Shown here in pieces: positions 1 through 64,000 of a stretch of 64,000 nucleotides of DNA. The notes below the pieces were generated by a model, which saw only the letters and a program-made list of their open reading frames with translations, was not told where the DNA came from and made no database searches. The DNA comes from Podospora anserina (Eukaryota), in assembly GCA_017654855.1 (NCBI GenBank), contig CM030332.1:6696001-6760000 (forward strand). Reading direction: 5' to 3'. Position 1 is the stretch's first letter; each line of letters begins with the position of its first letter. Made by a program: the position numbers and the translations under genes.

Positions 1-3000
1 CTATCCATCCAAGTTTTTGCACACAAAAACGTGGCTTACCACGTCTCGGATCCCCGTGCGGTTAGCCCAGCCGGTGATGGTGGTGTGGCATGGCTAGTGA
101 AGTGAGACCATCTTCTGATCCCAGATAAACCGCGAGAATAAATGAGACAACTTCGGCGTAAGGCTATCGCCGCCTCCTGGGGAAGGTCCAAGAGAGATCA
201 AGACAATCATAGGGGCATCTCCGGTCGGGGACCGTCGTCGATGACGTGTCGAAAGGAAAGTACTGGATGGTGACTAGCTTTCTCGGTAAGATCCTCGGAA
301 GCGGAGGGAGGGAAATCAGAGCGAGACCAACCAGCATCACCACGGCCACCCTCCCAGCCCTCTACGCCAGTACGCGGATGGATGGGCGGCCATGCATGCA
401 TGTCTCTCCTTACGCTAACACTGATCATCAGGTTGTTTTTCTTCAACAGCAAGGAGAAACACGCTTGGGTCCTGCCGAACGAGGCCTCTTATTGCATATC
501 TTATGCTTGTCTAGACCCAAAGGCTGCAGGCGTGTGCACGAAGGGGGTTAGATGGGGGTGTGATGGTGGTGTGGAGATGAGGAGGGCTTGTCCTTCCTGT
601 TTGTGCTCGCTGCCTTCAGGTAAGGAGGGGAGAAGGTATATATGATGGATAGTTTAGTCTGAATTGGTCATAACATATAGACGACTAGGAAAGGCGAGAC
701 GAAGGACTGCCATTGCAGCTTGGCCTGCCCTTCACCAACTCCTAGCTCGTCAGGCTGGCTGGGGCTGGTGTCATCATCAGTACCAACTTGGCTTGCTGAC
801 TTCTAATATCGCGAAAGATTCTGCCTATTTAAGGTATGGTCAGCAGCTCACGTCGTAGCCCAGTCGGATTCCACCGAGAACCTGGACGCTCCCCACCTAG
901 CAACATCGTTGGGATGGCGGTATGTGACATCCAGCTCATGCAGAGAAACTATATGACTTGACAAACAAGAAACCGGAACGAAGGGTGGCGTGGTCCAGCG
1001 GCTGCCATGAGACGATAAGCGGCTTGCAAGGGGTGGGTGAGGGGGCAAAGCTACTCCGCTCGACGGCGACCGAGATGGCAGCTGTGAGGGGGGGAGGAGG
1101 AGGGGGTGAAAGAGTAGAGAAGAGATGGGGGGACCCATGACTGGTGATACCATGATGCGTTGGCAACACTATCTTGTTCTCGGAGGGCGGCGGCAGCAGC
1201 GATATCGACTCTATGGAGGCCTGAAGAGGCGACCAGAAGGGAGTATAGCAGCGCTCCGATATAGCCTGCTGCCCAGTACCCACGTTCCCCTCACAACGGA
1301 CTCATTCTTGAGTTCTTGTTCCCCTCATCATAACGAGACCAGCTGCCATAGAGGCCACTTAACTCTGCCGAGCTGACCTGTAATATTAAGCATGATTTGG
1401 TTCCACCAAGCAAGCGTGGTAACTCGTTAAAGAGCAGAGCAACCTGCTCACCTCCTCCCACAAACATGTTGAGTGAGTGGCTGATTTAATGACTAACAGA
1501 AACGTTCCTTGTATCGGAGCCAACTGATTTGAGGCAAGCAGAGAGCGGTATCCGTTTTCGTCCCTCTCTTTCGGTACATGTAATGGCGCAATTCTGTCGA
1601 TCTTTCGAGGAAACAAGCGGGATTTTCGCGTGAGGAAAGATGTATCTTGAAACGAAGTCAAGGGCAAGATGGGAGTGACCTGAGTTGGTGTAGCTCTTCT
1701 GACCAGCTGTCAACTGTCTCGGCACAACAGCCAGCCCTCCGCCTAGCACTGTGGTTGATAGTGATGCATTGTGTGCCAGCACCCCTTCCACAACGATCTC
1801 TTCACGGGTGGCTGCATGTAAGGAATTTGGGCGAGAGTATTGCGCCCTTGGCATCACTGCACATCGCCGTGACTTGAGGTTCCCCCCAGAGTTATCTTGC
1901 CCACTTGCTGCGTCTAGTGGCTGTGGTCTTCCCACACCATGACGAGCAATCGCAGCCACTTTGATAGAGAGCAGTCAATGCGTTAAACTTGGAATCGATA
2001 CAGCGGACATGCCAGAACATGACAGGCCAACACGATGCTGGCACGAGATATCTCTCGCATGGCTGGCAAGCAGAGCCTACCACGTTGAGACAGGAGGTAA
2101 GCAGGGACCGATGTCCACGACTGGGGGAGACGTCCTTGGTTGATCCGCCATTCAACAGTTGGTGACAAAGCCGAGGATCAAAAGCTGGGATATGGGACTG
2201 TACAAGGGCTCAATGAACTGGAAACCAGGCTCGAGCTCCAAGACAGCCCTTGTGGGTGTGGTGAACTCGTGGCAGATTAGCGAGGTGCCGCTTGCTCTCC
2301 CGATGGGTGTGTATTCTGGGACACGGGACATAGGGGTGATCGGGTTGAGATCAGATGTATCGCCCCGCTCGTAGTACTGACTAGACGCCTGGCTGGCGGC
2401 AAGAGAGTGTTCGACGACTGGAGCCAATTTGGTTCTCAGAACCATACCCAAAGGATCTGTGGTACCCTTGACGTCGTAGATAGGATTGGGGCCCAAGAGC
2501 GCGGAGAGAAAACTGTCGAGCTGACCTGACCTTTGATGGACACACCCCTGTAGACTCCCTTGTGTCTGACTGCCGCAAAAATGTTCAGTTTCAGGCGCCC
2601 AGGACGTATCTGATGAAGCATTTGCATTCTGTTTCCAGCGGGGAGTGCACTATGCATAAATCTCGTTTGAGGGCACTGACCCTCACCTGTGTGAGAAACG
2701 GCAGTGAGGGAGGTCGATCAGTGAACCAAGCAAGTACTCCTGTCCAAATCGGGATAGCCACACAGACCTTCTGTCGTCGGTCCGGGCCCTCGGGTTGATC
2801 TTGGCATAGAACCGGATGAACAAGCGCCAACAATCCACCCCATGTCTTCAGATTTCAGTTCCTGAACCACAGTATTGTCTGTGTCGGTAGAGCAGTGGCG
2901 CAAGTCATTCTTGACCAGAGTGGTGTTGATATGGTGTTGATGTGGTGTTGATGTGGTGATGTTGCCGCCGGGGAATGCGTCAAGACAGACAAGCGATTCC

Positions 3001-4269
3001 CAGCAAGGCATCGGTACCACTGCCGACCACAACAATCAGATGTCATTGTGTACACCACTTGTAGAGTCCTCACTGGAGGTGATGTTGTAGGTGACAAGGT
3101 AGCCGGGGCGCTGAGATAAACGGAGAGCAAAACCGCATCTTCTCCCCGATTGAAAAGACGGGAGTGAGTTTTGCTTGCGTAGGTGTTGTTTTGGGATGCA
3201 GGGGGGTGCTTGTTTTGCATGTCTGCGGAAGGAAGCCACCGAACGCCCAGCACACTGTGCCCGTGGAAAACGATGCGGATGACACGCCGTCCAGCTAGAT
3301 TGCTCCCACCAGATTCCCCGCAACCGGGTCCTTCCATACGTGTGGCTTAGTGGCACTTTTCATCATGCAGATGAATCCCAAGACGGTGTGCCGCTTACAC
3401 AACAAGTTATGCGATCTTATGTGTCCACATATGAAAGCCACTCAGCTTTATATACAGGAATTTGTAGTCTAATCGTCGGACGACAGACAGTTAGCAATGA
3501 AGACACGCTTTAACCGCTCAGAGCTCTGTTGGAGAACGTTACCATGACCATCTCGAAGATAACTTTTGGCGCCACCATAACTCATCAAGGAAATTATGTG
3601 GTTGGTGCCAAAAAAGAAAGGTGAAGGATCCTCGGGGAGGACAGACGCGTGAAGTTGGGACATTGCTGTGGGTTCACGGGAATTAAAAAGATCCGATCTG
3701 ATGACGCCTCCTCAGCTCAAGAAAATCCATGAGTGAAGTGTGTTAAACATCAGGCCAGGCGTAGCAGCTCTGGGAAGGAATACCGCAGGATGGTAGGCAG
3801 TGGTTCACCTGAACTTTCCAGCTGTGAACTGAACACGTGAGGTTTGATGGTGGCTTGGAAGCATTGACGATATGAAGTTAGCTAGAAAAGACAATCGCAT
3901 ACCATGATATGAGTATTGTGTATGGTCTGTTCCAGAGGACGCGCACGAGAGAGGCACATCTCGAACAACTGTCTGACGAAGAATTGGAGATGGGAGGTTG
4001 CCTGTCAGCGGCTACAGGTCGTTCCGCAGAACGCGACCCTGGCTTGGCACCGGGTTCCTGAGCCCCACACCCCGCAATGCCAAGCTGTCAGCCAGCCACA
4101 GGATCCACCAGTGGTTCTGAGCTTCAGCCTCATCAAACGGACCAATCCCAGCCCTGCAGTCCAAACCGTCAGGCAACCAACCAACCGCGACTTCAATATC
4201 GACATTTCTGGCATGTTGTTGAGTGAGTGAAGACGACCAACCTCTTCTTCTATCTACTCTCTGGAAACG

Positions 4270-7200
4270 ATGAGTGCCGCGTTTCTGGATAAGTTTATTC
4301 CAGCAGGATGCATTGTCCTTCAAGAAAGAATGCGTCCGGTGTGTCCGAAGGAACTCCAGGTCCAGGATGAATGGCTTCACTTCCGCTCAACTCCAACCGA
4401 CGATAACCCTGAGGATCATAGCTATCTCGAATCGCTGTCACGAGACACATTGATCACTTCAATAATAGGACTGTCGAAAGTGACAATAGACTGCCGGCGT
4501 CTGCTTCGCCATGGCTGGATTCACCTGACCTACAACCACGGCTGCGGTGTTGTTCGAGTTTACGTGCTACCTGACGACGTGGACAACGTGACCATCCCAA
4601 GGGCTAGCTCCATCTTGAAGAAAGATCGACAAAGTTTGCTAAGTCAGTTGGACTATTCGACGGCAACCTGGCATGGACGGCCTACTTGTTTCTTTGTTCC
4701 AACCACCACCCATCCTCCCATGTTTGAGACCGCAGCGTCAAATGCAGAACCGTACCCACCGAACCAGGAACAGTCCCTTCTCGGGATCTTCAGTAGGATT
4801 CCACCCCCAGATCCAAGGCCTGAACAAGTCGAAGATGCCGATGTGTACGACGCTATGTGCTCCCTCCTCGACAGCGATGTTCCCGGCCTGAGGACTACCC
4901 TCTATCCATATCAACGACGATCTGCTGCCCTAATGCTTCAGCGGGAGACACGATCACAACCAGTATTGGACCCACGACTGGTTAAAGTTGTCGATCAGTT
5001 TGGAAAGTCTTGGTACTACGATGCAGTGACTGGCTCCGCCTATCGTGGGCCACGGTACTATGACCGCCCACTTGGAGGAATCCTTGCTGAAGAGATGGGC
5101 TCTGGGAAAACACTGATATGTCTGTCTCTCATTCTTGCTACCAAACATATCCCGACCCGAACGCCAGAAATCTTTCACTCAGAGGCGTCGCCGGTTCGAC
5201 CAACAGTGGGCAGCATGATGGATATGGCTGCAGCTTGCATCACAAAACATTCTATTCCCTGGAAACATCTCCTTGGGAGTGACTCATCAAGCGGGCTTCA
5301 ATTTGCAACCTGTTCTGCTGCTGTTAGACGGAACCCAGGATTCTACCAACTCCCTCCCCAGGGTGGACCTCGGTCAGCACGCCAAAGGGGTTCGACCGAT
5401 ACCTCCATGCGGAAAATCTTCCACAGCAGTGTGTCGCTTGTTCTTGTTCCTCTCAATCTATTACAACAATGGAGGCAAGAAATAGCCAAACACACCGTGG
5501 GACTTAGGGTCATTGTGTGGTCTTCTAGCGAGAACCAGCCTTTGCCCTCTCTTGAAGAGGTACTGGACAGCGACATTCTGCTGCTGTCCACCACGCAGTT
5601 TGAGAACTTGCGGAAGACGGAAAAAGCGGCTTCTGCGCTCAGTATTTTAAAACAGTTGCATTTCAAGCGCTGTATAGTTGATGAAGGTCACACATTGGGT
5701 GGCGCGACAAACTTCAACAAGCGAAACATGCAGCTCATCATCGACGAGCTGCAAATTACAGCAAAATGGATTGCTACGGGCACGCCTTCCAAGGGACTGT
5801 ATGGTCTTGATGCTTCTTCTGACACAGCCAACGGGAGCCGGGATCAATCTCTCGAGAAGATCGACCTGGAGCGGATTGGTTCATTGGCGACGTTTTACTT
5901 GAAGATGCGACCTTGGGCGAACCAGTCGTCCGAGACCGGCGATACACCTGCTCAATGGGCTCATTATGTTACTGCGCGCTGGCCGGGCTTGATTGCCACA
6001 GTGAACAACTGCCTCAAGACTACGCTTGATTCGTTGATAATCCGGCATCCGTTATATGAGCTCGGGAATATCCTTCCGGTGGTTGACAAGAAGGTTGTAT
6101 TTTTGGAGGGCTCTTATCAGGACAGGCTGACACTCAACCTGTTCTCCATGATGATCATCTTCAACGCCGTGCAGTCAGAGAGAACTGATCAGGATTACTT
6201 CTTTCACCCCCGACAGCGAAAGGCTCTATTGGAGCTTGTTGGCAACTTGAGACAGGCAAGTTTCTTTGGCGGCTCATTCTTCTCGCCGGCGCAAATCAGC
6301 AAGTCGATAGAGACCGCAGAGGAGTTTTTGAAGGAAGGCAAAGTACAGGTCAGTGCCGAGGATCGTGCTTTGCTTGGTGAGGCTATCAGCTTTGGTAGAT
6401 TGGCACTCGGAAACACCATCAAGAAATGCGCAAATCGGTTTCGGGACCTCCCCATTTATGTTCAGGACTTTCCGTTTGCTGCAGGTCGGGAGTGGTCCCT
6501 CGATGACGAGGAGGGTGATCCAGTCTGTACGGCTTCTGGAATAATACTAGAGCTACAAAGGTTTCTTGAGCCATTGTTGGATGCACCGACAGCTCTCCAG
6601 ATGATGTTTGCGAATGGACGTCTGGCACTGCGTGGCCAGGAAGGAAGGACAAAGTTGATCGAAGCTCAGATCCCAGCCACTTCGACACCGAACAAAGTAC
6701 TTGCCGGCAATACGGAACTTGGCCAAGATAGCAGTAGCCCCGTCAAACGGCGCGCTACAATATTGGGGAGAAAGGTCCAGATGCAGCAAGCGCCTTCGCT
6801 TCCAACAGCAGAGGTCAAGGGGACAGAAATTGCTGCACCGCTTGCGAAGACTCGGCTCATCTCAACCGCCTCCGCAAAACTGTCATACCTCATCGACCAG
6901 GTGATCAAGTACCAAGAGCATGAACAAATCATCATTTTCTACGAGAATGACAATGTGGCTTACTATCTCGCAGGCGTTCTGGAAATTGTAGGTCTGCCAA
7001 CACTCGTCAAACTAAAAGGCGTTCTACTGACCCAAATACCCACCACAGCTTCAAGTCCAACACCTCATTTACGCGAGAGGTTTGAGTCCACAACGACGCG
7101 CAGACTATGTTGCAACATTTAACCAAAGCTCCAAGTTCAGAGTCTTGCTCATGGACATCACCCAAGCAGCTTTCGGTCTGGACATGAAGTCCGCTTCCAG

Positions 7201-7750
7201 AATCTACTTCATCAATCCGGTTCTTAACCCGCAAGTCGAGGCCCAAGCCATTGGTCGAGCACGACGTATCAGCCAGCAGAAACCCGTCACAGTCGAAACG
7301 TTGGTTCTCAAAGACAGTGTGGAGGAAGTTATTGTTCGACGCCGCAAAGAGATGACACAAGCAGAGCAAAGAAAGTGCAAGTCTATTCTAGACGACAAGC
7401 CCATTTATGAATGGATCCTGAATGCCAAGATCCTTCCATTGCCGGGAGGTGATGGCCAGCCGATTGGAGGACCGGATCAAATGGCGAGGCTGCAAGAGCC
7501 GCAGTTCTTGTTCGGGAGAGGTTCCGGGAGGGAACTGAACCACCCTGATGAAGACATTGTCAAGGCAGATGATGCTGTGGTGCCGGAGAAGATGGATGCC
7601 CCGATCTATAACGGGGTCAATGGGGGTCTGAAGAGAAAGATGATGCCGGTCCAGCCGGCGACGGTTTTTGAGACTTCCAATGGCGTTGAGCGGCCGAAGA
7701 AGAAAGTTCGGGTGGCATTTGTCGGGCTGGACGGTGGTGAAAAGACTTGA
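4270..7750 (+). CDS. SNF2-family helicase-like ATPase (2 exons; intron 6988-7048)
   Basis: LYPYQRRS Q-motif region, Walker A GGILAEEMGSGKT, Walker B CIVDEGH, C-terminal AFGLDM...QAIGRARRISQ helicase motifs. A GTAGGT...CTGAC...CAG intron joins the 950-aa and 222-aa ORFs (VLEI|LQVQHLIYARGLSPQRR). Confidence 0.88.
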
Positions 7751-8424
7751 TCTCTCAGCTGCCTGCTTCATGTTTTCGCGTTGCTGCCATCTCTGTGAGC
7801 CACAGGACTCACTTCGTCTAGACGAACCTGGGTCTGTCAAAGAGCCGAAAAAGGCTTTCCAGGTTCTTTTCAATAAAGCTCAGGCCTAGTAGCTAAGCTA
7901 AAAAGCCACACATGGGCCAGTACAGCGGCTGGCCGTCCAATCAACACATAATCAGCAGTGCCTCTGAGGCATCATGCACCGTGGTGGCTAAGCAGTATGC
8001 GCCAACAAAGAGCGAGGTCAGAGAATCATCAGTTCAGCTATGTTGATGGGATTAAAGGGACATCTTGGTATGGGTAGGGCCGAACGTTTTTCAGCCTAGT
8101 TCGTGGAGCACACCCCCAACTTGGAGAGGCATCATGCGGTCTTGGATTGGGAGTCACCGCGGCATGACACCAAACCTATGACTTCGGTATTCAGAAGAAG
8201 CTTACTTCTCGTGTAACCCCTCGGGCATCGTTCCACTGGGGCGAGGGAGCTTCCCTTTTGAGATTTGTCAGGTGGACCAAAGACTTGTAAGACTACAGAA
8301 CCAATGGAACACAACCCCAGGTTTTTCGCTACGCAAATGTTATGACGCTCGAGATATACACAAAGCCCCACGAGATGGAGGTGCAGAGTACCATCTCAGG
8401 TGTGCATTCATTCCCGTCCCTGAC

Positions 8425-8476
8425 ACCGTCAGGTCCCGTCACCGTCAGGTCCCGTCACCGTCAGGTCCCGTCACCG
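8425..8476. repeat. 16-bp tandem repeat (ACCGTCAGGTCCCGTC) x3 plus a partial copy
   Basis: Three identical copies visible directly. Confidence 0.95.
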
Positions 8477-9914
8477 CTTCTGGGGTTGCAGTTGATGATG
8501 ATGGTTGTGTTTCTATCCAGTTGCATGTGCGCGGGAAAGATATGTATCTTCCCTGCGGGCCAGGCCGGTGGCGATTCACAGTAGCCATCAGAGTTGCCAG
8601 TTGCTGAGAGATAGGCGTTTACGCCATTTGCTCGTGAGCACCTTCAGATTGCCCATGTTTAGGTTCAGCCTTTCAGCCACAACCAAGATGCCACATCCAT
8701 CCCGTCACCGCTGTCGCTTTGTCGCCAAGTTGGTTAAAGATCGCAGAATTGGCCCCCTAGATCGACACATGCATTAGTGTAGTGAATACGAAGTGTGTGT
8801 GGGCGCCTGCCGAGTCTCGAGTCTTCCCCCAACCTCTTGTTTGTTGCGCGCAAACAGAATTTCCCGTTACAATTTGTAAATTTGGTTTTTTTTGGGCCCG
8901 TCGAAAAGGTCCCAAACCTGATTCTTGTGCATCCACGTTTTCGTGGTGGACCCCACCATCAAGCCCCATTAACCAGCCCCTCCTTTGGTGGGTGGATTGG
9001 TTTGATGGTGAGAGCCACGTTTGGGAAGGCTCTGCAACTGGCACGGATGCCGTTTCTTCAGGTAAAGTTTCTTCAGGAATCTGAAGAAGGGCTAGAAATA
9101 GCTATGCTATTCGAAACAAGTCAACAAACAACCTTAAAAACCCCCTGGCGAGTTCCCGGACACCAAGCTCGATCTGGCGAGTTCGAGTGGAGATCCCCCG
9201 TACAGCGCATCGCAACCATCCCATCTCACCGTGCAGTAGCACTTGCTTGCATCGCGGCGCTAGACACAACAGACAACACAGGGCCGTATTGTCATCTCAT
9301 CACCACATCCACTGACAGCAGCTTTGCGGCGACACAAGGGGCAAAGAAGCAGCCAAGTTGAATTCAGCCGCCCCAGGGTCGGGGTGCTGCAAGTGTGGGT
9401 AGTGCCTACCAACCACACGCCCCCCCCCCTAATACCGGGCATACCCCATTATCCAAGATCGGGGCAGGAGCATAAGGCTCATGATGACCCCGCCGGTCCA
9501 GTAACGCAGCAAGAATGAGATGCATGTGGACTGTGGACAGATTGTTTCGCATCGCGTGGTGTGCGTGGGAACCAAGCAATCAACACCTCCTTCCCGAGCC
9601 GAGCCAGCAAGCAAGGACACAAGCGAGGACAAGCATCTCAGGCAAGGTCGGTATTTGGTTTTTATGAAACCGTATTCCCACTACCTTTCTTCTCACGCTC
9701 CTTTTGTGGTTCCAAAGGGTTTGTGTCCTCCCTTGTCCCTCCAACGACCCGGATATTTTAATCGAGATCGCACAACGGGAAAAGAGAAAACTGCCGACGC
9801 TTCCATGGTGGTGGTGCAAAAGCCGCGCATGACAACAGAAACTCGGTACCTTATCCATTCACATTCGACGACCCGGCGACACAAGAAGCTGGACTTGACT
9901 CGCCTGCCTGCCTA

Positions 9915-9940
9915 CCTGACTGACTGACTGACTGACTGAC
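9915..9940. repeat. (CTGA)n microsatellite preceded by (GCCT)n
   Basis: gcctgcctgcctacctgactgactgactgactgactgac. Confidence 0.9.
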
Positions 9941-10495
9941 ATCCACGCGACCGAGCCATTGCGCAAACCAGGCACAAAAACCGTCTCTGATTCATCATCA
10001 TTATTCTAACCCACCTGTTGGATGCATGAACGGCTCCGGTGACTGACCGACATTGTTGAAGAGGCGGGTAAGGTGGGAAGAAAGTTTGGAGACAACACGA
10101 AAAAGGAGGGGCGGGAAAGAAGCGGGGTGGTGGGTTTTGTGGAAGAAGCAGGAAACATCTTCAACTCGGGACATAATATTCCTCGGCCGTCGACCTCTCT
10201 TCTTTGCGCGCGCGTGCTTCGATCTTTGACGCCAGCCTGGGGCGCGATATACGAAAACACGAAACTGCGGCTGAATAGGATCGGGTTCTCTCTCTCTCTT
10301 TGTTGGGCCCGGACCGGCAACTCTGTGTTGTGGCGTTTAGTCCGTGTGCATATCCAACGGTCCGATCAAGAGTGCGAGTAGGGAGACAATAAGGTACTGA
10401 CCAACATTATCGAGACCGACAATTTCAACAACAGGGCAAACCCATGATACGCCCACGACACTCGTTTGAGTTCCAATCTCATAATCGTTGCCAAT

Positions 10496-13400
10496 ATGAA
10501 CGGCAATGATACACCAAAATCACGACCGCGGTCATCGTCGATATCTTCGATAAAGTCTTGGTCGCCGTTCAAGAAGAGACGCAATAGTGAAAGCGAGGCT
10601 CCGGTTATCGTTCAGGATGTCGAAAAGAAACCCAGTGCCGGGACAGGTAGCCGCAGGAGCTCTTTTTCCCTTTCCCGGAGCTCCTTTTCGCTGTCCCGAA
10701 GCAATACTGCCGAAAAGACCATAGTCACGACGACCATGGCGAAACGACAAGAGCTGGCCGAGCTTTCGAAGACGCTGACGAATTCATATGGGTTTTCGAC
10801 GCCCGAGACCAAGACCGGGAATGGGAGTGCACGTCCTGAGATGGCAGCGGGTACCAGCGCGGGCGCTGCAGCTGCTAAGAATAACAACCGCAGGTCAGGA
10901 ACTTCTCGGTGAGTGCGGTTTTCTTCCTGCTGTTGTTTTCTGTCGCTTTCAGCCCATCAGCTTCCATTTCGTATCAGCTGGTCATTATTTCCCCCCTACG
11001 CAAAGTTGCAATCGATATCACTCGGCGATGTGGCGTCTGGTGGACGTTGTGGAACATGCAATCGTTTTATGGAAGAACAATAGGGAAAACCTCCGTTGGG
11101 CATGGTGTCATCATTCCTCTCGGCACTCGGAAGTCCCCCTGTCGCTGGGCCTGGGGGCTAGTGCCCCACGCTGGACTTCCAGGTTTGGGCGAAACCCCAA
11201 GCCCGGCAGGTCGGCAGCCTACTTCAAAGTATTTTTACATTCTTTTGTTGCTCTTTGCATGTTTCACAAGCCCATTGAGCCTTGCATGTTCTATTGGCTT
11301 TTTTGCTCGGTTTGCTGTCAAGGCTGGCTTGGTGACACACCCCCTTTTCATCTGCTATCCAGCTATTCGAGCACTGATGCCGCAGCAACGCAGCGTGTGA
11401 ACGCTTCCGCGCGCAATTTCCACCATCTGGCTAGTGGCGCCATGTCGAGCCTCTGAGTGCCCAGACACAATCCCACCCCAAAAGTTCAAAGCGGTTAGCG
11501 CTTGGCAGGGTCCTCAGCAAGCGCTGAAGCTGACCGTCTTTCCTGACTTCTTGATTCGGAATGCAGCGCTCTTGGTTCTTGGTTCTTGGTTCTTGGTTCT
11601 TGGAGCCTTGGATGTGGTGGTGATGGTGGGATGGATTTGGAAGCACATGCAGGAACCGCTGGGCCATCAAAGCCGCGCTTCTCCTCTTTGTACCCACAGA
11701 CAGCCAGACAGGTGTTGGATCTGTTGATCCCACGCTTCTCTTGTTTCTTTGTTTGACCGTTCCCAACGCCTGTCATATCCTTATTTGTCCGAGATCTGCA
11801 TGGTTATCCTTCCCAAGTGTTCATTTTAAACGCGCGACTTGGCCCACCACCAGCCTTGCCTATGACCTTCTTGGCTGATTTCCCCTTTCTTCGCTTGTAC
11901 TTTCGTTGAATATTATAAGAGATCATTGTTGTGCCGATTATTAACTCCTGTAGACCTCCGCCTTCCTTTTACAACAGACCCTACAATCAGCGAATCGTTT
12001 CGATTACGCCCGTCTCCTCCCAGCGGCCCTCCCACCGGTCTTTTCACAGCTCCCCGGACATTCTCACGCAGGCGGATAAGTCGGATAAGAGGGACAGAAG
12101 AGACAAGGAGGACAAGCCAGAGGATGATGATATTCGACTGAAACCACCTGCTCCGCGCGTCAAGCCAACAGTGGTAAACACGCCTTTACCACCTGTTTCT
12201 CAGCCCAAGCAGTCTGATATTCGTCCGATGACGACAGCCGCCCCGATATCGCCAAGTCGACCGTGGGCAGGAGGGATTCCCTTGGCGATGTATCCGCCAA
12301 ACGACCAGGAGTTCGTTCTGAGGACGCAGAGAGCAAGTGCAAGGATACAAGAAATTACCAATGGATACGGGAAGCCCGAGGGCGGGGCCTGTATTAGCGG
12401 CTCGCCCACGGATGGCGTACCCACGACCCACAAACCGACAGTCCAGCTTGGTGGCAACACCAGCTCAGCTTTGAATGGTACGGCGGAACGATCGGGGTGG
12501 TATGATCGACCAAGACGCCTGTCCGACAACAGCGAGGCCAGCAGCACGGTAGCCAGCAGTGCTGTTTTTGACGGTGAGAGTTTTGATGGACGGATACGTA
12601 CCATGTCGATGAGCAGCAGTCATACGAGCGTCGATTCTTATCCGATCGGAGGTCCACAGTCACCAGCAGCTCAGCCAAGATGGCAGACACCGTCAAACAC
12701 GCCGCTCATCATGGGAGCTGGAAACGCTGTGGGGCCATGCGCACAGTCCTACCCGTGGCAAAAACCAGCACCAATCAAGCAGTATCGAAAAAAGGCACAG
12801 GGAGAGCTATTTGCGGCATTGCCGGGCGAAGTGTTGGAGCTGATGCTGGAAGAGTTGCGCAAGCTGCATCTTGGCCAGGGCCGGAATAGTTGTGCTACTT
12901 GCTGGATGCGCGATTGCTGCTCGGTTGCCCTCAGCGCTCGCAAGTGTCTCAAGTATGCTCGGGAGGCCTTGTATGGGCACATTCACATTGTGGGACATGA
13001 GGGCCCGGCCATCAAGAAGCGGACAAAGACGACGTACGGGTCGAGATTGATCTTGCTGAGGCGGACTCTGAGGTCAAACGCTCAGATTGCGGTGATTGTT
13101 CGGTCGCTGAAGCCACCTGCATTGCCTCAGGGGGTTGGGTTGACAGAGTACAATGATTTGATTGCGTCGGTGATCATGGCATGTCCCAGCCTGGAGCGGC
13201 TTATTGGATATCACCCGACGTACAACCACTCTTTCCAGAGGATATTCCAGGCACTCTCCACGCGACCCAAGCTGAAGGAGATGAGCTGGATTTTGGAACC
13301 GTCACCGTCACAACAACAGCAGCGGTCACGACCGGGCGGTCCATATAGCCACTGGGGCCCGGTAGATCTCACACGGCAGGAAGCCCAGGGATTCTTGGAT

Positions 13401-14759
13401 TTCAACGTGAATTGGAAACACCTCACCACACTGGCAGTTCACTGCCATCTCGGTGCCACGCTCAGCCCACCCAACCTCCTAGACCGCACCGTTAGATGTC
13501 TTCCAGCCCTCCAGAATCTGTATCTCTCTCACCTGCCACACTCAGCGTTCAATGACAGTTCTCTTCTGGCCCTCCCTCCACTGAAGACACTATCGTTGGC
13601 TCATTGCACAGGCGTAACCACCGACGGCCTCTCTGCCCTTGCAACTCGACGCAACAGCAATTCCCTCCACACGCTCACCCTTATTCACATGAACATCGAA
13701 TCTCTCCCCGCCATCGCCCGACTATTCTCGTATCTTTACTGCCTCGAAACCTTCAACATTGTTCAGACAATCGCCCCTGCGATACCACCAGACGAGTTCA
13801 TCATGCTCTTTCCGTATCTCGCCTGCCGAACCCTCAAACGACTGCACTGGGACATTCCATACCTACCAACACAGTCCACACCCTCGGATACCATCCTCGC
13901 AAAGTCCATCAGCGCAGGTGGCTTCCCCGCCCTCCGCTACCTCTGCGCGCCGAACGACCCGGAAGGGATCTTCCAGGCTGTCTGCCAGCCGAGAGAAAAG
14001 GTCGATTTGCCAGGTGACCGCTTCCGCGGACGAGCCCACAGTTACGGGCACGCACACGCCAACAGCACTTCCTCTCGCCGTCCCAGCTCATCCCAAGCCT
14101 GGCAGGGTTTTGGCTCGGGCCACCACCGCAACTCGTCCACTGCCTCGTCGCAGCGGTCCGGCAGCGCGCTGGGGTTCTGGGGGAGCAGCAACCGGTCTCG
14201 AAGCGGGAGCCGGTCGGGCAGCAGAAGTGGAAACACCCCACCGCCGGTCAGCCCGCTCTTCCCGCCGCCGGATGCGCTGGATATGATGGCGCGGGATAAT
14301 AGCGATTTGCACCAGGCGAGGATGGCGGCGCAGGCGAGGATCGACCAGGCGAAGAAGTATCCGAGGTTTTTTATTCAGGTTTTTGATGAGGGGGGCACCA
14401 TGAGGGAGAAGTATGGAGTTGGGGCGTTTGTCGGGACGGTGGGGAGCAAGGTTAGGTATGTGCTGACTCCGAATGAGGGGTTGGGACAGACGGACGAGGG
14501 AGGGGGGTTGGTGACGGTGGAGGATATGATTAGGGATGATGGGGGGGAAGCGTTGGTTTTGGGGGGAGGGGAGGGGGATGGGAGAAGCAAGAAGAAGAAG
14601 GGTGCTGGGGTTGGGGAACGGGAGGAGGGGGAGAAGAGGACTAGAGAGGGATGTACGGGACGGTGGAATACGTATTCGGGCATGGTGGTTGATAAGAAGG
14701 ACAAGGAACGGTGGTGGCATCAGGAGCGGGGGAGGTGGAGGCAGGCGGTCCCTTCTTGA
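10496..14759 (+). CDS. F-box-like / leucine-rich-repeat protein with long Ser/Pro-rich N-terminus (probable exon 1 10496-10908, intron 10909-11953, exon 2 11954-14759)
   Basis: F-box-like LFAALPGEVLELMLEEL...CATCWMRDCCSVALS...AREALY followed by LRR-like LxxLxL segments. The upstream Ser-rich ORF ends at a GTGAGT donor and joins in frame (CG|A = Arg) at TTAAC...TGTAG. Confidence 0.75.
11571..11603. repeat. 7-bp tandem repeat (CTTGGTT) x4+
   Basis: cttggttcttggttcttggttcttggttcttgg, inside the predicted long intron. Confidence 0.9.
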
Positions 14760-15283
14760 GGAGAGAGAACCATGTTGTATATTGAGCATATTTTTGGACG
14801 AGTTGATGATCATGTTGGAAATGCTTTGGCAGATTATCTGGGGTAAAAAGTAGGTAGCCAGGTTTTAATCATGAAGCGATGACATACAAGCACATACATA
14901 AAGACTGTACGATGTAGTCAAAATAAGAATATCTCCGGCAACTCAACATCGGCTTAGAGCAATTCCCTATCGGGCGATCGTGAAGGATGGTTGGGGTGTC
15001 ATTAACGTTGCTGGGTTAGGGTTGTTACCCTTCTGTCGGGATCTGCCGGCTTTGAGCGACAGGGGTAGCTTATCGAACCGGCGGGGATCGGTGGTGGCGC
15101 CGACGTCATTTTTCTTTGGCTGGGAGCCGCAGCGGATCTCGGGTTTTTTCCATCATTTCACTAACATCTTGAGCATAACTATCAACAATTACGCGCTTTT
15201 AAACACTAGGCTATTCATCTTTGCGAGCCTGCACCCTGGACTTACCGATTTAAATCCTCAGAAAAAAACGCACAAACGTCAGA

Positions 15284-16138
15284 ATGCGGTCCTCGCTTGT
15301 GTCGTCCTCGCGGCGCGCGGCATCACAAATGTGCGCCTCGTGTCAAAGAGAGGCGAAGAACTCGCTGAGATCGAGAGCAGCCTTTTCCAGCCTGTCTGTA
15401 ACCCCCAGAGAAAGATCCCAAACATCAATGTCAGGGAGTACACCCAGGATATCACTCCTCCAGCCCCGACAACAGCGGTGGTCCTCCTCCTCCTCCTCCT
15501 CCTCCTCCTCTTCTTCTTCTTCTTCTTCTTCACCATCAGAACCAACACCAGCCTCAAAAGACGGGAGCAAGAAGAGGAAAACCCCCCCATTCTACGCCCT
15601 CTTCCCCCAGACCCTCCCCCTCGGCCCACCTCCCTCGGGACCCTTCCACATCCCCCTCCGCACCCTCCGCAACGAGTTCCTCAAGCTCCAAGCCCTCTCC
15701 CACCCAGACTTTGCCCACTCCTCCGCGTCCGCCAGTGCCAAATCCGCCGCGACGACCAACTCTGCCATTATCAACACGGCCTACAAAACGCTATCCAACC
15801 CTCTCTTGCGCGCGCAGTATCTCTTGCATGAGCTGTACGATGTCGACTTGGCGGGTGATGAGGCGGGGACGCATGCGGAGCCTGACCCGGAGCTGTTGAT
15901 GACTGTTTTGGAGAGTAGGGAGATCATTGAGGAGGCGGACACGGAGCAGGATCTGGAGGAGCTGAGGGAGGAGAATGAGAAGAGGATTGAGGAGGCGGAG
16001 AGGGGGTTGGAGGAGGCTTTCAAGGTGGAGGATGTGGAACGGGCGAAGGAGGAGGCGGTGAGGTTGAGGTACTGGATGAATATTAGGGAGGGGATGGATA
16101 ATTGGGAGAGGGGGAAGGGGGTGGTCTTGCAGCATTGA
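15284..16138 (+). CDS. JAC1: Mitochondrial Fe-S cluster co-chaperone (HscB/Jac1 J-protein)
   Basis: Arg/Ser-rich presequence, FYALFP...LRNEFLKLQALSHPDF J-domain with HPD, INTAYKTLSNPLLRAQYLL, C-terminal AVRLRYW. Poly-Ser is encoded by a (TCC)n(TCT)n tract at about 15481-15530. Confidence 0.92.
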   Translation: MRSSLVSSSRRAASQMCASCQREAKNSLRSRAAFSSLSVTPRERSQTSMSGSTPRISLLQPRQQRWSSSSSSSSSSSSSSSSSPSEPTPASKDGSKKRKTPPFYALFPQTLPLGPPPSGPFHIPLRTLRNEFLKLQALSHPDFAHSSASASAKSAATTNSAIINTAYKTLSNPLLRAQYLLHELYDVDLAGDEAGTHAEPDPELLMTVLESREIIEEADTEQDLEELREENEKRIEEAERGLEEAFKVEDVERAKEEAVRLRYWMNIREGMDNWERGKGVVLQH

Positions 16139-16967
16139 GGGCGGGTAGAGATGGGAACAGTAAGGGAGGCTCTGCGGTGCGATCAATGGCACTTGCGAGT
16201 CTGGTGAAGGTGAAAGAAAAGGGGAAACCTGATAGGAAGGACATGAGGCTTGTGTGTGTTTGCCAAAGAGCAGCGTATGCGTATATGTAGGATTATTCGC
16301 AAAATATTGGGAAGACGTGCCGCAGGACTGCCATGTTGACGAAAGAGTTCAAGTTCACGGGGGTGCGGTCACTTCGAATTTATTTGTGCGGTCAGAGTCG
16401 GAAAAATCGTACGATCTTGACGTAGGCCGCCAGTGCCTACCAGTAGGTAGGCACATCTGACAGCTGCATCACTTACACGCGCTGATAGAGGTCTGCTGAG
16501 GACGTGGCTGATCAGAAACCCCCAAACCGGCTCTCGATATCAAAGTGCATCACTCGACCAACCCATAGCTGAGAGTAATCGTTGATAATTCGTGTACACC
16601 AATCTGAATACATGTGCCGTAATGCAACCCAGATATGCATAGATAAGGACGCATGATTCCCCCTTACTACCACCCGCGCTACCACTCTTCCGTTCGTCCT
16701 ATCATTCATTGCATACTAGCATCAGAGCCGTCTCTCGGTGATCCTCGGTATTCAAGTGACCCAAACCACCGGTATCTTCATCAGATTAGGCAGGGATGAG
16801 ACGGTCCAATCGGAGGATTTTATCTTGGACCGCATGGGAGGGAGCCAAAAGCTTGGGTACAACGCGAGTTGCTTCATTCATGCTCAGGTATCTAATTACA
16901 TACAAAAAAATTAAATATTGTGTTTTGTCTCGTCATCATAATTATCATCCTCCAATCAACACGCCCT

Positions 16968-18653
16968 TCAGGGGAGGGCAAGAGCCTCCTGGAGGGCAGC
17001 CAGCGCGCCAAAGAGCTCGTTGTCATGATATTTTCTGGTGGTAATCTGCAAGTTGATAGGGGCGTTCTCAAAGTCACCCTTGGCCCACAGTTCCCGGGTG
17101 TGCTTGTCTTGCTCGCTCAGAGGAGTGGCGTCCTCGGGAGCGTAGTCCTCGGCACCCTTCTTGAGCGCCTTGATGGGGGTGGGGAAGACAACACCGGGGT
17201 AGTCGAGGTAGTTCCACAGGGCGGTGTAGTTCCAGTAGAAAGCAGTCTCGTGCTCACAAGCCGGGCCAACAAAAACGGGAGAGATGACCACATCGACATC
17301 CTGCGCGTTCCAGTCCGCGACGAACTTCTGGCGGTAGACATCACGGGCAACACGGTACTCGAGCACCTTGGAGACGGGGAGCTCTTCCTCGCTCACGGCA
17401 TCCTTCAGGATCCACTCCGTCAGATGGAACATTGGCTCGCCCGTGGCAGCAAGGTGAGCTCTGACGGCGTTGCCACCGTCGGGCCAATAAGCCTTGCGGA
17501 TGTTGACCATGGCCTCGGCCGCTTGGTAAGGGACGAAGGACTTGACCTCGAACTTGCCAGGGAACTTGGTCTCTAGCTGCTCCTTGGCCCAGGCAAGAGC
17601 CCGCTTGACAGGAGGCTGAGGGATGATGGCACCGTCATTCCACATGATGCCGACCTTGAGAGGAGTGGTCTTGGGAGCGGTGGCAGTGCCGGTCCACGGG
17701 ATAGGGATGAGTGCTGGGTCCTCAACGTGCGGGTTCGAGGCTTTGACGACGGAGCAGAAGAGATCCATATCCCTCAAAGAGTGGCCCATGGGGCCGGTAG
17801 AGCAGAGCACCGTCAGCTCGGCAGCGAAACCACCAACAAGGAAGTCCTTGGTAGGGAGATAGTACGATGTCGACTTGTAGCCATAGATACCGCAGAATCC
17901 AGCCGGCCCGCGAATCGAACCGCCAATGTCGGTACCGATACCAAGAATGGAACCGCGAATGGCCAACAGGGCCGCCTCACCACCGGTAGATCCACCAGCC
18001 GACAGATCAATGTTGTGAGGGTTGAGGGTGCGACCAAGAGGAGAGACGGTCTCAAGGTGCATGATGCCCTGGGGCTGGTTGGTCTTGCAGTAGAAGACGG
18101 CACCTGCAGCGCGAAGGATGGCCACCATTTGGCAGTCATAGTCATCAATGTGGCGCGTGTCGAGGAAACCAACGGCTGTGTAGTGACCCTTAATGGGCAT
18201 GTGCTCCTTCAGACTGATAGGAACACCATGAAAAGGACCAACGGTCTTGCCGGTCTTCTCCAGATGCTCGTCAAGGGCCTTCGCCCTCTCGAGGGCCTCG
18301 CCTTGGAAGTACTCTACCAAGCAGCCGGTGAGCTGGTGGGCGATGGCAGCACGCTTGGTGAAGGCGGTGGCGACAGCCACGGCGCTGAACTTCTTGGAAG
18401 CGATGGCAGCGGCCAAGGCAGTGGCATCGTAGTTTTCGGTAATGTCGATTTCCTCGGCAGTCAGGATACCGCACTCCCTTGGTACGGGGGTGACGTCCCG
18501 TGGAGGGTTGTCAATCAGTGACTGGGGTAGGTAGTACTCGTCAGGAATGCTGGCCTCGAGCTCGGAAAGATACTTTTGGCGCAGAGCCTCGTACTCAGGG
18601 GTTCCTTGAGGCAAGGGTACCCGCTGAACAACAGGAAGCGGTCTGGAAGACAT
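16968..18653 (-). CDS. Amidase-signature family enzyme (acetamidase/general amidase-like)
   Basis: GPFHGVPISLKE (catalytic Lys), GGSTGGEAALL, GTDIGGSIRGPA (catalytic Ser region). Likely start MSSRPLP at 18653. Confidence 0.93.
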   Translation of the reverse strand: MSSRPLPVVQRVPLPQGTPEYEALRQKYLSELEASIPDEYYLPQSLIDNPPRDVTPVPRECGILTAEEIDITENYDATALAAAIASKKFSAVAVATAFTKRAAIAHQLTGCLVEYFQGEALERAKALDEHLEKTGKTVGPFHGVPISLKEHMPIKGHYTAVGFLDTRHIDDYDCQMVAILRAAGAVFYCKTNQPQGIMHLETVSPLGRTLNPHNIDLSAGGSTGGEAALLAIRGSILGIGTDIGGSIRGPAGFCGIYGYKSTSYYLPTKDFLVGGFAAELTVLCSTGPMGHSLRDMDLFCSVVKASNPHVEDPALIPIPWTGTATAPKTTPLKVGIMWNDGAIIPQPPVKRALAWAKEQLETKFPGKFEVKSFVPYQAAEAMVNIRKAYWPDGGNAVRAHLAATGEPMFHLTEWILKDAVSEEELPVSKVLEYRVARDVYRQKFVADWNAQDVDVVISPVFVGPACEHETAFYWNYTALWNYLDYPGVVFPTPIKALKKGAEDYAPEDATPLSEQDKHTRELWAKGDFENAPINLQITTRKYHDNELFGALAALQEALALP

Positions 18654-19381
18654 GTTGAAAAATGACAAGGGGTAGATCGTTGAGTAGACAGGGTTGAAAG
18701 ATGATGAGATGAGTTGAACTGGTGATTGGAAGCCAGGCGCGAACGGGCCTTCGACATTTATCGACCTTGGAACTGCTGTATTACTATTGGGAAATCTGTC
18801 CTCTGGATACCGAACCCCGTGATACCATCGTGATACCTGACTCAACACGCGTTGTTGATGAAACTTGGATATCTCGTTCAGTTGGCTTATCGTGAGGGGG
18901 TATCAACCAGATAGGCACGGTGGAGAGCTGTCCTGATACCAGCTGCCCGAAAGCCAGTCGAGGGGACGATGATGATCCCCTCCCGAGATATGCAAGCACG
19001 GCTGATGCTGGTTGGTTCCCTTCCAGTCGGGATCGTGGTGTGTAGTTCACTGCCAAGAGCTACCGGTGGTTTAGTTCCATGATCCTGCTAGAGAAGCCGA
19101 CATATCTGATAAGAGGGAGATGTCTCGGAATTTAAGTGGAGCTCTGGGGAATCCTCACATGCCCTGGATTGTAAGCCACTAAAACGTAGAATGATTGTCA
19201 ACTTACACATCTTCACCAAAAAAATAGGCTTTGAAAGAAAGGTAATAGACGTCAAAGGATAGTAAGAACGCCTATTATCCATCTCCGAGCCTCATTAATT
19301 ATCTTTTGATGTGTATTGAAGATACGTGTCCTCCGTTGACTTACTTTTGCAGTGCCAGTTATTTTGTTCCTAGCGTGCCTC

Positions 19382-19394
19382 GTTATCCGATAAC
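19382..19394. promoter_or_regulatory. Inverted pair of GATA sites (GTTATC-C-GATAAC) in the amidase/MFS divergent promoter
   Basis: Inverted repeat containing GATAA on both strands, with further GATA cores in 18880-19310. Function is inferred. Confidence 0.4.
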
Positions 19395-19647
19395 AGCGGA
19401 GAATAACTAGGCTTCCAAGACGTGTCTAAGTGGTCAGCATGGTTGACAGCAGGATGCTAGCGGTAGTCCTGGAGGTCTGTGTAGCTGTCAGTGTCTGACA
19501 AGTGCTGAGATAACGGCGAGTGGTTCCCATGTCTCTTCCAAAAAAGGTAACATAAATGCAGTTTATAAATACATTACGTCTTGTCCCCAATGAAGATTGT
19601 GATTCTCCAGTCAACGCCCGCTCATCCACCTCGACACACACCTCAGG

Positions 19648-21270
19648 ATGGCTACTCAGCATACGGCCGTGGTGCCCGGCACCGTCCACCTCGTCGATGT
19701 TTCCGGCGCGGCGCCTGCCGGCGCAAAGATGCGGGACGGAATCCAACTTGTTCCCCGTCCTAGCGATGATCCCGAGGACCCTCTCAACTGGAGCAGAGGC
19801 CGCAAGATGTTGGCTCTCGCCATGGTTGTGGTCTACACCTTCGGCACTGGACTTCCTATGACCCTCCAATACTCGATTCTCGCCGACATCACCGCGGATA
19901 CCGGCATCTCCACTGCAACACTTGTCGAAGGTACCGGTTACGCTTTCTTGCTGCTTGGTTTCGGCTGCTTGTTCTGGCAGCCCATTGCCTTGACATATGG
20001 CCGCCGCGGTGTTTATCTCGTTTCGACCCTTGCTACCGTGCCTTTGATGGTTTGGACAGCCTATTCCAAGTCGGGCGGCGAATGGTTCGCTCATCGTATC
20101 ATGCTTGGGTTCTTCTGTGCACCTATCGAGGCCTTACCCGAGGTCAGCATTCCCGACGTCTTTTTTGCCCATGAGCGCGGTGCCATGATGGGCGTGTACG
20201 TCTTTTCGCTCTTCGGCTCCAACTTCCTGGCTCCCTTGATTGGCGGCTGGTTCAACGAGGCGTATGGATGGAAGTGGACCATGTACTTTGGTGCCATCTT
20301 CGCTGCCGTGGCCTTCATCATCCTGTTTTTCTTCATGGAGGAGACCATGTATTTCCGCCAGGGTTTGGAGGGTCTGGAGGATGAGCAGGATGAGATTGCT
20401 GCTGCTGCTACCACCACCGATGCCGGAGAGAAGGGAGAGAAGAGCAGCAGCTCGAGCCAGACCGTCAGCGAATCTCCTGCTGCCATCTACGTCAAGCCCA
20501 CCCTCTCCCAGAAACTCGCGTGGTTCCGCAAGATGGACGGCCGACCAACCTACCAACACATGCTCAAGACCATGTATATGCCCTTCATTTACCTTTACCA
20601 ATTCCCCATCGTCCTCTGGGCCGGTTTCATCTACGGCATCAACCTCTGCTGGTACCAAGTCCTGAACGGAACTGCCAGCCCTGTTCTCGCCAACGCTCCC
20701 TACAACTGGTCTTCCGGTCTTGTCGGCACCATCTACACCGGTCCCATCGTCGGCGCGGCCATTGGCTGCTACTGGGCTGGTTCCATTGCCGATAAGTTCA
20801 CCTTGTGGCTTGCCCGCCGGAACAACGGCGTCCGTGAGCCCGAGCACCGTCTCTGGCCCCTTCTTGTGACGGCTGTCTTGGGAGCCATCGGCCTTATCAT
20901 GTGGGGTGTTGGTGCCCAGCATCACGCTCACTGGGCAGTTTTGGCCGTCGGTCTCGGTATTCTGACTGCCAGTGTCGTAGCTGGTGGCTCGGTTGCTCTC
21001 TCGTACAACATTGACTGCTACAAGGATATCTCGGGCGACACCACCACCGCTGTTATCCTGGTCCGCAACCTGATGGGTTTCGCCATTGCCTATGGAATCA
21101 CGCCCTGGTATACCAACATGGGTCTCCAAAACTGCTTCATCATGGCTGGCTTCCTTGCCTTGGGCTGCACTCTTACCTTTTTGTTCATGACATGGAAGGG
21201 CAAGGATCTCCGTAGAGCTTCTGCCGAGCGGTATTGGAAGTATGCCGCCGAGAGCTCTTCTGCCCACTAA
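19648..21270 (+). CDS. MFS transporter (HOL1/DHA1-like)
   Basis: LVPRPSDDPEDPLNWS, WQPIALTYGRRGVYL, DVFFAHERG, RRNNGVREPEHRL; about 12 hydrophobic segments. Confidence 0.93.
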   Translation: MATQHTAVVPGTVHLVDVSGAAPAGAKMRDGIQLVPRPSDDPEDPLNWSRGRKMLALAMVVVYTFGTGLPMTLQYSILADITADTGISTATLVEGTGYAFLLLGFGCLFWQPIALTYGRRGVYLVSTLATVPLMVWTAYSKSGGEWFAHRIMLGFFCAPIEALPEVSIPDVFFAHERGAMMGVYVFSLFGSNFLAPLIGGWFNEAYGWKWTMYFGAIFAAVAFIILFFFMEETMYFRQGLEGLEDEQDEIAAAATTTDAGEKGEKSSSSSQTVSESPAAIYVKPTLSQKLAWFRKMDGRPTYQHMLKTMYMPFIYLYQFPIVLWAGFIYGINLCWYQVLNGTASPVLANAPYNWSSGLVGTIYTGPIVGAAIGCYWAGSIADKFTLWLARRNNGVREPEHRLWPLLVTAVLGAIGLIMWGVGAQHHAHWAVLAVGLGILTASVVAGGSVALSYNIDCYKDISGDTTTAVILVRNLMGFAIAYGITPWYTNMGLQNCFIMAGFLALGCTLTFLFMTWKGKDLRRASAERYWKYAAESSSAH

Positions 21271-21862
21271 TTGTTACGGGGGTTGATGGGTGGGCGGAAG
21301 CCCTAATGTTGGATCTGATGAAGATGAATACCTAATAATACATAGAATAGGAGGATGAGTAGTGAGTCTTTGTTTCTCATCAAGCTTGCTCACCAAAGCA
21401 GCGGCGGGTGGAAAGTCTCAAACGATAATGATAGATAAAATGAATATAAAATACCAAGGGAATTTTCTTCTCAGACAAGATTCCCCTTTGCGTGACGTGC
21501 TGTGTTGTATTTAAACTGGAAAACGGAAGCCACCTTCCTTTTCCATTGGTGGACCCAAATGCGCATGACAAACCCCACTCCCGGAGTTTGACAGCTCTGG
21601 GCTTGGCGTTTCCCCACAACCCCGCCCACCCCACTCAAGCCGCCCGAGGCTGCACACTCCAGCACACAGCTTCCAGTCCCCCCACTGTCGGGCTGGCTGA
21701 GCTTCAACTTCCATCCATACAACGCTCTCAGCCTTGCTGTCACCAACCAATTTCAGGTCCGATTCATCACAGCCAGTTTATCATACCCAACATTTCGACC
21801 TCGTCATAAGCCCCAAACCCAAGTAACTTCGTCATTCTAGCTACCCAATTCGACCTCCGAAC

Positions 21863-23125
21863 ATGGTTTCGCCCAAGGTCCAAGAGGCCCTCGCAAAGGC
21901 CCAAGAGAACCCCGTCATCGGTTACAAAACCCTCCTCAACAGCCTCGACGACTTCTCCCCCCCAGAAGCCCGCAGCACCGACCTCAAAGCCATCACTGAC
22001 GACCTATTCGCCGCCTCCCACGGCGTCGTCACCACCAAAGCCGTCCTTAGCGACCTCATCAACGTCCTCAAAAACTCCCAGAACCACGAGTCCTGGATCG
22101 ACGTCGGCACCCACATCGTCCGCGCCATCTCCTCCACCCCGTCCCTCTCCTCCTCTCTTGTCGACCAAGCCTCGGCCCTCCGCGAGCTCATCGCCACCGC
22201 CCACGAAACCAACGAGGACTTCCTCGCCGCCGCCAAGATCCTCGCCGAGATCCCCCTCGACTCCTCCCAGCGCCGCGTGTCAGACCGCGAGAAGGCCAAA
22301 ATATGGATCAGAATTGTCAGGAACCACCTGGAGGAAGATGATAGCACTACCGCTGAGACATACCTCAACAAGCTCAAGAACGTGATGCACAAGGTTGGAG
22401 ACACGGATCCGGAGATGATGCTCCACTTCAAGCTGAGCGCCGCTCGGATTCAGGATTCCAACAGGCAGTTCTTGCAGGCGGCATCGAGTTACCACGACAT
22501 CAGCTTCTCGCCTTCGATTGCTGAGGAGGAGAGGCTGCACACGCTCAGCATGGCGATCAAGTGCGCGGTCTTGGCGCCGGCTGGTCCGTTGAGGAGCAGG
22601 GCGTTGGGCAGGCTTCACAAGGATGAGAGGTCAGCGGGGCTGGAGGAGTATGGGATTCTGGAAAAGATGTTCTTTGATAGGCTGCTGTCGAGTGACGAGG
22701 TGGAAAAGTTTGCGCAGTCGTTGGCGCCGCATCAGCTGGCCAAGACGTCGGACGGGTCGACGGTGTTGGCCAGGGCTGTGGTGGAGCACAACTTGTTGAG
22801 TGCTGGGCGGTTGTACACGAATATTGGGTTTGACGAGTTGGGGCTGTTGCTGGGGTTGGATGGGGACAAGGCTGAGGAGACAACGGCAAAGATGATTGAG
22901 CAAGGGCGGTTGACTGGGTCTATCGATCAGATTGATCGGATCATCTACTTTGAAATGGGTGAGGCGTCTGGTGAGCATGGTAGCGGGCACACAACAGCAC
23001 AGGTCGGAAAGGAGATCCGGCGGTGGGACAGCAACGTGCAGGCCTTGGCCGAAGATGTCGAGCGTGTGACAGACCTCCTGCAGGCAGAGTTTCCAGATTT
23101 TGTGGCCACTCAGATCGCCGTATGA
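21863..23125 (+). CDS. CSN4: COP9 signalosome subunit 4 (PCI domain)
   Basis: AAKILAEIPLDSSQR, CAVLAPAGPLRSRALGRLHKDER, DGSTVLARAVVEHNLLS, GSIDQIDRIIYF. Confidence 0.95.
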   Translation: MVSPKVQEALAKAQENPVIGYKTLLNSLDDFSPPEARSTDLKAITDDLFAASHGVVTTKAVLSDLINVLKNSQNHESWIDVGTHIVRAISSTPSLSSSLVDQASALRELIATAHETNEDFLAAAKILAEIPLDSSQRRVSDREKAKIWIRIVRNHLEEDDSTTAETYLNKLKNVMHKVGDTDPEMMLHFKLSAARIQDSNRQFLQAASSYHDISFSPSIAEEERLHTLSMAIKCAVLAPAGPLRSRALGRLHKDERSAGLEEYGILEKMFFDRLLSSDEVEKFAQSLAPHQLAKTSDGSTVLARAVVEHNLLSAGRLYTNIGFDELGLLLGLDGDKAEETTAKMIEQGRLTGSIDQIDRIIYFEMGEASGEHGSGHTTAQVGKEIRRWDSNVQALAEDVERVTDLLQAEFPDFVATQIAV

Positions 23126-23464
23126 AAGGGGGGATACAATGTCAGAAGAAGCGCATCTGTTTATAACAAGCGAGCGGCATCGTCCCGCTGTTTGGGACAT
23201 GTAGCGGGTTGAATTGTGTACTGACATGCCCTGTCTGTGGGCAAAATGTCTAGATCATAGTTGAATAATGAAGGATTCGAATATAAAACACATATTTACT
23301 TACCCCCCAGATACCTATCCAACCGTTGCCGTAACTCGAAATACGCCGATGCCAAACCTGTTCTCTTGAGACTAGAAAGCCAAACGCTGTCCGCCACTAC
23401 CATGTATAACCAGAAATAGAAATCCCAAAAAAAAAGAAAAAAAGAACAAAAAAAAAGCAGGCGC

Positions 23465-24424
23465 CTAGTCCAGATCGGTTCGCCGAACCACGACATAGCC
23501 CCCGTCGAGGCTCTCTGGGTTGCCGGTCTCCTCCTCAAAGAGCTTGTCATCGTTCTTGAATATCCGCCGTCTCTTTGCGGGAGGAAGATCCGCCACCCTC
23601 TGCTTAACCAGTAAGCTCACCAAGGCCATGCCCACTTTGTTACCGATCAGGTCATAGCCCTCTGGGGTGAAATGGATTTGGTCGTCCCTGTAAGTCTTCC
23701 TGTCTGTCGAGGACATCTTCGTCAAGCTGATAGCATCGTGGAGATCGTATACGTGCCTGCGCTAAGTCAGCTAGGTAAGACAACAAAAAGTGGTAGACGA
23801 TTGAACCCACAAGTTAGGCTTCTTGTAACCCATGATCAGCTCGTTGAGCACTTTCCTATCCGCGTCGCCCCTCATCTTGAATTTGCTGTCGCCCACCACA
23901 TCGGGGACTGTTAGGGCCAGGACTTTACATCCACGTCGAAGCGGTATATCCCAGACCTCAGTCAACTTCTTGAAGATTTCCTGCGGTGGTACTCTAAACG
24001 CGATGTCGCTTGATACTTCGTCAGCGGATCTCATCAACCAGTCTATCATAGGGACGTAGACATACTTTGTGCCTCCCAAAACAATCACCCAGTCAAACGG
24101 AGGCTTATCGTCCTTTTTAGCAGGCGGGACTATATCTCAACCTTGGGTGTTAGCTGTGTGTTCAAGTCCATCCATTTTGGCAATTGTGAAGCATTAACGA
24201 AAGAGCAACTAACAGCACTCCTGCATCCTCGTCAGAAACCCATTCCTGACCATATCCCCGCACTTCCCCCGCTCGACGGTGGTTATTTCGTAGTCGGGAA
24301 AGGCCATCGCCAGCATCTGGTCCATCTTGAAATGGTACGGGTGGTAGGCGGAGCCTAGGTAGGAATAGCCTGCTGTAAGACTGTCCCCAAAGCAGAGGAT
24401 GCGCAGCTTCTGGCGGGCTGCCAT
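23465..24424 (-). CDS. SGNH/GDSL-like hydrolase (4 exons)
   Basis: Block I ILCFGDSLTAG, block III VIVLGGTN|D (split by an intron), block V DDQIHFTPEGYDLIG. Introns at about 24130-24213, 24008-24063 and 23757-23809. Confidence 0.88.
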
Positions 24425-25731
24425 CTTTGCAGGGGCTTTGGAGATGCGATGGCCCAGGTTTGTTTTCGGAAGGGGGCAGTAGCGATATCAAGAGACACGT
24501 GTTCGAGGGGTTGTGAGGTGGTGGAAGTGGAAGCTGATTGCTTGATTGATGCTTCGGATCTCGGGGGCAGAATGCGGCGGAGGGAGGACTGACGGGGTGA
24601 TGATGACGCGGGGATGCGCCTCCTTCGTTGGCTATCCAGCCAGCTTGTTGAGCGCTTCGTTGAAACTGTCGAAAGGATATTCCAGAGGCAAGTTTATGAT
24701 CACAGTTCGATGCACGGTAAAAAGAGCAATGTTTGATGATACGCGCAAGGTTGCAAGTTCCAGGTTGTTGATGGCTGTTCATGTGGTCCATGGTCTGCTG
24801 CCGTTGGGAAGGGTGGGGGCGGGGAGCTAGCTGAGGTGTCGGCCTCGCGCTAACAGCGGAACCCCTGCCCAGCGAAGTGGGCCTATCTGCTCACCAAGCA
24901 CCCAAGGTCCCATTTTCATGGCAATTCAAAAGATCTCGATGTTTCTGAGCCTTATTTCTCGGTCTCTTGCTTTCGCTGCTTGTAGCATGTCAATGCCTAT
25001 TACCGTTCACATATTTACTTGTATATCATCCTCCAGAAACTCCGGAGATGAACTCGAGTATCCACATGGTCAACTAGGTACATCACATGAGCAGTTTTAT
25101 GTTTCCCTGAAACAACCCGGGGTTGGAGATTCAACTTCAACAGTGTTTAGATGGGACTACATGCTGATAACGTCTGCTGAACTTTCCCCAAGAGCCCCTA
25201 ACCATGAGCAATAGCTCGGTGACAGGAGCACTCTAGTCACAGCAGAAGGACAATTTGCACTTAGTGTCGTCACCCAGCCCTCGTTATGAATCATTCAACC
25301 TTGACGGCACCTGTTGTTGATGCAAGGGAAAAGAGCCCCATCTACTGCGTATAAAACAAAAGAATACTGCACTTTGATATCGCCAAGCCGCAACTGCAGC
25401 TTCGGCCAAGCATTACAGCGAACTGTCGGTCCGTCCGCCGTTGTCGGAGTTCTAGATGTCAACCCCGGACCGCTGTCCGGTTCGTCACTTTCCCCAGAAA
25501 AAGCAACTGTCGGGTACAGTGGGGTCCCCTAGAGTAACAGCACCCGTCCTCCAATCACTCACCACCGCATTAATTGAGCCAGATATCGGGTTTGCCCGCT
25601 CCCGCGTGACATTATCCCGTTGGCGATTGAGGGATGTTGAGATATAAATAATAAAATCTTCTCCGTATAATTGTCAACATTGCTATTTGCTTTGAAATCA
25701 TTCCACGAAGCCCAGAAGGCGAGTTGTCACA

Positions 25732-27426
25732 ATGGCCAAAGTCTTCAGTGCAGAAGAAGGCGTGTCTAAACAAATCAACCACACACAGGTGAATGCATTG
25801 CTGACCGTTGATCCAGTTGCCAAGCACAACACCGCAGAAAGCTGCTGGGTAGTCCTCCATGGCGCTGTTTACGATGTAACAGAGTTCCTCCCCTCCCACC
25901 CAGGAGGCTCCAGAATCATTCTTCAGCTCGCCGGCCGGGACGCCACCGCCGAGTTCGACCCTATCCACCCCCCAGGCACTCTCGAGGACAACCTCCCACC
26001 CACCGCCAAACTCGGCATCGTCGACCCCGAGAGCCTCAAAAAACTCCAACGCCAGTCCAACACCGCCAACCCAGCCCAGGAAGCAGCACGCCCACCCCCG
26101 CCACTCCACCACCTCCTCAATCTAGACGAAATCGAAGCAGTTGCCAAAACCCAAGTCTCCAAGAAATGCTGGGCCTACTACTTCTCCGCCGCCGACGACC
26201 TCATCTCCAAGACATACAACAATACCGTCTATCGCAACATTCTCCTCCGCCCCCGCGTCTTCGTCGACGTCACCAAAGCAGACACCACCACCTCCATCCT
26301 CGGCGGCGCCTTCAAGCTCGCCACCCCCTTGTACGTCTCCCCAGCAGCCATGGCCCGGCTGGCTCACCCGGACGGGGAAGCTGGAATAGCAAAAGGCATC
26401 TCCCGCTTCGGGGCCATGCAGCTCGTCTCCCACAACGCCTCCATGTCGCCGGAGCAAATCGTTGCCGAGGCCAAACCGGATCAGATCTTTGGCTGGCAGC
26501 TCTACGTACAGAACGCTCGTGCTAAATCCGAGGCCATGCTGGCGAGGATAGCCAAACTGCCGCAGTACAAGTGCATTGTTCTTACTCTTGACGCACCTGT
26601 TCCTAGCAAGAGGGAGCATGACGAAAAGGCCGCGTTGGAGGCGGAGCTACTGATTGAGGCATCGAAATCAGAGGAGGAAAAGGAAAAGGCAAAGAAGAGG
26701 CCGGATTCGAATAGTGGTGTGGGACAGCAGCTGTTCTTTGGCACGGCGGCTGATTTGACGTGGGATACGACTTTGCCGTGGTTGGCGAAGCATACCAAAC
26801 TGCCTATTGTTTTGAAGGGGATCCAGACGCACGAGGATGTTTACCTGGCTGCGCAGTATGCGAAGAAGCATCCGGGGACGGTCAAGGCGGTCATTTTGAG
26901 CAATCACGGGGGTAGGTCGTTGGATACGGCGCCGCCGGCGGTGCATACGCTGTTGGAATGCAAGAAGTACTGTCCGGAAGTGTTTGATATCATTGAGATT
27001 TGGGTGGATGGGGGTATCAGGAGGGGGACGGATGTGGTCAAGGCTTTGTGTCTAGGGGCAAAAGCGGTGGGCGTAGGCAGGGCTGCACTCTATGGGTTAG
27101 GGGCTGGCGGGTGGAAGGGGGTGGAGAGGACTTTCGAAAGTGAGTTTGCCTTCATTGCTGCGGATTCTTTGGTCGTGAGGGTGCTGACATGATCATCAGT
27201 TCTCCAAGGCGAAATTCAGACGTGCATGAAGATGATGGGCGCAAAAGACATATCGGAGCTTGGGCCACGCTTTGTGAGTTTGCCCGGATTTCAAGGGGCC
27301 CCTGACGAAGAGCTAATAATCTTGTGATCGCAGATCAACAGCAGGATGGTCGAGCGGGACATCTTCGATGGCGGGGCTGGTCTCGACAGAACGGGGTTGT
27401 GGACGTCTCGTGCTGCCAAGCTGTAG
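25732..27426 (+). CDS. Cytochrome b5 + FMN-dependent alpha-hydroxy acid dehydrogenase (flavocytochrome b2-like), C-terminal AKL; introns 25760-25816 (GC-AG), 27140-27199, 27274-27333
   Basis: HPGG heme motif, [36 protein letters not shown]. Spliced end reads ...[10 protein letters not shown]. Confidence 0.92.
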
Positions 27427-30008
27427 GCGATTTTGCGGGGGAAGGTGTGCCAAGCTGGGTTGAGCATGTCGTAGATTCTTTTGCATGACGATCTCGCCCT
27501 AGCCGAGGCGGCATGTGGTTTGACGGGTGTTTTTGGGTTCTAGACAATTACCTGGAAGAAGAACGTTACGAACAAGCACGTTCATTTGGGAAGTGTGTGT
27601 ACAACGCTGGTTTGTAATGCGAGATATTCAAATGGGTGCTGCAAAACCTCGCGATGGCCTTCTCATGGCAGCTATTCAAAGTCAGTCGGTTAGTCCGATG
27701 TTCACATGATGTCAATTCGATCAAGCAGTGCCGTCGGGTTGTTGCATGAGGCACAGATGTAGCCAAGACGGCTGTTCGAGGCTCTGCGGGTGCCAAATCT
27801 GCAAGGATTTGAGCTGGTCTCATGATGACCACCTCCTCCCCTTTTCCACAACAGCTTCCAGATCAGCAAGGGCAGATGAAAAGGTGACGCCAATATTTGG
27901 TATCAAAATTCAAGCTGGACACCACAGAATCAACTTGATTGGTTTATCTGCACCCACATGGATAAGAGGGAGAATGGGAAGTGTTCAGGGGAAAACCCAA
28001 ACGCCACTTGAATCAACGGCATACTGCGTATTTGAGAGACGCGAATTGCCAAAACTACAACGTTGCAACCGGGTTTTCTGAGAGGACAGGAGTCGAATCG
28101 GCGGTTGGCTTCGTGCGTGCCATCAAAGAATTTCGTTGTGGTTGCATCACTGGAACCGGGCCGACCACTCACAGGCTTCCATCCTGGAAAGAGGACTCAA
28201 GCTTCGGTGTCAAATCTCCCAGTGGATCGCGTGGACACCTCTCCACTGGTCCACTCTCAACAACACAGACGGTATCGACTCGCAAAAAGCGCTCCACGGA
28301 TACGCAATTGTTGAACTCTTCCGTGGAGTCGCTAAAAAACTGGTTGAGAATCGGTGGTGATGGTGATCAGGGCAAAGAGAAAATAGTCGAGGGGAGCTGA
28401 AGGAGAGATTCACATGCAAGTTTCGACAGAATGATACTCGGCCCCTCATCTGATAAATAGGCGAACGTTTGACCAAGAGTTTACTCTTGGAGAGATTTAT
28501 TGGAGAAATAGCTTGGCTGTGCGACTCCAAAAGTGCCTCTGTACCCAATAGTGAGCACTGCTTCACGCCTCTCGCGGCCAAATGCAGGTGTTGAGCTTTG
28601 TCGCTTTCGGTGGAGTAGACCCAAAATTTTCATGTGCTCCATCCATGCCGAGGGCCTTTCCCTGTCGAGCAGGGATCTGCAGACAGGGAAGAGGTCCCCT
28701 TGACGCCTCTCCCCCAGAAAATGCGGGGGCAGGCCACGAAATGATCTCTTGGCATCATCCTCGTTTTGGCAGTCACGTCCGTTGTCGTTCAGATTCTCGA
28801 CCCTCAAATCTCGACAGTGCCACCGTTTTTTCAGAAGAAGACCCTCGCCACGATAATGCCAACCACGACGGATTTGAATAGTTTTTCGGCCGCCCTTGCA
28901 ACGGTGTGTTAGAGGTGCCGAGTAAGTAGCCGGCCTGATAGACTCGAGCAACGATAGTTATGTAAGAATGAATACCTTCGAGTCAAGCCGATTTAGATAG
29001 ACGTTGCGCAAACTGCCAACACAAGAGCTGCTGCAATCTCGTCAGGTCTGAGCAGCCTGCATATGCAGAGGGTTGCTAGACCTCATGCAGTTAGAGACGC
29101 CTCCTCGTGTGAGGCTTTTCCCCACTGGTGCTCGCAGGTTCCAATCCTTTCACGCTGTCGACGGCAGCAAGTACGGATACGGAAGCAATCGCCTCAGCAT
29201 GTCAAGCTGGCCTGGCCCCGTTTCCTCCACATTCCCCGCATTGTCAGTCTCGGGCCAAGATCTCTGGGCATTGAGAAAAACCCCATTCTCCTGGCGACGG
29301 TAACAATTGATGGGGAGGCCCAACCGACTGTTCAACGCGAAGGAGCAAGCGTCCGGATTTGTACAAGAAGGCCTCACTGACATCACAAACCGAACCAGCT
29401 GATGTATTTTTGTGTTCAGATCAAAGAAACGTCGGTGAGGTAGGTGGCTTTGATCTGATCTCTTGGCTCTCGGTACGGTTAGCCATGTCCCACGGAACAT
29501 TTCAGGGGCGCTGGCCATCTTGGAGCTGAAAAGGGTTAGGGTATGAAATGACGGGCGCGACAAGGGCGCAACAAAGACTGCGGGGGAACCAGGTCAACTG
29601 GGCAATAGCTCGGGGGACCTACTTGAACAGGCTAGAGGAGTGGTCAAGACGAGACCTACCAGCGGGTGGCAACCAGGATCCATTGTCCTCCAGACCAACG
29701 CACCTTGCCATCACGGGGGAGCAAGCGACAGAAAGCGACGATGGCCCCGACCCTTGCTCTCCCGACTTGCAAGCTTGCCCGCCGACAGGCAATTCCCCTG
29801 TGCGGCGTCCCCAATTCTCTTTGCGACCACTCAGAGCTCTTGTGTTCATGACACACTTATAAGTGGTCAGCCCTGTCCTCCCGCGTCTCTTATACCCCCC
29901 TTCTTTCCTCTTCATACCGTTTCACCCTCCCGTCCATCCACCCATTCTGCATCCTTCTTTCTGCAGGCTGAGGAGAACCGGTATCGTGATCCGTCACAGA
30001 CTTCCGAC

Positions 30009-31180
30009 ATGGCCGACGCCGACAAGCCCATCGCTACCACTAGCGAGAATGTTGTTGAGAAGCCGCGGAGACGCGGATGTGTAGGACACTGCGTCAGATT
30101 CTGGTGGGTGTACTTGATCGTCCTCATCGTTCTTACTGTCATTCTTGTGCCAGTCATGTAAGTGTTTGCCCATTCTCCGTTGCCAACATTCGCGGCGAAT
30201 TCTTACTGATTCATCACCCAGTCTCCTGGTCGCCGTTCCCAAGATTGCTCAGTCCAAGCTTGATGACGCCGAGCTCATTATCAACGGCATCACTGTCACC
30301 GATACCCAGACCAAGAAGATGACCATGTCTATCGACAGCACCATCAAGAGTGATGGCAAGGTTCACGCCACCATTGAGCCCTTCCTCGGGGTCATGTACC
30401 TCGAGGATATCCCTTCGCACATTCCTTTCGCCAGCATCAACTTCCCCGAGACCACCAGCGAGGCGCTTCAGCAGGTCAAGGTTACCCAGACCCTCGAGAT
30501 CAAGGATGTGGATGCCCTGACCACCTTCAACACATGGCTGCTCGCCAACGAGACCCTCAGAGTGACCGTCTTTGGTGAGACTGGTATTCACGTCAAGGGC
30601 ATCTCTAGACGCTATCCCGTTACTTTCAAGAAGACCATCGAGATGCCCGGCCTCCAGATGCTTCGGGGCACTTCTGTCAACGAGACCACGATCAACCTCG
30701 ATCCCGTGAATAACTTCAACGCAACAACCTGGATTCCCAACCGCTCTCTTGTGTCTTTCGAACTTGTAAGTCTTGACCGAGTCATCTCTACCATCACTTG
30801 AGCGTTTACTCATCCTTCACCAGGGCAATGCCACCTTCCACAACTACCTTGACGGCAAGGAGATTGGTACCGTCTATATTGACAACCTCTTCCTCAAAGC
30901 CGGCGAGGTCACCAAGGCCGACATGCGCGCCACCATTGAGAATGCACCCGTAATTGAGGCCCTCGGAAAGTCTCCCGCTTGCGACAAGGACAATGGATGG
31001 CTCGACTTCGAAATTCGTGGCAAGACCGTCAACAACAAGGGCCAAGACCTTCCCTACTTCGCCAAGGCTTTGGCTGCAGACACCCAGACCATTCCTATCG
31101 ATATCGGCGGCACGATTCAGCGGTCTTTGGGTCTCACTATTCCCTGCGGCGGCCTCGACGGCGGTGATCATTCTGATTAA
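30009..31180 (+). CDS. Single-TM membrane protein, DUF3712-like (3 exons; introns about 30158-30220 and 30766-30823)
   Basis: RRRGCVGHCVRFWWVYLIVLIVL TM anchor, VPKIAQSKLDDAEL, IPNRSLVSFEL|GNATF. Family assignment from recalled motifs. Confidence 0.75.
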
Positions 31181-32158
31181 GTCGCAGGCCGTCATGAGTC
31201 CTGATGAGCACCTTGCCATATATCGAAACTTGTAATGACCAGGCGAACGGATGGAATTCTGTGTTAATACCTTTCTGCTTTTTTGTTGATGTTGTTTCTG
31301 GGAGCTGAGATACCACTGTATGGTTTTTTTTGCTGCGATGGGATGAGTAATGTGGAAAAACAAAGATACCAAATGAAGTTCATGAATTGAACTTGGAGAA
31401 GGGAGGCTCAGTCTGACTGTAGCTATGGGAAGATAGGGGTCTTGGGGCGGGGGTATGTACAGTACTTTTGGATGGGCTGGCTATATATAAGTCGGCAGTC
31501 CTTGTAACATTGCCAGTCGGTGGGCGACACTGACTGACCAACAACATGACACCTTTTAGGCCTTCAAGATACGCATGCTTCCTATCTTTTACATGACCAT
31601 CAAAGATTTGTCCATCTGAGCACAAATATGGTCTTGCATCAGTTTATATCACCCTGGCTGCTCACGTTATCATTACCTAGGTGTGCAGTAGAGCCGAAGC
31701 CAACCTTGTAAACTCGCTCTACCTACCTGCCTACCTCCGGACCAAGTCTTCATGCTGAATGCCATCCCTTCCATCATTGACCCCGTCTGATGTTGACGGG
31801 AATGGGACATTGGCAGGAAGATGTTGGTCCTCGTTGCCAGGAAGAAGACATTGCCGTTGATAGCCACCGGTTTCATCACAAGTCACCGAGGGTGTCCAAA
31901 TGATATTGCTGCAACACTTTTACTTTTATCACTCCACAAATTTTCATGGAATTATGCAGAATAACTGGCCCTGACGGCTAGGATTACGATGACACTTCTG
32001 TAGCCGAGCAGCAGTTCAGGCTCTATTTACATATGCCGGACGTATTGGCACCTGATCGTGATTTCCATTCCCCGTACATCAATTCCTCAATCTCGCACAC
32101 CGATGCTTCTCTTCAGTATACACAACTACCCATCACAATCCTTCATCCCATCACGTCA

Positions 32159-33072
32159 TTAATACCTCCCCTTCCTCTTCCTCCCAAACCGTTCCTCCCC
32201 CGACAAACCCGTCCTCAAATCTGGCAACACCCCACTATCACCCCCCGCCGTTGCTGTCCCAGCGCTCACAAACTCAACCCTCTCCCCCCTCCCCCTCTCC
32301 CTCTCCTTCCTAGTCTTAATCTGAGTCTTCCACAACGCATCCTTGTACGCCCACCCGGGAAACCCCGTCAGCGGATCCCAGAGCTCTTTACTCAGGGTGG
32401 TAGCATACTGCTCCGTTCCTCTCCCTCCGTCATCATCCCCGTCAAAACTCGTCCCGATCCCGGCAAACGTCAGCAGCTGCTCCATCACTGCTGGGTTTCT
32501 CAGGCCGTGGGATTGCGCGATACGTTCGTTGAAGTGAATGTTTTTCTCCCGTTTGAGTTTGAGGAAGTTGTCGAATTTGGCAGTTAGGGAGTTGATTTGT
32601 GGGAGGAGGGTTGGGGAAAGGGGCGGGGAGGGAGGGATGGAGGTGTCGGGATTGGGAGGGAGGGTAAGGCCTTGGATTAGGGCGCGGTTGGTGGAGTAGG
32701 GGGATCGAGGGGGGGGGGAGGGGTCGAGGGGGATGGTCATTTCCATGTCTTCTGGTTCGGGGAGGGTGTTCGATGGTGGGAGGGAAGGGCCGAGGGCGGG
32801 GCCTAAGACGGGGCCGAGGGGTGGTGACTGTTTTGATGGCTGGGGCAAGGGTTGAGGTGGTGGTGAGGGTTGTTTGGGTGGGAACGAGGGTGTTTGTTGG
32901 GACGCATCTTTAACTTCTGGTGCGATGGGTTTGACTGGTGGTTTTGTGACCTTCAAAAACGCGTGTTAGTGGAAGTATGCATGGTTGCGAGAGTGTAAAA
33001 ACTTACCTGAGGCTCGGGGAGCGGTTGGGCTTCCTCGTCCTCGTCACTACTTTCGTATACTACCAAACCCAT
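32159..33072 (-). CDS. HCNGP / SAP30-binding-protein-like (2 exons; intron 32951-33006)
   Basis: MGLVVYESSDEDEE start, KFDNFLKLKREKNIHFNERIAQSHGLRNPAVMEQLLTFAGI, EQYATTLSKELWDP. Confidence 0.8.
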
Positions 33073-33505
33073 TTCTTGGAGATAATATGCGGCCAATTTC
33101 GTTTAGAAAATATGAGCCTTCGTGTTTGGGAATAATGGAATTGCGGCTCAACTTGATGGTTCTCTTGTATGTTTGAGAAGAAGGGTATCACGTGCAGCCT
33201 TGGCAGGTGAAGTTGAACCTGAGCCATCCAGCCTCAGGCTGTCAGCCACCCACCCTTGCCTTGGCAGCGCAGGCCCGCACTGACCAAGCAGCACCCGCCA
33301 GGAAGGCAGCACTTGGACGCGAAGCTACAGGGAGCTCCAGCCCCAATCCAACATCATCGAACAAGCTCCCCGTATCAACCAACCCAACGTAATCACCGAC
33401 GACGAAACAGACTCCAACCGCTCTCGAGAAACGAATCGAAACCCGAATTCATAGCCGCTCCCCAGACCACTGTTGTGTTACTACCCTTCACAACCCACCG
33501 CAGCC

Positions 33506-34458
33506 ATGGATCACCGCCCGCAAGCCTGGGGTCGTGTATGTCCCCTCACATCCACCACTGCCCACCACGGCAACAACTAACCTTCCCGCTCTCAAAGCCC
33601 AGAGATGATGTCTACGGCGCCTACGATGCCTCCTACCTCAACAACAGCGGTCCCAGAACCGTCACACAATCACCCGTCGTAACAGGCACCTCGGTCATCG
33701 CAATCAAGTACAAGGACGGCGTCGTTATGGCGGCCGATAACCTGGGTATGTTTCGCCTCCTCAACCCACCCCAGCAACCGCCCAACTAACATCCCCTCCC
33801 CAAACCAGCCTCCTACGGCTCTCTAGCCCGCTTTACCGACGTCAAGCGCCTCCGCACCTTCCTCGACACAACCGTCATCGGCTTCGGCGGCGACGTTTCC
33901 GACATGCAGTTCCTCGACCGCCACCTCAAAGAGCTAGCCACCGACGAATCCTACGAGGTGGAGCCAACCCTCGACGACGAAGACGACGAAGAATCCTCCT
34001 CTTCCAAACCCGGCCACCTCAACGCAGCCAACCTCTTCAAGTACCTCCAAAAGCTCATGTACCAACGCCGCAACTCGTTCGACCCCCTCTGGAATCAGAT
34101 TCTCGTTGCCGGGCTCGACTCGGACTCGAAGCCCTTCCTCGCTTCTGTTGACTTGAGGGGAACATCTTTCACTTCCCCGTCGTTGGCTACCGGGTTTGGC
34201 GCGGCGTTGGCTCAGCCCATTATGCGCAAGTACGCTGGCACAGAGGAGGACGCTGCCAAGCTTACGAGGGAGCAGGCGGTGGAGGTGGTCAAGGAGTGCA
34301 TGAAGGTGCTTTTCTACCGTGATGCTAGGTCGCTGGATCGGTATTCCATTGCGGTGGTGAACAAGGATGGGATTGAGCTCAAGGAGGATGAGCAGCTCGA
34401 GAAGCAGAGTTGGGCGTTTGCTGAGCGGATCAAGGGGTATGGCACGCAAACTGTCTAA
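33506..34458 (+). CDS. PRE4: 20S proteasome subunit beta-7 (introns 33536-33597, 33746-33808)
   Basis: TQSPVVTGTSVIAIKYKDGVVMAADNL|ASYGSLARFTDVKRL, CMKVLFYRDARS, C-terminal IKGYGTQTV. Confidence 0.96.
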
Positions 34459-34962
34459 GGCTTGGGCTTGGGCTGTAGCAATGATGGGAGCATGGGTTCT
34501 TAGAAATGGATGGGCAAGTCTTCGCCTTGTACTGTCAGCAAGCATGTGCAAACGAATGAATGATTCTGAGCAAAAAGTAGCTTGTGACAGCATGGCTCAC
34601 CGGTTCAAATTACGACTAACCTTGCATCACGAGAAATGTTCAGATTTGCTCTCCAATTCGCTGTTCATGTCTCTTTATTCCGACTCGCTTTCCTAGATAT
34701 GTATACCACTATCTTGTAAATCCCTAACAAAAAATCGACATGGGGCGAAAATAACACAAAAATACGCTTTCTTTGGCACGCCAAAACCAGTGCAGACGAC
34801 AAGTCTTTGAAAAGCATCGGTGTACCACCCACACCTGATATCCTTTTTTTGGGTACCCCCCTTTCCGCCCAACGCCAGTTGGCTTGGGAAATTAACAGAC
34901 GGTAGCATCCGTATTCTTACACACATACAACTCCACCCCCAGCGCCGGCTGCTGCCAACACT

Positions 34963-37427
<2,465 letters not shown>

Positions 37428-40400
37428 TGTCACCGACTGCCAGCAAAACGAGGGGATCGAAAGTAAAAACCGGAAATTGCGAAGATGAGAATGCGCGGGG
37501 TGAGCGAGTGGGTATCACGGGATGGTGCTTTCACAAGCCTCCAAAGCTAAAAGCAAGAACAGGTGAGTCGAGTTGATGATGGGAAGGGGAATGGAGTCAG
37601 GAAGGCCACCTGTATCTGCAGCCTCTGGGGAGCTTGACTTTATGGCTGGCCCTCTGGCACCGAACTGGCGCGAGGAATGCTGCAGGGTGTTTGGAGTGGG
37701 GCAGCTAGCGGCCGGAGTCGACTGGGAACAGGGGTTGTGCTGGGCGCAGCATCTGCCATTGACCACCGTCGTCACTGCCCACCTCTCGTTTGACCTTAGC
37801 CCGTCGTGTTCACCTCTTTTGCTTTCTTTGGAATAATGGAATACCACCTGGAAGCGCAGTTACCCGGCCCTTCCTAACACCCTCGCTTTATCCAATTCGC
37901 CCGCCCTGAAATCCCGATCGACACACTGCAGAAAGAGGCACTATGTGTTGCACTTCAGGTTTCTTGTTCGCTGACAGCGCCGCTGTCAACAGGGGATCCA
38001 AGAGCTCCTACCGACGGAGGCGTCTCGGTGGCACCCTGAGTCCTGACCACAAGGCCTCATCCCCCGCGCACACCCCCCCAACTGCCTGCTCTGCTCCTCG
38101 CCGTCTGATATCAAAACAAACCAGGCGTTTGTTTGCGTCGCTCGTAATCTTTTACAACACTTGGACTAAGTTCCGGATGTCTCACGGGTGCCTCAACTTT
38201 TACAAGAGGAAGGGGTGACCAAAAGCAACGACATCATTCCAATGCAACTTGTTCTCCGAGACGGTCTCAGAGTTGGACAGGAAGGAAAGCAACAGCCTTC
38301 CCATTGGAGAAGATGAGGAGCCGCCAGCGGGCTGCATACTCTTGTCAGCTCATCGCTCATCTTCAACTCCGATCACCACAGCACCGCTTGCTAGTCAGCT
38401 TGCCGCTTGTCGGTCCAACACTTTGGCTTTTGTCAGTTACGTGGTGCTATCTAGCCTCAACAGTAGCTCGTCCCGTCAGATCGAGGCGGTTGCTCTTAAC
38501 GCCCTTTTGCGAGTCAACTGGTCTTGTCTCGGCAGTCGACCCTCTCAACTTGTTGTTTCTCGGCAACCTGCCATCGTTGTACGCTCGCTTTTCGGCGCCA
38601 AGAACGCTGCTGCTTGAGCTTGTCGTCTCACCGCCACCCGAATCCTGACATAACGGCTTCGGGCCCCTCAAATAGAGCAACGATGTGTCATTACAGTTCC
38701 GACAGGAGACACTCCGACCCTCTGCCCAGCAATACACGTATCGTCTGTTCTTCGTGCCCAGCGCCGACAATCCGGAAGGGGCAGCCACTCGGATCGGTAT
38801 ACAATTTGCTCCAGGGTCCCTCAATGGCAACAGTGGAGCATCTTCGTATCACGACGGGCCAAGCTGTTTCCCCGTGGGCGAGTGGATATAACCTCTGGTG
38901 CTTCGAGGCAGAAATATAACACAACATACAATCTCGTGGCTCTAGCGGTCCCCCAATTCTCTAGCTGCGTCCCTGTGCACAGTAGTTGGGTGTTGTCATA
39001 CCAAACCCCCTCGTTCATCTGCCCTATCGCTGTGCCTGTGAACATGACGTCTGTTTCCAGGTTCTCCGCCAATTGTCCATGGACATGGCATCCGGCTACG
39101 CTAGGCCAGGAACCGCCTAGAAAGACCAGAGAATGGTTCTGAATGCAACCCTTCCAACCAAGAAGCTTCCAAGATGATCGCCTCCCAGGTCCGGCACTGA
39201 TTACCGGGAATGGAATAACTATCATCAATCAAAACAAGCAGAAACCGCATCAAAAAAAGGGGGGCCAAAAGAGGTGAGATCGCGTGGCCCGCTTTTTGAG
39301 GCTGTGAACTGGTTTTCACACCCTGGTTTGTTGGAACAAAGGGATGGGTCTCTTCTCTCTCCCACAGGCGCCCCCCCCCTGGGCTTTGCGATTTCTATTC
39401 TTAGAAATACCTAATCTTGCTGGGTCCCTGGCGTGGGGCTTAAACCTTCCAACTGCCGGACACGATCATCTTGTCCCCTGTGGACGGTATCGTAACGACA
39501 AACGGCTTGGTGGGGGTGGAGGGGGGAAGAGAGAAGAGAGGGAACCAGATGCAAAAAAGTGCTACGATGCAAATGGGCCGCCCATACGCAATACGAGGAA
39601 ACAATTGCCCCCTTTTTCTATGTTTATATATGCGATATCGTCACGGGCCACTGTCAGTGATATGATGATGATGAGCAGTCGGATGCCTTGTCGCTTCGGC
39701 TCGGACACGGGCCTCGGAATTCCTTCCGAACATACGGAGCACGGGACAACCGAATGCGTTGGTTGTTGAGAACAATGCTGATGGAAAATAGGAGACAGGG
39801 TCACCGACCAAAAAAGATGTCTTGACATCAACGTGGTCCGTTGGTCCTTTCGATGTCCTTTCATTGACCGTCAACCAACACACCTCCTGTCCTGTCAAGA
39901 CCTTCTGTTCAGAATCCTTCCCATGCAAATGCATGTCAACAAGAGCGCTTCCTGCAGAAAGAATGATGCGAGCAACTGTCTGTTCTCTGAGACCGAGGTG
40001 AACCGACCGGATCCAATGAATGCGAAATCCTTCAGCCTTATCAGCCTTATACGGCATGCTCTTTTGACGAATCGGACTTCCAACGCGCCAGACTCTGCAT
40101 ACTGTTATCTCCAAAGGCGTCTCCGTTGCTTGCTCTGAAGGTGTTATATGCCATACCTGCATCAAGGCTTCTCATAGGCTTCCATCCAGGACACGAGGAG
40201 CGCGAAGGGTACCAACAACCAACAAGAGTAAACACAAGATGTGATTGGTCACTGGAAACAATTCCAAATACATCGTCATCATAATATCTTCGCTATCGGT
40301 GCATGGTATTACAGTAAAAGTAGTTTCAGTGTGCTCAAAACGCTTGGCATGAATTCATGCGCTCTATCCGCGTCTTCCTGTAATGTGATTCGTCATTATC

Positions 40401-40437
40401 TAACCCCCTTTCGCTCATCACCAACACCAAACCGTCT

Positions 40438-41820
40438 CTACAACTTCTGGTACTCAAGCTTGCCCTCCAGCTTCTTCGACTCAGCCACCTTGCGAACTGC
40501 CTTGTTGAAGTCATCCTGATTAATCGCATCTCTGTCGGCCTTGATGGCGAAGAGGCCGCTAGGAAGAGAAGGTCAGCATGGTAGTCTTCCAGTATTTGTT
40601 CCTGTTGGTAGACTTACGCCTCGGTAACCACGTTTCGCAAATCGGCACCGTTCAGCCCATCGCTCATCTTCACCACGCTCTCAAAGTCAATCTCCCCTTC
40701 CTTGGCCACGCCCGCGGCGTGAATCTTGAGAATCTCCAGACGTCCAACCTCATTGGGGAGGGGAATCTCAATCTTGCGGTCTAGACGCCCGGCACGTAGC
40801 AGCGCAGGGTCGAGTGTGTCAGGTCGGTTCGTGGCCATGATGATCTTGGTTTTCCCGAGATAGTCGAAACCGTCGAGCTGGTTGAGCAGCTCCATCAACG
40901 TCCGCTGGATTTCACGATCGGCACTAGTACCTTCGCTGAACCGGCGGCCACCGATGGCGTCGATTTCGTCCATGAAGATGATGCAGGGTTCGTGCTCCTT
41001 TGCGTATCCGAACATTTCGCGGATCAACCTGGCAGACTCGCCAATGTATTTGTCGACGATAGCTGATGCAACGACTGTGGAGGTGATTGCGTGTTAGTAA
41101 ACTTGTCGTCCAGAATGGAGCATGCCGATCACCTACCCTTTAGAAAATTCGTCTCCAGACTGCTAGCAACTGCTCTGGCAAGTAAGGTCTTGCCGGTACC
41201 TGGTGGACCGTACAGAAGCACGCCTTTGGGTGGCTTGATGCCTACTCGCAGGAACAACTCTGGGTTCTTGAGCGGAAGCTCAATGACTTCTCTGAGCTCG
41301 CGAATCTGGTCGTTGAGACCACCAATTCCGCCGAAGCTGACCTGGCCCGGATCTTCCAAAGACATGTTGTAGACGAGGGGGTCGACCTCGCGGGGAAGCA
41401 TGCGCATGATGGTGAGTGTCGTCATATCAAGCGCCACACGGGTTCCTTGCTTGAGCTTCGCTTTGTCGACCTTGGAGCGGCAACCGACGACGTAACGAGG
41501 ACCTGACGAGGCCTTAACAATAACTGCAAGAGGTTGGAATGTTAGCGGTGTGGTTGCGGGAAGTCAAATAACCATGAGCAGAGGGAAATGAACCGGAGGA
41601 CGAAAAACATACACCTCTCTTCGTCAAGCTGCTTCAGTACCTCGCCAATAATCTGCCCGACACTTTGTAACGCCTTGATGTGATCCTCTGTGTTGTCAAA
41701 GTCCTTCTGAAGACCCTTGATTTCGAGCCGGAGGTTCTTGAGCTTGGTTTCCCACTCTCGCGACTCAATCAACTTCTTCTTGAAGCTGGCGAGAGCATGC
41801 TCGCGCTCCTGGTCCGACAT
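40438..41820 (-). CDS. RPT4: 26S proteasome AAA-ATPase regulatory subunit (4 exons)
   Basis: [82 protein letters not shown]. Confidence 0.96.
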
Positions 41821-42250
41821 GATGGCGGCGTGGATACGGTGGCTGTTTCGATGGTTGTGAAGGGCTGGATCTTGTGGCTTGATGTTTAAAGTCGCAGCGG
41901 TGTTTGTGATTTGGATTTTTCGGTGAAAGAAAGGACGTTGTTGAAGGAATCGTGGTTGTCAGGCTGGGGTTGAATAGCGGCTTTCCAGCTCCAGTTGCGA
42001 TGCGTGTGCCACTCTGGGAGCTTATTCGTAGCTCTTGTTGCCTTGCCAGAGTGGGTCTGCCGCCCAAGTTGCTAGCCGTACGGGGCGAGCTGTGGCTGGT
42101 GCGACAAGGGTAGTTGAGGCTGATGTGACATTCAGCCAATAGGAAGCCGGCAATATTTCCGATCCATCTGATGAAGTCACCAACCATCCCCAATTGTCTC
42201 GCGAAAGTACATGGTTCAATTACTGTCATAACCCTCTGCTCCGTATTCTG

Positions 42251-54662: not shown

Positions 54663-55390
54663 GAAACTCACCATGGACGAGAAGGCCTTGTTGCACAGGA
54701 GCTACATGTATGATATTGGCAGTTGTCTACTTCAATTGTGTATGCTTTTGGTAGTGTGTACCCGCCCCACGAACAGTTGTCTGGAACGGTTGTAGGATGG
54801 CAAAAGAGAAACAGATCTTGCATCACACTATGGACTTTTGCAAATTGCAATACTGCCTCTATTGGTTGGAAGGAAGCAGCGGGGGACGGCTCGCTTCTTG
54901 GTTGATGATGTGAGGTCTACGAGACAGTTGCTGGAAGGTACGGGACTCCTTGCTGCGCTTCCGACAACCGCAGGCATCCAACAAAAGTTCTGTCACTTTG
55001 TCACTCAAATGGAAGGCATACTGGCAGCAACTGGCCCTTTCTGTCTCCAGTAGGCTTCCCTCTCCAGTAGGTCTGGGGTGGGCGAGCAACACCAAACCTC
55101 AAGTCCTTGCCCATGCTCTTCAGCAAAACGGGAAGGAACACAGACAGGGCGAAAGCCTTTTTGGCAACTCATGTGACTGACTTCTTCTGCTGTTCACGCA
55201 CCAAGGGCCCCAGCCTTACTAATTCTCTGCAAGTGTCGGCCACCAGTGTCTTCGGTCGGGTTTCGGATTTTTGAGTTGAACGGACGTCCGGTGAGCCGGC
55301 GTCTTACGAGACCGTTATCAACTGCACCCTCCAACATCGAGATTCACTTTTTCAACTCCGCTGTCCCTGCCGTTACTCACCCTTACAAAA

Positions 55391-55908
55391 ATGCATATTT
55401 CTCCACAAGAAGCCCACCACGTCGCCGTTCTTGCCGGCCAGGGAGAATGCGCCAAACTGGTGACAGCCGTCAAAGCTCTAGCGTTGCGAGAACATGAGTC
55501 GCCTGCCGACATCCTTATTGCTTGCAAGGACGACTTTCAACAGACAGCTGCGCATATTGCTGCAAAATCTGGGCAGTCAAGTGTGTTGACGCTTCCCTCT
55601 TGTCCGCAGCCGATACTAATATTCAAACAGAGTCCATCGACACACTATCCGATCTTTTGGATGACAATGAGAAAAGAGCAATCTATTTCAACATGGCTAA
55701 CCGTTTTTCCGGGGATCGGCCCATCCATACAGCCATGCGCCATGGGTATCTGGATGCCTTCAAAGCCTTGGTCAATCATGGCGCGGACCCGACCCTGAAG
55801 AATCGCTTTGGAGATGTCGTTGAGGACTATCCAGGTGACTTCGAGCCAGAGGAGGTATCACGAATTGTGGAGGAGTATAGGACTAAGGTGGACAAACTCA
55901 GGGCATAA
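55391..55908 (+). CDS. Small ankyrin-repeat protein; intron 55581-55630
   Basis: QQTAAHIAAKSGQ and GDRPIHTAMRHGYLDAFKALVNHGADPTLKNRFG; the intron joins the two ORFs in frame. Confidence 0.85.
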
Positions 55909-55951
55909 TTTTGTATTGAGAACTTTGATTACTCTCTAATCTTTACTGTTA

Positions 55952-58061
55952 TCACAGCCACCAACTCCCGACAAAAACAGCCGCAACATAACCCATGAAC
56001 AGGGTATACAGTACCACAAAGTCCACCTCGAACAAAGACCACCTGACATGCTTTGCCTCCTCCGTTGGGTAACGCGCACCGTTTTCCTCCCGCTTTCCGA
56101 GAAGTCTGTCCCGCTCAGGTACGCTAGGCGGCCGGAGAGCGTACCTCAGCGGCGTCAAGCATCCCAACATGGTCGGAAACCAAAGATGTGATGGCCACGC
56201 TACTGTCTTGAGCAGCTCAATCCACATGTCCCTATTGAAAACCCAGTTGCCAGACATCCAATGCGGTCCGAGTACCCGGAATGCCTGGAGGGAGACACAT
56301 GAGGCAAATGCCAGCACGACGCTCAGTTGAACCCAGGCACCACAGTCGAAAAGGATATGGCGCAGCCGCTCGCGGAAAGGAGCACGGCGTGCAGGGTTCC
56401 GCTCTTGGAGGCTGTTGGCAATGCTCCCCGTTGGGGTGAATCCATCAGGCTTACCCAGGAAAAACGTCTTGAACCACGCAACAGTGTAATCTGTGTCATG
56501 TTAGCCGACGGTCCTTTCAAGAGTCTGGCGGACTTACAATGAGACATGTATCTCATCATACCCGTCTCCATGACTGCAACCCGGTACCCAGCCATCACAC
56601 CGATGTGGCAGTCATGAAGATAGCGTGTCAGGACAATGGCACAGTAAAGTCGAAGCAATAGCTTCATTTCCGCCTCGTCTCGCCAATACATCAGGTGCGT
56701 ACCAGTCAAGAACACAAAGGGCGTCAACAACATGAATACCGTGGCTAGCTGAGCCTTGGCGTGGACGTTGATACCGCTGGAGAAGCCGACCAACTTGGCA
56801 GCAAGGGTCATCCGCTTGGTCAGTTTGCTGGAGAGATATCCCTTGAAGTTGACAAACATCTGAGCTCCACCGATGTACTGCTCTCATCATTAGGACAGAT
56901 GACACCACACGAAAGTATAGGGGAACGTACCCATCGAGCAAATTGCTTCACATGAGCAGCATATGTTTCGGGAACCAGACCATACTGAAGCGACTCGGCC
57001 AGATAGGCAGAACGCCACCCCTCTGCCATCTGCAGCATGGAGCTGTAGATATCCTCGACAAGGCAGTCTGTAGGAAACCCACCGATATCGTCCACCGCCT
57101 CTCTTCGGACGACCCAGCCAGATCCGAGATTCCTGTCCAGTGTCAGTCGCTGGGCCCCAAGGCTTCGAGGGATTACTTACCAGCCGAGTCCGGCATGGTC
57201 CCTGATGATGTCCATACAAAGCCAGTTGATAGAACTCTGCTGATTCAGCGGGTCATTGTCCGGCACATTGTAGAACAATTGGGCAGGACAAACAACTCCC
57301 ATCTTGGGATCCCTGATCAGATGTGCAACACACGCCCTCAGCCACCTCTTTTCAGGAATCATATCAGCATCCAACCCAGCTACAAGCTCAGCCCGCCCAC
57401 CAGGCAGGGTGTCAGACACAGTAATTGCATGATTGAGGTTGCCAGCTTTGTACCCTGCCGGCCCATACTTGACACGCGCGGTGTAATACAAGTTGGGCGT
57501 GTCGGCGGCCAGCTGCAAAACCCAAGCCTCCAGCTTTTGGTTCCTGCCATCATCAGACACGATGACTCTGAACCGATGAGCAGGGTAGTCGATGTTGAGT
57601 GTAGCGCGAACGGTATCTTGGATGATGTCGAGCTTCTCGTTGCAGACTGGGATGATGATGTCCACGCACGGCACATTATCACCCAGTAACCGAAGTCTGG
57701 GCCGATACCGAGCAAACAAGGATGCTGCTTTGACCAAAGAGGCAGCGATTGCGTCGGCTGTGTGTAGGTTTCCAGTCAGTGTTCTGATCAAATCTTTCTA
57801 GGCACCAAGGATCGGCTTACCTGACCAGAGACCCTCAATGGCAAAAGCAAACCAAGCGAGATAGAGCTTGACTCCACCCAAGCTTCCGTCCTGTCCAAGA
57901 GCCAACAGGATCTCTCCCTGGATCTTGGAAGCCCATAAAAGCAGAAGGCAAGGGATGATGGCAGTCAAAAACACGAACCGGGTCAAGAATCGACGCACAG
58001 GCCCGAAGTTGGACTGGATTTGGTCGTATTCTTCGCCATTACCGATTTCAGTAACCACCAT
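55952..58061 (-). CDS. Processive GT2 glycosyltransferase, cellulose-synthase-like (at least 5 exons; 5' end uncertain, frame open to about 58270)
   Basis: VDIIIPVCNE, SDDG, KAGNLN, LDADMIP, AQLFYNVP, LVED, QFARW (QxxRW), FTPTG and C-terminal TM helices. Introns at 57758-57820, 57133-57180, about 56878-56930 and about 56491-56537 all restore frame. Confidence 0.9.
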
Positions 58062-59651
58062 GCAATCTGTGTCGGTGATGGTGTTGTCAAAGGTAATTGG
58101 ATTGCCCAAACTGTCCCAAAGAAGAGGAAGAGATGCTTTGGAGGTTGACAGAATGGATGATGTTGACTTGTTTCGGCCGTGAGAGGTTGGAAGGGGCGCT
58201 TTGGCCGCCTGCCTGAGGCGATAGTCGTCCTCTACCGGAGAGTGTATTTTGTACTTGAGACTAACATGAGAGTGTCAGATGACGGGAGGTATCTCAAGGT
58301 TTTAAGTGTCTACGGCTTCTAGGCGCTGCTCGACTTGCTATCCAACTTTTCATCGCGCTCCTCCACCGAGACCGGAACAGCACACGCCGGACGGAGAACT
58401 AGACGAGAGGTTCTGTTCCAGTCACCGGATAGACTCATCTCGACGCCATCGAGCTGTGCGTGATGCAGGTTGTGCCATCACACCAACGATTCACGCATAT
58501 CAGGGCAGGGTGTCAGAGTCTACGAGGCGCCAACAGGCGGAGACGGCGATAACGACCTGCCTGTCCCGGTGGTTTCCCGCGTCTCTCTGTCGGCACCAAA
58601 TTTCGTGATAGTAATGACTCGGACTTGACAACCAACTCCACCATTTCCTCCATTCTCGGCGGCATCCTCGGTCCTGACCCCTCACCTCCGCAGTCTGGAT
58701 TCTTCACCGCTACAATCGACAGAATCAAATGTCGACAGGAGGACATTCAAGAACCCACTTTCTGCAATAGAACCGCTTCATGCTACATAGGTATACATCC
58801 CATAACCAGCCACAGAGTTCCCACACGGCCCCTGCGTGCCGTAGCGGCCTGGAAATAAGAACTCTAAGTCAACCACCCTACACCCACCATTCCGGTAGGC
58901 TAGCCTTGACCCATGGCAGACGAACTGGTTACACAAGAAATGTCAGACGTTCAAAGGAATTGGTGGGATAACAGACTAGTCGAACGGTTGGATACCGGTT
59001 GACTGGCTGTGGCTGTCGTTGCCTCGCACACAGAACATGAGCTAGGATTCCTTCAAGAATGATGAATTCATGCACGTGGCTCAAAATATCGCAGGAACAC
59101 TAGAAAACAACAAGCAAGATCGAAAATTCACCAGGGATCGGTTAAAATGGAAATTTTCGAGGACACTACAACAACCCATGCCAGGATCACGATGGACCTA
59201 TGCATGCACCAGTTGCACTATTGACCCTTGATAAGTGGCAGCAAAGGATCAGTCACAGCTCGCCACCGAGCGGATCGTGAAAAAATTCAAGAAAACTGGA
59301 TGCGGGCCACAGATGGTGTGGGCGCTAGAGATTGTTGTTGTGGGCCAAGACATGGGGATAGATAGGGGTTCCATTCATGCAGCACAGTCTTGACAACACA
59401 ACCTGTTGCTATCATCTCCATATGGAATGCCAGTCTGGACCAACCGAAAAAGAGGAGATATTGCGCAATCTAATGCGAAGCAAAGATGTTTGAACAGCTG
59501 AGCACATCCATCATGGACCCTTGTTCACGCCCTTTCGTCTGTTTCGGATGAAGATGGACCTGTCTGACCTCTGCCTCGCCTCGTTCTTGGTCGGCTTTCA
59601 TGCCTGAAATCAAGCTCAACTCTTGAAGCTCTATGAAAGTAATTTACAGCA

Positions 59652-61254
59652 ATGTCAGGCCTAATCAAAATTGCCTCACTGGCAGTTGTGCTATTCCTGT
59701 TCCTAGCCCTCACCTTTCAGTTCCAGTTCAACACAAGCGTCTACGTCCTAGTACAGCAAAGACAAGAGCACGCAAACGCTAGAAACATTGGCCGGTGGGA
59801 ACAGAGCATACCCCTTCCCATCGTCCCTGTAGCTATTGCGGTGCTGCCAAGAACAGGCAAAGTCCTCGCCTGGGCTGCCGACAAGCCAAATGTCTTCTCT
59901 AACGCGACGACACATACTCTCTCCGTCATCTACGACCCATCAACGCACCAGGTCAACAATCAGAATGTCACCATCACACACCACAACATGTTCTGTCCCG
60001 GCCTCTCGCTCGACACCTCCGGACGGGTAGTTATTACAGGTGGCAGCACTTCGGATGCAACCAGCATCTATGACGAAGTCCAAGGGAGATGGCTTTCCGG
60101 CCCACCCTTGACTGTTGGTCGAGGGTATCACTCTCAAGCGACCCTCTCCGACGGACGCGTCTTTACCATCGGCGGTTCCTGGAGCGGTCCTCTGGGTGGC
60201 AAGAACGGGGAGATATTCGACCCCAACAAGCAAACCTGGACAGCCCTTCCAAACACCCTCGCAGAGCCACTCCTCACAAGCGACTTCCTCGGCCCCTTCG
60301 CAGGCGACAACCACGCCTGGCTCTTTGCCTGGAGGAACGACTCCGTTTTCCAAGCCGGGCCTTCCAGAGCCATGAACTGGTACGGGGTTTCCTCCTCAGG
60401 AGTCTGCCAACCCGCAGGTTCTCGAGGAAAAGACACCGATTCAATGAACGGAAACGCGGTGATGTACGACGCCCTAGCAGGGAAGATCTTGGCTGTGGGG
60501 GGTGCGCAGCATTATAACGACGCCGCCGCGACTAACGCTACCCACATCGTCACCCTCCCCTCCGACCCGTTCACCATGCCGCAGGTCCAGGAGCTAAAGG
60601 GGATGAAATATCCCCGAGCATACGCCAACAGCGTTCTACTCCCAACCGGCGAGGTTCTCATCACCGGCGGAGCAACATACGCGAAGCAATGGGCGGACGT
60701 CAACGCAACGCTCGTGCCGGAGTTGTTCAACCCTGACACGCTGACTTTCACACCGCTGGCCAAGATGCCCCATTCCAAGAACATATCACAGTGTTGCTGT
60801 GCTATTGCCTGATGCAACTGTGTTGACCGGGGGAGGGGGCTTGTGCTGGGAGAAGTGCTTGGGGCCGGAGGAGGAGATAAACCACTTGGATTTGCAGAGG
60901 TTCACACCACCTTATCTGCTGAGTGGAGATCCGCGACCAAAGATCCTGGAGATTTCCGACACTGAGGTGGATCTGGGAGGAGTGTTTGAATTGCTGGTAG
61001 GCGGGGAGGTGGCAGAGGTAGCGATGGTGAGGTACAGCAGTGCGACACATGCGATCAATACTGACCAGAGGAGGGTGAGGCTTGTTCCAACGGGGTTGGG
61101 GAAGCAGAAAGGGAGAGCGCTGCATAGAGTTGAAATTCCCGAAGACGGAGGGGTGGTGGTGCCAGGATATTGGATGGTCTTTGCCATCTCATCAGGGAAA
61201 GGGGGAATGAAGGTGCCATCAGTAGCAGAGACAATTTTGATCCGGGCAAAGTGA
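59652..61254 (+). CDS. Radical-copper oxidase, galactose-oxidase-like (AA5_2), no CBM32; +1 frameshift at 60768-60771 (sequencing error or pseudogene)
   Basis: HNMFCPG (Cys of the Cys-Tyr cofactor), RGYHS (Tyr), GGSWSG, DNHAWLF. RTYHSVAVLLPDA and ATHAINTDQRR (Cu ligands) lie in the next frame. Confidence 0.88.
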
Positions 61255-61269
61255 ATGAACACAAGTTTA

Positions 61270-63427
61270 TTAAAGCAAACTCCACTCGGACAAGGGCACT
61301 GGTGACGTAAAAGAACATTGCACCCCAGGCTCCGAAATCGGGCAGAAAATAACAGACACCGTCAAACTGCCTGGCGGAAGATCAACAGCCAGAACACTGA
61401 CCCCGGGGTTCGGCAGATCTTCTCGGCCACCTGAGAGAGGATGCAGCTTGGGTGACCGAACTGGCTTGGTAGTACGAAAGACTGCAGCTCGGGGTGACAG
61501 GAGTAGCACATCAAGAGCCTTTCCATTCAGGCGTAGATCTGATTATCCGTCGTTAACATCAAAGCAGCGAGAAGGGGTTGGAAAGGACACTCACGGGCTA
61601 TCCTCCCACTGTTACTGTATGTGATATGCGCTTTGGTATGCATTCGCCACTGACTTGTTTCCAACGCGTCAGTTATCTCGTCCTGTATCAACACCTTACT
61701 CCGCTCCGGGAGTAATCGAACTCCACGCTTGATGCTCATGCCGTCATATGCCTGGGTTAGATCCGCAATCCAAAAACCGCCAGCGTCGGTCTTGCCCTTG
61801 GTCTTCTGAGTGACCAGAGTGCTCTCAAACTTCACTGTTGGCTCAGCGTCAACAACCTGGTTTGAGTTGTTGTGGACAATCGTGTTTTGACCAGCTGTAC
61901 CGCAGCGGTAGTAGTCCCATCGGACACTGTCCTGATCTTCACTCGAAAAGTAACCAGGAGCATCGTAGCTGTCTTGGCATAGCTCTGTCGCCCATCGTTC
62001 TCCCAAGGCGTCCAGAACGAAATCACCGGCATCAAGATTGCCATCTGCCAAATATGTCAGTCGATGTTACTGCCTGGATGAAGGGTTGCTTTACGTGTGG
62101 CGTGTCCGGTCATCTTTCCTCCTTTCATGGCGACAAAGACACCATTAGAATCCGTCCAGGAAGATCTCAGTGATACCCAAGCGCCACTGGGGTCAGAGAA
62201 AGCCTTGTCCAGAGGCAGATGATCGTGCCATTCCCCCTTGAGAGAAGATTCATACCAGAGCATTGACAACGGATCAGCCGCATCAGGCCTGTCCCTCTGA
62301 AACAAACCATACTCAGGAATGCCGTACTCCCTCCCATAAAAGAATAGCGAATTCGCCGTAGCAGTAATCTTGGACGGACCGCAATCCCTATAATTGAACT
62401 TTTCCGTCATCCCGATATTATGAATATGAAACATGCCCGTCTCCCGAAACTTGGGATGGCTGTCCAACATCCCAAAGGTACTCCCCAACGATGTTAACAA
62501 CGCCGACGAAAGCTGTGCATGCGCCTGCGTCCCAAAATGCCAATAATCCGGCGTCTCAGCCCACGTCCCGCTCTCGTCAACACTCTTGCCACAGTGCTGC
62601 TCTGCGTTTTCCACCGCCCTCCCCAACAAGCTTCTCGCCACACCACTGGTGTCATCCCCCAACACCGCCAACGCCCCCACAATCATCCCACCCGCAGTAA
62701 CACAGTTCCAGTTCCCCGTCACCCCCAGAAACCACTCCTTCCTCTCAAAGCTCTCCAACCCCTTTCTCAGGCCTAAATCAACAACACTCCATCTTATCCC
62801 CTCTCTCTCCTCAGCTGTCCATGCGTCATAAAGCCAGTCATACGCAATCCCAAACGCGACCAGAAACTCGCCTACATCCAGCCAATGATCCGTGTTCCAG
62901 CTGTCGCCTGGCGTCCCAAACGAAGCACCGGTAGAGTTCCCGGCTGTGTGGACGATTTCTTTCCAAATGCGATCTTTCCACTTGGGGTCGTTGGTCAACC
63001 GGTAGGCGTAAGCCCAGTGCTTGATCCTGAGCTGGACAGTCCTCGCGATGTCGAGGATCCCACTCGTTCCGTCTTTTTTGTAGTCTGGAGGAGGTAAAGA
63101 GAGCATCTCGTCGGCTTGGCGGAAGATGGTTCTGTTCCACTTTGAAAGGTATTCATCACCTGGTATTTGGTCCGGAAGGGAGGCCCATTTTGACGTGTTG
63201 GCGAAGAGGCGGGGATGGGTGGGTTCAAGATGGTGGCCAAGAATCTGGATGGTGGCCTCTTCGTTGTCTGTACTGGCGGCGGTGGGCAGTGGCAATGGTG
63301 TCTGCAAGGTTGCAGTCACCAGCGACGACCGTAAATAAAACGTCAGGGTGATGGTCGACATCGCCAGTGCTGCTGCCACAACGACTGCCCCCGGTACTCG
63401 TGCGCGCGGAGAGGATTGCCAAGACAT
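61270..63427 (-). CDS. Heparinase II/III-like (alpha/alpha toroid + beta-sandwich) putative polysaccharide lyase with N-terminal TM anchor (3 exons; introns about 62045-62095 and 61539-61594)
   Basis: HPRLF, GILDIAR, HWLDVGE...IAYDWLYD, NWNCV, GTWAETPDYWHFG, spliced HGNLDAGDFVLDALGERWA, YYRCGTAGQNTI, WRMHT. Confidence 0.82.
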
Positions 63428-64000
63428 GGTGATAGCTTCAGATGGGTGGGCCCTCAAAAAGCAACCCTCTCAACCTTCAGCACCAGCTGGGAGATGACCG
63501 AAAGAATGATGCAAAACTCGGCAGGGAAAAGAGAGAAAACAGGCTTTTGCTCACGATCCGGCCATCCTTTCATCACGCGGTTCGTCCATTTACGACCCTC
63601 TTGCCATGTCGCTTCTCAGCTCTGCACGAATAGCCCCGTCTGTACTGCAGCAACACGCCACCCCCGGAGCCGCTCCCCGGACTGGTGTAACCGAACTTTG
63701 ATTCCTCCCATCCCCACTCGCCTTAACACCACGGGAAGTGGCGGTCACGATCCCGCGCGAACAAACATTTTGCTGATTCCGAGTTCCGGGAACAACGGTC
63801 TCGAGGTGCATCGGAGGATCGCATCAATGGCTGGCTTGCTGCGCCGGACGCTCCCTAGCACCTATGACGTGGCCGAGTGAGTACAAGTCGCGGGGGGTTC
63901 GTTTGCATTGTTCTACCATCGCGCCACAAGAAAAATGGGTTGGTGCTGGGAGGAATAACGCCGAGCTCGGCTTCAGCGGCCAACGTGGGAACGACATGGA

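Follow-up and report, generated by a model that had tools for sequence, protein, structure and literature searches.

A synthase, an oxidase and a lyase gene lying side by side in Podospora anserina form a real and conserved trio, corresponding to Pa_1_18300, Pa_1_18310 and Pa_1_18320. The window analysed was a stretch of 64,000 nucleotides of contig CM030332.1 (GCA_017654855.1), and all positions refer to it. Tentatively, and at a little under even chances, the trio is read as a set of genes by which the fungus makes an acidic glycan of its own close to the membrane: the GT2 synthase would make a beta-1,3/1,4-glucan, the AA5 oxidase would take C6 to glucuronate and so leave a backbone resembling hyaluronan, and the PL35 lyase would trim the product.

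The GT2 gene (Pa_1_18300; 55952..58061, minus strand), a putative processive synthase and TFT1/CelA paralogue, was modelled from five exons (58061-57821, 57757-57181, 57132-56931, 56880 or 56877-56538, and 56490-55952) and four GT..AG introns. The reading frame is open over 632-633 aa and shares 98.6% identity with its P. bellae-mahoneyi orthologue (P0367); the assignment draws on this spliced model, a Pfam GT2 match, BcsA as best match by sequence and fold, and clade placement. The PL35 gene (Pa_1_18320; 61270..63427, minus strand; exons 63427-62095, 62044-61595 and 61538-61270; 684 aa) was assigned from its introns, sequence and fold matches and catalytic triad, and its product carries an N-terminal hydrophobic anchor. 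Both PL35 introns were spliced in 3/3 RNA-like runs (X15, X17, X18), which were presumed to be RNA and in which spliced joints are visible. No GT2 intron was bridged in these three runs, where absent GT2 cover does not equal absence and contig depth cannot rank genes by level. Between the two genes lies the intronless AA5_2 copper radical oxidase gene (Pa_1_18310; 59652..61254, plus strand), 533 aa when intact and frameshifted in the window. The arrangement given in the initial annotation held: the GT2 is divergent from the oxidase gene across a region put at about 1.5 kb and measured at 1590 bp (58062..59651, a candidate shared promoter), the lyase gene is tail-to-tail with the oxidase, with stops 15 bp apart, and oxidase and lyase each have a single N-terminal hydrophobic segment. 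This layout was repeated on a metagenome contig (locus L001), with a divergent GT2/AA5 spacing of ~1.1 kb; no sequence similarity was found between the two spacers.

The initial annotation overlooked that the oxidase is not intact in the window allele. One extra C in the run at 60768..60771 (plus strand) shifts the frame, and the product ends at 386 aa with a stop at 60812, without the equivalents of Tyr495, His496 and His581 (three of the four copper ligands), which lie downstream of the frameshift. The first 373 residues are identical to those of P0361, and the reference-strain protein is intact at 533 aa. The extra C was present in DNA run X1, the only DNA run compared and possibly the source of the window, and missing from the two of three RNA-like runs that reach the site (X15 and X17, but not X18). 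A programmed frameshift was considered because the P. anserina genome paper, in its accessible text, lists 14 such genes (PMC2441463), and was rejected, the base being missing in the reference protein and the RNA-like contigs. Since the oxidase is frameshifted, the proposed C6 oxidation would be lost in this isolate. Knockouts of P. anserina copper radical oxidases have reportedly been made; no such paper was found.

The GT2 motifs named at the outset (DDG, DAD, VED and QFARW) were present and aligned to BcsA, with QFARW at an exon edge, and BcsA cellulose synthases were the closest structures by sequence and fold. The structure predicted for the P. bellae-mahoneyi orthologue (pLDDT 83; BcsA best fold match, E 5e-21, TM ~0.6) shows the catalytic domain flanked by channel-forming membrane helices, consistent with a processive synthase. 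The clustered GT2s formed one 29-row clade (SH-aLRT 98) apart from the TFT1 clade, which was recognised by its published switch motif, AfTFT1 itself being left out of the tree. TFT1 makes a DP2-rich mixed-linkage glucan according to the preprint that published this motif, whose main text, in its accessible part, mentions no synthase-oxidase-lyase cluster (bioRxiv 10.64898/2026.09.17.752320). The GT2 lineage, catalytic motifs and a homologous switch region are shared with Aspergillus TFT1/CelA. The clustered GT2 is nevertheless not a TFT1 orthologue: it falls in a paralogous clade of its own that evolves faster (Mollisia carries members of both clades), has a changed switch motif and is accompanied by oxidase and lyase genes. 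Its sequence marks it as a paralogue that has diverged from TFT1, the mixed-linkage glucan synthase, and because the switch motif differs its product is uncertain.

In an alignment with galactose oxidase, the intact reference oxidase had the equivalents of Cys228, Tyr272, Trp290, Tyr495, His496 and His581, and both the Cys228-Tyr272 cofactor and Tyr495/His496/His581, characteristic of AA5_2, were found in the reference protein and 45/45 clade rows. The clustered AA5s formed this single 45-row clade (SH-like 99), in which the copper ligands are kept, Arg330 and Gln406 are replaced and Phe464 is changed to Trp in every row; among the 31 outgroup rows, Arg330 was kept in 29 and Phe464 in 31. Retention of Trp290 with clade-wide replacement of the other three residues (45/45) does not fit a galactose 6-oxidase of the FgrGalOx type. 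A strongly hydrophobic N-terminal 19-mer was present in 36/45 clade members versus 9/31 of the outgroup. FgrGalOx and CgrAlcOx share the Cys-Tyr cofactor, copper ligands and Trp290 with the trio oxidase, which differs from them in its signal-anchor-like N-terminus, the lack of a CBM32, the loss of Arg330 and Gln406, and Trp at Phe464. It probably belongs to a non-galactose AA5_2 clade. Engineering of glucose-6-oxidase activity has been directed at Arg330, Gln406 and Phe464 (PMC11611005), and every characterised enzyme retains Phe464 (PMC11267884). Against the favoured reading, no natural AA5 glucose C6-oxidase is known (PMC11611005), AA5_2 enzymes mostly stop at the aldehyde, and AA5 specificity is poorly predicted by active-site residues (PMC11267884).

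The gene initially annotated as a heparinase II/III-like lyase could be placed more sharply, as a predicted member of PL35. Its best sequence matches, 8KHV (E 1.5e-50), 8KHW and 9O3Q, also took ranks 1-3 by fold, and the alpha-toroid and Hepar_II_III beta-sandwich of PL35 were recognised. The triad N240/Y296/H446 (PL35 Asn192/Tyr246/His401) is retained, and its Asn, Tyr and His were kept in 120, 119 and 118 of the 120 fungal matches listed; the L. ovina lyase model is without the catalytic Tyr and His, and that of T. setosa is doubtful. The Mn site His403/Asp405/Asp421/His457 reads Asn/Asp/Glu/Gln here and Asp/Asp/Glu/Gln in most fungal matches, which may indicate a different metal site; the replacement of both His403 and His457, metal ligands needed in GAGase II, counts against the favoured reading. 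The PL35 GAGases and chondroitinase (8KHV, 8KHW, 9O3Q) share fold and catalytic Asn/Tyr/His with the trio protein, whereas they are bacterial, catabolic and Mn-dependent and it is fungal, seemingly anchored and altered at the metal site. PL35 enzymes depend on D-GlcA or ManA and are able to cleave hyaluronan (PMC11262172, PMC12088678).

Linkage of the three genes is more than chance and recurs across fungal classes, bearing out the expectation that the families would be co-located in other fungi. Consecutive accessions for all three were found in 11/15 genomes looked up (7 outside Podospora), a count biased upward because the 15 were a preselected set and not a random sample; the remaining 4/15 had linked pairs. 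The 11 genomes span Sordariomycetes and Dothideomycetes and show three gene orders. A phylogenetic check, suggested earlier, placed the clustered GT2, AA5 and PL35 each in a dedicated clade. At 79 other AA5 loci no PL35 neighbour was found (only 20/79 extend 5 kb to either side, and the majority look bacterial), with a faint GT2 match at one (L078). None of 7 bacterial PL35 loci had an AA5 or GT2 neighbour and no bacterial ancestor cluster was found; an Atlas search contributed nothing beyond bacterial heparinase II/III clusters. Several observations count against the favoured reading. A linked partner is on record for only 11/28 named GT2-clade rows; for 8 Hypoxylon GT2s, no Hypoxylon AA5-clade or PL35 protein was among the best 120 matches of either search; a clade GT2 was not seen in T. 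marneffei, S. elegans, C. caudatum or Xylogone; and PL35 is common across basidiomycetes, with no partners of this kind observed there. The oxidase frameshift, the L. ovina lyase model and the unbridged GT2 introns weigh on the same side. Tree-distance correlations (r 0.74, 0.44, 0.70) were set aside because shared ancestry alone yields them. An AA5-PL35 fusion in Truncatella, the sole fusion among 535 proteins, is split in another annotation and is therefore probably a gene-model artefact. The AU test did not reject monophyly of the Sordariomycetes (0.077 and 0.124) but did reject a Sordariales-plus-Thozetella clade (0.018 and 4e-5), a group named after earlier trees had been seen.

In the proposed pathway, kinship to TFT1 suggests that the GT2 would polymerise UDP-glucose into a beta-1,4 or mixed beta-1,3/1,4 glucan and extrude it through its own membrane channel. 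The anchored AA5, having lost galactose-specific residues, would then oxidise glucosyl C6 via the aldehyde to glucuronate, with H2O2 as by-product. In TFT1-type glucan 1,3 and 1,4 bonds mostly alternate, so that oxidising its 4-linked glucose would produce -4)GlcA(b1-3)Glc(b1-, equivalent to the backbone of hyaluronan with GlcNAc exchanged for Glc. The conserved triad suggests that the anchored PL35 would act by beta-elimination on the b1,4 bonds that precede GlcA, and in this way control how long the chains become or free the polymer. Inspection of the flank for UDP-sugar dehydrogenase or epimerase genes, also suggested earlier, turned up none in the 33 flanking frames scanned. Nothing observed supported the earlier suggestion that the cluster continues beyond the end of the window. 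The missing flanking UDP-sugar dehydrogenase was counted for this pathway, and against it that unlinked UDP-glucose dehydrogenase is common in fungi.

An unlikely alternative is that the GT2 takes GlcA directly from UDP-GlcA, making a hyaluronan-, cellobiuronan- or glucuronan-like polymer trimmed by the PL35, while the AA5 adds cross-linking aldehydes or H2O2, as proposed for Streptomyces GlxA. It would explain the lyase without new oxidase chemistry, and GT2 hyaluronan synthases have the same fold; the switch motif unlike that of TFT1, the seemingly partnerless Hypoxylon GT2s and the description of GlxA only as an enzyme that 'possibly modifies' its glycan (accessible text of PMC9040799) also fit. 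Against it, the nearest characterised GT2 relatives use UDP-glucose, the scanned flank holds no sugar-nucleotide dehydrogenase, and remodelling of the AA5 sugar pocket across the clade suggests a specific non-galactose sugar substrate. It is improbable that AA5 and PL35 are a catabolic pair that oxidises and eliminates external or recycled glucan with the GT2 as a looser companion. AA5 and PL35 are linked in T. marneffei and Xylogone, and lie on equal-sized contigs in S. elegans and C. caudatum, with no clade GT2 seen in any of the four; an odd Thozetella-Stachybotrys grouping is common to the AA5 and PL35 trees, and an LPMO has been suggested to oxidise cellulose at C6, possibly with beta-elimination afterwards (accessible text of PMC6391835). 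This is opposed by the GT2 adjoining in 11 genomes and three orders, by the anchored look of AA5 and PL35 without a binding module, and by exactly one unidentified gene between the Xylogone AA5 and PL35. Quite improbable, too, is a C5-epimerase role, in which the PL35-fold protein would convert oxidase-made GlcA to L-iduronate like human dermatan sulfate epimerase, which has the same fold. Dermatan sulfate epimerase 1 was among the fold matches (6HZN, E 1.8e-16), C5 proton abstraction is common to lyases and epimerases, and the membrane anchor and altered metal site would suit such a role; bacterial PL35 lyases match far better, however, the Asn/Tyr/His triad is that of a lyase, and the literature search found no fungal iduronate polymer. 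Neutral synteny or chance placement of three unrelated CAZyme genes would suit a patchy, decaying module (the window frameshift; questionable lyase models in L. ovina and T. setosa), but is very improbable and largely refuted because linkage is conserved, outlasting order reshuffling across classes, with each gene in a cluster-specific clade and PL35 at 0/79 other AA5 loci.

The initial comparison with Streptomyces cslA-glxA-cslZ (with lpmP) holds as a functional likeness: there too a cellulose-synthase-like GT2 has as neighbours a copper radical oxidase associated with the membrane and an enzyme that cleaves glycan (accessible text of PMC9040799), and here the GT2 gene adjoins that of a predicted membrane-associated AA5. 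It fails in the enzymes themselves, an AA5_2-type oxidase standing in place of GlxA and a PL35 in place of the GH6 CslZ; CslZ is a hydrolase acting on peptidoglycan, while the third enzyme here has the fold of a uronate-dependent lyase. The trio genes are moreover eukaryotic, with introns and no operon, and no LPMO or Sco gene was seen with them. The trio AA5 is far nearer fungal galactose oxidases (E 1e-132) than bacterial 'secreted protein' entries (E 1e-25), which we take to be GlxA. A logic of polymerising, modifying and cleaving, as proposed for the trio, also underlies the Aspergillus galactosaminogalactan cluster and Pseudomonas alginate with AlgL, where modification is deacetylation, acetylation or epimerisation and not the C6 oxidation proposed here; we know of no protein family common to the trio and the galactosaminogalactan cluster. 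The Colletotrichum AlcOx is paired with a tandem peroxidase instead of a synthase and lyase (accessible text of PMC9770985). In agreement with the initial annotation, no prior description of the trio in fungi was found in the literature searched, subscription papers being outside its scope; in term searches, the one match lists families only and Podospora lignin papers do not treat the oxidase gene.

Taken together, it is possible, if rather doubtful, that the AA5 clade comprises natural glucan C6-oxidases that turn a neutral mixed-linkage glucan, once polymerised and outside the cytoplasm, into a polyuronide resembling hyaluronan with no need of UDP-GlcA, that fungal PL35s (widespread and unexplained in basidiomycetes) are dedicated remodelling lyases of self-made acidic glycans, and that the module moved between distant fungi. 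A testable function is offered for three orphan fungal enzyme clades together, and this isolate is a possible natural oxidase null in a genetically tractable species. If the favoured reading is true, the trio would supply a natural AA5 active at C6 of glucose. Such a biocatalyst has long been sought, its engineered counterparts being weak, and would open a new way to uronic-acid polysaccharides; the presence of membrane-anchored PL35 lyases in fungi would also be accounted for. The trio would then represent an undescribed fungal route to an acidic cell coat. It would point to an unrecognised acidic glycan on the surface of saprotrophs, endophytes and certain pathogens, and offer a eukaryotic counterpart to the action of GlxA on the Streptomyces tip glycan.

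The GT2 synthase gene (58061-55952, minus strand; Pa_1_18300) was modelled with five exons and an open frame of 632-633 aa, and the lyase gene (63427-61270, minus strand; Pa_1_18320) with three exons encoding 684 aa. The oxidase gene (Pa_1_18310) begins at 59652. It is separated by 1590 bp from the start of the GT2 gene, and its end lies 15 bp from the stop of the lyase gene. In a protein search the first exon of the lyase was 100% identical to PODANS_1_18320, of which Pa_1_18310 and Pa_1_18300 are neighbours; this identifies the window as Podospora anserina. Both lyase introns were spliced in all three RNA-like runs (X15, X17 and X18). From the lyase first exon up to the window end (63427-64000) contigs of all three runs were unspliced, which suggests either that the 5' leader is long or that another transcript overlaps here; near 63570 all three carried one C more than the window. 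A plus-strand spliced joint at 58093-58278, with a GT donor, an ACTAAC branch site and an AG acceptor, was contained in one X15 contig (one of three runs, low depth) and is possibly an antisense transcript across the GT2 start and promoter. A small ankyrin-repeat gene (55392-55908, plus strand; one intron, spliced in three of three runs) lies tail to tail with the GT2 gene and has no known link to the module. Further out were a small secreted-looking protein with no Pfam match (54318-54632, plus strand; one intron, likewise spliced in the three runs) and a long membrane protein, rich in Ser/Thr, that contains a DUF3433 domain (49237-53050, plus strand). A glutamine:fructose-6-phosphate amidotransferase gene (35043-36854, minus strand), about 19 kb from the trio and surrounded by housekeeping genes, including one for a proteasome ATPase, is probably unrelated to it.

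The three genes of the initial annotation were all recovered, with a defect that it had overlooked: the oxidase reading frame is split over two frames in the window. An extra C at 60768-60771 stops the oxidase at 386 aa, ahead of the equivalents of Tyr495, His496 and His581. The extra C was carried by DNA run X1, which lends no independent support because it is a possible source of the window. It was absent from X15 and X17 (cover in X18 did not include the site), and the reference protein is intact. Since all three RNA-like runs share three substitutions and one indel relative to the window, the window probably comes from a different isolate, whose oxidase allele is null; alternatively, the extra C may be an error inherited from the window's own reads.

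Linkage was assessed from three protein searches, using the best 120 of 906 (lyase), of 785 (oxidase) and of 143 (GT2) matches. Accessions were compared for 30 proteins picked for matching contig size or species across the searches, so the sample is skewed to linked cases. In this skewed sample all three genes had consecutive accessions in 11 genomes (four Podospora species, Cercophora samala, Cladorrhinum sp., Lasiosphaeria ovina, Thozetella sp., Truncatella angustata, Periconia macrospinosa and Phaeosphaeria sp.), bearing out the proposed co-location. The order was GT2-AA5-PL35 in nine of them, AA5-GT2-PL35 in Phaeosphaeria and GT2-PL35-AA5 in Thozetella. The other four genomes had linked pairs only: GT2-AA5 adjacent in P. 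australis and four accessions apart in Mollisia, AA5-PL35 two accessions apart in Xylogone and adjacent in Talaromyces marneffei. In counts taken from the trees, with linkage scored on accession or on equal contig size, a linked partner was found in at least 16 of 20 named genomes with a clade AA5 and for at least 12 of 14 named rows of the PL35 clade; for the GT2 clade the figure was only 11 of 28. Eight Hypoxylon GT2s had no partner among the best 120 of 785 oxidase and best 120 of 906 lyase matches. Among 80 metagenome AA5 loci, L001 alone carried the clade active-site signature, and L001 alone had both partners beside the oxidase, in the window's layout.

In the phylogenies that had been called for, clustered GT2, AA5 and PL35 copies each formed their own clade (29, 45 and 14 rows). 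The closest solved structure to the GT2 was BcsA, by sequence (E 1e-23) and by fold. In the 73-row tree a single clade (SH-aLRT 98) held every clustered GT2. A slower-evolving clade stood separate from it, and this arrangement was unchanged when 81 representatives were added. Because that separate slow clade bears the published switch motif of AfTFT1 (exact in Paecilomyces), the window GT2 is, on sequence, a paralogue of TFT1 whose switch region has changed; its product is likely a beta-glucan. AfTFT1 makes a mixed-linkage glucan with DP2:DP3 near 3:1, according to the available part of the preprint (bioRxiv 10.64898/2026.09.17.752320), the wider tree of which may already contain the window-GT2 clade. 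A related fungal-type GT2 (P0414) was joined to a FAD-binding/BBE oxidase in a single model of 1319 aa. This is either a fusion made by the gene model or another case of a synthase paired with an oxidase.

The oxidase aligned to galactose oxidase with E 5e-132, cofactor and ligands being kept. Its clade had SH-like support of 99 in a 76-row tree and 100/100 in a 21-row IQ-TREE run. Arg330 and Gln406 (galactose oxidase numbering) are replaced and Phe464 is Trp in 45/45 clade rows; outgroup rows kept Arg330 in 29/31 and Phe464 in 31/31. A 2024 paper (PMC11267884) gives Arg330 as a requirement for activity on galactose and Phe464 as unchanged in every characterised enzyme, with the warning that AA5 specificity is poorly predicted from residues. 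Glucose-6-oxidase activity has been engineered at these three positions and is unseen in nature, per the available portion of a review (PMC11611005; see also PMC9397409). N-terminal hydrophobicity exceeded the threshold in 36/45 clade rows versus 9/31 outgroup rows (medians 2.02 and 1.51; rows are related and truncated models included), consistent with a signal anchor in the clade.

The lyase was assigned to PL35 on sequence and on fold (model pLDDT 68). GAGase II numbering (PMC12088678, as excerpted) mapped to N240, Y296 and H446, whose equivalents were kept in 120/120, 119/120 and 118/120 fungal matches (best 120 of 906); the metal ligands are changed relative to GAGase II. PL35 enzymes are described as acting on D-GlcA or ManA polymers, hyaluronan included (PMC11262172). 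Most of these best 120 matches were basidiomycete, with an N-terminal hydrophobic helix. Basidiomycete PL35 was widespread among proteins P0010-P0120, with an N-terminal membrane helix and the triad intact. The clustered ascomycete clade (support 95) lay beside rust sequences, and in a smaller tree Xylogone sat just outside a 12-row core. Exophiala copies had a C-terminal hydrophobic tail resembling a GPI signal, and tandem arrays of three and six PL35-like genes were present in two clostridial genome bins (L085 and L086).

The module is patchily distributed across fungi. Thozetella and Stachybotrys grouped together in the AA5 (100/99) and PL35 (96/91) trees. The GT2 of the basidiomycete Flagelloscypha (P0271) was nested in clustered ascomycete GT2s, with support of 100 with a Xylariomycetidae sequence, a possible cross-phylum transfer. 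On these three observations, the pattern would suit a cluster of ancient origin that has been lost many times, with a measure of lateral transfer or of unrecognised paralogy.

A glucan synthase next to a uronate-dependent lyase needs a source of uronate. Inspection of the flanks for a sugar-nucleotide dehydrogenase, also proposed initially, yielded none in the 33 frames scanned. The third gene's product is a primary-alcohol oxidase with its sugar pocket remodelled away from galactose. The simplest reading is that the GT2 would polymerise a glucan, the AA5 would oxidise its C6 and the PL35 protein would trim the oxidised chain. A 1,3/1,4-alternating glucan with oxidised 4-linked units would have the backbone of hyaluronan, a PL35 substrate. 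We rate this sequence of steps at somewhat under an even chance. Direct use of GlcA from UDP-GlcA by the GT2 is unlikely but appreciable; a catabolic role for AA5 and PL35 as a pair is improbable, and epimerase action by the PL35-fold protein slightly more so. Chance assembly of the three genes is very hard to credit. Mixtures of these readings, or other chemistry, take the remainder.

The analogy first drawn with Streptomyces cslA-glxA-cslZ (PMC9040799, available part) holds for the way of working but does not extend to the kind of oxidase or to the third enzyme, both of which differ. A synthase, modifier and trimmer architecture is already known. No description of the GT2-AA5-PL35 combination and its implied chemistry was found in the freely accessible literature searched, where the sole mention of Pa_1_18310 is a table entry of the genome paper (PMC2441463) that reads 'galactose oxidase'. 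The trio is real and conserved, and apparently undescribed so far. Overall, all three proteins quite probably serve one self-made glycan.
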